A DNA stretch of 64,000 nucleotides from an uncultured Actinomycetes bacterium (GTDB lineage Bacteria; Actinomycetota; UBA4738; HRBIN12). The notes beneath the pieces are model-generated. The model was not told the origin of the DNA. It saw only the letters and a program-made list of their open reading frames with translations, and did no database searches. Where the stretch lies: positions 1,122,828 through 1,186,827 of the forward strand of contig CAVTOC010000006.1 in the NCBI GenBank assembly GCA_963736335.1, in the 5' to 3' direction. Positions within the stretch are counted from its first letter, which is position 1, and every line of letters begins with the position of its first letter. Below are positions 1 through 64,000 of the stretch, in pieces. The position numbers were made by a program, and so were the translations under genes.

Positions 1-1582
1 GTCACTACGCGATCGTGTGCAACCTCCCCGGCCACTACGCGATGGGCATGCACCAGGACTTCAACGTGGTGCCCGCCGGCTCGACGCCGATCACGGTCGG
101 TCTCGGCGAGACGGATGCCACCCACATGTTCATCGACCTGTCCCAGCCGTATGCCCCCGAGGGCAAGGTCACGTTCATCATCACGAACCAGGGCGCCGAG
201 GATCACGAGTTCGTGGTCCTGCAGACCGACACCATGGCCGCGGACTTCCCGATCACCGGGTTCGAAGGCGAACCGAACCGCTTCAACGAAGACGCCAAGG
301 GCATCACCAACGTCGGGGAGACCGGCGATCCGGCGATGAAGCCGGGCACCTCCTTGATGCTCACGATCGACATGTCGGCCGGCCACTACGCCGTGGTCTG
401 CAACCTGAACGGTCACTACGCGATGGGCATGCACCAGGACTTCAACGTGGTGCCCGCCGGCTCGACGCCGATCACGGTCGGACTCGGCGAGACGGATGCC
501 ACCCACATGTTCATCGACCTGTCCCAGCCGTATGCCCCCGAGGGCAAGGTCACGTTCATCATCACGAACCAGGGCGCCGAGGATCACGAGTTCGTGGTCC
601 TGCAGACCGACACCATGGCCGCGGACTTCCCGATCACCGGGTTCGAAGGCGAACCGAACCGCTTCAACGAAGACGCCAAGGGCATCACCAACGTCGGGGA
701 GACCGGCGATCCTGCGATGAAGCCGGGCACCTCCTTGATGCTCACGATCGACATGTCGGCCGGCCACTACGCCGTGGTCTGCAACCTGAACGGTCACTAC
801 GCGATGGGCATGCACCAGGACTTCAACGTGGTGCCCGCCGGCTCGACGCCGATCACGGTCGGACTCGGCGAGACGGATGCCACCCACATGTTCATCGACC
901 TGTCCCAGCCGTATGCCCCCGAGGGCAAGGTCACGTTCATCATCACGAACCAGGGCGCCGAGGATCACGAGTTCGTGGTCCTGCAGACCGACACCATGGC
1001 CGCGGACTTCCCGATCACCGGGTTCGAAGGCGAACCGAACCGCTTCAACGAAGACGCCAAGGGCATCACCAACGTCGGGGAGACCGGCGATCCTGCGATG
1101 AAGCCGGGCACCTCCTTGATGCTCACGATCGACATGTCGGCCGGCCACTACGCCGTGGTCTGCAACCTGAACGGTCACTACGCGATGGGCATGCACCAGG
1201 ACTTCAACGTGGTGCCCGCCGGCTCGACGCCGATCACGGTCGGACTCGGCGAGACGGATGCGACCCACATGTTCATCGACCTGTCCCAGCCGTATGCCCC
1301 CGAGGGCAAGGTCACGTTCATCATCACGAACCAGGGCGCCGAGGATCACGAGTTCGTGGTCCTGCAGACCGACACCATGGCCGCGGACTTCCCGATCACC
1401 GGGTTCGAAGGCGAACCGAACCGCTTCAACGAAGACGCCAAGGGCATCACCAACGTCGGGGAGACCGGCGATCCTGCGATGAAGCCGGGCACCTCCTTGA
1501 TGCTCACGATCGACATGTCGGCCGGCCACTACGCCGTGGTCTGCAACCTGAACGGTCACTACGCGATGGGCATGCACCAGGA
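1..1582. repeat. 381-bp tandem repeat, more than 4 copies, over 99% identical
   Basis: Unit boundaries fall at about 40/421/802/1183/1564. The only differences I saw are 101 t vs 482 a, 332 g vs 713 t, and 881 c vs 1262 g. The last copy diverges after 1582. Confidence 0.9.
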
Positions 1583-1616
1583 CGTGTGGATCACCCCGGC
1601 CGCCGCCACCATCTGA
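1..1616 (+). CDS. Multi-domain cupredoxin (type-1 copper-like) repeat protein, 5' partial
   Basis: Frame 3 is open from the window edge to the TGA at 1614-1616. A 127-aa unit is repeated more than 4 times. Each unit has an EDHEF His and VVCNLNGHYAMGM (C-x4-H-x3-M, azurin-like ligand spacing), as in EfeO/Cupredoxin_1-type domains. Confidence 0.75.
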   Translation, partial: HYAIVCNLPGHYAMGMHQDFNVVPAGSTPITVGLGETDATHMFIDLSQPYAPEGKVTFIITNQGAEDHEFVVLQTDTMAADFPITGFEGEPNRFNEDAKGITNVGETGDPAMKPGTSLMLTIDMSAGHYAVVCNLNGHYAMGMHQDFNVVPAGSTPITVGLGETDATHMFIDLSQPYAPEGKVTFIITNQGAEDHEFVVLQTDTMAADFPITGFEGEPNRFNEDAKGITNVGETGDPAMKPGTSLMLTIDMSAGHYAVVCNLNGHYAMGMHQDFNVVPAGSTPITVGLGETDATHMFIDLSQPYAPEGKVTFIITNQGAEDHEFVVLQTDTMAADFPITGFEGEPNRFNEDAKGITNVGETGDPAMKPGTSLMLTIDMSAGHYAVVCNLNGHYAMGMHQDFNVVPAGSTPITVGLGETDATHMFIDLSQPYAPEGKVTFIITNQGAEDHEFVVLQTDTMAADFPITGFEGEPNRFNEDAKGITNVGETGDPAMKPGTSLMLTIDMSAGHYAVVCNLNGHYAMGMHQDVWITPAAATI

Positions 1617-1650
1617 GTCGCGGTTCGCGTTCGCGGTAGGCTCCCGTGTC

Positions 1651-2505
1651 ATGGTGGACCGGGTCTCGGTCGGGGGCGGAGCGACGGTGGCGACCCTCGC
1701 GCGCGGTTCGCTGGCCACGCTCTCGTCCTATCGGCACGATGCGGAGGTCCCGCATCGCGACCCGGAGGAAGAGCGCTTCCATCTGCCGACCCTCATCTTC
1801 ACGTCCAGCGGAACGTGGGAGATCCGCAGCCCAGCCGGGCGCGATCGGGTCGATCCGTCGGTGGTGGTGCTGGGCGGTGCGGGGCGCCCCTATCGAGCAA
1901 CGCATGAAGAACGCATCCCGTCCGACCGAACGATGTTCCTGGAGCTGTCCGAGCCCGACGAGGGGTCGGCGTTCGGGCGCACCGCCGGCGAGCTGTTCGC
2001 GGAGGTGTTCTCGCGACAGGCCGTCGCTCTGACCCGCGAGGTGGCGCGGCTCCAGGTGGCGCTCGCCGACCACGACCCCGACCACGTCTTCGGAACGCTG
2101 CGGACGGACGTGCTATCCATGGAGTTGCTGATCGAGCTCGCGGGCGCTCCGCGCGAACGCGCCACTCGGGTCGTCCGAGCGGATACCCGCGAGCGGGTGG
2201 TGCGAGCCCGTGAGTACCTGGACGAGCATCTGTCGGACGACATCGATCTCCGCACCCTGGCGCGGGAGGTTGCGCTCAGCCCGTTCCATCTGGCGCGTTC
2301 CTTCCGCCAGGAGGTCGGCGAATCTCCACACCGGTACCTGGTTCGTCGCCGGCTCGACCGTGCGGCCGAGCTGCTTGTCTCCACTCCGATGACCGTGACC
2401 CAGGTGTGCGACCGCGTCGGGTTCGGATCGCCGGCTCATTTCTCGCAGTCGTTCCGGCGCCGGTTCGGCGTGCCACCGAGCGTCTATCGAACGCTCGTCC
2501 CGTAG
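1651..2505 (+). CDS. AraC family transcriptional regulator
   Basis: C-terminal double HTH: LRTLAREVALSPFHLARSFRQEVGESPHRYLVRRRLDRAAELL...VTQVCDRVGFGSPAHFSQSFRRRFGVPPSVYR. Confidence 0.85.
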   Translation: MVDRVSVGGGATVATLARGSLATLSSYRHDAEVPHRDPEEERFHLPTLIFTSSGTWEIRSPAGRDRVDPSVVVLGGAGRPYRATHEERIPSDRTMFLELSEPDEGSAFGRTAGELFAEVFSRQAVALTREVARLQVALADHDPDHVFGTLRTDVLSMELLIELAGAPRERATRVVRADTRERVVRAREYLDEHLSDDIDLRTLAREVALSPFHLARSFRQEVGESPHRYLVRRRLDRAAELLVSTPMTVTQVCDRVGFGSPAHFSQSFRRRFGVPPSVYRTLVP

Positions 2506-2588
2506 CGGCCCGCCCACCGCGCACGGAAACGAACGGTTCGCGCACGTCTTCGACAGACACCTGCCGCTGAGCCCCCCACCATCGGGCG

Positions 2589-3809
2589 ATGGAGCGCTAC
2601 CGCCGCCTGTTGCGGAACCGGCCGTTCGCCCGGTTGTGGACGGGCTCAACGGTCTCGGCCTTCGGCGACTCCCTGACATGGGTCGCGCTGGTCTGGCTCG
2701 TCTACGCACGCTCGGGCTCGCCGCGCGACGTGAGCGCGCTGGTCATCGTCGCGACGGCGCCCGTGTTCGTCGGCGGCGTCCTCATGGGCGCGGCCCTCGA
2801 CCGCTTCGAGCGCCGCCGGTTCCTCGCGCTGGTCAACGCCGTCCTGGGGGCCGCCGTCCTCTCGGTGCCGCTCGTGGCAGTGACGGGAGACGTCACGACG
2901 GCGCACCTCTTCGCCGTCGCCGGCCTGTACGGGTTCCTCAAGATGGCGAACTGGGCCGGGGTGCCGTCGATCGTTCCCGCGCTCGTGGCCGATCCCGACG
3001 ATCTGGCGACCGCGAACGCGATGGAGTCGGTGAGCTTCGGGATCGCCGACATCGCCGGACCGGTGGCGGCGGGGGTGCTCATCGCGCTGATCGGCGCGAC
3101 CTCGGTACTGGGGATCGACGCGGCAACGTATGCGATCTTCGTGATCGCGTTGCTCTCGCTTCCGTCGCAGACGGTACCGGTCCGTTCGCATGGCGAGCGT
3201 GGTCTGCGTCTTCGCCCCGCCCTTCGGTTCATACGGAACGATCGCGCGGTGTTCGCGACGACCGTGATGTTCATGTGCGCGAACGTCGGGGAAGGGATGA
3301 TGATCGTGGTGATCCCCGTCTACGCCCGCGAGGTCCTCGGCGGGGGAGCCGGCACCTACGGACTGCTGTTGAGCGCGTTCGCGTTGGCGACCACGGCCGG
3401 TGCCGCGCTGGTCGGAGCGATGACGTGGCGACGGCCGCTCGGCAGGTCGATCGCGATGTCGCAGGTGCTGTGCGGGCTCGGGTACCTGCCGCTCGTCACC
3501 CTGCCGCCGCTGGCGCCGGCCGCAGGCGCGCTCGCCGTGGCGGGCCTGCTCGGTTCGCCGCTCACGATCTGGGCGCAGACCCTGCGGATGCAGCGGATAC
3601 CCGACGCGATGCGGGGGCGGGTGTTCGGGCTCCTGCGAACGCTGATGCAATCGACGCCGCCGATCGGCGGCGCCCTCGCCGGCGTGCTGATCCCCACCGT
3701 CGGGCTCCGATGGACGCTCGCCGTGGTCGTCGCGGCGATCGGCGTTCCGGGTGTGATCGGCTTGACGCTCCCGTCGCTCGCCACGACCGAACTCAGGTCG
3801 GCAGCCTGA
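2589..3809 (+). CDS. MFS transporter (EntS/MFS_3-like)
   Basis: 406 aa with about 12 predicted TM segments. N-terminus is RNRPFARLWTGSTVSAFGDSLTWVALVWLV, typical of this MFS subfamily. Confidence 0.8.
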   Translation: MERYRRLLRNRPFARLWTGSTVSAFGDSLTWVALVWLVYARSGSPRDVSALVIVATAPVFVGGVLMGAALDRFERRRFLALVNAVLGAAVLSVPLVAVTGDVTTAHLFAVAGLYGFLKMANWAGVPSIVPALVADPDDLATANAMESVSFGIADIAGPVAAGVLIALIGATSVLGIDAATYAIFVIALLSLPSQTVPVRSHGERGLRLRPALRFIRNDRAVFATTVMFMCANVGEGMMIVVIPVYAREVLGGGAGTYGLLLSAFALATTAGAALVGAMTWRRPLGRSIAMSQVLCGLGYLPLVTLPPLAPAAGALAVAGLLGSPLTIWAQTLRMQRIPDAMRGRVFGLLRTLMQSTPPIGGALAGVLIPTVGLRWTLAVVVAAIGVPGVIGLTLPSLATTELRSAA

Positions 3810-3836
3810 CGACCGCCGCCCCCCGCAGCGGCAACC

Positions 3837-4910
3837 TCAGGTCAGCGCCAGCGCGGCCACCGCGTCGATGTCGTACTTCGTCGCGTTCCCCATGACGGCG
3901 ACCCCGACGCCACGGGTCGGGTAGATGCGGATCACGTTGAAGAAGCCCGCACCCCCGCCCAGGTGTTCGACGAACGGGGGATCGGCGTCTCGGGCGTTGG
4001 AGGGCCGGAACCATCCGAGCCCCAGGTCGAACCGTTTGCCGTCGATGCGGATCTCCCGCATGGCGTGCGCATCGGCGGCGCCGAGCAGACGAACGCCTGC
4101 AAGCTCGCCGTCACGCAGGTGCATCTGCACGAATCGTGCGGCGTCGGTCACCGTGCCGATCAGCCCGCCGTAGGCCTGACCATCCAACAGGAACCGGTTG
4201 AGCGACAGCCATCGGCCCGTCGGAGGGCCGATCACCCACCGGTGCAGCAGGTATCGCATCGGGCTCCGTCTCGGGTGATAGCCCGTCGCGGCGTGCGCTT
4301 TCATCTCGGGCGAGTACGCGAAACCCGTTGATCGCATCCCGAGCGGCTCCAGCACGTCGTGTCGGACCAGGTCCGTGAACGGTATGTCCGTGAGGTTGGC
4401 CATGGCTGCTCCCAGGACGAGCGTCCCGAGGTTCGAGTAGCTCGATCTGGTGCCCGGCTCGAACCGGAGCTTCCCGTGCTTGGAGAGCAAACCGTCGAGG
4501 AACGTGTCGGGGTCGGGACCGGCGTGATCCGGCGGGTGGATCCATCCGACCGGGATCGGGTTCGCCAGGCCGCCGCTGTGGGATAGGAGGTGGCGAGCCG
4601 TGATCTTCGCTGCTTCCGTTGACGGACGGAGATGGCGCATCTGAGCCACGTGCGGGGAGATCGGCGCGTCCAGGTCGAGCACCCCGCGTTCCACGAGCCG
4701 CATCGCCTCGGTCGCCGTCACGATCTTCGTCATGGAGAACCACGGACACACCATGTCCGGTGAGGCCGGCCGGTCGTCACGGATGTCGGCCATGCCCACC
4801 GCGACCGCATCGCGGACACCGTCGGGATCCACGACGGCCATCGCGATCCCGGGGACGCTTGTCCCCGCCGTCTCTCGGAGCCGATGCTGCAGGTTCGTTC
4901 CCGTCGACAT
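3837..4910 (-). CDS. Serine hydrolase, beta-lactamase/PBP family
   Basis: S-x-x-K motif FSMTKIV with a class C-like layout. Start placed at ATG 4910, preceded by GGAGG-N5. The maximal ORF reaches 4997. Confidence 0.75.
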   Translation of the reverse strand: MSTGTNLQHRLRETAGTSVPGIAMAVVDPDGVRDAVAVGMADIRDDRPASPDMVCPWFSMTKIVTATEAMRLVERGVLDLDAPISPHVAQMRHLRPSTEAAKITARHLLSHSGGLANPIPVGWIHPPDHAGPDPDTFLDGLLSKHGKLRFEPGTRSSYSNLGTLVLGAAMANLTDIPFTDLVRHDVLEPLGMRSTGFAYSPEMKAHAATGYHPRRSPMRYLLHRWVIGPPTGRWLSLNRFLLDGQAYGGLIGTVTDAARFVQMHLRDGELAGVRLLGAADAHAMREIRIDGKRFDLGLGWFRPSNARDADPPFVEHLGGGAGFFNVIRIYPTRGVGVAVMGNATKYDIDAVAALALT

Positions 4911-4968
4911 GACGGCCTCCGTATACCGCATGTTGCGGCCGGCCGCGACCGAGGCGACGATACCGGGC

Positions 4969-5940
4969 ATGGCGCGACGCGAGGGTCCCGCGGTCAAGTG
5001 CCGCTGCGGTTACCGCTCGTTCCGTCTCGACGACGAGGTGCGAGCGAGGCCCGTGGCCGTCGACCTCTGGTACCCGTCGCCGACGACCGCGTCGGAAACG
5101 CAGCACGACTATGGATTGGGCACGGGGCATGTCGTCGAGGACGCCCCCGTCGGCGACGAGGCGTTCCCGGTGATCGTGCTGTCGCACGGCGCGTTCGGGT
5201 CCGCGCGGAACTACGCCTGGATCGCTGAGTACCTGGCGCGACGCGGGTACGTGGTCTGCGGCGTGTCGCACTTCGGAGAGTCGCCTGTCTACGGCGTCGA
5301 GACGATCGATCCTTCGACCGTTCTCGATCCGAGCGACCGCGTGGTCGATTGTTCTTTCGCGCTTGACCGCGTGCTCGCCGGGGCGCTGCTCGAGAACGTG
5401 GATCCTTCACGGGTCGGCGCGCTGGGGCACTCGTCCGGAGGAGCGACCGCGATCGCGTTGGCGGGAGGGCGCTTCGATCCGGCCGCGATGGCTCGCTATT
5501 GCGCATCCGAAGAGGCCGCGGAGGATCGAGGATGCGCGTACGGCCGGCTCCCGGCTGCAGCACCTGCGAGACCACCGGCCCCGCGCTTGCACCACGACCC
5601 GCGGATCCGCGCGGTGGTCGCGCTCGATCCGGCGCTCGGTCCGGGTTTCGACCCGGACTCGTTGTCGGAGATCTCGATCCCTGTGCACGTGGTGGGCGCG
5701 GTCGACAACGACTTCCTACCGGCCGACGCCCACGCCGGCCGATACGCGGCGTTGATCCCCGGATGTTCGTTCACTCGACTGTCGGAAGGGGAAGGGCACT
5801 TCGTCTTCCTGAACGGATGCGATTCGGATCTCGAGGCGAACGGCATCCCCTTGTGCCGCGACCGTCCCGGCGTGGATCGCCGCGCCGTCCACGCCTCGCT
5901 CGGGCCGCTCATCGCCGGATCCTTCGACGCGAACCTCTGA
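4969..5940 (+). CDS. Alpha/beta hydrolase (dienelactone hydrolase / PAF-acetylhydrolase-like)
   Basis: VIVLSHGAFGSARNYAWIAEYLARRGYVV plus the nucleophile elbow GHSSGG. The 5' part of the 4732 ORF overlaps the divergent gene, so ATG 4969 was chosen. Confidence 0.65.
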   Translation: MARREGPAVKCRCGYRSFRLDDEVRARPVAVDLWYPSPTTASETQHDYGLGTGHVVEDAPVGDEAFPVIVLSHGAFGSARNYAWIAEYLARRGYVVCGVSHFGESPVYGVETIDPSTVLDPSDRVVDCSFALDRVLAGALLENVDPSRVGALGHSSGGATAIALAGGRFDPAAMARYCASEEAAEDRGCAYGRLPAAAPARPPAPRLHHDPRIRAVVALDPALGPGFDPDSLSEISIPVHVVGAVDNDFLPADAHAGRYAALIPGCSFTRLSEGEGHFVFLNGCDSDLEANGIPLCRDRPGVDRRAVHASLGPLIAGSFDANL

Positions 5941-5944
5941 CCTG

Positions 5945-6517
5945 CTAGGCGTGCCTGGCTTGCATCGGCGGTTCCGCGGTCTCTTTCGCGAACGTCGGCT
6001 GCTCGACGCCGTACAGGTGCGCCACGCGATGCCAGGTCTTCTCGCCGATCTCCGGATAGATCTGCCCTGCTTTGTTCAGCTCCTTCCGAAGCCCGTCGAG
6101 CACCTTCTTGGGATCGCCCCGCTTGTGCGCAGGGAGGGCCAGCACTTCCTCGATCTCTCTCCGGATCGAGGCGTACCAATCGGCGGCCTGCGCATGCCGT
6201 TCCGCGCGCTCGGCGAAGCGCAGGAACGTCTGGATGGCGGCGAGGACCGCGGCCAGGATGCTGATCGACCCGATCAAGAATCTCGCCCACCCGGGGAAGC
6301 TCTTCGCCGCGGACTCCGAAGCGGTTGATGCCATCGAAGCGAAGAGGCTCGTGCCGACGACCGTCGTGAAGATGACGACCGGGATCCCGAGGGCGAGGTT
6401 CCGTTTCTTGAGACCGGCAGCCAGGTAGTAGTGGGCGTGCTGGGCGGCGACGGCTCGCCTGCCCCAGTCCTGCGCGAGCTGCGTCTCTTCGTCGGTCCAC
6501 AGCATTGCCGAGCTCAT
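5945..6517 (-). CDS. SLATT-like two-TM effector-domain protein
   Basis: 190 aa starting at ATG 6517 (AAGGG RBS). AQHAHYYLAAGLKKRNLALGIPVVIFTTVV (TM1), then WARFLIGSISILAAVLAAIQTFL (TM2), then RFAERAERHAQAADWYASIRREIE. This layout matches SLATT domains. Confidence 0.6.
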   Translation of the reverse strand: MSSAMLWTDEETQLAQDWGRRAVAAQHAHYYLAAGLKKRNLALGIPVVIFTTVVGTSLFASMASTASESAAKSFPGWARFLIGSISILAAVLAAIQTFLRFAERAERHAQAADWYASIRREIEEVLALPAHKRGDPKKVLDGLRKELNKAGQIYPEIGEKTWHRVAHLYGVEQPTFAKETAEPPMQARHA

Positions 6518-6573
6518 GGTCTGCCCTTTGAGAGCGGGTGTGTGCACCCTAGACGTTCGGAAAGCGCCTGGAC

Positions 6574-6627
6574 CTAGGCATATGCCTAAGCGCGGGCCGG
6601 TGTCTCCACAACTAGGCGGGTGCCTAG
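6574..6627. promoter_or_regulatory. Two related palindromic operator-like sites in a divergent promoter region
   Basis: CTAGGCATATGCCTAA (6574-6589) and CTAGGCGGGTGCCTAG (6612-6627). They share CTAGGC-N4-GCCTA half sites, lie 38 bp centre to centre, and sit between the divergent starts at 6517 and 6676. Confidence 0.5.
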
Positions 6628-6675
6628 GGATTCGTTCGCGGATGCGCGGGACAGTCATCGACGGGTTGCAGGAAC

Positions 6676-8295
6676 GTGCAACCGACGAACGTGGGGGCCG
6701 CCGTGACGACGACGAAGCAGACCGACGAGCAGGTCGCCGGCGGGGTGCGCGGGGTCCCGGTCCTCATCGGGGCCTGCGTGGTGGTCCTCGTCGTCGCGGC
6801 TCTCGGGTTCAGTGCGTCCGGTGGCAACAATCGTGCCGGTCTGCTCCTGCTCTCCCTGATCATCTTCCTTGTGACGGCCGTTTGGTTCTGGCAGCACAAC
6901 CGGTTCCCCGCGTTGGATGCCCGTGGATCGACGCTGTTGATCCTCGCGCTCGTGGTCGGGCTCATCGGGCTCCTCCCCGTTCTGTACCTCGGGAACGCCG
7001 AGCGGATCTACGTCCTGAAGCTGGGAGCGATCGTCTTCCTCTCCCTCCTGCCGGGGTTGCTCTACCTCCAGTTCGTTGTGGTGAAGGGCCTCGGATTGCG
7101 CAGCGAATACGTCTTGGCCCTGCACCGGCTCCACATCGACCGCTACGAGAACCTGCCGACCCCACCCGAAGGCTCGTTGTTCTATCGGCCGGGTCCGCAG
7201 CCCCCCGGCGCGGGCAAGGACAACGTCTACCTGCGCCGGTTCGATTCCTATTACGGCCGGCCACACACACGGTCCGATGGCGTCGTCGTGCAGGCGGGCG
7301 TCGGGAACCTCTTACCCGTCCTGATCGCGACGATCGTGATCGCGACGGGGTGGACGCTGTTCCTTCAGCCCGAGTTCATCTCGGGCGTGCACCTGGAGCT
7401 CGGTGGGTTGGTCCTGGGAGGCCGGCCGGTGCTGCCCGTCGAGCCGCTCCGCTTCGCATTCCTGGGCGCGTACTTCTACTCGCTGGAGATGCTGACGCGC
7501 CGCTACTTCCAGGAGGACCTGAAGCCGAGTGCCTACCTGAATGCCGTGACTCGGATGCTCGGTTCCGCGCTCCTCGTTATCGCGATCGACGCGATCTGGC
7601 CCGATTCCATCTCGCCTGAGCAGGAGTTGGGCATCGCGTTCGTGATCGGCGTGTTCCCGCAGATCGGCGTCAAGGCGATCCACAACCTGATCGCCCTTCC
7701 GCTCAAGCCGCTGATCCCCAGTCTCGAGCGCGACTATCCGCTGAGCGACCTTGACGGTCTCAACGTGTGGTACGAGTCGCGACTGCTCGAGGTGGGCATC
7801 GAGGACATGCAGAACCTCGCCACGGTGAACCTGGTCGACGCGATCCTGCGGACCCGGGTGCCGGTCGACCGCTTGGTCGACTGGGTGGACCAAGCACATC
7901 TCTGCCTTCGGGTGAGCAACAAGGGAGAGCCATCCGATCGCGCGCGTCTTCGCCGTCTTGGCATCCGCACCGCCACCGACCTCGAGGACGCCTTCCAGCC
8001 GAGGTACGACTCGGGGACCTCCGGTCCTGCCGGCATCTCGGGCGAGGAACGAGCCGCGTTCCTCGCATCCCTCCAGCGCGTGCTCAACATGGACGACGGG
8101 TCGCCGAGCGTGACCGAGTCCGTGCGGCGAACGTTCTGCGGCGAGCCCAACCTGTTCCACGTGCGGTACTGGAAGAGCTACACGTCGATGCTGGAGAAGG
8201 ACAGCCACCAGAAGACGGAGCGGCCGATCCACGTAGGCGAGGCCGCGCCGAGACCGGTGGGGGCCGATCCCGGCCGCGGGCCGGCGATGGGGTGA
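6676..8295 (+). CDS. Polytopic membrane protein with a soluble C-terminal helical (HhH/DUF4332-like) region, function unknown
   Basis: GTG start. At least 6 hydrophobic helices in the first ~330 aa. The C-terminal part has RLLEVGIEDMQNLA and LRRLGIRTATDLEDA, which are helix-hairpin-helix-like motifs. Confidence 0.6.
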   Translation: MQPTNVGAAVTTTKQTDEQVAGGVRGVPVLIGACVVVLVVAALGFSASGGNNRAGLLLLSLIIFLVTAVWFWQHNRFPALDARGSTLLILALVVGLIGLLPVLYLGNAERIYVLKLGAIVFLSLLPGLLYLQFVVVKGLGLRSEYVLALHRLHIDRYENLPTPPEGSLFYRPGPQPPGAGKDNVYLRRFDSYYGRPHTRSDGVVVQAGVGNLLPVLIATIVIATGWTLFLQPEFISGVHLELGGLVLGGRPVLPVEPLRFAFLGAYFYSLEMLTRRYFQEDLKPSAYLNAVTRMLGSALLVIAIDAIWPDSISPEQELGIAFVIGVFPQIGVKAIHNLIALPLKPLIPSLERDYPLSDLDGLNVWYESRLLEVGIEDMQNLATVNLVDAILRTRVPVDRLVDWVDQAHLCLRVSNKGEPSDRARLRRLGIRTATDLEDAFQPRYDSGTSGPAGISGEERAAFLASLQRVLNMDDGSPSVTESVRRTFCGEPNLFHVRYWKSYTSMLEKDSHQKTERPIHVGEAAPRPVGADPGRGPAMG

Positions 8296-8321
8296 GGGAC
8301 GACAACGTTCCGACCCGACAT

Positions 8322-8759
8322 TCAGTCGTCCGGGATGTGGGAGCTGGTGACCCGCCGGTCGCGCAAGCGGACCTCGGTTCCGCGCCGCAACGAGTTCGGG
8401 ATCTCGGCGATCGCGTCGACGTGCGCGACGAGATCCTCGAGGACGTCCTCGCTCGCGTCGCCGTCGACCTCGACGTCGTATCCGATCGGCGTCGAGACCG
8501 CGGGCTCGCCGCGGTAGTCCGCGTCGACCTTCACGTGGACCCGTGAGAGCGTGATCCCTCGTGCCATCGCCTCGCGGTACAGATCGTTCGAGATGCAGGC
8601 GGCGACGGCGAGGTTCAGCAGCTGCCCGCCGTTGAACCCGAGCCCGTGACCGCCTGCGGACGCTGGGCGGTCGCTCACCAGGGTGAACGACCCCGCCCGT
8701 CCCAGCGCGGTCGGCCCGCCGTCCACGGTGTGCATGTCCACCCGATACGCGTCAGCCAT
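8322..8759 (-). CDS. OsmC/Ohr family peroxiredoxin-like protein
   Basis: GGHGLGFNGGQLLNLAVAACISNDL and 145 aa length are typical of the OsmC family. Confidence 0.75.
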   Translation of the reverse strand: MADAYRVDMHTVDGGPTALGRAGSFTLVSDRPASAGGHGLGFNGGQLLNLAVAACISNDLYREAMARGITLSRVHVKVDADYRGEPAVSTPIGYDVEVDGDASEDVLEDLVAHVDAIAEIPNSLRRGTEVRLRDRRVTSSHIPDD

Positions 8760-8819
8760 ATCGCGCCACCTCCCCGGTCGGACCTCGAGGATACGGACGA
8801 GGCCCGACCGGGGTCACGG

Positions 8820-9290
8820 TCACGACGCGTTGGCCGCGTCCTCCATCACCTTGAGGTCGATCTTCTGCATCTGGAGCATCGCCTGCATCGCCCGCTGGCG
8901 ACGTCCCGGATCGGGATCGCTCAGCAGCTCACCCATCTGCTCGGGGATGATCTGCCAGCTCAAGCCGAACCGATCGTGGAGCCAACCGCACTGGCTCTCC
9001 GTGCCGCCGTCGGCGGTGAGCACCGACCACAGCCGGTCGACCTCGTCCTGGTCCTTGCAGCTCACGTTGAACGAGACGGCCTCGGTGAACGGGAACTGCG
9101 GTCCGCCGTTGATGGCCATGAACTCCTGGCCCGCGAGCCGGAAGAAGACCAGCGCCACGTTGTCTCCGCTGGGAGTGCCGTCGAGGCGTTGGACGTCTGT
9201 CACCTCCGAGTCCTCGAACAGCGATACGTAGAAGTTGGCGGCTTCCTCCGCCTGCGTGTCGAACCACAGGCACGGTGTGATCTTCTGCAT
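8820..9290 (-). CDS. VOC family protein (PhnB / 3-demethylubiquinone-9 3-methyltransferase domain)
   Basis: MQKITPCLWFD...AEEAANFYVSLF...GWLHDRFGLSWQIIP is the PF06983-type signature. Confidence 0.8.
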   Translation of the reverse strand: MQKITPCLWFDTQAEEAANFYVSLFEDSEVTDVQRLDGTPSGDNVALVFFRLAGQEFMAINGGPQFPFTEAVSFNVSCKDQDEVDRLWSVLTADGGTESQCGWLHDRFGLSWQIIPEQMGELLSDPDPGRRQRAMQAMLQMQKIDLKVMEDAANAS

Positions 9291-9316
9291 GGTCCGCTCC
9301 TTCCTGCCGGGCGATG

Positions 9317-9815
9317 TCAGCTGTTCGTGTCGTGTCTGCCTTTCAACTGCCGACCGAGCAGCTCGTCGAGGCGTTCGTAACCCTGGTTCATGCCGTCCGC
9401 CATGCCCGCGTCGACCATCGCGTCACGCGCCTGGACCGACTGGAACACCGAATTGGTGTGGACCGTGGTCCTCCCGTCGTGCTCCTCGAACGTGACCGTG
9501 TCCATCGAGACGTGGCCGGGTGCGCCCTCGAACTCGAACGTCTGCACGATGCCGTCGGGAGACGGTTCGCCGTGGAAGACACCGTGGAACCCCCACGAGT
9601 TGCCGGCGTCGTCGCTGTGCACGTAGCGCCACGTGCCGCCGTCGCGGAGGTCGTAGCGATCGATCGTCATCGTGTACTTGTGCGGCCCGAGCCACTGCGA
9701 GAGCAGCTCGGGCGTCGGTGAACGCGCGGTAGACGAGCTCGATCGGCGCGTCGAGCTCCCGGCTCGTCAGGACCTGCGGCACCCCTGGCTCGGCGGTGAC
9801 CTGCATCTCGGTCAT
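9317..9815 (-). pseudogene. SRPBCC/AHSA1-family protein, frameshifted
   Basis: The N-terminus MTEMQVTAEPGVPQVLTSRELDAPIELVYRAFTD (from ATG 9815) continues as PELLSQWLGPHKYTMTIDRYD... only after a 1-nt shift at about 9711-9716. The start overlaps the ArsR stop (ATGA). Confidence 0.7.
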
Positions 9816-10189
9816 GTCGTGCTCCTTCCTGTCGGATCGCCCGGTTGCGATCGGTCGGCTTCCTGCTCCTGCAACGATGCGAGCAGCTCCTCGAGCCGCT
9901 CGTAGCTCTGTTCCCAGTACTCCCGGTATCCAGACAGCCACACCGTCGCCTGCCGGAGCGGCTCTGCTCGAAGGTGGCTGAGGCGGGCGGTCGACCGACG
10001 GGTGCGGGAGATCAATCCGGCGCGTTCGAGGACCTTGAGATGCCGCGAGATCGCCGGCTGCGAGACGTGGAACGGCGCGGCGAGCTCGGCGACGGTGGCC
10101 TCACCCTCGGTGAGTCGAGCGAGGATCGATCGCCTCGTGGGGTCCGCCAGGGCCCCGAACACCGCATCGAGCTGATCAGTGACAACCAT
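9812..10189 (-). CDS. ArsR/SmtB family transcriptional regulator
   Basis: FGALADPTRRSILARLTEGEATVAELAAPFHVSQPAISRHLKVLERAGLI. Confidence 0.85.
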   Translation of the reverse strand: MVVTDQLDAVFGALADPTRRSILARLTEGEATVAELAAPFHVSQPAISRHLKVLERAGLISRTRRSTARLSHLRAEPLRQATVWLSGYREYWEQSYERLEELLASLQEQEADRSQPGDPTGRSTT

Positions 10190-10191
10190 CG

Positions 10192-10223
10192 ATAACCTCT
10201 CATTTATATAATGAGAAGGTTAT
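10192..10223. promoter_or_regulatory. AT-rich imperfect palindrome, candidate ArsR operator/promoter
   Basis: ATAACCTCTCATT-TATATA-ATGAGAAGGTTAT lies immediately upstream of the ArsR start. It is the most AT-rich patch in its neighbourhood. Confidence 0.55.
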
Positions 10224-10281
10224 ATAGGATGGATGATGGCAGCGTCAACCCATGCGATGAACGGTGCCCGGGGCTCCGACC

Positions 10282-11640
10282 TCAGCTGCCCGGGATCCGC
10301 AGGAGGATCAGCTGCCCCCGCTGCCCCTTAGCGGAGTCGATCCCGAGGTCGATCCCCTGCTGCAGGATGCTCGTGTGGTGCGCCTGCACGTTGAGCAGCC
10401 ACGTCCCCGGACCGAAGAACGCGCCGGTGTCGACCACGCCGCTCGACTCCCACACGCCCGGGCCGCCTCCGCGCTCGATCGCCGCGGGGGGAGGATCGAG
10501 CCGCGCCACCGGCGTGAGCACTCCGGTCGCCAGGTCGTACAGCAGGACCCGGTTGTAGCCGGAGCCGGTGTCGTTGCGGTCCTCCTGGATGAGGAGGGTC
10601 CGCGGGTCGATCCCCAGGTTGTCGGGGTTCACGATGTCGTCGCCGGCATCGCCGTCGAGCACGACCTCGAGCGTGGCATTGCGCGGGTTCGCCGGATCGA
10701 ACGTCATCCGGTACAGACGGCCGTGCTTCGTCTCCGACTTGTTCGCCCCCGTGTCCGAGAAGTACACGACGCCGGGGTTGCCGGGATCGGTGGCTGCGTC
10801 CTCGATGCGGACGAAGTTGAACGAACCGAGCGCCTCCGCCCGCTCGTTCAGCTGCAAGCCCGTGTAGCGATCGGCCTGGGGGATGGTCACGAAATGGCCC
10901 GAGAGTGTCTCACCCTTGGCGATGTCGTTCGTCGAGGGGTCGCCGTCGCCCCGCTCGTCGGGTACCCACACCGCGAACGCGCCGTGGCCGTGGATCGCGC
11001 CCGGGAAGTCGTCCGCGAAGTACGCGTAGGCCTGCGAGCGCAGACGGAACGAGTCCTCGGACAGGTAGACGACCGCGCGATCCAGGCCATGGACCGGCAC
11101 GACGTTCTCATGGTTGAGCGAGCCGAACTGGGGCGTCTGGACCACCGCGCCCGTCGTCGCGTTGATGGCGATGGACATGCCGCCTCTCGGGGACGCGATC
11201 CACTCCTCTCCCGTGAAGTACCACGGCGTCCCGTCGATCATGTCCATCGTCGACGAGCAGAAGTACTCGTACCGCTCGGTGCCGTCGATGGCGTAGGTCG
11301 CCGACACCACGTTGCCCTGCGGGTCGAGGGTGAGGTGCGAGACGCGGGACCAGGCGGGGTCGCCGTACCGGTACGAGAGCTCATGGTTCGTGAAGACCTC
11401 GAGCCGGTCGGGGGCGCTCTGGAAGACGCCGATGCCGTCGGGCACGCCGGTGTACTGGAAGTCGGCACCGACCCGGTCGCCGGAGCTGATGATCGGCGTG
11501 ATCTCCACACCGGGCTGCAGCGACACCAGCATCGGACGCGCCGCGGTGGCTCGCCGCGCGTCCCAGTGGGCGATCGCCGATCCCGACCATGCGGACGTCA
11601 TCGCGAGCGCCACGACGAACACCATCACCAAGCGCCTCAT
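10282..11640 (-). CDS. Secreted protein, possibly a PhoX/DUF839-like beta-propeller
   Basis: Signal peptide MRRLVMVFVVALAMTSAWSGSAIA. The beta-rich sequence with NHENVVPV, RIEDAATDP and VYFSDTG resembles DUF839/PhoX. The family call is tentative. Confidence 0.4.
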   Translation of the reverse strand: MRRLVMVFVVALAMTSAWSGSAIAHWDARRATAARPMLVSLQPGVEITPIISSGDRVGADFQYTGVPDGIGVFQSAPDRLEVFTNHELSYRYGDPAWSRVSHLTLDPQGNVVSATYAIDGTERYEYFCSSTMDMIDGTPWYFTGEEWIASPRGGMSIAINATTGAVVQTPQFGSLNHENVVPVHGLDRAVVYLSEDSFRLRSQAYAYFADDFPGAIHGHGAFAVWVPDERGDGDPSTNDIAKGETLSGHFVTIPQADRYTGLQLNERAEALGSFNFVRIEDAATDPGNPGVVYFSDTGANKSETKHGRLYRMTFDPANPRNATLEVVLDGDAGDDIVNPDNLGIDPRTLLIQEDRNDTGSGYNRVLLYDLATGVLTPVARLDPPPAAIERGGGPGVWESSGVVDTGAFFGPGTWLLNVQAHHTSILQQGIDLGIDSAKGQRGQLILLRIPGS

Positions 11641-11761
11641 GGACCCCTCCCTCTCGGCACGTGACCGGTGGATGGTGCCACGTCGGAACCGTCGGGCGTG
11701 AGCGGTTCCGGTTCGTGGGAGTAGCCTCGTGGATGGTTACCGATGACGCTTGGAGGGTCTG

Positions 11762-12673
11762 ATGGTGATCGCGGCTCGAACCGAGGACCTGTCGAAGACC
11801 TTCGGCGCGACGCATGCGCTGGTCTCCCTGAACATCGAGATACCGCAGGGCGAGGTGCTCGGCTACCTGGGTCCCAACGGGGCGGGGAAGACGACCACGC
11901 TCCGTCTGCTGCTGGGGCTGATCGGTGCGTCGTCGGGGCGGGCGGAGATCTTCGGCGTCGACTGTCAGGCCGATCCCGTCGAGGCGCATCGACGCGTCGC
12001 CTACGTGCCGGGCGAGGTCAACCTGTGGCCTTCGCTGACGGGCGAGGAGACGCTCCATCTGTTGGGCCGCGTCCAAGGGCACGTCGACGTCGCGTACCGG
12101 GACGTGCTGATCGACCGGTTCGAGTTCGACCCGTCGAAGAAGGTCCGTGCGTACTCCAAGGGCAATCGACAGAAGCTCATCCTCATCGCGGGTCTGATGA
12201 CCAGGGCCGATCTGCTGCTCCTCGACGAGCCGACGAGCGGCCTCGACCCGCTGATGGAGCGGGCGTTCCGCGAGTGCGTGGCCGATGCCCGCGAGCATGG
12301 CCAGACGGTGTTCCTGTCGTCCCACATCTTGTCGGAGGTCGAGGCGCTCTGCGACCGGATCGCGATCCTGCGCGCGGGTCATCTGGTGGAGGTGGGGACC
12401 ATGGCGCAGATGCGCCACCTCTCCGCGTTGCAGGTCGAGGCCGAGCTCGACGGGACACCGCCCGACGTGTCGAACGTCCCGGGCGTGAGCGCGGTGCAGG
12501 TGGATGGGAACCGGCTCCGCTGTCAGGTGACCGGTTCGGTGGAGCCGCTGCTCGTCGTGCTCACCACTGTCGGCGTGCACCATCTCGTGAGTCGGGAGCC
12601 CTCGCTCGAGGAGCTCTTCCTCGCGCACTACGGATCGGGCGGCCCGGAGGAAGGCTCGTCGGATGCGGCGTAG
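11762..12673 (+). CDS. ABC transporter ATP-binding protein
   Basis: Walker A GPNGAGKTTT, signature YSKGNRQKL, Walker B LLLLDEPTSGLD. ATG 11762 follows GGAGGG. Confidence 0.9.
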   Translation: MVIAARTEDLSKTFGATHALVSLNIEIPQGEVLGYLGPNGAGKTTTLRLLLGLIGASSGRAEIFGVDCQADPVEAHRRVAYVPGEVNLWPSLTGEETLHLLGRVQGHVDVAYRDVLIDRFEFDPSKKVRAYSKGNRQKLILIAGLMTRADLLLLDEPTSGLDPLMERAFRECVADAREHGQTVFLSSHILSEVEALCDRIAILRAGHLVEVGTMAQMRHLSALQVEAELDGTPPDVSNVPGVSAVQVDGNRLRCQVTGSVEPLLVVLTTVGVHHLVSREPSLEELFLAHYGSGGPEEGSSDAA

Positions 12674-14297
12674 GGAGAACGACGACGAGCGGCGTGCCTC
12701 GAGGGTGGTGGCCGTCGCAACCGCCAAGCGTGCCGGTCGCGGCGGCGCACTCTGGGGTTTGGTCTTCGGCGCGACCATCGCCGCGACCGAGTCCACGTAT
12801 CTGTCGTCGTTCCCCACCGCGGCCTCGCGGGCCCGGATCGTGCTCGCGGTGCAGGGCAACGCCGGGTTCGAAGCCGTGTTCGGGCCCATCCGCCGGATGG
12901 ACACGGTGGCAGGCTACACCGCCTACAAGACGACCTACTCCATGGTCATCCTCGGCGCGATCTGGGGGTTGTTGATCGCGACCCGCGTGCTGCGCGGGGA
13001 GGAGGATGCCGGACGCTGGGAGCTGTTCCTCTCGGGGCGCACGACCAGGGGACGCGCGGCGCTGCAGGGCGCGATCGGGCTCGGGGTCGGACTCGTCGCG
13101 CTCTGGGTGCCCACGGCGGTCCTTGCCGTCGCCGGGGGAAGTCCCGCGAAGGTGGGTATCGGAGCCGGTGCGTCGCTGTTCTTCGCCACGGCGGCCGTCG
13201 CCGCGGCCGCGATGTTCATGGCGGTCGGCCTGCTCGTGGGTCAGCTGGCCGCGACCAGGCACGACGCGAACCTGATCGGCGCGGGCGTCCTCTCGGCCTC
13301 GTACCTGATCAGGATGGTGGCCGACTCCGTCCCCGGGCTCGCGTGGCTGCGGTGGGCGAGCCCGCTCGGCTGGATCGAGGAGCTCCGTCCGCTCACCGGT
13401 TCCGAGCCGTTCGCCTTCGTCCTCATCGTGGCGTTGGTCGTGTTGCTGACGGTCATCGCGATCGGGGTGGCGAAGGGCCGGGATCTGGGCGCGAGCGCGT
13501 TCGCCAGCCGCGACGCGTCCAGGCCGCGAACGCTCCTGCTGGGGGGCCAGGCCGGTCTGACGCTCCGCCTCACGAGGCCGGCGGTCGTCGCCTGGGTGTG
13601 CGTGCTCACCGTGATCGGGCTGGTCTTCGGCCTGGTCGCGCAGGCGGCGGGGAGTGCCCTCCAGGGGTCGCCCGGCCTCGACCGGGTGATCGCACGCCTG
13701 GGTGGGAACAGCGCGGGCGCGGCTTCGTACCTGGGTTTCGTGTTCGTGGTCGCGGCCGGTCTGGTCGCGATCGCGGTCGCCGGCCAGGTCGCCGCGATCC
13801 GCAACGAGGAAGCGGCGGGCCATCTGGACAACCTGCTTGTCCGCCCGGTCGCCCGCGCGCGCTGGCTGGTCGTCCGGCTCGGCGTGGGCGTGGGTCTCGT
13901 CGTCGGCGGGAGCGCGCTCGTCGGCATCGCCGCGTGGGTCGGTGCAACGACCCAGCACGCGGGCATCGCCTTCGGCGACCTCGCGCAAGCCGGTCTGAAC
14001 GTCGCGCCCCCCGCCGTCTTCGTGCTGGGGATCGGCGCGCTCGCCTACGGCCTGTGGCCCCGGGGCGCGATCGGGGTCGCGTACGGCCTGGTCGTCTGGT
14101 CGTTCCTGGTCGAGACGTTCGCCGCCGTCGTCGATTCGAACCACTGGTTGCGCGACACGTCGCCGCTCCTCCACATCACTCCGGCACCGGCGGCCTCTCC
14201 CGATTGGGCGGCGGCGGCGTGGCTCATCGGACTCGGGCTCCTGGCGGCTGTCGTGGGCGTCGCGACCTTCGGACGGCGCGACCTGGTCGGCGCCTGA
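12663..14297 (+). CDS. ABC-2 type transporter permease
   Basis: 544 aa, highly hydrophobic. It overlaps the ATPase stop by 11 nt, as in ABC-2 exporter operons. Confidence 0.75.
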   Translation: MRRRENDDERRASRVVAVATAKRAGRGGALWGLVFGATIAATESTYLSSFPTAASRARIVLAVQGNAGFEAVFGPIRRMDTVAGYTAYKTTYSMVILGAIWGLLIATRVLRGEEDAGRWELFLSGRTTRGRAALQGAIGLGVGLVALWVPTAVLAVAGGSPAKVGIGAGASLFFATAAVAAAAMFMAVGLLVGQLAATRHDANLIGAGVLSASYLIRMVADSVPGLAWLRWASPLGWIEELRPLTGSEPFAFVLIVALVVLLTVIAIGVAKGRDLGASAFASRDASRPRTLLLGGQAGLTLRLTRPAVVAWVCVLTVIGLVFGLVAQAAGSALQGSPGLDRVIARLGGNSAGAASYLGFVFVVAAGLVAIAVAGQVAAIRNEEAAGHLDNLLVRPVARARWLVVRLGVGVGLVVGGSALVGIAAWVGATTQHAGIAFGDLAQAGLNVAPPAVFVLGIGALAYGLWPRGAIGVAYGLVVWSFLVETFAAVVDSNHWLRDTSPLLHITPAPAASPDWAAAAWLIGLGLLAAVVGVATFGRRDLVGA

Positions 14298-14672
14298 TCA
14301 CCGACGTCGGCGCGCTTCGTTCTCCTCGAGCCGGGCCTTGACGACCCTCTTCACGAGCGCGACGGGGATGGGCTTGTGCGCGTCGAAGCGGATGGTGCCC
14401 TTCCCGGTGATGTAGGGCTTCAGGTCGTCGCCGAGCGCCTCCACGATCGCCGTGCTCGCGGGGTAGACGCTGTAGTGGTCGGCGAACGCGGCGTAGTACA
14501 CCAGGATCCGACCGTGGTCCTTGAAAGCCGGCATCCGGTAGCTGATCGTCTCGGTCGCCTCGGGTGCAGCCGCCTTGATCGTGCGCCGAAGCTTCTCGAG
14601 GGCCGCGCGCGATCCTTCCGGAAGGGCGGCCATGTATTCGTCGACGGTCGTCGGTGCCGCCGTCTCACGCAT
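14298..14672 (-). CDS. DUF1801 (YdhG-like) domain protein
   Basis: TVDEYMAALPEGSRAALEKLRRTIKAAAPEATETISYRMPAFK. The start overlaps the upstream stop (TGATG). Confidence 0.75.
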   Translation of the reverse strand: MRETAAPTTVDEYMAALPEGSRAALEKLRRTIKAAAPEATETISYRMPAFKDHGRILVYYAAFADHYSVYPASTAIVEALGDDLKPYITGKGTIRFDAHKPIPVALVKRVVKARLEENEARRRR

Positions 14673-15238
14673 CAGACCGGACGTCCCTTCGTCCGGTAGT
14701 GCAGATGAACCACGCCACTGGCGAACCGGTCCTCGTCCTGCAGCTCGAGCTCGAGACGCACGTCGTGAGGCAGTGACGCGGTGCCGCCTCCCACCAGGAT
14801 CGGCGTCAGGAACAGGTGGTACTCGTCGACCAACCCGGCGCGGATCGCTTCGGCCGCGAGGGTCGGACCGCCGACGCTGATGTCGCGTTCCGCCGTCGCC
14901 TTCATGTGCCCGATCGTATCGGGGTCGAAGACGCGCTCGATCCGGGTCCTGGCGCTGGAGGCCGTCTCGAGCGTCTTGGAGTACACGATCTTGTCGGCTG
15001 CCCGCCAGGTCTCGGCGAAGTCGCCGACGACGGCCGGCTGGCCCACGAGCGGCATCGTCTCCCAGGCGACCATCACGTCGTACATCCGGCGTCCGTAGAG
15101 GTACGTGCCCACCGCGCGCTCGAGATCGTTGACGAAGGCGTGCACGTCCTCGTCCGGAGCCGCCCAGTCGAAGTTGCCTTCGACATCCGCGACGTAGCCA
15201 TCGAGCGAAGTGATCGCCGAATAGATGAGCTTGGACAT
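14672..15238 (-). CDS. Dihydrofolate reductase-family protein (RibD C-terminal domain)
   Basis: MSKLIYSAITSLDGYVADVEGNFDWAAPDEDVHAFVN...GRRMYDVM. Confidence 0.8.
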   Translation of the reverse strand: MSKLIYSAITSLDGYVADVEGNFDWAAPDEDVHAFVNDLERAVGTYLYGRRMYDVMVAWETMPLVGQPAVVGDFAETWRAADKIVYSKTLETASSARTRIERVFDPDTIGHMKATAERDISVGGPTLAAEAIRAGLVDEYHLFLTPILVGGGTASLPHDVRLELELQDEDRFASGVVHLHYRTKGRPV

Positions 15239-15302
15239 GACGCCCAACCTACTCAATGCGCTGTCGTTCGTTGCGAGATCCAGAAGGGAGAGGTTCCTCG
15301 TT

Positions 15303-16796
15303 CTAGGGCGTCGCCGTCGCGAACGGAGTCGGTGTCATCTGGCCGATGCAACTGGTATCCAGGCCGACCACCGATCCGGCTTCGAAGAACGCCCCGACGA
15401 TCGACGGGAGACAGCCGAAGTGCCCCACCGTGTGGCCGAGGGCCGGGACGGCGATCGAGAGGCTGTTCGGAAGTTCGGCTCCGGCGTCGGCCACGTTGGA
15501 CGGTGGATCCTGCGGGTCCTCCGCTCCGTTGAGCAGGAGGACCGGGACGTCGGAACGGACCGGTTCGGCATCCCCGGGCGGCAACGACGCCTGCGGCATC
15601 AACCCGCACCCGAGCTGCGCCGACCGGGCGATGTCGAGCTCGTTGCGCAAGAGATAGGAGCCGGCTCCGAGGCGCGCGGTCTTCCCGGGATCGAACCTGG
15701 CCCATCCCTCCGAACACGCGATCGACCAGTACATCACCATCGCCTGTGCCGACGTGCTCGGATCCTCGCTGGCGTCCCGGATCCGCTCGGCGATCGGTTC
15801 GATCGTCCCGGTCGCGGCTTGGTGCAGCACCAGGGGCACGTCGGCGCTGTCGCTGACGACGAGCAGCTCGTGGATCTCCCCGGCGAGGGCCGCGGCGTTC
15901 ACCACGATCGGCTCGTGGGTCCACGGGTCTCGGACGGCGGTGCGGACCGGGTGCCTCGCCAACCGTGCCATCGCGCGCTCGAGGTCGCCGGCCGGGTCGG
16001 GGAACGCCGCGTGGCACGCTTCGTCGGCTGTGCAGCGTTCGACCACCGAGTCGAGGGCCGCCTGGCTGCTCCGTGGTATGAGCTCGAAGATCGGCACGTC
16101 GAGCAGGGTTCCCCCGTCGAGCACAACGGACCGGACATGGGACCCGTGCTGTCGCAGGTAGTACTGAGCGAGCGTCGCTCCGTACGAGCCGCCGTAGAGG
16201 TCGATCCGGTCGTAGCCGAGCGCCGCCCGGACATCGTCGAGATCGTCGGCGGCCTGGGGACTCGCGTAGAAGCGGGGGTCGGCGTCGAGTCCGGCCAGGG
16301 CTTGATCCAGCCACGCGGCGAGCGTCACCGACATCTCGTGCCGCGAGAGCCCGGAGAGATCGGGAGTGTCCTGCCACAGCAACTCGTTCGAGCCACCCGT
16401 GCCTCGCTGGTCCACGAGCACGATGTCCCGGTCCCAGTGGACGATCGGGAACTGGTCCGGCGCGCCCCACCAGTTCTCCGTGGCCGCGCCCCCCGGCCCG
16501 CCGGCGAGGAAGAAGACCGGATCCGGCGCTGGGTCGGACGCCACCGCCGGAACGACCCTGACGTTGAGGTCGATCTGCCGACCCTCGGGGTGGCTCCGGT
16601 CCTCCGGCACGGTGAGGCGACCGCACACCGCCGCGTCGGGCCCGCAGGGAACCATCTGTTCACCGTCCAGGGCGAAGCTCCGTGAGCCGGTCGGGCTCAT
16701 CGGTGTCGCCGTCGAGGGCCGGGTTCCCGCGCCTCCGCTGCAGGCGGACATCGCGACCAAGAACACGACCGCAATGCTGAGACGGATCGATCGCAT
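15303..16796 (-). CDS. Secreted/lipoprotein alpha/beta hydrolase (S33 tripeptidyl aminopeptidase-like)
   Basis: Lipobox-like MRSIRLSIAVVFLVAMSACSGG. Nucleophile elbow GGSYGATLAQYY. Confidence 0.7.
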   Translation of the reverse strand: MRSIRLSIAVVFLVAMSACSGGAGTRPSTATPMSPTGSRSFALDGEQMVPCGPDAAVCGRLTVPEDRSHPEGRQIDLNVRVVPAVASDPAPDPVFFLAGGPGGAATENWWGAPDQFPIVHWDRDIVLVDQRGTGGSNELLWQDTPDLSGLSRHEMSVTLAAWLDQALAGLDADPRFYASPQAADDLDDVRAALGYDRIDLYGGSYGATLAQYYLRQHGSHVRSVVLDGGTLLDVPIFELIPRSSQAALDSVVERCTADEACHAAFPDPAGDLERAMARLARHPVRTAVRDPWTHEPIVVNAAALAGEIHELLVVSDSADVPLVLHQAATGTIEPIAERIRDASEDPSTSAQAMVMYWSIACSEGWARFDPGKTARLGAGSYLLRNELDIARSAQLGCGLMPQASLPPGDAEPVRSDVPVLLLNGAEDPQDPPSNVADAGAELPNSLSIAVPALGHTVGHFGCLPSIVGAFFEAGSVVGLDTSCIGQMTPTPFATATP

Positions 16797-16959
16797 CCGC
16801 GCGCCTTTCACCTTCAGGGGCACTATCGCTCTGACGAGCGAGCCGGGCACGGGTCTTCAGGACCTGATCATCCAGGACAACCGCCCAGGACGTGAGAGAG
16901 ATACGCCGCGGGGAGGTCGAGTAGGGTCGACACATCGGCATGCCCGGCAAGGTGGCGAC

Positions 16960-18321
16960 GTGGTCACGAACGTTCCCGAGGTGCGATACGCCCGCAACGG
17001 CCGAGTCGCGTTGGCCTATCAGGTGGTGGGCGACGGCCCCATCGATATGTTGTTCGTGCCGGGATTCGTTTCGAACGTAGAAGTCAACTGGGAGCTTCCC
17101 GCGTTCGCCCGGTTCCTCACGCGGCTCGCGTCGTTCGCTCGCCTCATGGTGATCGACCGGCGGGGCACCGGCTTGTCCGATCCGTTCGCTCCCGACGATC
17201 TTCCGTCGCACGAGACGATGGTCGACGACCTTCAGGTGGTGGTCGATGCTGTCGGTGCGGAGCGCGTGGCGATCTTCGGGTTCCACGAGGGCGGCATGCT
17301 GGGCGCGTTGTTCGCCGCCGGCCGGCCGGAACGGACGAGCGCGCTCGTCACGTTCGCGACCGCGCCGTCCGGCATGAAGACTGACGTCTACCCCTGGCAA
17401 TGGTCCGAGGAGGAATGGGAGCCCTACCTGGCGGACATGGCGGAACGGTGGGGTAGCAACGCCTACAGCGACCAGGTCCTCCGGTTCGTCGCCCCCACCG
17501 CTTCCCGCGACGAGCGGGTACGTGGCTGGTGGTCGCGGTACTGCCGTCTTGCCGCGAGCCCGACCTCCGCCACGACGATCGAGCGTATCTACAGCCGGAC
17601 GGACATATGCGAGATCCTTCCGGCGATCCACGTCCCGACGCTCGTGCTGCATCCCACGTCGGATCAGCACGAGGACGTCGAGGGCGCGCGCTACATCGCC
17701 GGTCATGTTCCCGGCGCGCGACTCGTGGAGCTGGCCGGGGCCGACGCCTTCCCGTGGGGTGACAACGCCGATCTCGTCCTCGCCGAGATCGAAGAGTTCC
17801 TCACCGGAACCCGTCCCGTGGTTGACCCTGATCGCGTGCTGGCGACCGTGTTGTTCACCGACATCGTGGGGTCGACCGATCTGGTCGTGACCATGGGGGA
17901 TCGCGCGTGGCGAGATCTGTTGGCACGTCACCACGACGACGTCCGCAGGTTGCTGTCCGAGCATCGCGGTCGCGAGATCGATAACGCGGGCGACGGGTTC
18001 TTCGCGACGTTCGATGGTCCCGCCCGCGCCGTTCGGTGTGCCGAAGCGATCGCCGCGTCGGCCGCGGAGATCGGGCTGCAGGTGCGTGCGGGCGTGCACA
18101 CAGGCGAGGTCGAGCTGGCCGGCGACGAGGTCCGTGGGATCGCCGTTCACGTCGGGGCGCGCATCGCCGCTGCGGCGGGCCCATCGGAGGTGTTGGTCTC
18201 CGCCACGGTCAAAGACCTGACCGCAGGATCAGGGCTCGTCTTCGAGTCTGCGGGGCGGCACGAGCTCAAAGGTGTTCCGGGCGATTGGCATCTCTATCGC
18301 GTCGTCCGAGCGCAGACGTAG
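16960..18321 (+). CDS. Alpha/beta hydrolase - class III adenylate/guanylate cyclase fusion (LipJ-like architecture)
   Basis: N-terminal RYARNGRVALAYQVVGDGPIDMLFVPGFVSNVE...IDRRGTGLSD. C-terminal cyclase domain LFTDIVGSTDL...[18 protein letters not shown]...VHTGEVE...GIAVHVGARI. GTG 16960 follows AAGGTGG. Confidence 0.8.
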   Translation: MVTNVPEVRYARNGRVALAYQVVGDGPIDMLFVPGFVSNVEVNWELPAFARFLTRLASFARLMVIDRRGTGLSDPFAPDDLPSHETMVDDLQVVVDAVGAERVAIFGFHEGGMLGALFAAGRPERTSALVTFATAPSGMKTDVYPWQWSEEEWEPYLADMAERWGSNAYSDQVLRFVAPTASRDERVRGWWSRYCRLAASPTSATTIERIYSRTDICEILPAIHVPTLVLHPTSDQHEDVEGARYIAGHVPGARLVELAGADAFPWGDNADLVLAEIEEFLTGTRPVVDPDRVLATVLFTDIVGSTDLVVTMGDRAWRDLLARHHDDVRRLLSEHRGREIDNAGDGFFATFDGPARAVRCAEAIAASAAEIGLQVRAGVHTGEVELAGDEVRGIAVHVGARIAAAAGPSEVLVSATVKDLTAGSGLVFESAGRHELKGVPGDWHLYRVVRAQT

Positions 18322-18335
18322 GAAGGATCGCGTTC

Positions 18336-18767
18336 TCAGAACTCGTCGGCGTAGTCCCACGCACGGAGTTCGCCCGGACCCGGCTCGAGCCGGATGATGA
18401 CGGGCTCGTCGCCCGCCTCGACCGCGGCTGCGTCGGCCTCGCCGACCTCTTCTCCATCGAACCGCACGGCCAAGCGCCTCAGCGTTTCGCCTGCGCCCTC
18501 CGTGAGGAGCCGGGCCGTCGTGTGCACCTCCACACCGCGGTACGGCGCGCCGTCCTCGAACAGCACCAGCGACGCGCGAGGGTCCCGCCGGACATGCCGC
18601 GCCTTCACATCGTTCGAGGCGACCGCGACGTTGAACCCGCCGTCTCGCCACTCCTGATACACGGGCGAGAGGAGCACCGTGCCATCCTCGCGATGCGTGG
18701 CAAGCACGGCCACGTGTGGCTCGGTCACCAGATCTCCGAGCTCGTCGATGGAGAGGTCGCGTCTCAT
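18336..18767 (-). CDS. PPOX-class (F420/FMN-dependent) pyridoxamine 5'-phosphate oxidase family protein
   Basis: LGDLVTEPHVAVLATHREDGTVLLSPVYQEW...ASNDVKARHVRRDPRASLVLFED. ATGA overlap with the upstream gene. Confidence 0.7.
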   Translation of the reverse strand: MRRDLSIDELGDLVTEPHVAVLATHREDGTVLLSPVYQEWRDGGFNVAVASNDVKARHVRRDPRASLVLFEDGAPYRGVEVHTTARLLTEGAGETLRRLAVRFDGEEVGEADAAAVEAGDEPVIIRLEPGPGELRAWDYADEF

Positions 18768-19648
18768 GGCCGTCGCTCCTCGCTGTCCTGAAGCTCGTCC
18801 ATCACCTCGTTGAACGGTGCGGTGACGGACGTGTGCCCGTGGCGGGGGAGGATGTGGGCCGTTGCACCCGGGACGTGATCGGCGAGCCATCTGCCGTGCT
18901 CGACTCGACACAGTTGATCGCGCTCGCCGTGCCGGATCGTCACCGGCACCTCGATGCCGCGCATGTGAAATCCCCACGGGCGGGCAGATGCCACGGCGTC
19001 GTCCATCCAACCGTCGACGCCCGCGGCGCCGCGGCGTATCGAATCCGCGAGTGCTTCCGCGAGCCCGGGCGACCGCGCGAACGTCTCTCGGTCGGCGCCA
19101 GGGGCCTCGGGCGACTTCGGGAAGTCGCGGGCGGTTAGGCCGGTGAGCTCCGCTGCGGCTTCCTCGTATTCCTGACGGAACGATTCAGCGGATCCGGTTG
19201 TCGCCATGGCTCGGAGCTCTTCCTGATGGTCCTCGGGGAACCACTGGTACCACTCCGCTCCCACCTCTTCGACTGGGGAGTTCCCGGCGAAGACGACACA
19301 GGAGCGCACCCGCTCGGGGAGCAACGCCGCGCAGGCGAGCGCGCCGGGGCCTCCGCCCGACCAACCGGCGACGAAGAACGTCGATGCGCCGAGGTGGTCG
19401 GCCAGGGCCGCGGTGTTCTCCGCTTCCTGGGCGACCGAGCGACCTTCGTTGCGTGTCGAGCCCCCGTACCCCGCGCGCGAGTAGGACGCCGTGGCGATCC
19501 CTCGAGCATCGGTGACGGTCGTGACGTGAGGGAACAACGCGGCCGCGCTCGGCGTGCCGACGTGGAAGATGAGCCACCCCGAGGGATCGACCGGACCGGT
19601 TCGGCAGAACTCCAGCGAGCGACCGTCCGCGAGCCGGAGCGACTCCAT
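18764..19648 (-). CDS. Alpha/beta hydrolase
   Basis: GWLIFHVGTPSAA...FFVAGWSGGGPGALACAA (G-x-S-x-G) ...PRHGH. Confidence 0.7.
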   Translation of the reverse strand: MESLRLADGRSLEFCRTGPVDPSGWLIFHVGTPSAAALFPHVTTVTDARGIATASYSRAGYGGSTRNEGRSVAQEAENTAALADHLGASTFFVAGWSGGGPGALACAALLPERVRSCVVFAGNSPVEEVGAEWYQWFPEDHQEELRAMATTGSAESFRQEYEEAAAELTGLTARDFPKSPEAPGADRETFARSPGLAEALADSIRRGAAGVDGWMDDAVASARPWGFHMRGIEVPVTIRHGERDQLCRVEHGRWLADHVPGATAHILPRHGHTSVTAPFNEVMDELQDSEERRP

Positions 19649-19668
19649 ATCCACGTCGAGAGCCTCGC

Positions 19669-20115
19669 TCAGGTGTTCGAGGTCATCGGTTCGAGCACGA
19701 ACACCGGGATCTGTCGGTCCGTCTTGGTCTGGTATGTCGCGTAGTCGGGCCACGTCTCGACCGCACGGTCCCACCACACCGCCTTCTCGTCGCCGGTGAC
19801 CTCGCGCGCCGTGTAGTCGCGTTTGGTCGCGCCGTCCTGCAGCTCGACGTGCGGGTGGGTCTTCAGGTTGTAGTACCAGACGGGATGCTTCGGAGCGCCG
19901 CCGAGCGACGCGACGACCGCGTAGACGCCGTCGTGCTCGACGCGCATGAGCGCGGTCTTGCGGAGCTTGCCGCTCTTCGCGCCGACCGAGGTCAGCACGA
20001 TCACGGGCCTGCCGCGGAGGTCGCCGCCTTCCTGGCCGTTCGTCGCCTCGTACAGCTCCGTCTGCTTCCGCGACCATTCCGATGTGCTCGGTTCGTATTC
20101 ACCGTTCAGAGGCAT
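19669..20115 (-). CDS. Deazaflavin (F420H2)-dependent nitroreductase family protein (DDN-like)
   Basis: [60 protein letters not shown]. Confidence 0.85.
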
Positions 20116-21046
20116 ATCGAGTTCCCTCCCGCTCCCACTGATCCCAAGCATTCACGATCCGCATCCCGACACGCTCGTAGACACCGGTCGCTCCGGTCGG
20201 GTTCTGCGCATCGACGCTCACCAGCACGCGCCGGATGTCGCGAGCCGCGAACATCGCGAAGGAGCGATGCAGGAGAGCCGCTCCGATCCCGTGCCCCCGA
20301 TGGGAGGCCGCGACCGCCAGGTAGTCGACCCATCCTCGGTCTTCGGCGGCGCTCGCGGTGAGCACGCCGACCGGAACCCCTCCGTCCCGAGCCAGCAACC
20401 ACATCGTCGGGTCGTAGTTCGGGCTGCCCGTTTCCTCCTCGACCCACCGATCGAACGGCGCAGGGTGATGGCTCCGGTCGTCGACGAACGCCTCGTCCAG
20501 CAACGCGTGGATCGCCGGGAGATCCTCGCCCGGATCCATCCCGCCGACGTCGATCCCCTCCGATGGCCGGCCGGGCTCCAACGGTTCGTCCAGGTCGATC
20601 TGCATGTGCCAGAAGTGATGGATCGGACGGAGGCCCCGGGAGCGGAGCATCGCCGCGGCGTCCTCGTCGCTCGCGTTGATCGCGTGTTGGAACCGGAGCG
20701 ACGACGGCGTTGCGGTCAGCTCGTGGGCGCGCTCCTCGATACGGTTCAGCAGCGAAGTGCCGATGCCCCGCCTCCGGTGTTCGGGGTGGACGACGCCCCA
20801 GGACCGTGCGACGTCCGGCTCCTCGAGCGTGACCTGGGCGTACCCGACGATCCCCCCGGCGTCGTCGACCGCCACCCAGGCGTCGGTGGCGAGATCGTCC
20901 ACGCGGCTCCATTCGCCCCGCACGAAGTCCTCGCCCAGCACGATCTGTCCTCCGTCGTTGAGCTCGTCGGCGACGACCACGTCGGCCACCGCATCGAGGT
21001 CGTCCGGTGACGGCGGTCGCAGCTGGTATCCGTCGGCCCGCTCCAT
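20099..21046 (-). CDS. Two-domain GNAT N-acetyltransferase (mycothiol synthase MshD-like)
   Basis: Two acetyl-CoA motifs: [14 protein letters not shown] and [15 protein letters not shown]. 315 aa. Confidence 0.7.
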
Positions 21047-21126
21047 CCCGGAATCGTATATGTGTTGCCCTGCTGCTTGAGGCGCGCCGTTCTCGCGCTA
21101 GCCTGTGGGTTCCTCGAGGAGGATCG

Positions 21127-21672
21127 ATGCGTACGCTCGCAGAGCTCGAAGCGATGATCGCCGGTATCCGCGATGCGCCGGCAGACGCCGGTGTCGTCGA
21201 GTTGCTCGTCCGGCGTCCGGCGGTTGACGAGCGCGAAGTCGTGAGCGAGATCCGCCTGGACGTCGACGAGGGGCTCGTCGGCGACTCGTGGCGCGCCCGG
21301 GGAAGTAGCAGCACGCCGGACGGCTCTGCAGATCCAGAGGCGCAGCTCACCGTGATGAACGCCCGTGCGGCGGACGCGGTCGCCGGCGACGTCTCACGCT
21401 GGCCGCTCGCCGGCGATCAGATCTACGCGGACTTCGACATCGGCGTCGAGCATCTCCCTCCCGGCACGACGCTCACGATCGGCGACGCCGAGCTCGAGGT
21501 GTCGGAGAAGCCCCACACCGGTTGCGCCAAGTTCTCGGCTCGATTCGGAACCGACGCGCTGCGGTTCGTGAACAGCCCCGAGGGCCGCCGGCTGCGTCTG
21601 CGCGGCATGAACACCAGGATCACCAAGAGCGGGACCGTCCGCGTGGGCGATCCGATCTCCGTCCGATCGTAG
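21127..21672 (+). CDS. MOSC domain-containing protein
   Basis: LVGDSW...QLTVMNARAADAV...IGDAELEVSEKPHTGCAKFSARFG...MNTRITKSGTVRVGD. Confidence 0.75.
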   Translation: MRTLAELEAMIAGIRDAPADAGVVELLVRRPAVDEREVVSEIRLDVDEGLVGDSWRARGSSSTPDGSADPEAQLTVMNARAADAVAGDVSRWPLAGDQIYADFDIGVEHLPPGTTLTIGDAELEVSEKPHTGCAKFSARFGTDALRFVNSPEGRRLRLRGMNTRITKSGTVRVGDPISVRS

Positions 21673-21679
21673 TGTTCGG

Positions 21680-22369
21680 TCAGCGCTGCCAGACGGCCGG
21701 ATCGTGCGCGAAGTGCACCCGCACCGGTTCGAACGAGCGCAGGCGCTCCACGGAACCCGGGTAGCCGGGGTCGGTGGCGGCCGGGGCGCCGGACGACGAT
21801 GGTTCAGTCGCACCCTCCCATTCGGCTCGTGACTGGACCGCCTGGCCGGCGAGCACGACCGTCCCGTCCGCGGCGTCCAGCACCATGGACTGGTGGCCCG
21901 CCGTATGCCCTGGCGTGGGGACCAGCCGCATCCCCGGCGCGACCTCGATCTCACCGTCCAGGATCTCGTACGTCAGGCCCGGAACGTCGATCCACTCCGG
22001 GACGGTGTAGTCGGGTTCGTGCACCTTGGCCCATTCGGCTCGCTGGACGAAGATCGGCACGCCCGCCGGGATCCGCACGTTCTGTCCGCTGTGGTCGAAG
22101 TGCAGGTGGCAGTTCGCCGCACCGGTGACATCGGCGAGCGAGATGCCGTGCTCGGCGAGCGCGTCCTCGATCGACGTCACCTTCGGCGTGAACGTCGACT
22201 CGACCTCCGCGTTGCCGAAGCCGGCTCCGTTGTCGAACAGGAAGACGCCGTCGCGATGGACCACCGCGTGCGCGTAGGACGGCCACCACTCGCGCTGCAG
22301 CAGCTCCTGCTCGTCCGGCGTCAGTCGCAGCTCGGAGACCAGGAACGGGATGACGCGAACGTCCGGCAC
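21680..22369 (-). CDS. MBL-fold metallo-hydrolase (lactonase-like)
   Basis: HLHFDHSG (H-x-H-x-D-H) and PTPGHTAGH. GTG 22369 lies just after the upstream stop. The long 5' extension of the ORF is a GC artefact. Confidence 0.75.
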   Translation of the reverse strand: MPDVRVIPFLVSELRLTPDEQELLQREWWPSYAHAVVHRDGVFLFDNGAGFGNAEVESTFTPKVTSIEDALAEHGISLADVTGAANCHLHFDHSGQNVRIPAGVPIFVQRAEWAKVHEPDYTVPEWIDVPGLTYEILDGEIEVAPGMRLVPTPGHTAGHQSMVLDAADGTVVLAGQAVQSRAEWEGATEPSSSGAPAATDPGYPGSVERLRSFEPVRVHFAHDPAVWQR

Positions 22370-22377
22370 GCTCGGCT

Positions 22378-23082
22378 CTAGCTCGCGTGCATCTTCGCGA
22401 CGTCGCCGATGATCACCGCGAGCTCCTGCGGGCGCGACCACATGGGCCAGTGGCTGGTTGGCAGGTCCACCCAGGTGATGTCGCGGAGCTCGGGGACGCC
22501 GGCGAGCCACGCAGAGCCGTCCTTGACGGCGTCCTTGTAGTCCTGCGACGTGAACCCCGTGCAGATCATCGTGGTCGGAAGGTCTCGGCGTGCGTCGTTG
22601 GTCAGCGCGATCGTCTCGCGCAGCACGCCCCCCGGCTCCGGAACGGCGCGACGCCGGAACGTCTCGAGCTGTTCCTCTGTGAGTCCATCCATGTTCTCCT
22701 CCGCCGAGAGCTCCTCCCAGTTCAAGGGCTTCTCGACGGCGTCGAAGTCGGGATCCAACGGGGGCTTGCCCGGAGCGGAGTCGACGTAGACCATCGCCGC
22801 GATCTGCTCGGGGACACGGTCGCTCGCGACGTAGCCGGAGAATCCCGTGCCGCTGTGCACGGCGAGCACGACCGGTCGCCCGGCCGCCTTCACCGCATCG
22901 CAGATCGCATCGACGTGGTCGGACAGCGAGATCGCCGAACGATCGGCCTCGGCCGACTCGAGACCGGGGAGCGTCAGCGCGCTGACGTCGTGGTCGTCGG
23001 CGCGCAACGCGGCGGCGACCTCGTCCCACGCCCACGCGCCAAGCCAGAACCCGGGAACCAGGATGATCGGTGCGTTCGTCAT
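22378..23082 (-). CDS. Alpha/beta hydrolase
   Basis: PIILVPGFWLGAWAWDEV...LAVHSGTGFSG...SHWPMWS. Confidence 0.7.
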   Translation of the reverse strand: MTNAPIILVPGFWLGAWAWDEVAAALRADDHDVSALTLPGLESAEADRSAISLSDHVDAICDAVKAAGRPVVLAVHSGTGFSGYVASDRVPEQIAAMVYVDSAPGKPPLDPDFDAVEKPLNWEELSAEENMDGLTEEQLETFRRRAVPEPGGVLRETIALTNDARRDLPTTMICTGFTSQDYKDAVKDGSAWLAGVPELRDITWVDLPTSHWPMWSRPQELAVIIGDVAKMHAS

Positions 23083-23128
23083 GGCTCGACCCTAGAGGTG
23101 GGCACCGACAACGTCCAACCGCGTGCTG

Positions 23129-24325
23129 TTAGGGGCGGTGGGCGCGCAACAGGTGCACCGTCCCGGCGACGCCCTTGAGCTCCACCTCCCCGACATCCGC
23201 GAACGCGATCCCCTCCTCCTTCGAGGTGTCGGCCACCGCCTGGGTGACGAGCACCTCGCCCGGCCGCGCGTAGTCGGCGATGCGCGCGCTGAGGTTCACG
23301 GTCTGACCGTAGTAGTCGCCCTCCTGATAGAGGACCGGCCCCGCGTGCAGGCCGACGTGCGCCGGCGGCAAGCCGGCGTCGGCGAGCGCATCAACCATCT
23401 CGAGGGCGGCTCGCACACCGGGGCCGGGGTCGGGGAAGAGGAACATCACGCCGTCGCCGAGCCACTTGATGGGCTTGCCGCCGCGCTGCACCGAACTGCG
23501 CTGCACGAGCCGCGCCATCGTCGTCGCGAGGTCGGCCGCCGCGTCATCGCCGCGTTCCTGCGTCAGTCGCGTGTAGCCGGTGATATCGAGGAAGCAGATC
23601 GCCGGGAGTCGCTCGAGGCGGCTGCGGATCCCGGCTTCCGCCATCACCGCCTCGAACCCTTCGATGATGTTGGAGGTCCAGTTCCGTGCCTGGTGGGCGT
23701 GGTACATGGCAAGGAATGTCTGCTCGGTCAGCGGAGTGATCCGATCGGTGAGGTCGGCGTTCCCCATCTCCTCCGAGCTCTTCCCGGCAGCCATGGCGGG
23801 CTGGATCACTTCGGAGCTCCACCAGACGGCCTCCTGTTCGGCCATCCGTCGGGTGCTGTCACCCTGGACGCGGAGCAGACGCTCGATGGCGCGCGGCCGG
23901 AACCCTTCGGCGATCTGCAGCTCGATGAATGGCACCATCTCCATCTCGTCCTCGCGGAGCCGGTCGTCGGGCGACGGTTCCGCCATGCCGATCGCCTCGC
24001 GGATCACCGCCAGCAGCTCGAGCGGGATCCCGGTGCGGTCGCTGACCTGTCGGAACGTCTCGGCCGCGAGACCGGCGAACCGCTCGTAGCCGGCCGCGTC
24101 GAAGAACCCGAACGACACGGCTCCGTGCCGGATGCCAGCCGCCACGTCCTCGAGCGCGATCCCCGCGTCCTCGAGCGATCTGGCCATCAGCACGCGGCGG
24201 ACGTCGCCCGGCGAGAAGCGGTCGGGCACTCCAGGCGCCAGGATGCCGAGACCCACCAGTCGAGCGATGTACGAAGGCTCGACACCGGCTCGCTCGGCGA
24301 CGTCCTCGACCGCGTACCAGGTCAC
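23129..24325 (-). CDS. Class III adenylate cyclase with an N-terminal helical regulatory domain (Rv1264-like) and an HTH-like start
   Basis: C-terminal ICFLDITGYTRLT...WLGDGVMFLFPDP...VGLHAGPVLYQEGDYYGQTVNLSARI. The N-terminal half (IPLELLAVIREAIGM...) resembles the Rv1264 pH-sensing module. Confidence 0.7.
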   Translation of the reverse strand: MTWYAVEDVAERAGVEPSYIARLVGLGILAPGVPDRFSPGDVRRVLMARSLEDAGIALEDVAAGIRHGAVSFGFFDAAGYERFAGLAAETFRQVSDRTGIPLELLAVIREAIGMAEPSPDDRLREDEMEMVPFIELQIAEGFRPRAIERLLRVQGDSTRRMAEQEAVWWSSEVIQPAMAAGKSSEEMGNADLTDRITPLTEQTFLAMYHAHQARNWTSNIIEGFEAVMAEAGIRSRLERLPAICFLDITGYTRLTQERGDDAAADLATTMARLVQRSSVQRGGKPIKWLGDGVMFLFPDPGPGVRAALEMVDALADAGLPPAHVGLHAGPVLYQEGDYYGQTVNLSARIADYARPGEVLVTQAVADTSKEEGIAFADVGEVELKGVAGTVHLLRAHRP

Positions 24326-24418
24326 ATCCGCAGCCTACGCCGCCTCGATCGCGCCCTGCAGGCAGGCCGGCTGACTCCATGCGAAGATGCGCCACCACGA
24401 GAGAGGGTGGAGGGCGCC

Positions 24419-25552
24419 ATGTACCGACTTGCGAGACGTCGGAGGATCCACGTGATCGGCCGGGTCCTCGGCGCGTGGGCGCTGGTCGCCCTCGTGGTAT
24501 CCGTTCCCACCCCCGCTCACGCAGCGGTGTTCTCGAACACCGCGTCGATCCGGGAGCCGGCGTTCCCTTTGGTGAACGGTGGCGCGGCCGATCCGTACCC
24601 GTCCACCATCTCCGTCCCGGCATCGGGCGCCATCCTCGACGTGAACGTCACGCTCAACGATCTGAGCGAGAACGCCCCGCTCGAGATCCAGGTGTTGTTG
24701 GTCGGGCCGTCGGGCGCGGACGTCGCGCTCATGGCCGGTGCGGGATGCGACTACCCGATCCAGCCGACGTCGCCCATCGATCTCACGTTCGACGACGCCG
24801 CCTCGGATTCGCTCACGTCCGATTGCGGTGGCCATTCGCTCCCATCGGGGACGTACAAGCCGTACGGCCCCGACGCGTTCACAGGTGTCCCACCCGCTCC
24901 GGCGCCTCCGTACGGACACACGCTCGGCGTCCTGAACGGGACGGACCCCAGCGGTACGTGGAAGCTCTTCGTGTTCCACAGCGACACCAACCTCGGCGGC
25001 GGGAAGATCGCCGGAGGGTGGAGCCTGGACATCACGACGCTCGCGATCACCTCGCTCTCCGCGACCACCGGGGCAGCGGGAGACCCCGTCACGATCACGG
25101 GTACCGGGTTCACCGGGGCCACGGCCGTCAGGTTCGGCACCGCTCCGGCCGTGTTCACCGTGGACTCCGACACGCAGATCACGGCTTCGGTTCCGATCGC
25201 CGGCAGCGGTCCCGTCTCGGTGACGGCCCCGGGAGGCGTGACGACGACCGGGCCGGCATTCGTCGTGCATCATGCCAGGAACACGTCGATCCGATTCGAT
25301 GGAACGGTCGCGAAGGGGAGCGTCCATGCCGTGGATGGATTCGCGTCGTGCGCATCGTCGATCCCGGTGAGGATCCAGCGCCTGGAAGGGGGCAAGTGGC
25401 ACGTGGCCGCGGCGGTCCTCACGAAGAACAACGGCTCGTATCGCGCGGCCGGTCTCGCCGAGAAGGGCAAGTACCGCACCGTCGCGAAGAAGCAGACACT
25501 CAAGTCGGGCGATGTGTGCCTGAAGAGCATCTCGCCGGTCACGAACAGATAA
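24419..25552 (+). CDS. Secreted protein: proprotein-convertase P-domain-like + IPT/TIG domain + C-terminal beta domain
   Basis: Signal peptide ending in PAHA. GTWKLFVFHSDTNLGGGKIAGGWSLDI (P-domain signature), then GDPVTITGTGFTGATAVRFG...DSDTQITASVP (IPT/TIG). The 5' part of the 809-aa ORF is antisense to the cyclase gene. Confidence 0.65.
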   Translation: MYRLARRRRIHVIGRVLGAWALVALVVSVPTPAHAAVFSNTASIREPAFPLVNGGAADPYPSTISVPASGAILDVNVTLNDLSENAPLEIQVLLVGPSGADVALMAGAGCDYPIQPTSPIDLTFDDAASDSLTSDCGGHSLPSGTYKPYGPDAFTGVPPAPAPPYGHTLGVLNGTDPSGTWKLFVFHSDTNLGGGKIAGGWSLDITTLAITSLSATTGAAGDPVTITGTGFTGATAVRFGTAPAVFTVDSDTQITASVPIAGSGPVSVTAPGGVTTTGPAFVVHHARNTSIRFDGTVAKGSVHAVDGFASCASSIPVRIQRLEGGKWHVAAAVLTKNNGSYRAAGLAEKGKYRTVAKKQTLKSGDVCLKSISPVTNR

Positions 25553-25577
25553 CGGCGGCTCGTCGAGCAACGGGAGG

Positions 25578-26744
25578 GTGAGAGTGCACATCGTGAGGGG
25601 GCGCTCGTCTCAGACGCTCGCGGGTGCGGCGGTGGTGCTGATGCTCGCGGTGGTGCTCGTGACGCGGCCGGGCATCGCGCGGGCCGCCGTCTTCGCGAAC
25701 CCAGCGTCGATCGTCGTGCCGACGACCGCCAGCGATGGACGCGCGACGCCGTACCCGTCCACCATCGCCGTCGACGCGCCGCTCGCGATCACCGACGTCG
25801 ACGTCACGCTCACAGGACTGACGCACGCCTATCCGATCGACCTCGACGTCCTGCTCGTCGGCCCGACCGGGAAGAGCGTGGTCCTCATGGCCGACGTCGG
25901 AGGTATCACGCCGGTCAACAACCTCAACCTGCGATTCGACGACTCGGCCGGCGGCTCGCTCCCGACGGCCGCGGATCCGCCCACCACGACGACCTCCGGG
26001 ACCTATAAGCCCACGACGTACGGCGCCTTCAGCGGCGGTCTGCCGGCGCCTGCGGGGCCCTACGGTGCCACGCTGTCGGTCTTCAACGGAACGATCCCGG
26101 AGGGCGTGTGGAAGCTGTACGTCTTCGACGACTACTCGTCGGACGGGAGCGGGTCGATCGCGGGCGGATGGAGCCTCGACATCACGACGGTGTCCGCCAC
26201 GACCGTCACGGCGTTCAGCCCCACATCGGGGGAGGTGGGCGACACCGTCACGATCACCGGGAAGGGATTCACGGGTGCCACCGCCGTCAAGTTCGGAACC
26301 GCTCCGGTCGCAACGTTCACCGTGGACTCGGACACGCAGATCACGTCGACGGTTCCCGCCGGAGCGGGTGCGGGCCGGATCTCGATCGTGGCGCCCAACG
26401 GAACGGGCAAGAGCGACTCCGACTTCGTCGTGAACCACCCGAGGGATGTATCTCTCACCTTGAGCGGCAAGAAGGCGAAGGGCACCATCGACGTGGGTGA
26501 CGGATTCACCTCGTGCGCGTCCGAGGTCCCCGTGCGGGTGCAACGCAGGAAGAGCGGAAGATGGCGCACGATCGCCGGCGACTTCACCGACGGCACCGGG
26601 GCGTACTCGACGATCGGGGTGGCCCGGTCCGGTAAGTACCGAACGGTCGCGAAGAGCACCACGCTGCCCTCGGGCGATGTCTGTCCGAAGGCGGTCTCGC
26701 CGGTCGCGACCAAGACCGGTCATACCCGGTCGCGTGACCGCTGA
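25578..26744 (+). CDS. Paralog of the preceding secreted P-domain + IPT/TIG protein
   Basis: Same domain order: GVWKLYVFDDYSSDGSGSIAGGWSLDI, then GDTVTITGKGFTGATAVKFG...DSDTQITSTVP. Confidence 0.65.
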   Translation: MRVHIVRGRSSQTLAGAAVVLMLAVVLVTRPGIARAAVFANPASIVVPTTASDGRATPYPSTIAVDAPLAITDVDVTLTGLTHAYPIDLDVLLVGPTGKSVVLMADVGGITPVNNLNLRFDDSAGGSLPTAADPPTTTTSGTYKPTTYGAFSGGLPAPAGPYGATLSVFNGTIPEGVWKLYVFDDYSSDGSGSIAGGWSLDITTVSATTVTAFSPTSGEVGDTVTITGKGFTGATAVKFGTAPVATFTVDSDTQITSTVPAGAGAGRISIVAPNGTGKSDSDFVVNHPRDVSLTLSGKKAKGTIDVGDGFTSCASEVPVRVQRRKSGRWRTIAGDFTDGTGAYSTIGVARSGKYRTVAKSTTLPSGDVCPKAVSPVATKTGHTRSRDR

Positions 26745-26830
26745 GCCAGCTCGACGCACGCCGGTCGGTCCATCGAGTCATCCGAGAGCGACATACGATG
26801 CTCGGTCGTTCATCGGTTTAGGCTCCTCCG

Positions 26831-29800
26831 GTGCAGCGGTGCGAGGAATGCGGACACGAGAATCGTGACGGCGCGAAGTTCTGTGAGGAATGCGCGGCCA
26901 CCCTGACGCCGGGAACGGTTCCGCACGAGGTCCGCAAGACGGTCACGGTCGTGTTCTGCGACGTCTCCGGCTCGACCGCGATCGGTGAGGCGCTCGATCC
27001 GGAGTCCGTTCGCCGTGTCATGGAGCGCTTCTTCCAGGCGATGCAGACGGCGATCGAACGTCACGGAGGCACCGTCGAGAAGTTCATCGGCGACGCGGTC
27101 ATGGCCGTCTTCGGCGTGCCGCAGGTTCATGAGGACGACGCGCTTCGGGCCGTCCGTGCCGCGAGCGAGATGCGCGCTTCGCTCGCGGCGCTGAACCCGG
27201 AGCTCGATCGCGACCATGGGATGACGCTCGCGTGCCGGATCGGGGTGAACACGGGAGACGTGGTCGCCGGTGTCGGCGACCAGAAGATCGTGACGGGCGA
27301 CGCGGTGAACGTCGCGGCCCGCTTGGAACAGGCGGCCTCTGCCGGCGAGATCCTGCTCGGGGAACGAACCCACGCGCTCGTGCGCGACGCGATCCACGCC
27401 GAGCCGATCGAGGATCTCATCCTGAAGGGCAAGTCCGAGCCGGTTCCGGCGTACCGGTTGCTCGAGGTGACGCCCGGCGCACCCGGGTTCGCGCGGCACC
27501 TCGACGCGCCGATCGTCGGACGGGGTCGAGAGCTCTCGCTCATGCGAGACGTGTTCGATCGCACCGTGACGGATCACTCGTGCCAGCTGTTCACGGTCCT
27601 CGGCGTCGGTGGGGTCGGCAAGTCCCGGCTCCTTGCTGCGTTCGTCGGCGAGTTGGCCGACCGAGCCACCGTACTCCGCGGTCGCTGTCTGCCGTACGGC
27701 GAGGGGATCACCTTCTACCCGCTCGCGGAAGCGTTGATCGAGGTCGCGGACCTGCGGGAGACGGATGCCGCCGACCAAACCCGAGCGAAACTCGTGGCCC
27801 TGGCGGGCGGCGACGAGGACGCCGCCGCGATCGCCCAGCGGGTCGGGCAGACGATCGGGCTGGCGGGAGGCGAGGAGTCCTCACCCGAGGAGATGCGCTG
27901 GGCCGTTCGGTCCTTGCTCGAGCGTCTCGCCGTCGAGCGGCCCGTCGTCTTCGTGATCGACGATCTCCAGTGGGCCGAGCCGACGTTCCTGGAGCTCGTC
28001 GAGTACATCGCCGACCTGGCCCGCGACGCGCCGATCCTGCTCGCGTGCATGGCGCGACCCGAGCTGCTGGACGATCACCCCGGATGGGCGGGCGGGAAGC
28101 TGAACGCCACGTCGATCTTGCTCGAGCCGCTGAACGCCGAGGAGTGCGGGAAGCTCGTCGCGAACCTGTTGGCGGATGACGCGGTCGACCCGGTCGTCCG
28201 CGCGCGCATCGCAGCGGCCGCCGAGGGCCACCCGCTGTATGCGGAGGAGATCACCGGACTCTTGGTGGACGAGGGTCGACTCGTGTTGAAGGACGGTCGG
28301 TGGACGCCGACGGGAGATCTGGCCGACCTGCCCATCCCTCCGACGATCTCGGCGCTTCTCGCGGCGCGGCTGGACCGGCTGCCGCCGGCCGAGCGCCGGC
28401 TGATCGAGATCGGATCGGTGATGGGGCAGGTCTTCTACCCGGCGGCCGTCCGAACGCTCACGACCGAACCGTCGAAGGCGACCGACGATGGGTTGATGAC
28501 GCTGGTTCGCAAGCAGTTCGTCCGCCCGGAGCGCTCCGATCTGTCGGCGACCGATGCGCTCGGGTTCCGTCACCTGCTGATCCGCGATGCGGCGTACGGC
28601 TCGATCCCCAAGGCGGAGCGCGCCGACCTCCACGAACGGTTCGCGAACTGGCTCGATGAGACGGCCGGGTCGTTGGGAGAGCGGGATGAGATCGTCGGGT
28701 ATCACTTGGAGCGGGCGTACCGCTATCGTGCCGAGCTCGGGCCCGCCGATGATCACGCGCGGAGGCTCGCCGACAGGGCGACCGAGCGCTTGTCCGCCGC
28801 GGGCAGACAGGCGCTGGCGCGGCGTGACCCGTCGGCGACGGTGAACCTTCTCGGTCGAGCGGTGGATCTCCTACCGCTCGACGATGCCCGCCGGCCCGAG
28901 ATCCAGACGGATCTCGGATTGGCGCTGTCCCGGTTGGACCTTTCCCGCGCGGACCAGGTGCTGGCCGAGGCGATGGAGGGCGCGCGGGTGTTGGGCGATC
29001 CGCGGCTCGAAGCGCTCGCGGGCGTCCGGTTGGCGTTCGTCCGGATCATGCTCGACCCCGAAGCCGAGCAGCGAGCGGCGCTCGAGCAGGCACAGCGCTA
29101 CGCGGAATTGTTCGAGGGATGGTCGGACGATCTGGGCGTCGCCGAGGCGCTGGAGCTGGTGGGGAACATCCGGTTCTGGGCAGGGCGTTGCGCCTTGGCC
29201 GAGGAGGATCTCGAACGGGCGATGACGCACGCGCGCCGAGCCGGCAGTCGACCCCATGAGGATGAGATCGCCCGGATGTTGACCCTGGTGATCTCACAGG
29301 GCCCCATCCCGGTCGAAGAGGCGATCCGTCGGCTGCACGCCATGCTCGAGCGGAGTCCGGCAGACCGCAAGATGGAGTCGGCCGTCGCGTCGAAGGGTGC
29401 GGAGTTGGAAGCGATGCTGGGGCGATTCGAGACGGCACGGGAGCTGGCCGCGCGCGCGACGGCGCTCGCCCGGGAGCTGGGGGATCAGCTCGCGCTGGCG
29501 CGGTCGCTGCTCGACTCGTCGCGGGTGGAGATGCTCGCCGACTCCCCGATGACCGCGGAGCGGGAGGCGCGCGCCGGCTACGAGATCCTCGATCGGATGA
29601 AGAGCACGGGGAACCTCGCCAGCGCCGCGCCCCACCTCGGAGACTTCCTGTACGCGCAGGGGCGCTACGAGGAGGCGGAGGAGCTCGCCGCGTTCGGCGA
29701 ACGGATCACGATCGAGGGCGACGTCGACGCCGAGGTGCGCTGGCGACTGGTGCGAGCGAAGACGCTCGCTCGGCGCGGCCGGTACGACGAAGCCGAACCA

Positions 29801-30013
29801 CTCGTGAGGGAGGCGGTTCGCATCGTCGCTCCGACCGACTATCTGGACCTGCACGCCGATGCTCTCTTCGCCCTCGCGGAGGTGATGCAGCTCGCGGGTC
29901 GGAGCTCGGATGCCGCCGAAGCGCTGCGGGATGCGCTCGACGTGTGCCGCCGGAAAGGGAACCTGGTCGGAGCGGGGCGCGCCGAGTCGTTGCTCGCCGC
30001 GCTCGGCTCCTGA
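26831..30013 (+). CDS. Zinc-ribbon - class III cyclase - AAA/STAND ATPase - TPR signalling protein
   Basis: MQRCEECGHENRDGAKFCEEC, then VVFCDVSGST...FIGDAVMAVFG, then Walker A GVGGVGKS, then about 550 aa of helical repeats. The frame is uninterrupted over 3183 nt. Confidence 0.85.
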   Translation: MQRCEECGHENRDGAKFCEECAATLTPGTVPHEVRKTVTVVFCDVSGSTAIGEALDPESVRRVMERFFQAMQTAIERHGGTVEKFIGDAVMAVFGVPQVHEDDALRAVRAASEMRASLAALNPELDRDHGMTLACRIGVNTGDVVAGVGDQKIVTGDAVNVAARLEQAASAGEILLGERTHALVRDAIHAEPIEDLILKGKSEPVPAYRLLEVTPGAPGFARHLDAPIVGRGRELSLMRDVFDRTVTDHSCQLFTVLGVGGVGKSRLLAAFVGELADRATVLRGRCLPYGEGITFYPLAEALIEVADLRETDAADQTRAKLVALAGGDEDAAAIAQRVGQTIGLAGGEESSPEEMRWAVRSLLERLAVERPVVFVIDDLQWAEPTFLELVEYIADLARDAPILLACMARPELLDDHPGWAGGKLNATSILLEPLNAEECGKLVANLLADDAVDPVVRARIAAAAEGHPLYAEEITGLLVDEGRLVLKDGRWTPTGDLADLPIPPTISALLAARLDRLPPAERRLIEIGSVMGQVFYPAAVRTLTTEPSKATDDGLMTLVRKQFVRPERSDLSATDALGFRHLLIRDAAYGSIPKAERADLHERFANWLDETAGSLGERDEIVGYHLERAYRYRAELGPADDHARRLADRATERLSAAGRQALARRDPSATVNLLGRAVDLLPLDDARRPEIQTDLGLALSRLDLSRADQVLAEAMEGARVLGDPRLEALAGVRLAFVRIMLDPEAEQRAALEQAQRYAELFEGWSDDLGVAEALELVGNIRFWAGRCALAEEDLERAMTHARRAGSRPHEDEIARMLTLVISQGPIPVEEAIRRLHAMLERSPADRKMESAVASKGAELEAMLGRFETARELAARATALARELGDQLALARSLLDSSRVEMLADSPMTAEREARAGYEILDRMKSTGNLASAAPHLGDFLYAQGRYEEAEELAAFGERITIEGDVDAEVRWRLVRAKTLARRGRYDEAEPLVREAVRIVAPTDYLDLHADALFALAEVMQLAGRSSDAAEALRDALDVCRRKGNLVGAGRAESLLAALGS

Positions 30014-30022
30014 TCTGTCGCC

Positions 30023-31189
30023 TCACCGGACGACGTCGTGTTGCATCGCCCACAGGGCGGCGGCGGCGCGCGTCGACACCTCGATCTTCGTGTACACGTG
30101 CTGGATGTGGTGGTCGGCGGTCTTCGGCGAGATGTAGAGCCGGTCGGCGATCTCCTTCGTCGTGAGTCCCAGCGCCGCGAGGCGCAGCACCTCGACCTCG
30201 CGACCGGTGAGCCCGCCGGGGTTTTCGGCCCGGCGAGCCGGGACGAGCGGCGCTTGATGGCCGGCCGCCACGAGCACGGCGTCGGTCGTCTCGGGCTCGA
30301 GCACCCCGCGTGAAGCCAGCTCCCGAAGCTCGTTCGCGGCGTGGTCGTCCGAGAACGCGGGACGGTCGGCTCGCTCGGTCGTGAGACCCACGTACATGTC
30401 GGTGGCGGTCAGGACGCGTGCCGTGCGATCGGTCGTGTGGCCGTGCAGGCCTTTGTGATAGCCGGACCCGTCGGCCTTCTCATGGTGCGCTCCGGCGACC
30501 GGGCTCAACGCGGCCAGGGTGCGGGCTCGCGCGATACCCAAGGCGCGGAGGCGTCGCTCGTTCCGGATGCGGTGCGCCTCCTCAGCGGGGACGACCGGGT
30601 CGTGCGGGTACACGCGCCCCGTCAGATCCCACAACCGCTCCGTTCCCTGCCGGCCGGCGACCGCGACCTCACCCCGCGCCACCATGAGGTCGAGCAGCTT
30701 CTCCACGTTGCGGTTGTTGGTCCACGCCGTCGAGGCCCACGGGACCGCGCACCTGTCGGGCAGGTCGCGCATCGGCAGCGGGCCGGAGCGCTTGAGCCGC
30801 GCGAGGATGTCCCGACGACAGGTGTCGTTCGCCTCGACCCAGTCGCGCCGCTCCACCTGCCAGGGGCGAAGCTGGCCGCTGCCCGGCCAGGCTGCCATAT
30901 CGTGGCGGTAGAGCGCGAGGTCTTCCGCGGGACGGATCAACGCCTGGAGCTCGATGAGCGTCCGGTCCGCGAGGGCCGTCCGCAGCTCTGCCGGGCCGTA
31001 CGACGAACCGAGACGGCTCCACACGACCAGGTCGGCGCTCGGCGCGACCGCGGCGATCGGGTCCAGCTGGAGGAAGCTCAGGTGTCGCACTACATCGAGC
31101 AATGCAGCTGGCCGTTCGGCGTCGAGCAGTTGCGCCCGCACGGCGATCCGGCGCGCGTCCGTCCGGGAGAGCTGGTGGACGATGGTCAC
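30023..31189 (-). CDS. Chimeric ORF: YcaQ-like winged-helix N-terminal half fused to an HD-GYP C-terminal remnant and a LuxR-type HTH
   Basis: aa 1 to about 230 are YcaQ/DUF1006-like (LSFLQLDPIAAV...RLWDLTGRVYP...LRALGIA). This is followed by HHEKADGSGYHKGL (HD-GYP signature) and LTGREVEVLRLAALGLTTKEIADRLYISPKTADHHIQHVYTKI (LuxR). Confidence 0.65.
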   Translation of the reverse strand: MTIVHQLSRTDARRIAVRAQLLDAERPAALLDVVRHLSFLQLDPIAAVAPSADLVVWSRLGSSYGPAELRTALADRTLIELQALIRPAEDLALYRHDMAAWPGSGQLRPWQVERRDWVEANDTCRRDILARLKRSGPLPMRDLPDRCAVPWASTAWTNNRNVEKLLDLMVARGEVAVAGRQGTERLWDLTGRVYPHDPVVPAEEAHRIRNERRLRALGIARARTLAALSPVAGAHHEKADGSGYHKGLHGHTTDRTARVLTATDMYVGLTTERADRPAFSDDHAANELRELASRGVLEPETTDAVLVAAGHQAPLVPARRAENPGGLTGREVEVLRLAALGLTTKEIADRLYISPKTADHHIQHVYTKIEVSTRAAAALWAMQHDVVR

Positions 31190-31292
31190 TTGGCGAGACT
31201 ATGCGTCGCTACCGATGGACGTCATGAACATCCGACGTCGACGAGTATCCGATCGAGTAGCGGCTCTTCCCCGTCCAGGGTCATGATGTCCC

Positions 31293-32099
31293 ATGAGCAC
31301 GTCGCGTATCCACGGTGTCGTGATCGCGCGATTCGTCGATGCCTGTGCTGCCGACGATCGGATCGTGGCTGCGTTCCTCGCCGGCTCTCACGCGAGCGGT
31401 ACGGTGGATGCGTACTCCGATCTCGATCTCGGCGTGATCACGACCGATGCGGCGTTCGCCGACGTCATCGCCGAACGACGGGCGCTCATCAGCCGGCTCG
31501 GGGAACCGCTCTTCCTCGACCACTTCGGCCGCGAGTGGAACGTGTTCTTCATCCTGGCCGACGGCACGGAGGGCGAGATCTTCTTCGGACACGAAGGAGC
31601 GCTGGCCGAGATCGATGTCGGGCCGTTCGAACCGCTCCTGGATGAGCGCGGGATCCTGGCGGAGGCCGAGTTCCCGTTCTCGCCGCCCGATCCCGACGAG
31701 CAGCGAGAACGGCTACGCAAGATCGTGAACTGGTTCTGGCACGAGCTCTCGCACTTCATCGCCGGGCTCGGACGGGGCGACCTCTGGTGGGCCTATGGGC
31801 AGCTCGATGCGCTGCGCGGCCATTGCGTCAACCTGATGCGGATCCGGCACGGCGCCGAAGCGCAGGACGAGCCGTACGAGAAGCTGGCGAAGGCGGTCCC
31901 GGTGTCGGAGCTTGCGTCGCTGCGCACGACGTTCTGTCCGATGGAGCGCGATGCGATGCTCGACGCCGCACGCATGATCGTGCGCTTCTTCCGCGAGCAC
32001 GCTCCCGGCGTCGCCGAAGCCAACGGTTCCGAGTATCCATCGGCGCTCGCGCAGCTCATGTCCGACCGCCTGGAGGAGCTCGCACCCAAGCGCGACTGA
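31293..32099 (+). CDS. Nucleotidyltransferase domain protein (ANT/Lnu-like)
   Basis: AAFLAGSHASGTVDAYSDLDLGVI (G-S...D-x-D) plus a helical C-terminal domain. Confidence 0.6.
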   Translation: MSTSRIHGVVIARFVDACAADDRIVAAFLAGSHASGTVDAYSDLDLGVITTDAAFADVIAERRALISRLGEPLFLDHFGREWNVFFILADGTEGEIFFGHEGALAEIDVGPFEPLLDERGILAEAEFPFSPPDPDEQRERLRKIVNWFWHELSHFIAGLGRGDLWWAYGQLDALRGHCVNLMRIRHGAEAQDEPYEKLAKAVPVSELASLRTTFCPMERDAMLDAARMIVRFFREHAPGVAEANGSEYPSALAQLMSDRLEELAPKRD

Positions 32100-32126
32100 C
32101 GCGGGCTGCGTTCGCTGTGCTCAGTC

Positions 32127-32387
32127 TCACCGGTCCTGGCGGCGCTCCTTCCGGCGCCGGTGACGGCGCATCACGCCCAGGCCGAACCACACCAGGGCGC
32201 CGAGGACGGCCGACAACATGACGACCAGCCAGAGCGGCCACGTGAAGTGCCAGAAGAGGAAGTCGAGCCGAACATCGTTCGTGTTCTGCAACATGAAGGT
32301 GACGAGCGATGCGACGCCCGCGAGGGACGCGATCGCGCCGCCGCCCAGCCGCCGTTTGTCCGATCCGCTCGATCCGCCCTCGACCAT
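32127..32387 (-). CDS. LapA-domain (DUF1049) small membrane protein
   Basis: FMLQNTNDVRLDFLFWHFTWPLWLVVMLSAVLGALVWFGLGVMRRHRRRK. ATG 32387 follows GAAAGGGG. Confidence 0.7.
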   Translation of the reverse strand: MVEGGSSGSDKRRLGGGAIASLAGVASLVTFMLQNTNDVRLDFLFWHFTWPLWLVVMLSAVLGALVWFGLGVMRRHRRRKERRQDR

Positions 32388-32412
32388 GGCTACCCCTTTC
32401 GCTGTCGTGCGA

Positions 32413-33402
32413 TCAGCCGAACGTGAACGCGAACGCCTGCGCGCCACGTTCGAGGAACTCGATCTCGAACCGACGGTCGCCGATCGGGCCCTCCTGTCGG
32501 ATCACCTGATACATCCGCGGATAGGTGAGGACGCCGGACCCGTCGGCGTCGACATCAGAACCGTGAGCCGCGCCCGGCGGCTCGCCGTCGAGGCTCACGC
32601 GGAACGGAACGGGAGCCTCACGGGTCGTCGGGCCCATCACCAGATGGACATCGCGGGCATGGACTTCGAACGCGATGCGTCCGCCCGCTTCGTTCAGCGT
32701 GACGGCCTCCGCGCCGGCCGTCCAGTCGCCGGACAGGGTCCAGTGGTTGCGCCGCAGCTGCTCCGGGGCGTCGTACACCCGAGGCTCGTCCGGCGTCAGG
32801 CCGCCCGGCGACGCGAAGTCCATCGTCTGCCGGTACCCCAGGTACGTCTCCGGAGATAGCAGGCTGTTCCAGTCGGCCGGCGCCTCGGGGCCACGCGCGT
32901 CGACGGAGACGTACCCCCGCTCGTCGTCGTCCAGCCCGGCTTCGGCCAGGAGCAGTTGGATGACGCGCTCCGACCGCTCGTAGTCGCCTTCGCCGAACCG
33001 GTGATGCCGGATGCGTCCCTCAGCGTCGACCACGTAGAGCGCCGGCCAGTAGTGGTTCGCGAACGCCTCCCAGACCGCGTAGTCGTTGTCGATCGCGATC
33101 GGATACCCGACGTGCCTCTCGCGCAGCGCCCGGCGAACGTTCTCCAGGTCGTGCTCGAACGAGAACTCGGGCGTGTGCACGCCGATCGTGACGAGCCCGT
33201 GATCCCGATACGCCTCGTCCCAGGCGCGGACGTACGGGAGCGACCGGAGCCAGTTGATGCAGGTATACGTGCAGAAGTTGACGACGACGACCTTCCCGCG
33301 CAAGCCCTCGGCCTCGAGCGGCGTCGAGTTGAGCCAATCGTTCGCGCCTCCGAGGGATGGGAAGCGTCCCTCGGTGGGCGGGGAGATCCCGTGTCCGAGC
33401 AT
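32413..33402 (-). CDS. Thioredoxin-fold redoxin domain protein (DipZ C-terminal-like)
   Basis: LRGKVVVVNFCTYTCINWLRSLPYVRAW...GVHTPEFSFE...NHYWPALYVVDAEG. Confidence 0.7.
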   Translation of the reverse strand: MLGHGISPPTEGRFPSLGGANDWLNSTPLEAEGLRGKVVVVNFCTYTCINWLRSLPYVRAWDEAYRDHGLVTIGVHTPEFSFEHDLENVRRALRERHVGYPIAIDNDYAVWEAFANHYWPALYVVDAEGRIRHHRFGEGDYERSERVIQLLLAEAGLDDDERGYVSVDARGPEAPADWNSLLSPETYLGYRQTMDFASPGGLTPDEPRVYDAPEQLRRNHWTLSGDWTAGAEAVTLNEAGGRIAFEVHARDVHLVMGPTTREAPVPFRVSLDGEPPGAAHGSDVDADGSGVLTYPRMYQVIRQEGPIGDRRFEIEFLERGAQAFAFTFG

Positions 33403-33468
33403 CGGACGATGGTGCCAGAACCGTCGCTCCCGCGCACGCGGGGCGACCGAACACTAGGCTCTCGGAGC

Positions 33469-34167
33469 ATGTTGGGCGACCGAACGGCCGGATCCACTGC
33501 CGGGCGATCCGAGACCGCCCGGCTGGAGGCGTTCAGCGACGCTGTCATCGCGATCGCGATGACGATCCTGGCCCTCGACCTCCGCGTCCCGATCATCGAG
33601 GTCGTGACGTCGAAGAACCTCGTCTCCGCGATCCTCGATCAGTAGCCGTCGTACTTCGCGTTCTCGCTCAGCTTCATCACCATCCTGATCATGTGGATCA
33701 ACCACCATGCGCGGTTGTCGCTCGTGCAACGGACGGACGGCCTGCTCATGTTCGCCAACGGGTTCCTGATGATGGCGATCGTGGCGCTGTCGTATCCGAC
33801 CGCGCTCGTCGGCCAGTACCTGAACACCCCCGCGGGCCGAGGAGCGGTGGTGACGTACGGCCTCGCCGTGCTCGCCACGAGCGGAGCCTGGAACATCTTC
33901 ATGCTGGCGCTCCGGCCGGAGCGCGGCCTGCCGAGGCCCGGCGTGCCGCCCGAAGTGATCGCCACGACCCGACGCCGCGTGGCGCTCGGCTTCCTCATCT
34001 ACCTGGTGGTCACGGGGCTCGCGGCGGTCAACGCCTACCTCGGGCTCGGCATCATGACGGTGATGTGGGTGTTCTGGGCGACGTTCGCGTACCGGGCGCT
34101 GAACCGCGGCGAGCGCTGGTCGGCCGACGCGATCGGCGCGTCGGAGGTCGATCCCGGCCAGACCTAG
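33469..34167 (+). pseudogene. TMEM175/DUF1211 family potassium-channel-like protein interrupted by an in-frame TAG
   Basis: RLEAFSDAVIAIAMTILALDL...ILDQ-TAG(33643-33645)-PSYFAFSLSFITILIMWINHH. Both parts are in one frame. TAG sits where a TGG (Trp) would fit. Confidence 0.7.
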
Positions 34168-34198
34168 ATCCACACCCCGCAAGGCGGAGTTCGATGAC

Positions 34199-34426
34199 AT
34201 GAACCAGCGGCTCGGGCTAACCACGCACGGCGCATGGCACCAGGCGAACCCTGACGGCTCCAACCTTGCGGTCGTTGTCATCGACGGTCCCTGGGCAGAG
34301 TCGTTCCTGGGCAAGATGGCCACGTCGGAGAACGAGTTCGACCAGTGGTTCCGCACGTCGATCGAGGACATCCACCTGATGGACTTCTCGGCGCCGCCGC
34401 CGCCGATGCCCACCCGCCAGCTGTAG
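34199..34426 (+). CDS. Hypothetical small protein
   Basis: 75-aa ORF in an otherwise empty gap. No recognisable motif. Confidence 0.3.
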   Translation: MNQRLGLTTHGAWHQANPDGSNLAVVVIDGPWAESFLGKMATSENEFDQWFRTSIEDIHLMDFSAPPPPMPTRQL

Positions 34427-34510
34427 GAAGCGATCAGACCTGCTGGGTGCGGCCACGTACCCCAGCAGGTCTGCCGCTAGGATCCGCGATCAACCGTTAC
34501 CGAGGCCGCG

Positions 34511-35739
34511 CTATCGGAGTGACCTGAACGTCGCGCGTAGCTCCTCGGAGAAGAGCTCCGGCTGCTCCCACGCGGCGAAATGACCACCTTTCGGGAGCCG
34601 GTTGTAGTGGATCAGGTTCGGATAGGCCTGCTCTGCCCAACGTCGCGGGGCGGCGTAGATCTCGTCGGGGAACGCGCTGACCCCGGTCGGCAGCGTGACC
34701 CCCTTCGGCGCGAAGAACGGGAGCTTGCTCTCCCAGTACAGTCGCGCCGACGAGACGGCCGTCTTCGTCAGCCAGTAGAGCGTGACGTTGTCCAGGATGT
34801 CGTCCTTCGTCAGACCCTCAGACTGCCCTTCGAAGACGCGCGCGATCAGCGACAGGCTGCGCGCGTCGTGATCGAGCATCCAAGCCGCCAGGCCGACGGG
34901 CGAATCCTCGAGCGCGTACAGCGTCTGTGGACGCCCCCCATCTCCTGGGCGTACGCGAGCCCGTGCGCGTAGAAGTCGGCGAGCTGATCCCACGCGTACC
35001 GCTCATCGTCAGCTAGGTCCTCGGGCGGCGGGTCGCCTGCGTCGAGCGCCTTCTGGATGTGGTCGGGGACCGTCGCCGCCATGTTCGTGTGGATCCCGAG
35101 CAACCCTTTCGGCTTCAGCAGCGCCATCTGTTCCGTGACGGCGTTGCCCCAGTCGCCGCCCTGCGCCACGTACCGCGTGTAGCCGAGCCGCTCCATCAAC
35201 ACGGCCCAGGCGCGCGCGATGCGGATCGGATCCCAGCCGATCGCGGTCGGCGTGCCCGAGAACCCGTGACCCGGCAGCGACGGGATCACCACGTCGAAGG
35301 CGTCGTCCGCGCTCGCGCCGTGCGCCGTCGGGTCGGTGAGCGGGCCGATGATCTTGAGCTGCTCGATGATCGAACCCGGCCAGCCATGCGTGACGATCAC
35401 CGGCAGGGCCCCTTCGTGCTCCGAGCGGACGTGGATGAAATGGATGTCCACGCCGTCGATCTCGGTGATGAAGTGCGGCAGCGCCTGCAGTCGCGCTTCC
35501 ACGTTGCGCCAGTCGTAGCCCGTCGCCCAGTAACGGGCGAGCGCCTCCATCGTGGCGAGCTGTACGCCCTGGGTCCGGTCGTCCACGATCTCGCGCTCGG
35601 GCCACCGCGTGGCGGCGATCCGCCGACGCAGGTCGTCGAGGGTGTCTTGCGGCACGTTCACCTCGAACGGCCGGATCGAGAGGTCGCTGATCACCGTGAC
35701 GTCATCGGTCGTCCGGCCGGTCGTCGCAGCGTCGGTCAT
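34511..35739 (-). pseudogene. Epoxide hydrolase (EHN N-terminal domain + alpha/beta hydrolase), frameshifted
   Basis: RPFEVNVPQDTLDDLRRRIAATRWP...HGWPGS...GGDWG, then ...AQEMG | RPQTLYALEDSPVGLAAWM... The frame break is in the C6/G6 run at 34934-34939. Confidence 0.8.
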
Positions 35740-35895
35740 GGCCGCGCTCCTTCCCACCTCGGAGGTCGGCAGGCCCGCGCTGCACGGCCTCGTTCTTCGC
35801 ATCGGCCGGTCGACGGACGGGCCAGGAGCTGGGCAAGCCTCACGACGCAACCGGCAGGAGGAAACGTAGCAGGGGCAAGCGAAACGTGAAGCCGT

Positions 35896-35909
35896 GTGGG
35901 CTTGCCCAC
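35896..35909 (-). terminator. Weak hairpin downstream of dinB
   Basis: GTGGGC-TT-GCCCAC is a perfect 6-bp stem 17 nt after the DinB stop. There is no clear U-tract. Confidence 0.25.
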
Positions 35910-35925
35910 AAGGCCATCCCTCCTC

Positions 35926-37116
35926 TTAGTCGGGGAGGAGCGGAACCCGAAGGCCCTCGCGGCGCCCGAGGAGGACGCCGCGCGTGATGGCCTTCGATCC
36001 GAACCGGTCACGAACCGTGTCGAGCGTGGCGTCGATCGACGATCCGTGCCACCCGTCGAACGGCAACGCAAGCTGGATCGCTCCGTCGTCGTGGAGGTTC
36101 GTGAAGCTGATGCCGATCAGCGTGATGCCCTGCTCTCGGATCATGGGGAGTGCCGCGACCAGCAGCGCCCGCTCGGCCGCGAGCAGCGTCGCGGTGTCGG
36201 CCGTCGCCTCGGGGATCGTGTGCGACCGCGTCGCGCGCGTGAAGTCGTCGAACCGGAGGCGGAGCACGACCGTGCGGCAGACCCGGTGGGCCGCTCGCAG
36301 CCTTCGCGCCAGGCGATCCACCAGCGCGATGAGGTCGGCGTCGAGCGTCTCCGGTGATCTCGGTCGCCGGCCGAGCGCGCGCTGGGTCCCGATCGACCGG
36401 CGCCGCCGGCCGGTGTCGACGCGTCGAGGATCCCGGTTGTGCGCGAGCGCGTGGAGGTGACGGCCCGACGCGCGGCCGAGGATCCGCACCAGGGCCGCCT
36501 CACCGAGCCGGGCGACCTCCGCCACCGTGGTGATCGAGCGCTCGCGGAGCTTCTCCGCGGTCACCGGCCCCACCCCCCACAGGCGCTCGACCGGCAGCGG
36601 GTGCAGGAACGCCAGCTCGCCGTCGATCGGGACGACCAACAGACCGTCCGGCTTCGCGACGCCGCTCGCCACCTTGGCGAGGAACTTGGTCCGGGCCACG
36701 CCCACGGTGATCGGCAGGCCGACCTTCTCGCGCACCTCGCGGCGCAAGCGCACCGCGATCTCCGTCGGCGTACCCGAGATCTTCCGCAGCCCGCCGACCT
36801 CCAGGAACGCCTCGTCGATCGACAGCCCTTCGACGAACGGCGTCGTGTCGTTGAAGACCTCGAACATCGCCTTGCTCGCCGCGCTGTAGGCCTCCATGCG
36901 CGGCGAGACGACGATCGCCTGCGGGCACAGCCGGAGCGCCTGGACGTGACCCATCGGCGTGTAGACGCCGAACGCCTTGGCCTCGTAGCTGGCCGCGAGC
37001 ACTACGCCGGCGCCCACGATGACGGGGCGGCCCCGCAGGCTCGGGTCGTCCCGCTGCTCGACCGACGCGTAGAAGGAGTCGGCGTCCGCGTGCAGGATCG
37101 TGCCCTCGTTCGACAC
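35926..37116 (-). CDS. dinB: DNA polymerase IV
   Basis: [28 protein letters not shown]...SIDEAFLEV...VGVARTKFLAKVAS. GTG 37116 chosen. The upstream 425 aa of the ORF is antisense to the next gene. Confidence 0.85.
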   Translation of the reverse strand: MSNEGTILHADADSFYASVEQRDDPSLRGRPVIVGAGVVLAASYEAKAFGVYTPMGHVQALRLCPQAIVVSPRMEAYSAASKAMFEVFNDTTPFVEGLSIDEAFLEVGGLRKISGTPTEIAVRLRREVREKVGLPITVGVARTKFLAKVASGVAKPDGLLVVPIDGELAFLHPLPVERLWGVGPVTAEKLRERSITTVAEVARLGEAALVRILGRASGRHLHALAHNRDPRRVDTGRRRRSIGTQRALGRRPRSPETLDADLIALVDRLARRLRAAHRVCRTVVLRLRFDDFTRATRSHTIPEATADTATLLAAERALLVAALPMIREQGITLIGISFTNLHDDGAIQLALPFDGWHGSSIDATLDTVRDRFGSKAITRGVLLGRREGLRVPLLPD

Positions 37117-37218
37117 GAACGGATGTTCGCAGCGACCTCCGACATCGGAGGGCGGTTCGGGTCCGGTTGCGTCGTGAACCGGCAGGCTCAAGGATGATGC
37201 TCCCGTGGAGATCCGCAG

Positions 37219-38557
37219 ATGAAGCCTGACGTCCAGTACACGCGCAACGGCGATGTCTCCCTGGCCTATCAGGTGGTGGGCGACGGCGCCCGCGATCTGC
37301 TCGTCGTGTCCGGGTTCGTGTCGAACCTCGAGTACGCGTGGGAGTACCCCTCGCTGTCCAGGTTCCTCTCCCAGCTCGCCGAGACGTCGCGACTGATCCT
37401 CATCGATCGGCGCGGCTCGGGCCTCTCGGATCGCTTCCGGGAGGCGCCGACGCAGGAGACGATGCTCCGCGATCTGGAGATCGTGCTGGACGCCGTGGGA
37501 TCGGCGAAGGCGACGCTCTTCGGGATGTGGGACGGCTGCGAAACGTCCACGCTGTTCGCGGCGACGTTCCCCGAGCGAGTCGCGTCGCTCATCCTCTTCA
37601 CCGCCTCGGCGGCGCAGAAACCCGCCGACGACTATCCGTGGGCATGGAACGACGAGGAGTGGGACGGATGGCTGGGGAGCATCCGAGACGGCTGGGGTAC
37701 GCGGGCGTGGGTCGTGAAGAACGCGCGGTGGATGGGTCCCGGGATGCTCGATCAGCCCGACGAGCTCGAAGCGTGGATCAGCTACACGAGGGTCGCCGCG
37801 AGCCCGTCTTCGGCCGAGGCGGTGATGCGGACATCGAGCGAGACGGACATCCGACAGATCCTGCCGTTCGTTCGGACGCCCACGCTGCTCCTGCATCGCG
37901 TGGGCGATCAGATCGAGCCCATCGAAGGGGCGCGGTACATGGCCGCGAAGATGCCCAACGCGCGTCTGGTGGAGCTGGAGGGCGACGACGGGATCCCGTG
38001 GATCGGAGACACCGACGCGGTGGTCCGAGAGATCCGGACGTTCCTCGGAGAGCGCGTCCAGGCCTCGACGACCGACCGACGACTCGTCACGGTCCTGTTC
38101 ACCGACATCGTCGGTTCGACCGAGCGCGCCGCGACGTTGGGAGATGCGGGTTGGGCCGAGCTGTTGCGGGAACATCATGGCCGGGTGAGGGAGGAACTCG
38201 ACGGGTTCAACGGGGTCGAGGTGGATACCGCCGGCGATGGCTTCCTGGCGACGTTCGACGGTCCGGCGAGGGCCGTGCGATGCGCCCGCGCGATCGGTGA
38301 GCGGGTTCGCGATCTCGGCCTCGAGATCCGAGCCGGCGTTCACGTCGGCGAGATCGAGCAGGTGGGGAAAGACGTGCGCGGGATCGCCGTGCACATCGGC
38401 GCGCGGATCACCGCCCTCGCGGAGCCCGAACGAGATCCTCGTGTCGTCGACGGTCCGAGACCTGGTCGCCGGCAGCGGCCTGACGTTCGAGGATGCCGGC
38501 GAGCACGATCTGAAAGGTGTCCCCGGGCGCTGGCGTTTATTCAGGGTCGTCGAGTAA
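37219..38557 (+). pseudogene. Alpha/beta hydrolase - class III cyclase fusion (paralog of 16960-18321), frameshifted
   Basis: Collinear with the paralog up to [10 protein letters not shown]. The tail [42 protein letters not shown] is in the +1 frame. An extra C sits in the CCC run at 38425-38427. Confidence 0.8.
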
Positions 38558-38583
38558 GCCGGGTCAACGGGATACCGAACGGG

Positions 38584-39114
38584 TCACGTACGCGACGTAT
38601 CGCGCACCGACGACACGATGGCCGATCCGTCGTCCGGTTCCACGCGGTGAACACGGAGGCAGCTGTCGACGGCGAACCGGCGAAGGTCCCGTTGCTCTTT
38701 CGCCGGCATGTAGGGCGCGGCCACGGCTGTGGGAACGACCTCCGGCCGCTCGATCGACCACGATTCCCCTTCGGTGACGATGGTGGCCGACCCCGTCGCG
38801 AGGACGTTCTTGATCCAGTCCGTACCAGGCCCGTACGGCAGCGCGATCACGAACCCGTCGGGGGTCGCGAAGGGCACGATCGGCGTTTCGTACGGTCGTC
38901 CCGTCTTCCGGCCGACGTGCCGGATCACCGATGCGTACGCCCCCGGCATCCCGGCCGTCTTCATCTGATGCGGGTTCCCGAAGGCCCGGTTGAATCGGCG
39001 AACGGTGTTCTGCACGCGCGGGGACTTCGTCCGCATCCCGACGAAGAAGACGATCCCGATCGCCAGGGCCACGACGAGCAGGCACACGAAGACCGTTGCG
39101 ATCGTTGTCCACAT
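38584..39114 (-). CDS. Membrane-anchored deazaflavin-dependent nitroreductase-like (DUF385) protein
   Basis: N-terminal TM MWTTIATVFVCLLVVALAIGIVFFV, then IRHVGRKTGRPYETPIVPFATPDGFVIALPYG. Strong RBS GAGGAGGTGG. Confidence 0.65.
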   Translation of the reverse strand: MWTTIATVFVCLLVVALAIGIVFFVGMRTKSPRVQNTVRRFNRAFGNPHQMKTAGMPGAYASVIRHVGRKTGRPYETPIVPFATPDGFVIALPYGPGTDWIKNVLATGSATIVTEGESWSIERPEVVPTAVAAPYMPAKEQRDLRRFAVDSCLRVHRVEPDDGSAIVSSVRDTSRT

Positions 39115-39211
39115 GGCAAGCCACCTCCTCGGAGGGCGCGTCCCAAGCGTCCTTCCACCTGCCGGGAACGGCCCAGAGCCGGACGGCTCGGAACGTGATG
39201 ACCGGAGGGCC

Positions 39212-39916
39212 CTAAGCTTCGCCCGGCCCCGGGAGCTCGTCCTCGAATGTCCAGGACGGGAACCGCTCTCGCAGGTCGGACAGGTTCTTTCGCCAGTCGC
39301 TCGCATCGGCGACGCTGAGCGGATCCAGGAGAGCGACGCCCTCCTGGAGCCGGTAGCCCCATGAGAACCCGCAGATCGGCCGGATGACTTTGCTCAACAC
39401 CGCATCCGGCGTGTAGACGAGGAAGGTATCGGCATGCCATGTCGCGTCCTTCGCGCCCATGGCGGGGGCGTCGAAGAACGTTGGGCGCACTCCGAACGCG
39501 GCGTACGGGGTGTCGGTCTCGGCGAGCTGAGGCGGCACATCGAACACGGTGACCTGCTCTTCCTCACCGGGGTCGCGAACGTCATAGCGAACGACCTGGA
39601 GCCAGCCCATCGCTGCGGCATAGCCTTCCGCGGGGTGTTCCACGGTGGCTTGCACGATCGGGAAGCCTCGCACCAGCTCGGGACTGCACCATTCCAGCCC
39701 CAGCACCGGCCATCCCCAGCGGACCGGATCCTCATCGACGCCATGCCGCACGGAGACCGTGCCGCCGGCTCCGCGCAGTTGGAAGGGATCGTGGTGCTGT
39801 CCAAGCCGTTCGCCACGACTCGGTACTAGGTCAGATGTGCAGGCGACTTCCGAGAGGGATCTGGCGCGGGCGGTCTCCGGCCTGGTCGAGACGGCGACGA
39901 TCGACGCGCTGCGCAC
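39212..39916 (-). CDS. Hypothetical protein
   Basis: 234-aa ORF in the PadR gene string. No motif I can name. The start is uncertain. Confidence 0.4.
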   Translation of the reverse strand: MRSASIVAVSTRPETARARSLSEVACTSDLVPSRGERLGQHHDPFQLRGAGGTVSVRHGVDEDPVRWGWPVLGLEWCSPELVRGFPIVQATVEHPAEGYAAAMGWLQVVRYDVRDPGEEEQVTVFDVPPQLAETDTPYAAFGVRPTFFDAPAMGAKDATWHADTFLVYTPDAVLSKVIRPICGFSWGYRLQEGVALLDPLSVADASDWRKNLSDLRERFPSWTFEDELPGPGEA

Positions 39917-39927
39917 GGCCTGAACCG

Positions 39928-40893
39928 CTACGGGTTGTGGCTGCGCTCAGGGTGAGGACCGGCGTGACCGCCGAGGGCGCCGAACACGAACCCGATGAGC
40001 GGGAACAGCAGCAGGACGCTGATGAGTGCGGTGTCGACGTTCTCGCTCGAAACGAAGCCGGCGATCGTACGGAAGTGCGTGTGGTAGCTCGCGAAGTGTT
40101 CGGGGCTGAAGGTCTCCCGATATTGGCTGATCGTCGCCGGATCGTGCGCGAACCATCCGCTCGCCCACACCGTGGCCGCGAGCAATCCGATGGCCAGGAT
40201 CGATCCGGCAACGCGACCCGCCCACACGCCCGCCTCGTGACCGCTCGCGCTGTCGCCGCTCGCTCGTGCCGCCATGACCCCGGTCAGCACGCAACCGACC
40301 AGCATCAGCGGGAACGGCAGGATGGCGGCCACGCTACTCACCGACGGTGACGAAACGCCGGGAAGGGGCAGCGACAGTAGCAACGCCAGGGCGCCGAGGA
40401 AGATCCCGGCCGTGATCCCGGAGCGACGAGCCGAGGCGGCGCGTGTCGACGCCTCTCGCGCTCGCCGATCGACCAGCCACGCGTGGAGCGCGATGAGCGC
40501 AAGGAAGAGTGCTGTGACCGTGATCTCGTAGGAGGCCCCTTGCTTTCCGACGGCGGATGCAGCTTCCGCTCGTCGTTGCACCACGATGCCCAGACCGATC
40601 ACCGCTCCCACCACAGCGACGATGGCGATGCGCACCGCCGGCGCGGCACTCCCGTCCGCGAGCGGAGGGAGCAAGGCGGTACGGGCGCACCCGAGCGCGA
40701 ATCGCAATCGGGTGCGTCTATCGTCGAGCGCCGATAGCTCGGCGGCCATGGCCCGACCCCAATCAGGCCGGGCGGACGCGAGTCGTCTCGCCGAGAGATC
40801 GACGATCGCCGCCGACAGATCGCCCGCATCGGCGACCGTCCGGCGCCATCCCACCGCGACCAGTAGCAGGGCCACCAGACCGATCGCGATCAC
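39928..40893 (-). CDS. Integral membrane protein co-transcribed with PadR
   Basis: GTG 40893 overlaps the PadR stop (GTGA). Several TM helices. This matches the usual PadR-plus-membrane-partner arrangement. Confidence 0.6.
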   Translation of the reverse strand: MIAIGLVALLLVAVGWRRTVADAGDLSAAIVDLSARRLASARPDWGRAMAAELSALDDRRTRLRFALGCARTALLPPLADGSAAPAVRIAIVAVVGAVIGLGIVVQRRAEAASAVGKQGASYEITVTALFLALIALHAWLVDRRAREASTRAASARRSGITAGIFLGALALLLSLPLPGVSSPSVSSVAAILPFPLMLVGCVLTGVMAARASGDSASGHEAGVWAGRVAGSILAIGLLAATVWASGWFAHDPATISQYRETFSPEHFASYHTHFRTIAGFVSSENVDTALISVLLLFPLIGFVFGALGGHAGPHPERSHNP

Positions 40894-41225
40894 GGAGCCA
40901 CCTCGATCCCGAAGGCGGTCCGTGGCCGCCGACCGGCCGAGGTTCGCGGCCGCGCCGCGTCGCGCGCCCGCACAGCGGCCTCCAGCCCGGTCGCGCCCAG
41001 CCGGTAGAGATGACGAGGTGGGCGGCCGGCCGGCGGCTCCCGCTCCCACCGCGACTCCAACAGCCCGATGTCCGACAACCGCATCAAGATCGGATACAGC
41101 GACCCCGATTTCAGGCCGACCTCGGCGCCCAGCTCGTAGCCGTATCGCCATTCCGCGGGCTGCTCGCCGAGCGCGATCAGCACCCGGGACGTCTGCGGTG
41201 AGAAGGATCGGCTACCGTCGGTCAC
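40890..41225 (-). CDS. PadR family transcriptional regulator
   Basis: VLIALGEQPAEWRYGYELGAEVGLKSGSLYPILMRLSDIGLLESRWE. Confidence 0.85.
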   Translation of the reverse strand: MTDGSRSFSPQTSRVLIALGEQPAEWRYGYELGAEVGLKSGSLYPILMRLSDIGLLESRWEREPPAGRPPRHLYRLGATGLEAAVRARDAARPRTSAGRRPRTAFGIEVAP

Positions 41226-41234
41226 CAGCGAACT

Positions 41235-41246
41235 CTACATATGTAG
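41235..41246. promoter_or_regulatory. Perfect 12-bp palindrome, candidate PadR operator
   Basis: CTACATATGTAG lies 10 nt upstream of the PadR start codon. It has ATGT/ACAT half sites, as in known PadR operators. Confidence 0.5.
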
Positions 41247-41395
41247 GGTCGTCGAGCGCAAGGGGGTGGTTGGGCAGGTTTCACCACGTGCCGGCTCGAC
41301 CATGGAGATACCCGTTCACCGTCTACGATGCCCCGAGTGCGAACGAGTCGCACCCCCGCGCACTAACCCGCAACCACACGTCTGAAGGAGGAACC

Positions 41396-41755
41396 GTGAG
41401 TGAGCTTCTGGGTATCGCTCGATTCAAGTTCAACGAAGGCAAGCGTGAGGAGTTCGAACGCTTGTCCTCTCAGGCGATGGAGATCGTGCGGACCAAGGAC
41501 TCCGGAACCCTGCAATACGACACCTTCTTCAACGACGACCGATCCGAGTGCGTGATCATCGAGCGCTACCGGGACTCCGAGGCGGCCATGGAGCACGCGG
41601 CGAACCTCGCCGATATATCGGCAAAGGTCCTCGAGACGGTATCCGTCGTTCACGGCGAGCTCCTGGGTGAGCCGAGTGCGGAGCTGCGAGCGAAGCTGGC
41701 CGACATCGAGGTTCCGCAACTCTTCACGCTGTACGAGTCGATGGATCCTCGTTGA
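41396..41755 (+). CDS. Antibiotic biosynthesis monooxygenase (ABM)-fold protein
   Basis: GTG after GAAGGAGG. GIARFKFNEGKREEFERL...TLQYDTFFNDDRSECVIIERYRDSEAAMEH. Confidence 0.65.
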   Translation: MSELLGIARFKFNEGKREEFERLSSQAMEIVRTKDSGTLQYDTFFNDDRSECVIIERYRDSEAAMEHAANLADISAKVLETVSVVHGELLGEPSAELRAKLADIEVPQLFTLYESMDPR

Positions 41756-41855
41756 AAGAGATCCGGGGGCGATGTCGGATCGAGGCAGGGGTGTTCGTAG
41801 CAAGGGTGAGCGGCACCCACGAGGGGCGCCACCCACGCACCGGAGGTGATCGGAG

Positions 41856-42179
41856 ATGCAGTACCTGTTTTCCGTGATCGACGACGGCACCGGCCCGGCC
41901 ACACCGACCGAGGACGCTGCCATCGACGTGTTCAACGACCGGCTCAAGGCCGATGGTCAGTGGGTCTTCGCCGGCGGACTCGGGTCGCCCGACCCGGCCA
42001 CCGTCGTCGACAACCGGGATGGGAAGCCGGTGTTCACCGACGGGCCCTTCGTGGAGTCGAAGGAGTACCTCGCCGGCTTCTGGATCATCGAGGCTCCCGA
42101 CCTGGACGTGGCGCTCAAGCTCGCCACCGAGGGCTCCAAGGCATGCAACCGGAAGGTCGAGGTGCGGCCGTTCCTGTGA
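41856..42179 (+). CDS. YciI family protein
   Basis: MQYLFSVIDD...FTDGPFVESKEYLAGFWIIEAPDLDVALKLA. Confidence 0.8.
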   Translation: MQYLFSVIDDGTGPATPTEDAAIDVFNDRLKADGQWVFAGGLGSPDPATVVDNRDGKPVFTDGPFVESKEYLAGFWIIEAPDLDVALKLATEGSKACNRKVEVRPFL

Positions 42180-43411
42180 TGAGTGCGCTCGACGTCGGGG
42201 AGGCGATCACGCGTGTCCACCACGAGGAGTGGGCGCGGGTGGTCGCCTCCCTGACCCGGCGCTTCGGCGACCTCGACATCGCCGAGGAGGCGGCGGCCGA
42301 GGCGTTCGCGACCGCCGTCGAGCGGTGGCCGGCCGACGGCGTTCCCCCCAACCCCGGCGGCTGGCTGACCACCACCGCCACCCGCAAGGCCATCGACCGG
42401 ATCCGGCGCGAGCACAAGCGCGACGACAAACAGGAGGAGGCTCGGATGTTGGGGAACGACGACCCGACCGAGCCCCTCGGCGCCATCGAGGACGACCGGC
42501 TCCGGCTGATCTTCACCTGCTGTCACCCGGCGCTCGCGATGGAGACCCGCGTGGCGCTGACGCTGCGGATGGTCGGCGGTCTGACCGTGCACGAGATCGC
42601 CCGTGCCTTCCTGACGCAGGAGACCGCCATGGGGCAGCGGATCACCCGCGCGAAAGCCAAGATCAAGGCGGCTCGCATCCCGTATCGGGTGCCGTCCGCT
42701 GAGGATCTCCCGGCACGCGTCTCGGGCGTGCTCGCCGTCCTCTTCCTCGTCTTCAACGAGGGCTACCTGGCGAGCGGCCCCGACACCGATCCCGTGCGTC
42801 ACGACCTGACCGCCGAGGCGATCCGGCTCACCCGCCTGGTCCGTGCGCTCATGCCGGAGGACGGCGAGGTGGCCGGACTGCTGGCGCTGATGCTCCTCAC
42901 CGAGGCCCGCCGCACGGCGCGGATCTCGGCGAGCGGCGAACTGGTCCCCCTCGACGAGCAGGACCGCAGGGCCTGGGACGCGGCACTCGTCGCCGAAGGG
43001 CATCGGCTGGTGCGCGAGCGCCTGGCCGCCGGGGTGGCTCCGGGTCGCTACCAGATCCTCGCGGCCATCAACGCCGTCCACACCTCCGCCCGCGAGATGC
43101 GCGACACCGACTGGTCGCAGATCGTCGCCCTCTACGACCAGCTCGTCCGCCTCGACCCGTCCCCGATCGTCGCCCTCAACCGGGCCATCGCGATCGCCGA
43201 GCTCGACGGCCCGGAGGTGGCGCTGGCCGCCGTCGACCGCCAGGACGACACGTTGGCCGGCTATCACGCGTATCACGCGACCCGCGCCGACCTGCTGCGA
43301 CGGCTGGGCCGCGATCGAGGAGTCGCGCGCGGCGTACGACCGAGCCATCGAGCTGGCGGGCAACACCGCCGAGACCGCCTACCTGACGCGCCGCCGCGAT
43401 CAGCTGGCGTG
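42179..43411 (+). pseudogene. ECF-type RNA polymerase sigma factor (YciI-associated, long C-terminal domain), frameshifted near the 3' end
   Basis: GGWLTTTATRKAIDRIRRE...LIFTCCHPAL...LTVHEIARAFL. The expected tail EESRAAYDRAIELAGNTAETAYLTRRRDQLA* is in another frame from about 43311-43317. ATG 42179 overlaps the YciI stop. Confidence 0.75.
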
Positions 43412-43508
43412 AGAACTTTCTATCGGCCGCCTGTCGGATCCGGGGCGAGGCGTTCGTAGAGCAGGTGAGCGGCGGCCGGAGGAAGCTGCCGGGACAAGGA
43501 GGGATGGG

Positions 43509-43850
43509 ATGGCGCGGTACCTGATCTCGTTCGATAGCGGTGCGATGGACCACATCCCCGAGGAGGACATCGCCGACGTGGGCGAGGCCGCGCACGAGGT
43601 GGTCTTCGCGGCGCAGGACGCCGGCGCGTGGGTCTTCGGCGGCGGGCTGGAGCGGCAGCAGGCGAGCATCGTGGCCACCGACGGAACGATCACCGACGGC
43701 CCCTACCCGGAGACCAAGGAGGTCATCGGCGGGTTCGCGGTCGTCGACGTGCCCTCACGCGAGGAGGCGCTGGAGTGGGCGGCCAAGATCGCCGTCGCGT
43801 GTCGCTGTTCGCAGGAGGTGCGTGAGCTCCTGCCCGACCCGACCGTCTGA
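43509..43850 (+). CDS. YciI family protein
   Basis: ITDGPYPETKEVIGGFAVVDVPSREEALEWAAKIA. Confidence 0.8.
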   Translation: MARYLISFDSGAMDHIPEEDIADVGEAAHEVVFAAQDAGAWVFGGGLERQQASIVATDGTITDGPYPETKEVIGGFAVVDVPSREEALEWAAKIAVACRCSQEVRELLPDPTV

Positions 43851-43864
43851 TCGAAGGAGGAGAC

Positions 43865-44230
43865 ATGACCGAATACCTCATCGCCTTCAACGACGAGTGG
43901 GTGCCCGACCACACGGACGAGGAGATGCGCGAGAAGTCCAAGGCCGTCAGGGCGTTGCGGGAAGAGATGAACGAAGCCGGGGTGCTCATCTACACCAACG
44001 GCCTGGACCCGGATGCCCCGGTGTTCAGCGTCGATGCGTCGAGCGGCACGCCACTGTTCACCGACGGTCCGTACGTCGAGTCCAAGGAGCACCTCGGCGG
44101 CTTCGCCGTCGTGACGGTGGACGACGAGGAGGCGGCGCGGCTGTGGGCGGGAAAGGTCGCGGTGGCCTGCGGTTGGCCGCAGGAAGTGCGACGTTTCCAG
44201 GTCCCCATGCAACGCCCCGCGGCCTCGTGA
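43865..44230 (+). CDS. YciI family protein
   Basis: FTDGPYVESKEHLGGFAVVTVDDEEAARLWAGKVA. Confidence 0.8.
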   Translation: MTEYLIAFNDEWVPDHTDEEMREKSKAVRALREEMNEAGVLIYTNGLDPDAPVFSVDASSGTPLFTDGPYVESKEHLGGFAVVTVDDEEAARLWAGKVAVACGWPQEVRRFQVPMQRPAAS

Positions 44231-44262
44231 CGGAGTCGGCGGGCGTCGCGGACGCGACCGGT

Positions 44263-44532
44263 CTACTGCTTGACGTACACCACCATCGTCGATGGGATCA
44301 TCCCGGCTCGCTCCGCCGCCGCCTTCAGTTCCGGAGCGAACGAGCCCTGGGCTGCCATGAAGGCCTCCATGTCAGGGACGTCCCATGTGCTGGCGACCTG
44401 GTTGCTGCCATCTGAGGCGACGTAGCTGGCCCCGTCCGACGCCACCGCCGACATCGCGGGGACCATGTCTGCCTTGAACTTCAACCACTCCTCGACATCG
44501 TTGACCGCCGCGGTGACGATGATCTGGGGCAT
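44263..44532 (-). CDS. Hypothetical small protein
   Basis: 89-aa ORF with normal codon bias. No motif recognised. Confidence 0.4.
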   Translation of the reverse strand: MPQIIVTAAVNDVEEWLKFKADMVPAMSAVASDGASYVASDGSNQVASTWDVPDMEAFMAAQGSFAPELKAAAERAGMIPSTMVVYVKQ

Positions 44533-44693
44533 GACGAGTCTCCCTTCGGGATGCCGGCCGGCTCAGGCGGCGAGTATAGGAGACCGAGGTGCTGACCGGG
44601 GAGCGCGATGCCCAGGGAGAGCGGGCCGTTCGACCCTGAGCGACCCGTGAAGTCGGAACCTACGCTTCCTGTGTCCGATCGCGAGGAGGGGAG

Positions 44694-45443
44694 GTGTTGG
44701 TTCCAGCGGAAACCGAGACCGATCGGCTCCGATCGGCGGCGGTGACCACCGGCGTGCTGTTCATCGTCGCGACGGCGGCAAGCGTCGCCGGTTCCGCGCT
44801 TTCGGGTCCCGTCTTGGACCGTACGAACTCCCTCGCACGCCTCTCCGCCGACGCGAACCGAGTGGACGCCGGTCTGCTCCTTCAGTTCATCGCGGCTGGG
44901 GCGAGCGTCGGCATCGCCCTGGCCATGTATCCGGTGCTGAGGACGTGGGGCCGAGGGCTTTCGCTCGGGTCAGTGGTGTTCCGAACGATCGAGGCCCTGC
45001 TGTACATCGTCGCGGTCGTGAGTGCGCTGTCGTTGCTCAGCGTTGCTCAGCGCTTCTTGAGCGCGGAGGCTGCGCAGCGGGCGTCCTTACAGGTGGTTGG
45101 CGATGCGCTGCTGGACGTCCGCGACCAGGCCAACCTCGCCGCGGTGATGGCCTTCAGCGTGGGGGCACTCATGTACTACTACCTGCTCTACCACTCGCGA
45201 CTCGTGCCCCGTTGGCTGTCGGGCTGGGGGATCCTCGCGATCGTCCTCACGCTCGTGGCGTGTCTGTTGGCGCTGTTCGGCCATCATCCCGTCACGACCT
45301 ACGTGCCCCTGGTGCTCCCGATCGCGGTACAAGAGATGGTCTTGGCCGTGTGGCTGATCGCGAAGGGGTTCGCGTCCCCCGGACATCTCGCCGTGTCGCT
45401 TCTGGAGGGAACCGACACCCGCGTCCCAGTCTCAACGCGGTGA
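44694..45443 (+). CDS. DUF4386-like membrane protein
   Basis: About 6 TM helices. YYYLLYHSRLVPRWLSGWGILA is reminiscent of DUF4386. Confidence 0.5.
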   Translation: MLVPAETETDRLRSAAVTTGVLFIVATAASVAGSALSGPVLDRTNSLARLSADANRVDAGLLLQFIAAGASVGIALAMYPVLRTWGRGLSLGSVVFRTIEALLYIVAVVSALSLLSVAQRFLSAEAAQRASLQVVGDALLDVRDQANLAAVMAFSVGALMYYYLLYHSRLVPRWLSGWGILAIVLTLVACLLALFGHHPVTTYVPLVLPIAVQEMVLAVWLIAKGFASPGHLAVSLLEGTDTRVPVSTR

Positions 45444-45489
45444 CGACGCGCCGGGCTGCGTGTCCAACTTGACCCACTGACGGCATAGG

Positions 45490-46167
45490 ATGCTCCCCGG
45501 CATGGACAAGTCTGATCCGTCGTACAAGGGGCAGTCCGGGTACAACGCGGCGATGCTCGCGATCTACGACGTGTGGGTGCTGAAGTTCATGACGAAGGCG
45601 GTCTGGAAGGTTCCCGTCGCACAGGGCGTCGACATGTATCGACAGCACATGGGGCACCGGCACCTCGACGTTGGGCCTGGGACCGGCTACTTCATCGAGG
45701 AGGCGGACCCGCCCCGCGACACGGAGATCACGCTCCTGGACCCCAATCAGACCGTGCTTCGCCACGTGGCGAAGCGACTCGAGGAACGGCATCCGATCAC
45801 CGTTGAGGCCGACGTGATGAAGCCCCTCCCGGTCGACGGACCGTTCGACTCCGCGGCTCTCAGCTTCGTACTTCACTGCCTTCGCGGGCCGGAGGGGAAC
45901 AAGGCGGTCGCCGTGAGGAACATCGCGGATGTCCTCGGCCCGGAGGGGGTCCTGTTCGGCGGGACGGTCCTCGGTCTGCAGGGCAACCACACGAAGCCCG
46001 CGCGCGCGTTCCTGCGAGCAGCCAACAAGCAAGGGGGCTTCGACAACGTGGACGACACGGCTGAGGGGCTCCGCCGCATCCTGGAGATGTCCTTCAGCGC
46101 CGTGGATGTCGACGTCGTCGGTTCTGCGGCCCTCTTCGTCGCGGCCAAGCCACGGTCCCGTTCCTAG
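45490..46167 (+). CDS. Class I SAM-dependent methyltransferase
   Basis: Motif I LDVGPGTGYF, then LLDPN, then post-motif GGTVLG. Confidence 0.75.
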   Translation: MLPGMDKSDPSYKGQSGYNAAMLAIYDVWVLKFMTKAVWKVPVAQGVDMYRQHMGHRHLDVGPGTGYFIEEADPPRDTEITLLDPNQTVLRHVAKRLEERHPITVEADVMKPLPVDGPFDSAALSFVLHCLRGPEGNKAVAVRNIADVLGPEGVLFGGTVLGLQGNHTKPARAFLRAANKQGGFDNVDDTAEGLRRILEMSFSAVDVDVVGSAALFVAAKPRSRS

Positions 46168-46269
46168 ACGAGCCCGATGTCCCAGGTACCGAGTCATCCT
46201 TCCGTCCGTCTCGACCCGTTCGGGTGTTGGCTGCTCACCGTAGGATGCGCCGGGAGGAGGCGTTCAACG

Positions 46270-46855
46270 ATGGCGGATCCGATCGCGGACATCATCGGGG
46301 ACTATCGAGCGTTCGCAGCGATGCAGCGCGACCGTCTTGTCGCCCGCGGCATCGACATCGCACCCTATCCCCTCAGCCACCTCGCGTCCGCGTCGCCGAT
46401 TGGGACCTGTACGTCCAACAGCGCACACTCCTCGAGCGCCATGCGAGGTCGAACCGCGAGAACATCTGGAACGGGCGTCCCATCTCCTTGATCGTGCTCG
46501 CCGAGCCGCTCGAGGTCCTCGACGGGGCTCGGGTCTCGCGCATCGAGCTCATCCCGCCCGTTCACCAGCGCGTCTACCGGATGGGGCTCGAGCACCTCGG
46601 GGTGGTCGTCGGTGAGGGCTTCGACGACTTCTCGCGGATACATCGGGAAGTGCTCACCGGTCAGCAGTTCCAGAGTGCGGCGTCGATCCCGTGTACGTGC
46701 TGTTCGAGGACTTCACCCACGTGAAGTTCTACCGTCGCTCCTTCTTCGATGTGGTCGAGGACGCGGAAGGGCGCTTCGAGGGCTTCGTGCACGTCGACGA
46801 CTGGGTGCCGCAGCGGCTGGTCACGGCCACAGGCCCCAACCCGTTGCCGCGGTAG
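46270..46855 (+). pseudogene. YecM-like VOC-fold protein, two frameshifts
   Basis: MADPIADIIGDYRAFAAMQRDRLVARGIDIAPYPLSHLA | RVADWDLYVQQRTLLERHA...NGRPISLIVLAEPLEV... | PVYVLFEDFTHVKFYRRSFFDVV. Frame breaks at about 46388 and about 46675. Confidence 0.6.
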
Positions 46856-46866
46856 GAGGAGGGCGT

Positions 46867-47374
46867 ATGCCCAGCGACAGACTCCGCGTGTGCCCGCTCC
46901 GCGGTTCGGTCGATCCGCGCCTCGTGCGATTCAGTGCCGGGGCCACCGCCCTCACGCTCGCCGTCGTGTTGCTCATCGTGGATGTCGCTCGACCGTTGGC
47001 TCTCGGCCTGCTCGCCTCCCAGGTCGCCGTGTTCGCGTTCACCGCGTTCGTGAGTTTCCAGTGGTCGGTGTGGGCGCAGATCTTCGCCCGCTTCATCTGG
47101 CCGCGGATCGAAGCACCGACGGCACTGGAGGACGCCCGGCCGCCGAGGTTCGCCCAGTTCCTCGGCTTCGTGTTCACCGCCCTGGGGTTCACCTTCTTCG
47201 CGGTGGACATCGATGGTCCCGGCTACGGCCTGACCGGGCTCGCCTTCGGAGCATCAACCCTCAACGCAGCCACCGGATGGTGTTTGGGTTGCAAGGCCTA
47301 CCTCCTGTCCGTTGACCGCAGCCGTCCTGAGCGTGGTCGACCACCGACCGAACGCAACGGAAGCGCCCGGATAG
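46867..47374 (+). CDS. DUF4395-like membrane protein (3' end uncertain)
   Basis: ATG after GGAGGAGGG. VRFSAGATALTLAVVLL...LNAATGWCLGCKAYLL. The present frame runs on into the next gene, and a +1 frame gives TAG at 47372-47374. Confidence 0.5.
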
Positions 47375-47384
47375 GCTCTGGCGC

Positions 47385-48400
47385 ATGGCGGACCTGCATG
47401 ACGCTGTATCGCTGCCGAGGCCGAACGCACCGCGTTCTCCGGCGTGGTGCGGGTGGACCGACGCGGCGAGACCGACTCGCGCAGGCATACGGGCTCGCCG
47501 ACCGCGCGCCACGGGATCCCGAACACCGTCGACACCCGGTTCGTGACTCGCGAGCGGCGCGAAGGGCTTCACCGCGCTGGCGGTGATGTGCCTCGTCGAC
47601 GACGGCACCCTCGTGCTCGACACGACCGCACGCTCGGTGCTCGGCGACGACCTGCCGCTGATCGCCGACGACGTGACGGTCGAGCACCTGCTCGCGCACC
47701 GCTCGGGTATCGGCGACTACCTCGACGAGGACGAGACGGCCGACGTCAACTCCTACATGCTGCCCGTGCCCGTGCACGAGCTCGACGACGACCGAGCGGT
47801 ACCTCGCGGTGCTCGACGGCATCCCGACCGTTCGCCGCCCGGCGAGCGGTTCGCCTACAACAACGGCGGCTACGTCGTGCTCGCTCTGATCGCCGAGCGC
47901 GCGAGCGGGGTGCCGCTACCACGAGCTCGTGCGGCGAGCGCGGTGTGCGAGCCGGCGGGCATGCCGACACCGGCGTTCCTGCGCTCGGACGAGCTCCCGG
48001 GCGACGCCGCGCTCGGCTACCTGCGCGCCGACGGCCTGCGCACGAACGTGCTCCACCTGCCGGTGCTCGGCACGGCGACGGCGGCATCTACTCGACCGCC
48101 GCCGATCTCGCGCGCGTTCTGGGAAGCGCTGTTCGCCGGGCGGATCGTGGCGTCCGAGCTCGTCGCCGAGATGGTGCGCCCGCGCAGCGACTGGCCCGAG
48201 GAGGACCGCCGCTACGGGCTCGGGTTCCACGTGCACGCGCACGAGCGACGCCGTGTGGCTCGAGGGCTACGACGCGGGCGTGTCGTTCACGAGTACTGCA
48301 CCAGCACGATCGCCGGGCATCACGCCACACCGTGATCGCGAACTGGTCCGACGGCGCCTGGCCGTTCGTACCATTGCTCGACCGAGAGCTCGGGATCTAG
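47385..48400 (+). pseudogene. Serine hydrolase (beta-lactamase family), many frameshifts
   Basis: Conserved text is scattered over three frames: AFSGVVRVDRRGETD / AQAYGLADRA / GIPNTVDTRF / LASGAKGFTALAVMCLVDDG (S-x-x-K) / ERFAYNNGGYVVLA / GIYSTAADLA / GYDAGVSFTS / VIANWSDGAWP. Confidence 0.7.
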
Positions 48401-48435
48401 CGAACTGCGAGGATGGCGGCGTGGCGCTTCAACGG

Positions 48436-48858
48436 ATGGACAACGTCGGCATCGTGGTGGAATCGCTCGATGCCGCTATCGCGTTCTTCGCCGAGCTGGG
48501 CCTCGAACTCGAAGGGCGAGCCATGATCGAAGGAGACTGGTCAGGGCGCGTCACCGGACTGCGCGACCAGCGCGTCGAGATCGCCATGATGCGTACGCCT
48601 GACGGCCACGGCCGGCTGGAGCTCTCCCGATTTCTCACGCCGCCCGCCGTCGCCGATCACCGGAACGCCCCGGTGAACGCTCTGGGCTACCTGCGCGTCA
48701 TGTTCGCCGTGGACGACCTCGACGATACGCTCGCCCGGCTCCGCGAGCACGGCGCGCAGCTCGTCGACGAAGTGGTCCAGTACGAAGACGTGTATCGGCT
48801 CTGCTACGTCCGAGGTCCCGAGGGCATTCTCATCGGGCTGGCCGAGCAAATCGGCTGA
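48436..48858 (+). CDS. VOC family (glyoxalase/bleomycin-resistance fold) protein
   Basis: MDNVGIVVESLDAAIAFFAELGLELEG...GYLRVMFAVDDLDDTLARLREHGAQL. Confidence 0.75.
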   Translation: MDNVGIVVESLDAAIAFFAELGLELEGRAMIEGDWSGRVTGLRDQRVEIAMMRTPDGHGRLELSRFLTPPAVADHRNAPVNALGYLRVMFAVDDLDDTLARLREHGAQLVDEVVQYEDVYRLCYVRGPEGILIGLAEQIG

Positions 48859-48864
48859 CGCCCG

Positions 48865-51800
48865 GTGCGTCATGATGTGCCCGTGCCGACCGACCTCCCG
48901 ACGGGCGCCGTGACGTTCCTGTTCACCGACATCGAGGGGAGCACGCGGCTCGTCCAGAGATTGGGGAGCGCGTACCCGCCGCTGCTCCAGCAGCACCACG
49001 ACATCGTGCGGTCGGCGGTCGAGGCGAACGACGGCCTCGTCGTGGGCACCGAGGGTGACTACTTCTTCCGGTCTTCCCGGCCGCACCTGCGCTCTGCGCG
49101 CCACGGTCGAGGCACAGCTCGCCTTGGAACGACACCCGTGGCCCGAGGGTGGGTGGATCCGGGTGCGCATGGGTCTCCACACGGGCGAGGCGCAGATCGG
49201 CGCGGGGTCCTACGTCGGCGTAGACGTGCATCGCGCCGCGAGGGTCGGCGCGGCCGGCCACGGCGGCCAGGTGCTCGTCTCGGCCACCACGGCGCAGCTC
49301 GTGGAGCGCGGAATGCCCCCAGACGTGTCGCTCGTCGACCTCGGGCAAGTCCGGCTCAGGAGCTGCGGGAGCCGGAGCACCTCTTCCAGGTGCGGCATCC
49401 CGCGCTCGACGCCGAGTTCCCGCCGCTCAAGGCCCTCGCCGAGCGCTCGACCAACCTGCCCGCCCAAACCTCCGAGCTCGTAGGGCGGGAGCGGGAACTC
49501 GGCGAGATCCGTAACCTGCTGGCCGACCGGAGCGTGCGCTTGATCTCCCTGGTGGGCCCCGGAGGCATCGGGAAGACCACGCTGGCGGTGCAGATCGGCA
49601 TCGAGCAGGGCGACCGTTCGACCGCCGCCGTGTGCTTCGTCGACCTCTCGCCGGTGACTGACACCGCTGAGGCGTTCGATGCTATCGCGAGAGCGATCGG
49701 TGCCGCGGGCACGGGCGATCCGTTCGACATCGTGCGAGCCCACCTCGCGCCGCTCCGCATGCTCCTGGTGCTCGACAACGTCGAGCAGGTGATCATGTTG
49801 CCGGCGACATCGCAGAGCTCCTGCAGGTGAGCGCAGGACTCCGGACCCTCGCCACCAGTCGAGAGGCGCTGCGCATCCGCGACGAACGGCTCGTGGTCGT
49901 GCCGCCACTGACGCTCCCCCAAGACGTTACTTCCGCGGACGGTGTCGCTGGCTCGGAAGCGGGAGCGCTGTTCGTCGAGCGAGCGCGCGAGGCGCGTCCG
50001 GGGTTCGAGCTCACCGACGGTGATGCCGAGGACGTCGCGAGAACTGCGGCCGACTCGACGGTCTCCCACTCGCGATCGAGCTGGCGGCGGCCCGGATCGT
50101 GCTCTTTCTCCGGGTGAGCTCCGCGATCGCTTGCGCGAACACGCCGCATCCCTCGGCGACGGCACCCGCGACCTCCCGGAGCGACAGCGGACGCCGCGGA
50201 GCACCATCGAGTGGAGCGAGCGCATGCTGGACGATGACGAGCGGGCGGCGTTCCTGGTGTTCTCGGTCTTCCGACGGCACGGATCGATGCGGTCGAGGCG
50301 GTCGCCGCGCGGCTGGGCGGCGCCGGAGCGGACGTGGTCCCGCGTCTGGCTTCGCTCGTCGCGAAGAGCCTTGTCCGCAGCCTGGACGAGAACGGACACC
50401 GCCGGCTCGCGATGCTCGGACGATCCGCGACTACGCGGCCGAGCGGCTCGACGAACGACCGGACATCCGCGACGCCGCGCGGCGCGCGCACGCCGAATAC
50501 TTCTCCGAACTCGCGCGGGATGCGCGCGGACGTCTCAGCGATCGCGAGCGCACGAGCGCGCTCGCCGACCTCGAGGCCGACCTCGGCAACCTGCAGACGG
50601 CCTGGCGCTACTGGGTGGGGGCCGGCGATCTGGAGCGGCTCGACGCGATGCTCGATGCGCTCTGGACGCTGCACGACGACCGCGGCTGGTATCACGGGGC
50701 GATCGCACGCTCGAACGATCTGCTCGCCGTGCTCTCGGCGGCGCCGGCGACGGACGAGCGCACCGCGCTGGCGATTACGGTGCGGACGAGCCTGGCTCGC
50801 GGGCTGATGGCGATCCGCGGCTACACCCAAGAGGTCGACGTTCTTACGCGGGTGCGCTGGCCCAGCTCGAGGAGACGGGAGAGCCCGCGGACGCGGTTCC
50901 ACTGCTCAGGAGTCTGGCGAGCCTCTACCTGTATCGCGCGGACTTCGACAAAGGCCTCGCGGTCGGGCGGCGGCTGCTCCAGGTCGCCGAGCTCCAGCAT
51001 TACCTGCGCTCCGGTCGGAGGGGCATCTCCGCGTCGGCACCAACCTCGTCTCGCTCGGCTCCGTCGACGAGGGCTTGGACCATTTCCATCGCGCGATCGG
51101 GCTGTTCGATCTTCAGCGCCACGCCTCGGGTCGGCTGCGTCTCGGACCCAGCCCCGGCATCGTCCCGTACACGACGTCGGCGTTCGTGCTCTGGTCGACC
51201 GGGCACCCGGCGCGAGCGGTCGAACGTGGTGAGGGTGCGCTGCGCGTCGCGGCGGAGCTGCGTCATCCGTACAGCGCGGCGTACGCCCTCTTCCACGTCG
51301 CGTTCCTGGACCTGTGGCGCCGGGACTGGTCGAGCGTGCACGAGCACGCGCCGCAGGTCCTCGACATCGCCGAGGAGCACGACTACCAGGTGTGGAGGGC
51401 GCTCGCGATGATCTTCCTCGGCGTGTCGGAGACGGCGATCGGCGATCCCGCGCACGGGATCTCCTTCAGTCAATCAGGGGATCGATCGTTACCAGGACCT
51501 GACGACGCCACCGGTCTTCGGCCGATGCTCCTTGGGGTGCGCGCCCGGGGGTTCGGACGGCGGGCGGTCCCCAGGACGGACTCGAGCCGATCGACCAGGC
51601 GATCGAGATGATGGGCGGTCGCGACAACGTGCTGTACCCCCAGCTCCCGTTGGTCAAGGGTGACCTGCTGGCTGCCGCATCGGGTGCTGCCGAAGCTCGA
51701 GGCCCGTTCCGCCAGGCGTTCGAGTCAGCCGACGCCGCCGGGGCTCGCATGTGGCAGCTCCGCGCCGCCACTCGGCTCACGGAGCTCCGCTCGGCCTCGG

Positions 51801-51919
51801 GAGAACCGGTCGGCGAGGAGCGCGATGCGCTCCGCATCGTGTTCGAGACGTTCGCGGGTGAGCCCGACACGGCGGACCTCGTCGACGCCCGAGCCGCCCT
51901 CGAAGATGGCGGGAGCTGA
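48865..51919 (+). pseudogene. Class III cyclase - AAA/STAND ATPase - TPR protein (paralog type of 26831-30013), at least 13 frame changes
   Basis: VTFLFTDIEGSTRL, RVRMGLHTGEA, Walker A GPGGIGKTTLA, LLVLDNVEQV, LDGLPLAIELAAAR and TIRDYAAERL, plus TPR-like helices. These can only be read by switching frame at about 49075, 49360, 49795, 50043, 50106, 50270, 50283, 50425, 50838, 51010, 51476, 51515 and 51562. Confidence 0.75.
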
Positions 51920-51921
51920 GG

Positions 51922-52807
51922 CTAAATTCGCGCACATCCGCACGTAGTCGCCGCGCATCACGGCGTCGAGCGCCGGCCACGGCGGACCCTCGCGGAGGGC
52001 GTCGAGGAGCGCTCGCCCAGCTCGCTGCCCGTCCGGGAATTGGTCGTCCCGGATCCCAGCGCCACGCCGCGACCATCGCAAGCACGAGGCCCCGGCATTC
52101 GCCGAGCAGTTCTCGATCAGCGCCCGGATAGCGCTCGCTGACCTCTTCGGGCACATGGGCGAGGTCGAATTCGACCGGCCCACGGCAACAGGTCTCGAGG
52201 TCGATGAACAGCGGCCCGTTCTTCGTGCTGAGCACGTTGCCCGGGTGCGGCTCGCCGTGCAGCAGCTGCTCGGCGGCGCCGCGGTCGCTGATCGCTCGTC
52301 TCAGGCTTCGCAGCGTGTCGGCGAGAAGCTCCCGGTCCGCGTCGGCGAGCGCCGGAGTGCGGTCGCGGCTCGCGACGAGTCTGTTGAGCCTCCGCGACTC
52401 GATCCGTGAAGTGCGGCGTCGCGACGTCGATCGTCCGCATGCCGGCATGCAGCCGCTCGAGCGCATCCGCGTAGTCGGCTGGCGAGACCTCTGCGAGGTG
52501 CAGCGGTTCGTAGTAGGTCCACAGCGTGACCGCGAAGCCGTCACGCTCGTAGACGCGCGGCTCCACTCGAGGCTCCAGAGCAGCCACCGGGCTCTCGGTC
52601 CCGGCGAGCCGTTGAGCGAGCTCGACTTCGAACTGTGCGACCTGGTGCGCTGCACGGTGCGACCCGGGCAAGGACGTCACAGGGCAGCAGGCGCAAGGCG
52701 AGCTTGTTCGAGTTGTGAAGAACGATCGCGTCGTCGACCGGCAGGTCGAGCGCCGAGGCGGTCGACATGGCCGCAGCCACCGCACGCGGAACCTCTGATG
52801 CCTGCAT
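51922..52807 (-). pseudogene. Aminoglycoside/choline-kinase-type phosphotransferase (APH family), frameshifted
   Basis: LHGEPHPGNVL and FIDLETCCRGPVEFDLA (Brenner/DFG-like motifs). The N-terminal, middle and C-terminal parts lie in different frames. The 3' end is uncertain. Confidence 0.6.
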
Positions 52808-52835
52808 CTTCGCCCTGCCCTCGGCGTGCTGGTCG

Positions 52836-53992
52836 GTGGGATGCTGCGCGGAGGGAACTCACCCTACGGCGTCGATCACGTGGGCCGACGCGCTGAGCTG
52901 GCGGATGGAGCGCCACCTCCTGGATCCGATCGGGTCCGACCAGTAGCTGAGGTTGTTCGTCGGCTCGGTGCGGTCCAATCCATGGACGAGTTGCTGGCCG
53001 AGCTGGCGGTGCGCACCCGGCGCACGGCGTCGCGACCCGGCGAGCTCGCGCAGGCGCTGGCCGACGGCGAGGCGATCAACGTCTTCGCGTTCCGCGGCGC
53101 GATGCACTACCTCTCACCCGAGGAGGGTGGCGTCTACCTCGCGCTCAGGGCAGCGGGCCGGCAGTGGGAGTTCGCCGAGCTGGGTCGAGTTCTACCGGCT
53201 GCGCCCGGCGGACTGGCCCGACTTCCGCGGCACCGTGCGCGACGCACTGCGGGACGGCCCGCTGACGTAGCGCCGAACTGGGTGAGGCGCTGACGAAGCA
53301 TCGGGCCTACCTGCACACCTGAAACCGGTTTTCGATGAAGGGTCGGTCACGCTGATCAAGGCGCTCACCTGGCAGGGGGACATGAGCCTCGGGCCACTCC
53401 GAGACGGGCAGCGCACGTTCCAGCGCCTGGACGGCAACCCGAAGTGGAAGGGCATCCCCGAGATCTCGAGGACGCCGGGCCACGAGCGATCACGACATAC
53501 CTGCGGACGTACGGGCCGGCGACGTTCGATCACGTCCACCACTGGCTCGGCGACAACCTGAGCGCGGGCCGCAAGCGGCTCGATCGGCTGGCTTTCCGAG
53601 TTTGGCCGACCACCTGGTCGCGGTTGACGTCGAAGGCACCACGTCGTACGTCGTGGCTCGACGATGCCGAGTCCCTGCCCGCCGCACGCCCCTCGAACGC
53701 CGTGCGCTTCCTCCCGGGGCACGACCAGTGGGTCATGGGGCCGGGCACGAAGGACATCCATGTCACACCACCGGCCATCCGCGAAGCCATGACCGGCAAG
53801 GTGAACCCGGTGATCGTCGGCGGCGTCGTGTGCGGAACCTGGGCGGTGAAGAAGGGCAAGAAGCACGAGAGGGACGAGATCGCCGTCACCTGGCTGGACG
53901 AGCGGCGGCCTCCCCAGGAGGCGGTCGAAGAGGAAGCGCAGCGACTGCCAGGGTTCCTTGGCGACGACCTGCGACTCGTCCTGGCGACCTGA
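52836..53992 (+). pseudogene. YcaQ-like winged-helix DNA-binding domain protein, multiply disrupted
   Basis: ITWADALSWRMERHLL / VAEVVRRLGAVQS / INVFAFRGAMHYLSPEE / LIKALTWQGDMS / ITTYLRTYGPATFDHVHHWLG / VNPVIVGGVVCGTWAV are spread over three frames. The start is uncertain. Confidence 0.55.
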
Positions 53993-54201
53993 CGCCCTTC
54001 AGTCAGCCGTGGTCTGCGCGAGGGTCATGTTCTCCAGCTTGAGTGAACTCCTCGACCCTAGAGTCCGGAGCGCTCCCTGCCACCCCCAGTCGCAGGCCCG
54101 AGGCACCGTAAAGCACGCTCGCTTGACGACGTACCGAGGAGGCTGCCCTTGCGGCTACTACTATGCACAATGGTAAGAGTGATATATCTCAGATTGGAGG
54201 G

Positions 54202-54781
54202 ATGATGACCCGAAGAAGTCCAGTCCAAATTGGGAGTTCGAAGCCCTTCAGCAGGTGATTGCAGCTCTCCAGCCACTCGACGACGATGCTCGCCGCCGAA
54301 TCCTCAGGTCAGCCTCCATGTTCCTCGACATTGGCGGCGATGTGCCGGAAAAGGCTAGCGGTGGCGGTTCAGTCGCATCAGTCATCCTCGTACCCCTCTT
54401 TTTCGGAGGACACAGACCTGCCTCGCCCAAGGAGTTTGTATTTCAGAAGCAGCCGCGAACGGATGTTGAACGGCTTGCGGTACTGGCTTACTCTACCTCA
54501 CTCACTACAGAGGAATGCCTCATATTCAAGACACTCGATCTCAGCAAGCTGAACACGGAGGCCGCGCAGCCCAAGCTTGGAACGCCGCCAGCAGCGCAAA
54601 CAATGCCGTCAAGCAGAGGTATCTGATTCCGACGAGCAAGGGTCAGCGTCAGCTCAGTGCGGCTGGGGAACGATTTGTCGCGGAACTACCTGACCGTGAA
54701 GCGGCGCGTTTGGCTATGGCGGCCGCCTCGCCTCGCCGCAAGCGCAAGAGTCCTTCCACGAAGAAGAAAACAGCTAGCTGA
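54202..54781 (+). pseudogene. Hypothetical protein with a Lys/Arg-rich C-terminal tail (possible DNA-binding adaptor), frame breaks at about 54210 and about 54578
   Basis: GGAGGG-ATGATG start. Reconstructed text: MMT(P)KKSSPNWEFEALQQVIAALQPLDDDARRRILRSASMFLDI...SPKEFVFQKQPRTDVERLAVLAY...LSKLNTEAAQPKLG|NAASSANNAVKQRYLIPTSKGQRQLSAAGERFVAELP...SPRRKRKSPSTKKKTAS. Confidence 0.5.
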
Positions 54782-54784
54782 ACA

Positions 54785-55797
54785 ATGGCCGATTCAGAGA
54801 TACGGTCGGATGCGCGCCGATTGGCGATCTTCAATCACAAAGGCGGTGTTGGGAAGACCACCCTTACGATGAACATTGGCGCTGCGCTAGCCGCCCGGGG
54901 ACGAAGAGTGCTCTTGGTCGACACGGATCCGCAATGCAATCTCACGTCCTACCTCGTGGCAAGCGATGTTGTCGATGATCTGCTAGATAACTCTGACGGC
55001 GAGAAGGGCCAAACCGTCTGGTCCGCAGTCAAGCCCGTGTCGGAGGCCCTTGGTGGAGTCTTAATCACAGATCCAATTGAACTCACAATTGAGAATGTCT
55101 TCCGAATCCCTGGCGACATACGCCTCTCCGAGTTTGAAGGCGATTTAAACGAATTCTGGGCTCAAAGTCTTCAGCGGAAGGCCCGCGGCTTCCGGGGGAC
55201 GATGGCGATCAGTGACCTTGTTTCTGGCGTCGCTCGGCCAATCTCAAGATTGACTATGTTCTCTACGACTCGGGGCCAAACATCGGCCCGCTCAACAGGG
55301 CGATTCTGTTGGACTGCGATCAATTCCGTGGTCCCGGTTGCTTGTGACTTGTTTTCCCTACGTGCACTCAAGACCCTGGGTCGCACGCTGGTCGACTGGA
55401 TCACTAACTGGGACACCATCGCTGAGCTCGCTCCATCGGGGACACCATTGCTAACCGGGCGCCCTGCGTTCCTCGGCTACATCGCAGAAGGGTTCCGGAC
55501 ATATGGGGGCACGGTCACTCAGCAACAGTCCTACTACTTGGCGCAAATCGAGAAAGAGATTTATTCCCAGGTTGTCGCGCTTCTTCGTGGGGTGGATCCG
55601 AAGCTCGTCGTGAAGCGCAGGTCTTTCAAGCTTGGTGAGGTTAAAGACTTCGGCGCGCTGGTCCCAGCGTCGCAACGCGTTGGGAGCCCATCGACGATGC
55701 ACCCGCCGGCTCCGCCGGCCAGCGAGAAGAGGCACACAAGGCGCTATCGCGGATCGCGCGGGCCATTGACCTTGCCTTGTTTGGGAGGTCTACATAG
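54785..55797 (+). pseudogene. ParA/MinD-superfamily ATPase, three frame breaks
   Basis: Deviant Walker [14 protein letters not shown] and [12 protein letters not shown]. Walker [16 protein letters not shown] is only readable in an alternate frame between about 55236 and about 55327. The third break is at about 55683, and the reconstructed stop is TAG 55795-55797. Confidence 0.7.
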
Positions 55798-55800
55798 CCG

Positions 55801-56526
55801 ATGGGATGGGCGGGCGGAGGACCACCTCATACAGGGAATCCTGACCACGTTCGACGCGAATCGCCATCTTGTCGAGGTCTTCCTCGATCAGCTTTACACC
55901 GCATTGAGCAACTCTGCGCAACTGACACCTCACGTCCATTCAATGCGCGGTCGAATCAAGGACCGCGTTCATCTTGAAGAGAAGTTGCGCAGGAAGATCG
56001 GCGAATGCGAGGAGAAGGGGCGGGACTTCGGGATTGACCCCGAGAATCTGTTGGTCAAGATCAACGATTTAGCTGGCGTGGCGGATCTTGCATCTATACA
56101 CGCGACAGATACGCGAAATCGATCCCGCGCTCAAAGGAATCTTTGAGGAAATGCGATATGACCTTCTTGAAGGTCCGTTCGCCCGTACTTGGGACGACGA
56201 GTCCCGGGCCTTCTTCAAGGAGTGCGGAATCGAAACGCAAGACAGTGACACGCTCTACACGAGCGTTCACTACGTCGTTGGTTCAGCGTCTCAGAACGAT
56301 CACCTGCGAGGTCCAGGTCCGCACTCTCATGGAGGAAGTCTGGGGAGAAGTGGATCACAAACTCAACTATCCAGTTCCAACCCAAATCCTCGCACTCAAA
56401 GAACAACTGAAGGTGCTTGCGCGAGTGACATCGAGCGCCTCGCGTTTGGTCGATTCAATATTTCTCACACACGAGGACGCTACCCGGGACGAGAACGCCG
56501 AAGACGAGGCTGAGGACCCAGGTTGA
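55801..56526 (+). pseudogene. RelA/SpoT-domain nucleotide pyrophosphokinase (small alarmone synthetase-like), frame breaks at about 55803, 56083 and 56295
   Basis: Synthetase motifs in order: [24 protein letters not shown]|RILHLY, LYTSVHYVV, CEVQVRTLMEEVWGEVDHKLNYP. Confidence 0.65.
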
Positions 56527-56624
56527 CCCCCGCCGCACGTTGTCTCCGCGGTGTTTCTCTATGCATGTTCGCCTATGGCGCGGGCAATGGGCAATAGGCA
56601 GGTCCGAGGGCGAAGGGCTATGGC

Positions 56625-57126
56625 TTAATGCCCGGCAACGCTTGACTCTTGATGCCCTGCAACGCTTGACTGAGGTATGTCAATCCATCCACCCGCGCCC
56701 CTAGGTCCTGATAATAGCTGATCGAGTATCCCCCCCTCCGAAGGGGAGGCTGGCTGGGAATCGGTCAATGTTGTAAGGGTGTCAAGCAGAAGCAAGGCGT
56801 TGTTCTCTCCGATGACATCGACTATCAGAGCGGCCAAGTCGTTCTTGTCGATTGTTGCGGCGGGCTGGTTGTTGCGGGCTCGGTTGGTTGCTACAGACCG
56901 AATTGGCATGGCAGTTTGCGCAACGGACGTCGCATTTCTGAAGTTCAAGTCGGAGCTCCATGATGCTGTGTCCGACTGACTGACTAACGTCGAACAGCTT
57001 CTTCCCGCGGACATGATCGAACTGAAGCGCGTCAGCATCTTCGCGGTATCCGCAGTCCTGGCAGCCGCGAGCGAGCTTGGTGATTCGAAGCCAAGCGGTG
57101 CGCTTCTGCTGCCGAGTTCTCGCCAT
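56625..57126 (-). pseudogene. HNH endonuclease with a C-terminal extension, one frameshift at about 56905
   Basis: CQDCGYREDADALQFDHVRGKK...LQKCDVRCANCHA | IRSVATNRARN. The break is in an AA run. Confidence 0.65.
56628..56671. repeat. 24-bp tandem duplication (2 copies)
   Basis: ATGCCCGGCAACGCTTGACT (56628-56647) and ATGCCCTGCAACGCTTGACT (56652-56671). On the minus strand these encode SSVAGHQE-SSVAGH at the HNH C-terminus. Confidence 0.7.
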
Positions 57127-57227
57127 TTGTGCCAGTTTCTCATCCTGAGTCGGACCGACCAGGGAGTCCCAGAGTCCGGTTCGGTACACGCCCTTCCCTG
57201 CAGTGCGGCGCAGAGAGAGCTATTCCC

Positions 57228-57560
57228 ATGTCTAGAGTCATGTTTGTCGGGGTGGGACGGCGCCGACCGGGCATCCTCGAGCCCCTGCTTGAGCGGACGC
57301 CTTGCCGAACCTGCAGACCCTGATCGACCCGAGGCAGAAAACGTCCTGCGCTCAACCGGGCCGCCCATAGCTGGTCTGCCCGCCCTTGTTCCTGACTGGC
57401 GTCGACCCGTTCGACTAGGCGTCTACGACAAGCAACAGCTCCTGCTGGATGTGCCGATCATGTTCCGCCACCCGAGATGAGCGGGGACCTGGCCGCTGGC
57501 GGCGTCCTGCCGAAGAACCACACTCTTACCCACCCGGCGAATCTGGACGAGGCGCTTGCG
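57228..57560 (+). pseudogene. Decayed, internally deleted copy of the 5' end of the downstream alkaline-phosphatase-family gene
   Basis: 57228-57429 aligns to 57617-57823 (ATGTCTAGAGTCATG.. against ATGTCCAGAGTGATC..). 57430-57515 aligns to about 57919-58005. The tail aligns to about 58118-58147. The copy contains stops. Confidence 0.75.
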
Positions 57561-57616
57561 GTCATCGGTCTATAGACTCCCTCAACCGGATCCCGGCCAA
57601 GAGAGGTCTCTTCCGC

Positions 57617-59191
57617 ATGTCCAGAGTGATCCTGATCGCGTGGGATGGCGCCGATTGGCGCATCCTCGACCCGCTCCTCGAGCGCGGCGACCTGCCGAAC
57701 CTGCAGGCGCTGATCGACCGGGGGCAGAAGAGCGTCCTGAAGTCCACGGTCCCCACGCACTCGTGGGCCGCGTGGCCGAGCTTCCTGACCGGCGTCGACC
57801 CGGCCGACCACGGCGTCTACGACATCCTCGAGACCGTCCCCGGCACCCACAAGGCGTACCCGGTCACCTACAAGTCGATCAAGGAGCGCACGTTCCTGGC
57901 CGACCTCACCGCGGCCGGCAAGCAGCAGCTCCTGCTGGACGTCCCGCTCACGTTCCCGCCGCCCGACATCACCGGGAACCTGATCGCCGGCGGCGTCCTG
58001 CCGAAGGGCCGCAGCGTGAGCTACCCCGCCGACCTCCAGGACACGCTGCAGAAGGCCGGCCTGGAGTGGCCGATCAACGGCATGAGCTGGACCACGTACC
58101 GCAACCGGCCCGACGCCTACCTGGACGAGGCGCTCGCGGTCACCGGCAAGCGCATCAAGGCCAGCGAGTGGCTGATGGACAACACCGAGTGGGACCTGTT
58201 CGCCACGGTCTGGGTGAGCGTCGACCGCACGCAGCACTGCCTGTCGAACTACGTCGCCCCCGACCATCCCGACTTCGCGAAGAACACCACCACCGCGATC
58301 GGCGCCAAGACGCGCAGCATCTACAAGCAGCTCGACGACGCGATCGGCTCGTTCCTTCGCGCTCCAAGCCCGACGACCTGATCCTGTTCATCAGCGACCA
58401 CGGGTTCCAGAGCTGCACGCGCGCGCTGCACATGGACCACCTGCTGCACCAGTTCGGCTACCTGGAGTTCTCGGCCTCGAACGCGATCTTCGGCCCGATG
58501 CAGTGGGGACCGGTGCGGAACGTCGCGCGCAAGGTGTACGACCTGCTCGGCCTGCACGGCAAGGTCAGCGCTGCCGCAGTCCGTGAACTGGGCGAAGACG
58601 AAGGCGTTCACCACGATCCGCTCCACCGGCGAGGGCGTCAGCATCAACCTGGCCGGCCGCGACGTGGACGGCATCGTGGACCCCGGCGACTTCGAGAAGG
58701 TGCGCGGCGAGTTGATGGACCGGCTCGCGTCGTTCGTCGACCCGAAGACCGGCAAGAAGCCCGTGAAGGCGATCTACAAGCGCGAGGACGTGTTCAAGGG
58801 CAAGCACGCCGACACCGCGCCCGACATCCTGATGGAGCCGAACGAGGGCTACTCGTTGACGCACGCGAAGTCCGCGATCGAGGACGCCGACTGGGTGAGC
58901 GGCGACCACCGCATGGACGGCGTGATCGTGGCGGCCGGACCGCGCGTGACGCCGTTCACCTCGACGCCGTACCTGATCGACATGGCCCCGACGATGCTGG
59001 CCGCGCTCGACGCGCCCGCCGGCATCAAGCACACGGGCTCGGTGCTCTCGAACGTCGTCGGCTCCGAGGCGTCCGTGAAGTCCGAGGCCGTCGCCGGCAC
59101 CGTGGAGATCGCCGACGAGGAGCAGACCGTCAGCGACACCGAGGCCGACGAGATGGAAGAGCACCTCCGGGGCCTGGGCTACCTGGAGTAG
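57617..59191 (+). pseudogene. Alkaline phosphatase family / type I phosphodiesterase-nucleotide pyrophosphatase protein, two frameshifts
   Basis: VILIAWDGADWRILDPLLERGDLPNLQAL...PTHSWAAWPSFLTG | LILFISDHGF | ...WVSGDHRMDGVIVAAGP. Frame breaks at about 58365 and about 58580. Confidence 0.7.
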
Positions 59192-59238
59192 ACAGGACCG
59201 AGGTCACGGTCCTCGTGGCACGCGGGTGCTAGGTTTCG

Positions 59239-59556
59239 GTGATGACCGCCGCCGTCTGGACCGCGATCGGGCTGCTCGCCGCTACGTCGTTGGGCGCGCT
59301 CTTCTATCTCGGCGCTCGCATCGACGCGCAGGGCGCCCGGATCGACTCGCTGGGTGCCCGCATGGACGCTCGGTTCGACGACCTCGTCGGTCGCATCGAC
59401 GCTCGGTTCGACGGTGTTGCCGGTCGGTTCGATAGCGTCGCCGGTCGCTTCGATGCACTCTCGGGCCGGATCGACACGTTGGAAGGTCGCGTCGATGCTC
59501 GCTTCGACAACCTCGACGCACGTCTCGACGCCCACCTGGAGCGTCACACGGGATGA
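59239..59556 (+). CDS. Membrane-anchored heptad-repeat (coiled-coil) protein
   Basis: N-terminal TM AAVWTAIGLLAATSLGALFYL, followed by about 11 heptads of the form G-A-R-(I/F/M)-D-x-x. Confidence 0.55.
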   Translation: MMTAAVWTAIGLLAATSLGALFYLGARIDAQGARIDSLGARMDARFDDLVGRIDARFDGVAGRFDSVAGRFDALSGRIDTLEGRVDARFDNLDARLDAHLERHTG

Positions 59557-59669
59557 CCCCGAACGAGGACGATCGGAAGCCGGGTAGCGCGAAGGGGACG
59601 TTCGTCGTCCCACCGGACTTCGACGAGCCGCTCCCTGATGACGTCCTGGCGGAGTGGGAGCAGGAGTAA
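59553..59669 (+). CDS. 38-aa ORF resembling the C-terminal toxin-binding tail of DUF2281-type antitoxins
   Basis: ATGA overlap with the preceding stop. MTPNEDDRKPGSAKGTFVVPPDFDEPLPDDVLAEWEQE, compared with the family tail G..KG.i.m.pDFDePL. It is below the ORF-track size cutoff. Confidence 0.35.
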   Translation: MTPNEDDRKPGSAKGTFVVPPDFDEPLPDDVLAEWEQE

Positions 59670-59728
59670 CCGACCGATCCGACGAGGGTGGATTGGCCAC
59701 ATCTTCGCTCGGCCGCCAAGATGGGGTG

Positions 59729-60562
59729 ATGCGCGCGGGGATCATCCTGCCCGGCGGCGACGCCAACGAGCAGCTCGAGCTGGCCGTGCTCGCCGAGGAG
59801 ACCGGCTGGGACGGCGTGTTCGTGTGGGAGGCGTCGTACGGCATCGACGCCTGGGGCCTGCTGTCGGCGATCGCGGTGAAGACCGAGCGCGTCCGGCTCG
59901 GCACGATGCTCACCCCGCTGCCGTGGCGCCGGCCGTGGAAGGTCGCGAGCCAGGTCGCCACGCTCGACCAGCTCTCGGGCGGCCGCGCGATCCTCACGGT
60001 CGGGCTCGGGGCGTTCACCGACGATCTTCCGGAGGTGGGTGAGGTCGCCGACCTCCGCGAACGGGCCGCGATCCTCGACGACGGCATCGACCTCGTGCGC
60101 GCGCTCTGGGAAGGGCGGGACGCGTACCACGGGCCGATCCACGACCTGCGCTTCACGGAACGCGATCAGCTGGAGGTCGGGCGTCCCGTGCAGGGACCGC
60201 CGCCGATCTGGGTGGTCGGGCTCTGGCCGAGGATGAAGTCGATGCGGCGTGCGCTGCGCTGCGACGGTATCGTGCCGCAGTTCGAGGGCGAGGAGCACGA
60301 GGGCTCGCCCGAGCTGGTGCGCGAGATGCTCCGGTGGCTCGGGGAGAACGGCGCGCGTTCGGACATCGACGTGATCGCGCAGGGCGAGACGCCCGCGGAC
60401 GATCCCGCCGCCGCCGCCGAGCTGGCCGCTCCGTGGGCGGAGGCGGGCTGCACCTGGTGGCTCGAGACGAACTGGGAGATGCCCCACCACTCCGCCGAAC
60501 GGATGGCGCAGATCCGAGGGCGCCTCGTGGCCGGACCCCCGGCGGCCGGGACCACGGAGTAG
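59729..60562 (+). CDS. LLM-class (luciferase-like) F420-dependent oxidoreductase
   Basis: MRAGIILPGG...LAEETGWDGVFVWE...RLGTMLTPLPWRRPWKVASQVATLDQLSGGRAILTVGLG. Confidence 0.75.
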   Translation: MRAGIILPGGDANEQLELAVLAEETGWDGVFVWEASYGIDAWGLLSAIAVKTERVRLGTMLTPLPWRRPWKVASQVATLDQLSGGRAILTVGLGAFTDDLPEVGEVADLRERAAILDDGIDLVRALWEGRDAYHGPIHDLRFTERDQLEVGRPVQGPPPIWVVGLWPRMKSMRRALRCDGIVPQFEGEEHEGSPELVREMLRWLGENGARSDIDVIAQGETPADDPAAAAELAAPWAEAGCTWWLETNWEMPHHSAERMAQIRGRLVAGPPAAGTTE

Positions 60563-60567
60563 CTACC

Positions 60568-62224
60568 CTGGCGTCGCACGGACCCCGAGGGGGAACGACG
60601 TCCGACACCGCGATCGAACGAGCCCGCGCGGCGATCACACGCCAGGACTGGGCCGACGCCTACGCCGCGTTCCACGACGCGGACCGAGCAGCGATGACCG
60701 GCGCCGACCTGGAGGCGTTCGCGGACGCGGCGTGGTGGTGCTCGAAGCTCCCGGAGGCGCTCGCGATCCGCAAGGAGGCGTACGCCGCCTACGACGCCGA
60801 GGGGAACGACGCGGCGGCGGGCTGGATGGCCGCGCGGCTCGCGATCGAGCACTTCATCGGCAACGAGCCCGCCGTGGGGAGCGGGTTCCTCATGCGCGCG
60901 CAGCGACACGCCGCCCAGCTCCCACCGGGCCGCGAGCACGGGTTCCTCGCGATGCTCGAGGCGACGGTCGCGTTGAACACCGGCGACCTCGATGGGTCGC
61001 TCGTGCGGATCCAAGACGCCGTCCGCATCGGCCGCGAGGTGGGCGACCCTGAGCTGACCGCGATGGCGATCCACACGCAGGGCCTCGCGATGATCGACAC
61101 CGGCCATGTCCAGGAGGGCCTCGCGCTGCTCGACGAGGCGATGGCCTCCACGGTGGCCGGCGAGGTCGGGCCGTACTTCACGGGGATCATCTACTGCAGC
61201 CTGCTGTCGGCGTGCCTCGCGATCGGCGACCTGCGACGCGCCGGCGAGTGGAGCGACGCGGCCGTCGACTGGTGCGCCACGATCCCGCCGGACTCGCCGT
61301 ACCCCGGGATGTGCCGGGCGAACCGGGCGGAGGTCGCGCGCCTGCGCGGCGCGTGGGGAGAGGCGGAGGCCGAGGCCGAGCGCGCCTGCGACGAGCTGCT
61401 GGTCATCGAGCCGCGGTTCGCGGCGGCGGCGTTCCTGCAGCTGGCCGAGATCCGGCGACGCCGCGGCGACCTGGCCGGCGCCGAGGAGGCGTACACGAAG
61501 GCGCACGGGTTCGGCGAGGATCCGCAGCCCGGTCTCGCGCTGCTGCGGCTCGCGCAGGGCAAGCGGACCGCCGCCCGGGCGGCGATCGCCGCGGCGCTCG
61601 GCGCGGCCGGACCCGCCCGCCCCCATCTGGTGCGGCTGCATGCGGCCAACGTCGAGATCGCCCTGGCCGACGGGTCGATCGACGACGCCCTCGCGTCGGT
61701 GGCGGAGCTCGGCGGGATCGCGGAGGAGACGCGGGCGCCCGGCGTTCGCCGCGCAGGCGGCCGAGGCGGCCGGGTCGGTCGCGCTCGCGTCCGGCGACGT
61801 CGACGGCGCCCTGGCCCGTCTCCGAGAGGCATGCACCGCGTGGCAGGAGCTGCGGCTGCCCTACGAGGCGTCGCGCGCCCGGGTGCGGTTCGCGCGGGCG
61901 CTCGCCGCCGCCGGCGACGAGGAGGGCGCGACCCTCGAGCTCCGCGCCGCGCTCGCGGGCTTCGAGCGGCTGGGTGCGCTGCGGGACGCCGGCGAGGTCG
62001 CGGGCCTGTTGGGCACGCCCGACGCGCTGCCGGCGGGGCTCACCACGCGTGAGGCCGAGGTCCTGCGTCTGCTCGCGTCGGGCAAGACGAACCGCGACAT
62101 CGCGGTGGAGCTGGTGATCAGCGAGCACACCGTGGGACGGCACCTCCAGAACCTCTACGCGAAGCTGGGCGTGTCGTCGCGCTCCGCGGCCACGGCCTAC
62201 GCGTTCGAGCACGGGCTCACCTGA
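60568..62224 (+). pseudogene. LuxR family regulator with an N-terminal TPR-like domain, frameshifted; start uncertain
   Basis: C-terminal LTTREAEVLRLLASGKTNRDIAVELVISEHTVGRHLQNLYAKLGV. The frame changes at the CCC run near 61737. There is no ATG/GTG between the LLM stop and TSDTAIERARAAI. Confidence 0.65.
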
Positions 62225-62331
62225 TGGTGCGTTCGCACCATGCCCGTGTGGTCGCAGGTTGGTGGGTTCCGTCGATGCGGCGCCACCGCCCGCAGCCCTA
62301 GCGTCCTCCCATCGACACGGAGGAGGACGCC

Positions 62332-63438
62332 ATGCAGACGGAACGCTTCGACACGGTCGTGATCGGTGCCGGTCAGGCCGGCCTGGTGACGGGGTACCAC
62401 CTGCAGCGCGCGGGACGATCGTTCGTCATCCTGGATGCGGACGAGCGCGTCGGCGACACGTGGCGCCGGCGCTACGACTCGCTCCGGCTCTTCACCCCCG
62501 CGTACGGGTGCGCGCTCGACGGGATGCCGTTCCCGTCGAAGGACTCGACGTGCCCGACGAAGGACGAGTTCGCGGACTACCTGGAGGCGTACGCGATGCG
62601 GTTCGCGCTGCCGGTGCGCACGGGCGTACGCGTGGACGGCGTGCGCCGTGACGGCGACGTGTACGTCGTGTCCACCGGCGATCGCACGTTCGAGGCGACG
62701 AACGTCGTCGTGGCGTCGGGCGCGCACCGCGACCCCCGGGTCCCGGTGTTCGCGGCGGATCTCGATCCGTCGATCGTGCAGCTGCACTCCAGCGCGTACC
62801 GCAACCCGTCGCAGCTGCGCGACGGTCGTGTGCTGGTCGTCGGCGTCGGGAACTCGGGTGGCGACATCGCGATGGAGGTCGCGCGGACGCACGCGACCAC
62901 GCTGTCGGGCAGCCCGACCGGGCACATCCCGCCGGACATCGACGGCTGGGTCGCGCGCAACATCGTGTTCCACGTGATCCGGTTCCTGGGGCTGCACGTG
63001 TTCACGCTCCGCAACCCGATCGGACGCAAGGCGATCGCGACGATGTCCCGGAAGGGCGGCATGCTCGTTCGCGTGAAGCCGAAGTGGCTCACGGCGGCCG
63101 GCGTGGTGAGCGTCGGACGGACGATCGGCGTCCGCGACGGCAAGCCGGTGGTCGAGGGCGGCGAGGTGCTCGACGACGTGACGAACGTCGTGTGGTGCGT
63201 CGGCTTCCGCCAGGACCTGTCGTGGATCGACCTGCCGATCTTCGGCGAGGACGGGGCACCGATGCACGAGCGCGGGGTCGTGACGAGCGAACCGGGCCTG
63301 TACTTCATGGGGCTTCCGTTCCAGTTCGCGGTCGCGTCGGACGTGATCCCGGGGGTGGGCCGCGACGCGCGTTTCATCGTGAAGCAGCTCGTGCGCCGCA
63401 CGCGCGCGCATGCGCCCGCCGCGACGGTCGCCGCCTGA
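62332..63438 (+). CDS. FAD/NAD(P)-binding flavin monooxygenase-like oxidoreductase
   Basis: Two dinucleotide folds: VVIGAGQAGL and VLVVGVGNSGGDIA. Confidence 0.8.
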   Translation: MQTERFDTVVIGAGQAGLVTGYHLQRAGRSFVILDADERVGDTWRRRYDSLRLFTPAYGCALDGMPFPSKDSTCPTKDEFADYLEAYAMRFALPVRTGVRVDGVRRDGDVYVVSTGDRTFEATNVVVASGAHRDPRVPVFAADLDPSIVQLHSSAYRNPSQLRDGRVLVVGVGNSGGDIAMEVARTHATTLSGSPTGHIPPDIDGWVARNIVFHVIRFLGLHVFTLRNPIGRKAIATMSRKGGMLVRVKPKWLTAAGVVSVGRTIGVRDGKPVVEGGEVLDDVTNVVWCVGFRQDLSWIDLPIFGEDGAPMHERGVVTSEPGLYFMGLPFQFAVASDVIPGVGRDARFIVKQLVRRTRAHAPAATVAA

Positions 63439-63474
63439 TCCCTTCCGGCCGTCGTCACGGCCGGATGGATCACC

Positions 63475-64000
63475 TCAGGGGCTCGTCAGGATGACGAGTT
63501 GCTGGGTCGCCCGGGTCATCGCGACGTAGCGGTCGACCGCTCCTTCGATGCCCGTGCCGAACGACTCCGGGTCGATGAGGACGACCAGGTCGAACTCGAG
63601 CCCCTTCGCCAGCTCCGGGCTCAGCGAGCGGACGCGCGACGTCGAGCGGAACGCGGGCTCGCCGACGACGCATGCGATCCCGTCGTCGTGTTCGGCGAGC
63701 CAGGTGTCCAGGATCGCGTCGAGATCCGCGGCGGATCCGTGGACGACGGGGAGGCCGCTGCCGCGGATGGAGGTCGGCACGTTGGCGTCCGGCACGACGG
63801 CGCGGATGACCGGCTCGGCTTCCTCCATGACCTCGATCGGCGTCCGGTAGTTGATGCGCAGTGAAGCCAGGCTGAAGCGGCTGAGCCCGACCCGCTCGAG
63901 CCGTTCCGGCCACTGCTCCGTGAAGCCGTGCCGGGCCTGGGCTCGATCGCCGACGATCGTGAAGCTCCCGGTCGGGCAGCGGCTCAGCAGCATCTGCCAC
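63475..64000 (-). CDS. UvrD/HelD-like helicase, C-terminal part (5' end beyond the window)
   Basis: FTIVGDRAQ...INYRTP...KGLEFDLVVLID...RYVAMTRATQQLVIL (helicase motifs III-VI). Confidence 0.7.
   Translation of the reverse strand, partial: WQMLLSRCPTGSFTIVGDRAQARHGFTEQWPERLERVGLSRFSLASLRINYRTPIEVMEEAEPVIRAVVPDANVPTSIRGSGLPVVHGSAADLDAILDTWLAEHDDGIACVVGEPAFRSTSRVRSLSPELAKGLEFDLVVLIDPESFGTGIEGAVDRYVAMTRATQQLVILTSP

What the first reader, a model, noticed from the sequence alone, without database searches (positions are those of the whole stretch)
1..1616. Poly-cupredoxin gene built from near-identical 381-bp repeats
More than 4 copies of a 381-bp (127-codon) unit are present, with only three substitutions noticed: 101/482, 332/713 and 881/1262. 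The gene continues beyond the 5' edge of the window. Each unit carries a complete putative type-1 copper ligand set: His in EDHEF, and Cys-x4-His-x3-Met in VVCNLNGHYAMGM, which is the spacing found in azurin. Near-perfect DNA identity implies very recent amplification or continuing gene conversion. It also makes copy number unreliable in any assembly. A string of identical single-copper domains could act as an extracytoplasmic electron wire or a copper buffer.
Basis: partly seen in the sequence, partly recalled or inferred. Interest (0 to 1): 0.6.

Follow-up and report, generated by a model that had tools for sequence, protein, structure and literature searches.

The report
Five-domain blue-copper lipoprotein, identical repeats
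The window opens inside a gene for a membrane-tethered protein of five blue-copper electron-carrier domains; four are encoded by near-identical 381-bp repeats that recombination keeps alike within each genome, and the gene closes a conserved respiratory operon in uncultured soil actinobacteria.

Summary
Window 3-1583 holds 4.1 in-frame copies of a 381-bp unit at 99% identity.

The gene starts 458 bp upstream of the window. It encodes a lipoprotein with a diverged first domain and four near-identical ones. Each domain folds as a cupredoxin and keeps invariant His, Cys, His and Met ligands.

About 29 of 33 long-read assemblies of related species carry five domains. Domains 2-5 are 99-100% identical within a genome but differ by 2-17% between genomes, which indicates concerted evolution. 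Short-read assemblies show only one or two domains, as collapse would predict.

The gene is always the last of six: NAD(P)-binding Fe-S flavoprotein, cytochrome b6, subunit IV, Rieske, cytochrome c, cupredoxin. It is most likely the high-potential electron arm of that complex. The direction of flow and any wire-like behaviour are untested.

In this assembly a 2-bp insertion breaks domain 1; it is probably a consensus error.

The parts
1..1616 (+). 3' part (537 codons plus stop) of the penta-cupredoxin lipoprotein gene. The gene starts 458 bp upstream of the window at G000:C6:1122369.
   Evidence: Open frame 3..1616. Upstream part read in L004. SoxE PF06525 matches four times, 93.9 bits. The intact 690-aa orthologue P0009 is 98% identical.
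1..59 (+). C-terminal end of the diverged domain 1, holding its copper loop (HYAIVCNLPGHYAMGMHQD).
   Evidence: Nine differences from later units at window 2-32, identical from window 33 onward. Domain 1 units form their own orthologous clade in the unit tree.
33..1583 (+). Near-identical repeat block: 4.07 periods of 381 bp with three synonymous differences.
   Evidence: Units 3 and 4 are identical; the edge units carry the variants.
60..440 (+). Cupredoxin domain 2 (127 aa). Predicted Cu ligands: His 204-206, Cys 399-401, His 414-416, Met 429-431.
   Evidence: AF2 pLDDT 93, pTM 0.86. Foldseek matches auracyanin 6kol at E 3e-5. The ligand columns are invariant. Codons read directly.
441..821 (+). 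Cupredoxin domain 3, with ligand codons at domain 2 positions +381.
   Evidence: 99.5% identical in DNA to domain 2 and 100% to domain 4.
822..1202 (+). Cupredoxin domain 4.
   Evidence: 100% identical in DNA to domain 3.
1203..1583 (+). Cupredoxin domain 5.
   Evidence: 99.7% identical to domains 3 and 4; one synonymous change at 1262.
1584..1616 (+). Unique C-terminal tail (VWITPAAATI) and the TGA stop.
   Evidence: Periodicity ends at 1583. Translation.
1651..2505 (+). AraC-family regulator gene. It is a neighbour, not part of the conserved operon.
   Evidence: Pfam HTH_18 and HTH_AraC. Present downstream only in the closest relative L005 and absent in the other loci.

Best explanation
The repeats are the coding sequence of a lipid-anchored protein that sits outside the cytoplasmic membrane. 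It consists of a signal peptide with lipobox (LLAAC), a disordered tether of about 35 residues, and five cupredoxin domains joined by very short linkers. Each domain has a type-1 copper site of the form His...Cys-x4-His-x4-Met.

The gene is translationally coupled (GTGA overlap) to a membrane-anchored monohaem cytochrome c. It is the sixth and last gene of a conserved operon: NAD(P)-binding Fe-S flavoprotein, cytochrome b6, subunit IV, Rieske protein, cytochrome c, penta-cupredoxin.

The most likely role is the high-potential electron-carrying arm of this second Rieske/b6 complex. It would take electrons from Rieske and cytochrome c and pass them to a terminal oxidase or another acceptor. Being tethered, the carrier cannot be lost from a cell that has no periplasm.

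Domains 2-5 are kept nearly identical at the DNA level by unequal crossing-over or gene conversion. Selection holds the number at five.

What is shown: the repeat, the fold, ligand conservation, the lipobox, operon conservation, concerted evolution and the five-domain count in long-read assemblies. What is inferred: copper binding, the redox partners and the direction of electron flow.

The 2-bp insertion that splits the gene in this assembly is most likely a long-read consensus error (about 70%) rather than a true pseudogene.
For: Repeat:
-.

Domain identity:
- SoxE Pfam match.
- AF2 pLDDT 93.
- Foldseek matches auracyanin and azurins at probability 1.0.
- H49, C114, H119 and M124 are invariant.

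Lipoprotein:
- RRRLATAVAIGGLLLAAC in the sequence.
- Cys19 is at least 90% conserved in 16 full-length relatives.
- Residues 1-54 are disordered in the full-length model.

Operon:
- Pfam assignments and the L005 gene list.
- The same five genes lie in the same order directly upstream in about 47 of 78 related loci, while downstream genes are not conserved.

Respiratory background of the genome:
- Two haem-copper oxidases.
- A second Rieske/b6 cluster beside the aa3 oxidase.

Concerted evolution:
- Units 2-5 are 99.2-100% identical within about 20 genomes.
- 9-64 of 381 sites are fixed differences shared by all copies between genomes, mostly at third positions, against 3 sites variable within this array.
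- Units cluster by genome in the tree.

Five copies:
- 29 of 33 long-read loci.
- Genomes with 10 or fewer contigs in the family sample have 4-5 copies.

Frameshift as a likely error:
- All ten relatives lack the two bases, and the site lies within a small local cluster of differences from the closest relative, L005.
- A second 1-nt frameshift lies in a nearby gene.
- 9 of the 32 related long-read arrays, and this one, also carry frameshifts.

Precedents:
- Sulfocyanin works with an oxidase and a Rieske/b complex in Ferroplasma (PMC13741234).
Against:
- No oxidase gene lies in the operon. The aa3 oxidase cluster has its own single-domain cupredoxin, so the acceptor of the five-domain protein is unknown.
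- The flavoprotein suggests a less ordinary complex than a plain quinol:acceptor oxidoreductase.
- The frameshift could be real. All 14 neighbouring genes are in one frame, so the gene could be dead in this particular strain.
- The AF2 inter-domain geometry (pTM 0.79) rests on only 16 similar sequences.
Confidence: 0.65

Rival explanations
1. Electrons flow inward. The five-domain protein collects electrons at or beyond the cell surface from a high-potential donor such as Fe(II), Mn(II) or reduced humics. It feeds them through cytochrome c and Rieske into a complex that runs uphill to quinone or NAD(P)+. This resembles rusticyanin with the bc1 complex in Acidithiobacillus, or sulfocyanin with a Rieske/b complex in Ferroplasma.
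For: - The copper loop has rusticyanin spacing (PMC10654088).
- The domain belongs to the sulfocyanin Pfam family.
- Ferroplasma sulfocyanin is proposed to pass Fe(II) electrons to a Rieske/b complex (PMC13741234).
- The operon has an NAD(P)-binding Fe-S flavoprotein.
- The genome has a separate Rieske/b6 plus aa3 cluster for ordinary respiration.
Against: - No known iron-oxidase or other donor-oxidising gene was seen in the operon.
- The organisms come from ordinary, apparently non-acidic soils and sediments, judging by record titles.
- The redox potential is unknown.
- The rusticyanin and sulfocyanin equivalog models score far below their cut-offs.
Confidence: 0.15
2. In this genome the gene is a true pseudogene. 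A real 2-bp insertion in domain 1 ends the lipoprotein before its copper loop and leaves the four repeated domains without a signal peptide.
For: - The two extra bases at L004 9922-9923 (78/77 bp before the window) split the gene into frames 1 and 3.
- All 14 neighbouring genes are intact.
- The insertion does not extend a long homopolymer run.
Against: - The array downstream shows no other damage, and its only three differences are synonymous.
- All ten relatives are intact at the site.
- Another nearby gene has a 1-nt frameshift.
- 9 of the 32 related long-read arrays, and this one, carry frameshifts, which fits consensus errors.
Confidence: 0.28
3. The copy number, or the identity of the copies, in this assembly is an artefact of assembly or polishing.
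For: - Identical 381-bp repeats are hard to assemble.
- Short-read assemblies of relatives give one or two domains.
- Reads could not be examined.
Against: - 29 of 33 independent long-read loci give five domains.
- Diverged arrays (L015, L017 and L021) are preserved by the same pipeline, so differences are not being erased.
- The array is in frame, with intact unique flanks.
Confidence: 0.08
4. The protein is a copper store or a copper-resistance protein like CopI, not an electron carrier.
For: - Weak NCBIfam matches to CopI models.
- Five metal sites per chain.
- His and Asp are conserved just after the Met ligand (GMHxD).
Against: - CopI scores are 54.8 bits against a cut-off of 280 and 39.1 against 200.
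- No copper-export or sensor genes are adjacent.
- The conserved neighbours are Rieske, b6 and cytochrome c genes.
Confidence: 0.04

Closest known systems
Auracyanins A and B of Chloroflexus and Roseiflexus (PDB 6kol, 1qhq, 2aan)
   Same: - Best structural match to one unit (6kol: E 3e-5, TM 0.59; 1qhq: TM 0.57).
- Membrane-tethered blue-copper carrier that serves a quinol-oxidising complex (established knowledge).
- Best, though non-significant, PDB sequence hit among copper proteins (2aan, E 0.11).
   Different: - Auracyanins have a single domain and partner Alternative Complex III.
- This protein has five domains, sits in a Rieske/b6 operon, and has no significant sequence similarity to auracyanins.
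Sulfocyanin SoxE of Sulfolobus and Ferroplasma (Pfam PF06525, TIGR03094)
   Same: - The only Pfam family passed by a single unit.
- A membrane-bound cupredoxin that works with a Rieske/cytochrome b module and an oxidase (PMC13741234).
   Different: - The equivalog model TIGR03094 scores 83 bits against a cut-off of 168.
- SoxE is archaeal, has a single domain and is encoded with oxidase genes.
- This protein is bacterial, has five domains and has no oxidase gene in its operon.
Rusticyanin of Acidithiobacillus ferrooxidans
   Same: Same ligand loop spacing, Cys-x4-His-x4-Met (His85, Cys138, His143, Met148; PMC10654088).
   Different: - TIGR03095 scores 33.6 bits against a cut-off of 146.7.
- Rusticyanin is a soluble, periplasmic, single-domain protein of an acidophile.
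Anammox Rieske/cytochrome b complexes with an NAD(P) oxidoreductase subunit (Kuste4569-4574, Kustd1480-1485)
   Same: - Operon with split cytochrome b6, subunit IV, Rieske and a cytoplasmic FAD plus four-cluster Fe-S NAD(P)-binding subunit.
- These complexes are proposed to make NAD(P)H by bifurcating quinol electrons (PMC12954380).
   Different: - The high-potential side in anammox consists of hexa- or octahaem cytochromes c.
- Here it is a monohaem cytochrome c plus five copper domains.
- Homology of the flavoproteins to the anammox subunits was not tested.
Cell-surface proteins with identical intragenic tandem repeats (for example streptococcal Rib/alpha C and staphylococcal SasG/Aap; from general knowledge)
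   Same: Long in-frame repeats kept near-identical at the DNA level by recombination. This genome has other such arrays in large surface proteins.
   Different: - Those repeats are structural or adhesive, and their copy number varies freely.
- Here each repeat is a redox centre, and the number is held at five across species.
Multicopper oxidases and ceruloplasmin (several cupredoxin domains in one chain)
   Same: Several cupredoxin domains in one polypeptide. These are the top Foldseek hits for the full-length model.
   Different: - Global TM is at most 0.2 and rmsd about 24 A.
- The sequence has no HxH trinuclear-cluster motifs.
- The domains here are equivalent single type-1 sites, not a catalytic assembly.

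Membership tests
Type-1 (blue) copper cupredoxin domain | Greek-key beta-sandwich cupredoxin fold | tested here: met
   AF2 of one unit gives pLDDT 93 and pTM 0.86. Foldseek matches auracyanin and azurins at probability 1.0 and E 3e-5 to 2e-4.
Type-1 (blue) copper cupredoxin domain | His ... Cys-xn-His-xm-Met ligand set conserved | tested here: met
   H49, C114, H119 and M124 are invariant in 31 domains down to 29% identity and in all five domains of 16 full-length proteins.
Type-1 (blue) copper cupredoxin domain | Binds one Cu, with a roughly 600-nm band and small parallel hyperfine EPR signal | not testable with these tools
   Needs purified protein.
Sulfocyanin SoxE | Passes the Pfam PF06525 gathering score | tested here: met
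   One unit scores 26.7 bits against 21; the partial protein scores 93.9 bits in 4 stretches. The four near-identical units of this locus are the only matches in the genome.
Sulfocyanin SoxE | Passes the equivalog model TIGR03094 | tested here: not met
   83 bits for four domains and 23.4 bits per unit, against a cut-off of 168.4.
Sulfocyanin SoxE | Encoded with terminal oxidase genes (SoxM-type cluster) | tested here: not met
   The operon holds no oxidase gene. The COX1/2/3 genes lie about 0.7 Mb away.
Auracyanin | Significant sequence similarity to auracyanins | tested here: not met
   phmmer against PDB: 2aan at E 0.11 and 6kol at E 0.42.
Auracyanin | Partner is Alternative Complex III | tested here: not met
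   The conserved neighbours are Rieske, cytochrome b6, subunit IV and cytochrome c.
Bacterial lipoprotein | Signal peptide ending in a lipobox L-[AS]-[GA]-C | tested here: met
   RRRLATAVAIGGLLLAAC is read in L004. Cys19 is at least 90% conserved. No dedicated predictor was available.
Multicopper oxidase | HxH motifs for a trinuclear Cu cluster and a compact domain assembly | tested here: not met
   No HxH or HCH motif appears in the sequence. Global TM to ceruloplasmin and laccases is at most 0.2.
CopI copper-resistance cuproprotein | Passes the NCBIfam CopI models | tested here: not met
   54.8 bits against 280 and 39.1 bits against 200.
Rusticyanin | Passes TIGR03095 | tested here: not met
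   33.6 bits against 146.7. Only the loop spacing is shared.
NAD(P)-oxidoreductase-bearing Rieske/cytochrome b complex (anammox type), operon context | Split cytochrome b6, subunit IV and Rieske, plus an FAD/Fe-S NAD(P)-binding subunit in one cluster | tested here: met
   Pfam: Cytochrome_B, Cytochrom_B_C, Rieske, and Fer4_20 + Pyr_redox_2 + 2x[4Fe-4S]. NCBIfam: PRK12771 NAD(P)-binding protein at 432.6 bits, below its cut-off of 516. Gene order is conserved in about 47 loci.
NAD(P)-oxidoreductase-bearing Rieske/cytochrome b complex (anammox type), operon context | Multihaem cytochrome c on the positive side | tested here: not met
   There is only a 163-aa monohaem cytochrome c with one CAACH motif. 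The five copper domains take the place of the multihaem proteins.
NAD(P)-oxidoreductase-bearing Rieske/cytochrome b complex (anammox type), operon context | Flavoprotein physically bound to the complex and NAD(P)+ reduced | not testable with these tools
   Needs biochemistry or a structure.

The most novel reading that the evidence does not exclude
Uncultured soil actinobacteria may carry an anammox-like, electron-bifurcating Rieske/b6 complex that reduces NAD(P)+ through its Fe-S flavoprotein. The high-potential outlet of this complex would be a semi-rigid chain of five equipotential copper centres. Run in reverse, the same chain would be the inlet for an external donor. The chain would be long enough (roughly 15-20 nm plus tether) to reach into or across the cell wall. 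That would make it a protein 'copper wire', doing with copper what multihaem cytochromes do with iron. Recombination that keeps the domains identical would then keep all five sites at the same potential.
Probability: 0.12. Interest if true: 0.85.

Novelty: new variant of a known kind. Interest (0 to 1): 0.58.

Why it matters
Tethered single-domain cupredoxins are known electron carriers. A chain of five identical type-1 copper domains as a fixed part of a Rieske/b6 operon was not found in any paper of the held library.

If the function holds, three things follow:
- It adds a copper-based, multi-centre carrier to the repertoire of monoderm respiration.
- It links such a carrier to a Rieske/b complex with an NAD(P)-binding subunit outside the anammox bacteria.
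- It offers a clean natural case of concerted evolution acting on redox centres while selection fixes their number.

It also matters in practice. Short-read metagenome assemblies report this gene with one or two domains, so databases under-represent it.

Tried and rejected
- **Read evidence.** Neither the copy number nor the 2-bp insertion could be checked against reads.
- **PDB sequence search.** One unit gave nothing significant (best copper protein E 0.11), so structure prediction and Foldseek were used instead.
- **Multicopper oxidase reading.** Rejected: no trinuclear-site motifs, and global TM at most 0.2.
- **CopI or copper-buffer reading.** Rejected on model scores and gene context.
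- **EfeO reading.** NCBIfam NF041757 scores 81.8 bits against a cut-off of 270, covers only a 35-residue strand region, and no efeU or efeB gene lies nearby. Rejected.
- **One-off recent amplification.** Rejected because five domains are conserved across many species, and L015/L017 show positional orthology of diverged units.
- **Literature.** Searches for tandem or multidomain cupredoxin arrays found no description.
- **Model coordinates.** They are not exposed, so Cu-ligand geometry and Cu-Cu distances could not be measured.
- **Genome-wide frameshift rate.** Not estimated; only local comparisons were made.
- **Taxonomy.** Placement below 'Actinomycetes' (record titles) was not resolved.
Full report
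**1. Observation**

Window 3-1583 holds 4.1 head-to-tail copies of a 381-bp unit, with 99% matches and no indels. Comparing each base with the one 381 bp later gives 12 differences.
All are synonymous third-position changes.
- Nine cluster at window 2-32. This is the tail of a diverged first unit.

The near-identical block is therefore window 33-1583. The frame is open from the window edge to TGA at 1614-1616.

**2. The whole gene**

The window is G000:C6:1122828-1186827, and I fetched the upstream DNA as L004. The gene starts at a GTG 458 bp before the window. This start overlaps the stop of a cytochrome c gene as GTGA.

The product begins with RRRLATAVAIGGLLLAAC, a signal peptide with a lipobox. 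A Gly/Pro/Ala-rich tether follows, and then five domains. Unit 1 is about 76% identical in DNA to the others.

In this assembly unit 1 is 377 bp, not 375 or 381. Two extra bases at L004 9922-9923 shift the frame. The first open frame therefore stops inside domain 1, and a second frame carries the remaining domains.

All ten relatives examined lack these two bases, and the site lies within a small local cluster of differences from the closest relative, L005. A nearby SRPBCC gene in the window also has a 1-nt shift relative to a relative. Nine of the 32 related long-read arrays, and this one, carry frameshifts. I therefore read the shift as a probable consensus error (about 70%).

**3. What the unit is**

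- One unit passes only the sulfocyanin Pfam model: SoxE scores 26.7 bits against a cut-off of 21. Cupredoxin_1 and Copper-bind fall below their cut-offs.
- The equivalog models for sulfocyanin, rusticyanin, CopI and EfeO all score far below their cut-offs.
- No solved structure is a significant sequence relative.
- An AF2 model of one unit, built on 31 diverse domains, is confident (pLDDT 93, pTM 0.86). It matches auracyanin of Roseiflexus best (6kol, E 3e-5, TM 0.59), then azurins and auracyanin 1qhq.
- In the domain alignment H49, C114, H119 and M124 are invariant.
- The loop reads C-N-L-x-G-H-Y-x-x-G-M, which is Cys-x4-His-x4-Met. This is the spacing of rusticyanin (His85, Cys138, His143, Met148; PMC10654088).
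- His and Asp after the Met (GMHxD) are also nearly invariant; their role is unknown.
- The sequence has no HxH motifs.
- The full-length model resembles ceruloplasmin or laccases only domain by domain (global TM at most 0.2). It is not a multicopper oxidase.

**4. Relatives and copy number**

A word-indexed search found 89 relatives, many of about 690 aa. In each of those read, domains 2-5 are identical or nearly so within the protein but differ between proteins. An exhaustive HMMER search with one unit found 2309 clusters carrying one to six domains.

A scan of species-representative genomes gave 77 loci. The closest are long-read MAGs labelled 'uncultured Actinomycetes bacterium'. Tiling the domain hits gives these counts for long-read loci, this genome included:

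| Domains | Long-read loci |
|---|---|
| 5 | 29 of 33 |
| 4 | 2 |
| 6 | 1 |
| 2 | 1 |

Short-read MAGs give one or two domains. This holds even when their operon DNA is 92-95% identical to that of a five-domain long-read relative (L035 versus L026; L044 and L047 versus L029).

A sample of 61 genomes of the same family shows the same pattern. Tandem arrays of 4-5 copies appear in genomes with 10 or fewer contigs. Genomes with 170 or more contigs show 1-2 copies, including a genome of the same genus.

That is what collapse predicts. Assemblers would report one domain where all units are identical, and two where unit 1 is diverged.

**5. Concerted evolution**

- Units 2-5 are 99.2-100% identical in DNA within about 20 genomes.
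- Between this genome and eight relatives, 9 to 64 of 381 sites are fixed differences shared by every copy. Most are at third codon positions. Only 3 sites vary within this array.
- In a tree of 120 units, units 2-5 group by genome.
- In the clade of this genome, the unit-1 sequences form a separate orthologous clade, so unit 1 has long escaped homogenisation.
- In this array the two central units are identical and the edge units carry the variants. Unequal exchange would produce that pattern.

Some lineages are informative exceptions:
- L015 and L017 have five units only 76-87% alike that pair by position between the two genomes.
- L021 has a two-unit higher-order repeat.
- L023 and L025 have units 1 and 5 alike and units 2-4 identical.

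The five-domain architecture is therefore old. The identity reflects continuing recombination, not a single recent amplification. The mechanism (gene conversion or unequal crossing-over) and selection on the number five are inferences.

**6. Genomic context**

Five genes lie upstream, tightly packed or overlapping:
- a 616-aa cytoplasmic protein with a GltD-type Fe-S domain, an FAD/NAD(P) fold and a two-cluster ferredoxin domain;
- cytochrome b6, closest to NCBIfam ExtP (267.7 bits against a cut-off of 290);
- subunit IV;
- a Rieske protein;
- a membrane-anchored monohaem cytochrome c.

The same five genes lie in the same order directly before the cupredoxin gene in about 47 of the 78 related loci. 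The AraC and MFS genes downstream are shared only with the closest relative.

The genome has two haem-copper oxidases. It also has a second Rieske/b6 cluster next to COX1/2/3, and that cluster has its own single-domain membrane cupredoxin. The four near-identical units of this array are the only SoxE-family matches in the genome.

**7. Mechanism**

The conserved coupling to Rieske, b6 and cytochrome c makes an electron-transfer role much more likely than copper storage. So do the lipid anchor and the type-1 sites.

I favour the outward direction (0.65). In this reading quinol is oxidised by the complex. The high-potential electron passes through Rieske and cytochrome c to the copper domains, and then to an oxidase or another acceptor. 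This resembles auracyanin or sulfocyanin.

The flavoprotein recalls the anammox Rieske/b complexes, for which NAD(P)H production by bifurcation has been proposed. In those, four Fe-S clusters lead to FAD (PMC12954380). The same cofactor count is predicted here from domains, but homology to those subunits was not tested.

The reverse direction is the main functional rival (0.15). There an external donor would feed the copper domains, which would feed the complex, as proposed for Ferroplasma sulfocyanin (PMC13741234).

The full-length AF2 model has a disordered N-terminal 54 residues and very short linkers. The strand after the Met ligand runs almost directly into the first strand of the next domain. 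Its pTM of 0.79 hints at a fairly fixed arrangement.

**8. Novelty**

The domain type is known, and NCBI already names some relatives 'sulfocyanin-like copper-binding protein'. Three things appear undescribed in the library searched:
- the fixed five-domain chain;
- its concerted evolution;
- its place in this six-gene operon.

Two earlier reports of this scan, on other genomes, reached the same reading. They are not independent evidence; I re-derived each point here. What is specific to this window is that only the 3' part of the gene is inside it, and that this assembly carries a frameshift in domain 1.

Noticed in passing
L004 9922-9923 (78/77 bp upstream of window position 1; G000:C6:1122749-1122750): A 2-bp insertion, absent from ten relatives, splits the cupredoxin gene into two frames in this assembly. 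It lies within a small local cluster of differences from the closest relative, L005.
   Followed up: partly
window about 9716: The SRPBCC/AHSA1 gene is split between two frames relative to the orthologue in L006. The shift lies at or near a short G run. It suggests indel errors in this assembly.
   Followed up: partly
L091 (G000:C6:422000-440000): A second Rieske/cytochrome b6/subunit IV cluster lies next to COX1, COX2 and COX3. It has its own 348-aa membrane cupredoxin (L091 907-1953, minus strand), ResB/CcsA-type cytochrome c assembly genes and a small ferredoxin.
   Followed up: partly
G000:C6:641821-644076 and G000:C5:855700-857401 (outside the window): Two other tandem arrays at 99% identity (periods 852 and 861 bp) lie inside very large secreted proteins with FN3-like and lectin-like repeats. 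Near-identical intragenic repeats are therefore not unique to the copper protein in this genome.
   Followed up: partly
L015 8103-9974 and L017 8001-9989: These are five-domain arrays whose units are only 76-87% identical and pair by position between the two genomes. This lineage has no homogenisation.
   Followed up: partly
L021 8001-9923; L023 and L025: L021 has a two-unit higher-order repeat (d2=d4 and d3=d5, 86% between the pairs). L023 and L025 have units 1 and 5 alike and units 2-4 identical.
   Followed up: no
L018, L037 (same contig, about 14 kb apart) and L019: One MAG (MFD10007.bin.1.78) carries three copies of the whole operon with five-domain genes. This is either real paralogy or a mixed bin.
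   Followed up: no
window 432-440 and each +381 (GMHQD): His and Asp directly after the Met ligand are nearly invariant across the family. They could form a second metal site or an inter-domain contact.
   Followed up: no
L004 7195-8527: The cytochrome b6 and subunit IV score just below the NCBIfam cut-offs for ExtP and ExtQ of the 'selenite/tellurite reduction operon'. This points to a b6 clade shared with that operon.
   Followed up: no

What the first reader, a model, noticed from the sequence alone, without database searches (positions are those of the whole stretch)
5945..8295. Orphan SLATT-like 2TM gene divergent from a 539-aa polytopic membrane protein with an HhH-like tail
**What the sequence shows.** The 190-aa product of 5945-6517 has the SLATT layout: a helical N-terminus, two closely spaced TM helices, then a charged helix (RFAERAERHAQAADWYASIRREIE).

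**Established knowledge.** SLATT domains are predicted membrane-disrupting effectors. They normally pair with SMODS/CD-NTase, SLOG, TIR or retron reverse-transcriptase genes.

**What is unusual here.** None of those partners is nearby. The only partner is the divergently transcribed 6676-8295 gene. It has at least 6 TM helices and a cytoplasmic C-terminal region with two helix-hairpin-helix-like motifs (RLLEVGIEDMQNLA and LRRLGIRTATDLEDA).

**Inference.** The pair could be a two-component membrane effector/sensor module of a kind not catalogued. It could equally be a housekeeping membrane pair.
Basis: partly seen in the sequence, partly recalled or inferred. Interest (0 to 1): 0.6.

Follow-up and report, generated by a model that had tools for sequence, protein, structure and literature searches.

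The report
Lone SLATT gene beside unrelated membrane gene
The small gene is a genuine SLATT-type two-helix membrane protein with none of its usual partners, but the large membrane gene beside it is a recent single-gene insertion found almost nowhere else next to a SLATT gene, so the two are neighbours by accident and not a new two-part system.

Summary
Both genes exist as described. The 190-aa product (5945-6517, minus strand) is a SLATT_4 protein: NCBIfam 102 bits against a cut-off of 55. The 539-aa product (6676-8295) belongs to a large unnamed family with about 8 membrane helices and a cytoplasmic tail containing an HhH-like fold.

The proposed pairing fails its own test.
- Of 80 genome loci with a homologue of the large gene, only one has a SLATT neighbour, and that one is a 95%-identical relative.
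- The large gene occurs in 3 of 294 genomes of the class, SLATT in 54.
- Three assemblies whose SLATT is 90% identical have SLATT directly beside OsmC. In them the 1.7-kb block 6635-8348 is cleanly missing.
- One relative has the large gene without SLATT, and another has SLATT without it.

SLATT belongs to a "solo" clade. Its sister clades sit in cyclase–SLATT–patatin–SLATT cassettes. No SMODS or TIR gene is in the genome.

One link remains. Each gene has its own copy of a rare palindrome, CTAGGC-N4-GCCTAG, which has four sites in 3.3 Mb. Another copy sits upstream of a distant patatin operon, and a two-mismatch variant lies upstream of a small LuxR/GerE-type regulator gene. Shared regulation within this genus is therefore possible but unproven.

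The parts
5945..6517 (-). Stand-alone SLATT_4 gene (190 aa, two membrane helices)
   Evidence: NCBIfam NF033632 at 102 bits, cut-off 55. PADLOC 2TM effector at 1.6e-15. AF2 hairpin model, pLDDT 86.7. dN/dS 0.10-0.14 against close relatives.
6574..6589 (.). SLATT-proximal palindrome CTAGGCATATGCCTAA
   Evidence: One of only four sites with at most 1 mismatch to CTAGGC-N4-GCCTAG in the 3.3-Mb genome. It is kept upstream of SLATT in relatives that lack the large gene (L103-L105) and stays with SLATT in L107.
6612..6627 (.). Palindrome proximal to the large gene, CTAGGCGGGTGCCTAG (perfect)
   Evidence: It stays with the large gene where an IS element separates the two genes (L107). A variant precedes the M15-peptidase and large-gene string in G001 (L003/L005). 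It is degenerate in L104.
6676..8295 (+). 539-aa protein of an unnamed family: about 8 membrane helices plus an acidic cytoplasmic domain with an (HhH)2-like fold
   Evidence: At least 722 homologue clusters, nearly all without a Pfam family. Alignment A1 shows invariant motifs. AF2 model. No whole-fold match in PDB or BFVD. Net charge of the C-terminal domain about -6. dN/dS 0.10.
6635..8348 (.). 1.7-kb single-gene block present here and cleanly absent in close relatives
   Evidence: blastn of the window against L103-L105: window 8349/8350 joins to about 6592-6634. Junction alignment. No target-site duplication or terminal repeats were found.
8322..8759 (-). OsmC-like gene, the flank that abuts SLATT directly in relatives without the large gene
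   Evidence: Pfam OsmC 3.7e-13. Gene tables of L104/L105.
4732..5940 (+). Alpha/beta hydrolase gene convergent on SLATT. It makes SLATT monocistronic and is itself part of a second variable block.
   Evidence: Pfam hits. Window 3813-5944 is absent in L103-L105.

Best explanation
Two unrelated accessory genes have been brought side by side by a recent insertion or loss of a single gene.

**SLATT.** The SLATT gene is a minimal, self-contained member of a 'solo' clade of SLATT_4, with no room for a sensor domain. By analogy with SLATT effectors of CBASS, retron and DRT systems (an inference, not shown here), it would insert as a helical hairpin, assemble, and disturb the membrane when made or activated. 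Its control here is most likely transcriptional, through the rare palindrome in front of it.

**Large gene.** The 539-aa protein is an independent membrane protein of a widespread unnamed family, with an invariant Arg in the seventh membrane helix and an acidic HhH-like cytoplasmic domain. It is most likely a transporter-like or scaffold-type membrane protein whose tail binds protein, not DNA. It reached this genus by horizontal transfer and landed between OsmC and SLATT.
For: - Of 80 genome loci holding a homologue of the large gene, one has a SLATT nearby (tblastn and phmmer). It is from the 95%-identical relative G010. A Pfam scan of 73 upstream and 73 downstream neighbours shows mixed metabolic genes, and no neighbour cluster recurs in more than 8 loci.
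- In the class, the large gene is in 3 of 294 genomes, all in one genus, and SLATT is in 54 of 294. G001 has the large gene without SLATT. G006 has SLATT without the large gene.
- Three independent assemblies with a 90%-identical SLATT have OsmC directly followed by SLATT, with window 6635-8348 missing. Another assembly has an IS element between the two genes and a truncated large gene.
- More distant solo-clade SLATT genes lie in unrelated contexts.
- In the tree, the window's SLATT falls in a starred clade (97/100) of 14 rows, 13 of them without an adjacent patatin gene.
- Both genes are under purifying selection.
Against: - Each gene carries its own copy of the same rare palindrome, so they may be switched together in this genus.
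- The adjacency persists in at least three assemblies: the window, G010 and L106.
- No experiment bears on either protein. Physical interaction could not be tested because no multimer prediction was available.
- The role assigned to the large protein is weakly founded. It rests on topology, conservation and charge only.
Confidence: 0.75

Rival explanations
1. The two genes belong to one genus-specific regulon and are switched by the same regulator, a small LuxR/GerE-type protein that would bind CTAGGC-N4-GCCTAG. The regulon would also contain the distant patatin–SLATT-B operon, its divergent cyclase gene, and the regulator gene itself with the M4 peptidase gene next to it. On this reading SLATT and the large protein act in one membrane-directed response without being an exclusive pair.
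For: - The genome has only four sites with at most 1 mismatch. Two lie in this intergenic region, one lies 34 bp upstream of the patatin gene (C6:618567), and one lies just upstream of a 275-aa ORF (C6:1114292).
- A 2-mismatch variant lies 66 bp upstream of the GerE-type gene, in this genome and in L103-L105.
- The regulator is present in exactly the four genomes of the genus that have perfect sites, and in all three that have SLATT.
- In G006 the regulator gene lies directly upstream of SLATT.
- In G001 the motif precedes the M15-peptidase, large gene and 275-aa-homologue string.
Against: - No binding or expression data exist.
- The sample is 13 genomes of one genus, several of them incomplete.
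- In G006 no motif was found between the regulator gene and SLATT.
- G005, G009 and G001 have motif-like sites but no detected regulator.
- The motif is not seen outside the genus.
Confidence: 0.2
2. The pair is a true two-component effector/sensor module: the large membrane protein senses a signal and gates the SLATT pore.
For: Divergent arrangement with a short shared control region. Both are membrane proteins. The adjacency is kept in G010 and L106.
Against: Co-conservation fails in every test outside near-identical relatives. SLATT is kept intact and under purifying selection without the large gene.
Confidence: 0.04
3. The solo SLATT works in trans with the patatin–SLATT-B operon and a class III cyclase elsewhere in the genome. 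On this reading it is the displaced first SLATT of the cyclase–SLATT–patatin–SLATT cassette seen in related genera.
For: - The cassette is found in 12 of 30 loci of relatives.
- This genome has patatin plus SLATT-B beside a cyclase gene but no first SLATT there.
- The same palindrome lies in front of both loci.
- SLATT and SLATT-B co-occur in 32 genomes against 11.4 expected.
Against: - Much of the co-occurrence comes from genomes where both genes sit in one cassette.
- By my tally of the tables, about half of the solo-clade genomes lack SLATT-B.
- The solo clade is a separate, well-supported branch.
- The genome holds many class III cyclase genes, so a cyclase nearby means little.
Confidence: 0.1

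Closest known systems
SLATT_4 (NCBIfam NF033632 / Pfam PF18186), the two-helix membrane effector domains of CBASS, retron, RADAR and DRT/UG systems
   Same: The NCBIfam model matches over residues 15-164 of 190 at 102 bits. The layout is the same: helix, two membrane helices, charged helix. The literature treats SLATT proteins as mobile, exchangeable effector or accessory modules (PMC9226505; bioRxiv 10.64898/2026.04.29.721553).
   Different: No nucleotide-generating or reverse-transcriptase partner lies in cis, and the genome has no SMODS or TIR_2 gene. The gene sits among ordinary metabolic genes. Its score is below the Pfam cut-off.
Cyclase–SLATT–patatin–SLATT cassettes of related genera (resembling Pycsar and CBASS)
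   Same: The first SLATT of these cassettes is the nearest sister group of the window's SLATT, at 38-45% identity. The cassette cyclases match PADLOC PycC models at 1e-14 to 1e-19, and the patatin genes match CBASS phospholipase effector models.
   Different: The window's gene belongs to the clade without adjacent patatin or cyclase genes. Whether these cassettes are defence systems is itself untested.
(HhH)2 domains: RadA/Rad51 N-terminal domain, TfoX_C, ComEA, DUF4332
   Same: Two L-x3-G-I-x-T/D-x2-D/N-L motifs. There is a local Foldseek match to the RadA N-terminal domain and a weak TfoX_C hit on the family consensus.
   Different: No HMM reaches significance. The domain is net acidic, with a family median of -7. 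This argues against binding to the DNA backbone. It is fused to an 8-helix membrane body that has no structural relative.

Membership tests
SLATT_4 (NF033632 / PF18186) | Profile score above the curated cut-off | tested here: met
   NCBIfam 102 bits against 55. The Pfam model alone gives 19.3 bits against 27, which is not met. Close homologues are named 'SLATT domain-containing protein' by NCBI, and some pass PF18186.
SLATT_4 (NF033632 / PF18186) | Two closely spaced membrane helices flanked by cytoplasmic helices | tested here: met
   Hydropathy peaks at 41-63 and 77-101. The AF2 model has helices 9-65 and 76-127 forming a hairpin.
SLATT-containing conflict systems (CBASS, SLOG, retron/DRT, TIR) | A signal-generating or sensing partner (SMODS/CD-NTase, SLOG, reverse transcriptase, TIR) in the same operon | tested here: not met
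   The neighbours are a hydrolase, beta-lactamase, MFS, OsmC and others. The genome has no SMODS or TIR_2 match, and its one RVT_1 match is on contig C5. SLOG was not searched genome-wide.
SLATT-containing conflict systems | Membrane disruption or toxicity on activation | not testable with these tools
   Needs expression and membrane-potential assays.
   1 of 80 loci. 3 against 54 of 294 genomes, with 2 shared. SLATT occurs without the large gene at the same site in L103-L105.
HhH / DUF4332 domains | Match to a Pfam HhH-clan model | tested here: not met
   No hit at E up to 10 for the C-terminal 200 aa. The consensus gives only TfoX_C at E 0.15.
HhH / DUF4332 domains | (HhH)2 fold | tested here: inconclusive
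   Local Foldseek match to the RadA N-terminal domain, probability about 1 but E 0.5 and TM about 0.2.
Pycsar / CBASS effectors | Cyclic-nucleotide-binding domain or a cognate cyclase in cis | tested here: not met
   The SLATT model covers residues 15-164 of 190, which leaves no room for a sensor domain. The nearest class III cyclase homologue starts about 11 kb from SLATT, and such genes are numerous in this genome.

The most novel reading that the evidence does not exclude
SLATT, the 539-aa membrane protein and the distant patatin–SLATT-B/cyclase locus would be dispersed parts of one genus-specific regulon. A small LuxR/GerE-type regulator would control them through CTAGGC-N4-GCCTAG operators. 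This would be a membrane-attack or abortive-infection-type response whose parts are wired together by shared operators instead of an operon. New genes such as the large membrane protein would be recruited by landing next to an operator copy.
Probability: 0.15. Interest if true: 0.6.

Novelty: new member of a known kind. Interest (0 to 1): 0.3.

Why it matters
- It removes a false lead: divergent adjacency to a SLATT gene does not by itself mark a new defence module.
- It shows that a sizeable clade of SLATT_4 proteins lives without any cis partner. SLATT is in about 18% of genomes in this class (54 of 294), a count that includes cassette-borne homologues. This raises the question of what triggers the partnerless ones.
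- It flags a widespread, strongly conserved, unnamed membrane protein family with no structural relative.
- It flags cyclase–SLATT–patatin–SLATT cassettes as candidates for cyclic-nucleotide defence systems in uncultured Actinomycetota.

Tried and rejected
**Searches on the large protein that found nothing useful**
- A profile search against PDB sequences gave only noise.
- Foldseek against PDB and BFVD gave no whole-fold match.
- A tblastn against phages found nothing. Against plasmids it found two weak megaplasmid hits in ordinary contexts.
- Pfam on its C-terminal 200 aa alone gave no hit.

**Other dead ends**
- A search for target-site duplications or terminal repeats around the 1.7-kb block found none.
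- The promoter and terminator consensus scan found nothing, as expected for high-GC DNA.
- Foldseek of the SLATT model returned only generic helical hairpins.
- The first literature search for 'SLATT' returned papers on slatted floors. Burroughs et al. 2015 could not be fetched.

**Ideas considered and rejected**
- DNA tethering by the HhH-like tail: the domain is acidic.
- The reversed-genome control for the palindrome: not a valid control, because CTAG is specifically depleted.

Full report
**1. What is there**

The window is high-GC DNA, about 66-69% around the finding. The nearest public relatives are uncultured Actinomycetes MAGs.

ORF 5945-6517 (minus strand, 190 aa) and ORF 6676-8295 (plus strand, GTG start, 539 aa) are both present. 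They diverge across 158 bp. An alpha/beta hydrolase gene (4732-5940, plus strand) ends 5 bp from the SLATT stop codon on the opposite strand, so SLATT is monocistronic.

**2. The small gene is a SLATT protein**

- NCBIfam NF033632 (SLATT_4) matches residues 15-164 at E 2.6e-29 and 102 bits, cut-off 55.
- The Pfam SLATT_4 model gives only 19.3 bits, below its 27-bit cut-off.
- PADLOC's CBASS '2TM effector' model PDLC00712 gives 1.6e-15.
- Hydropathy shows two membrane stretches, at 41-63 and 77-101.
- An AF2 model built on 21 homologues (pLDDT 86.7) shows two long helices forming a hairpin, followed by two short helices. It has no meaningful PDB match.
- The family is conserved along its whole length, and public sources name relatives 'SLATT domain-containing protein'.
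- There is no room for a separate sensor domain.

**3. The large gene**

No Pfam, NCBIfam or PADLOC model matches it. It has at least 722 homologue clusters across Actinomycetota, Chloroflexota, Acidobacteriota, Bacteroidota, Gemmatimonadota and others. Nearly all of them lack a Pfam family and are labelled hypothetical.

The alignment shows very strong motifs in the second half:
- RRYFQDDLK
- an invariant Arg293 in a membrane helix
- AFxIGVFP
- YPLSDLDGLNIWYESRLLEEGIEDMQNLA
- RLVDWVDQ
- LRRLGIRTATDLED
- EPNLYHVRxWK

The AF2 model (pLDDT 78, pTM 0.74) gives about 8 membrane helices and a helical domain at 345-515. Lys and Arg counts in the loops place both termini in the cytoplasm.

Foldseek finds no whole-fold relative in PDB or BFVD. 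Its only local match is the (HhH)2 N-terminal domain of RadA/Rad51. The family consensus weakly touches TfoX_C. However, the domain is net acidic (median -7 across the family, and -6 for the first HhH-like unit), so I consider non-specific DNA binding unlikely.

**4. The pairing test**

*From the side of the large gene.*
- A scan of one genome per species returned 172 confirmed loci, and the best 80 were fetched with 6-kb flanks.
- tblastn and phmmer with the window's SLATT find a SLATT only in L004, which is the 95%-identical relative G010.
- All-against-all clustering of ORFs in these loci finds no neighbour family in more than 8 loci, and that one is a Nocardia-specific syntenic group.
- Pfam scans of 73 upstream and 73 downstream neighbours give a mixed bag of metabolic genes. 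The largest recurring hit is LysM in 7 loci.

*From the side of whole genomes.*
- Among 61 relatives the large gene is in 3 and SLATT in 10. They coincide only in G000 and G010.
- Across 294 genomes of the class the large gene is in 3, all of one genus, and SLATT is in 54.
- G001 has the large gene (73% identity) behind an M15-type peptidase gene and has no SLATT.
- G006 has SLATT (66% identity) and no large gene.

*At the same site in close relatives.*
- Three independent assemblies carry a 90%-identical SLATT (L103-L105) in the same gene order: ArsR, AHSA1, 3-dmu-9_3-mt, OsmC. In them SLATT follows OsmC directly.
- blastn shows that window 6635-8348, which is the large gene plus about 40-50 bp on each side, is cleanly absent. 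No target duplication or terminal repeats mark its ends.
- L106 has the pair as in the window.
- L107 has an IS element (rve integrase) between the two genes, and its large gene is cut to 409 aa.

Both genes are under purifying selection, with dN/dS of 0.10-0.14 against close relatives. SLATT therefore persists intact without the large gene.

**5. Where the SLATT comes from**

I fetched 30 loci around SLATT homologues from relatives and metagenomes.
- In 12 of them a patatin-like phospholipase (Pfam 1e-26 to 1e-37) immediately follows the SLATT, often with overlapping stop and start codons.
- 8 have a class III nucleotide cyclase close by.
- Many have a second, distant two-helix paralogue, here called SLATT-B.
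- The cyclases match PADLOC PycC models at 1e-14 to 1e-19, and the patatins match CBASS phospholipase effector models.

A maximum-likelihood tree places the window's SLATT in a well-supported clade (97/100) of 14 rows. Thirteen of them have no adjacent patatin gene. The cassette SLATTs are the neighbouring branches. Solo-clade members sit in unrelated contexts, such as Ku/DUF2127/AmtB, NUDIX/PLP enzymes, and Mut7-C.

The genome has no SMODS or TIR_2 match, and its one reverse-transcriptase match is on another contig. So 'orphan' is correct, and it is a property of a whole clade.

**6. A residual link: a shared operator**

The intergenic region holds CTAGGCATATGCCTAA (6574) and CTAGGCGGGTGCCTAG (6612). 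The genome has only four sites with at most one mismatch to CTAGGC-N4-GCCTAG. The other two are:
- C6:618567, 34 bp upstream of a patatin gene. That gene is followed by SLATT-B and is divergent from a 1154-aa zinc-ribbon/cyclase/STAND gene, 512 kb from the window's SLATT.
- C6:1114292, just upstream of a 275-aa ORF.

A two-mismatch variant lies 66 bp upstream of a 138-aa LuxR/GerE-type regulator gene (C6:1112198-1112614). The same arrangement is seen in L103-L105.

Each gene of the pair keeps its own copy of the palindrome:
- The SLATT-side site survives in L103-L105.
- In L107 the IS element lies between the two sites.
- In G001 a variant precedes the M15-peptidase, large gene and 275-aa-homologue string.

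The regulator gene is present in exactly the four genomes of the genus that have perfect palindromes, and in all three that have SLATT. In G006 it is the gene directly upstream of SLATT.

This suggests, but does not show, that the two genes are co-regulated members of a small, genus-specific regulon. The motif is not seen outside the genus, the sample is small, and some genomes have sites without a detected regulator.

**7. Mechanism, with the status of each step**

- Shown: family membership of SLATT, membrane topology by prediction, independence of the two genes in evolution, purifying selection, and rarity and placement of the palindromes.
- Inferred from the literature on SLATT proteins (PMC9226505; bioRxiv 10.64898/2026.04.29.721553; my recollection of Burroughs et al. 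2015, which could not be fetched): SLATT acts by disturbing the membrane when activated.
- Inferred here: control is transcriptional through the palindrome, and the 539-aa protein is an independent transporter-like or scaffold membrane protein whose acidic tail binds protein.

**8. Verdict**

The proposed two-component module is not supported. What remains is a new member of a known kind, a partnerless SLATT_4, lying next to a member of an uncharacterised but widespread membrane protein family. The shared-operator regulon and the cyclase–SLATT–patatin–SLATT cassettes of relatives are the leads worth following.

Noticed in passing
L096:5486-9313 (+), L155:4165-8102 (-), L156:5941-8335 (+), L149/L150, L095; variant in L097:801-7615 (-): A conserved cassette in related genera: class III nucleotide cyclase (PADLOC PycC-like), SLATT, patatin phospholipase, and a second distant two-helix paralogue. 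It is a candidate cyclic-nucleotide defence system that combines parts resembling Pycsar and CBASS. I found no description of it in the library searched.
   Followed up: partly
own genome C6:616769-622077 (outside the window): A patatin plus SLATT-B operon is divergent from a 1154-aa zinc-ribbon/cyclase/STAND gene. The same rare palindrome lies in the shared intergenic region. The first SLATT of the usual cassette is missing here.
   Followed up: partly
window 6574-6627; own genome C6:1112680 and C6:1114292: The CTAGGC-N4-GCCTAG palindromes form a tiny set in front of accessory genes and of a LuxR/GerE-type regulator gene. That regulator co-occurs with perfect sites in four genomes of the genus. 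In other species of the genus the extended form aACTAGGCAnnTGCCTAGGGA lies in other intergenic regions (L162, L163, L176).
   Followed up: partly
window 3813-5944: The block holding the beta-lactamase-like and alpha/beta hydrolase genes is also absent in L103-L105. SLATT therefore sits between two independently variable blocks.
   Followed up: partly
L107:1670-2182: In one metagenome assembly an IS element (rve integrase) has inserted between the two palindromes, and the large gene is shortened to 409 aa.
   Followed up: no
L054, L058, L063, L065, L069, L072, L074 (Nocardia loci); L003/L005 (G001): In Nocardia the homologue of the large gene is preceded by a small divergent LysM protein, and in G001 by an M15-type peptidase. 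Both are cell-wall related and give a weak hint to the family's role.
   Followed up: no
window 1-1616: A gene built of near-identical 381-bp cupredoxin-like repeats runs off the window's start.
   Followed up: no
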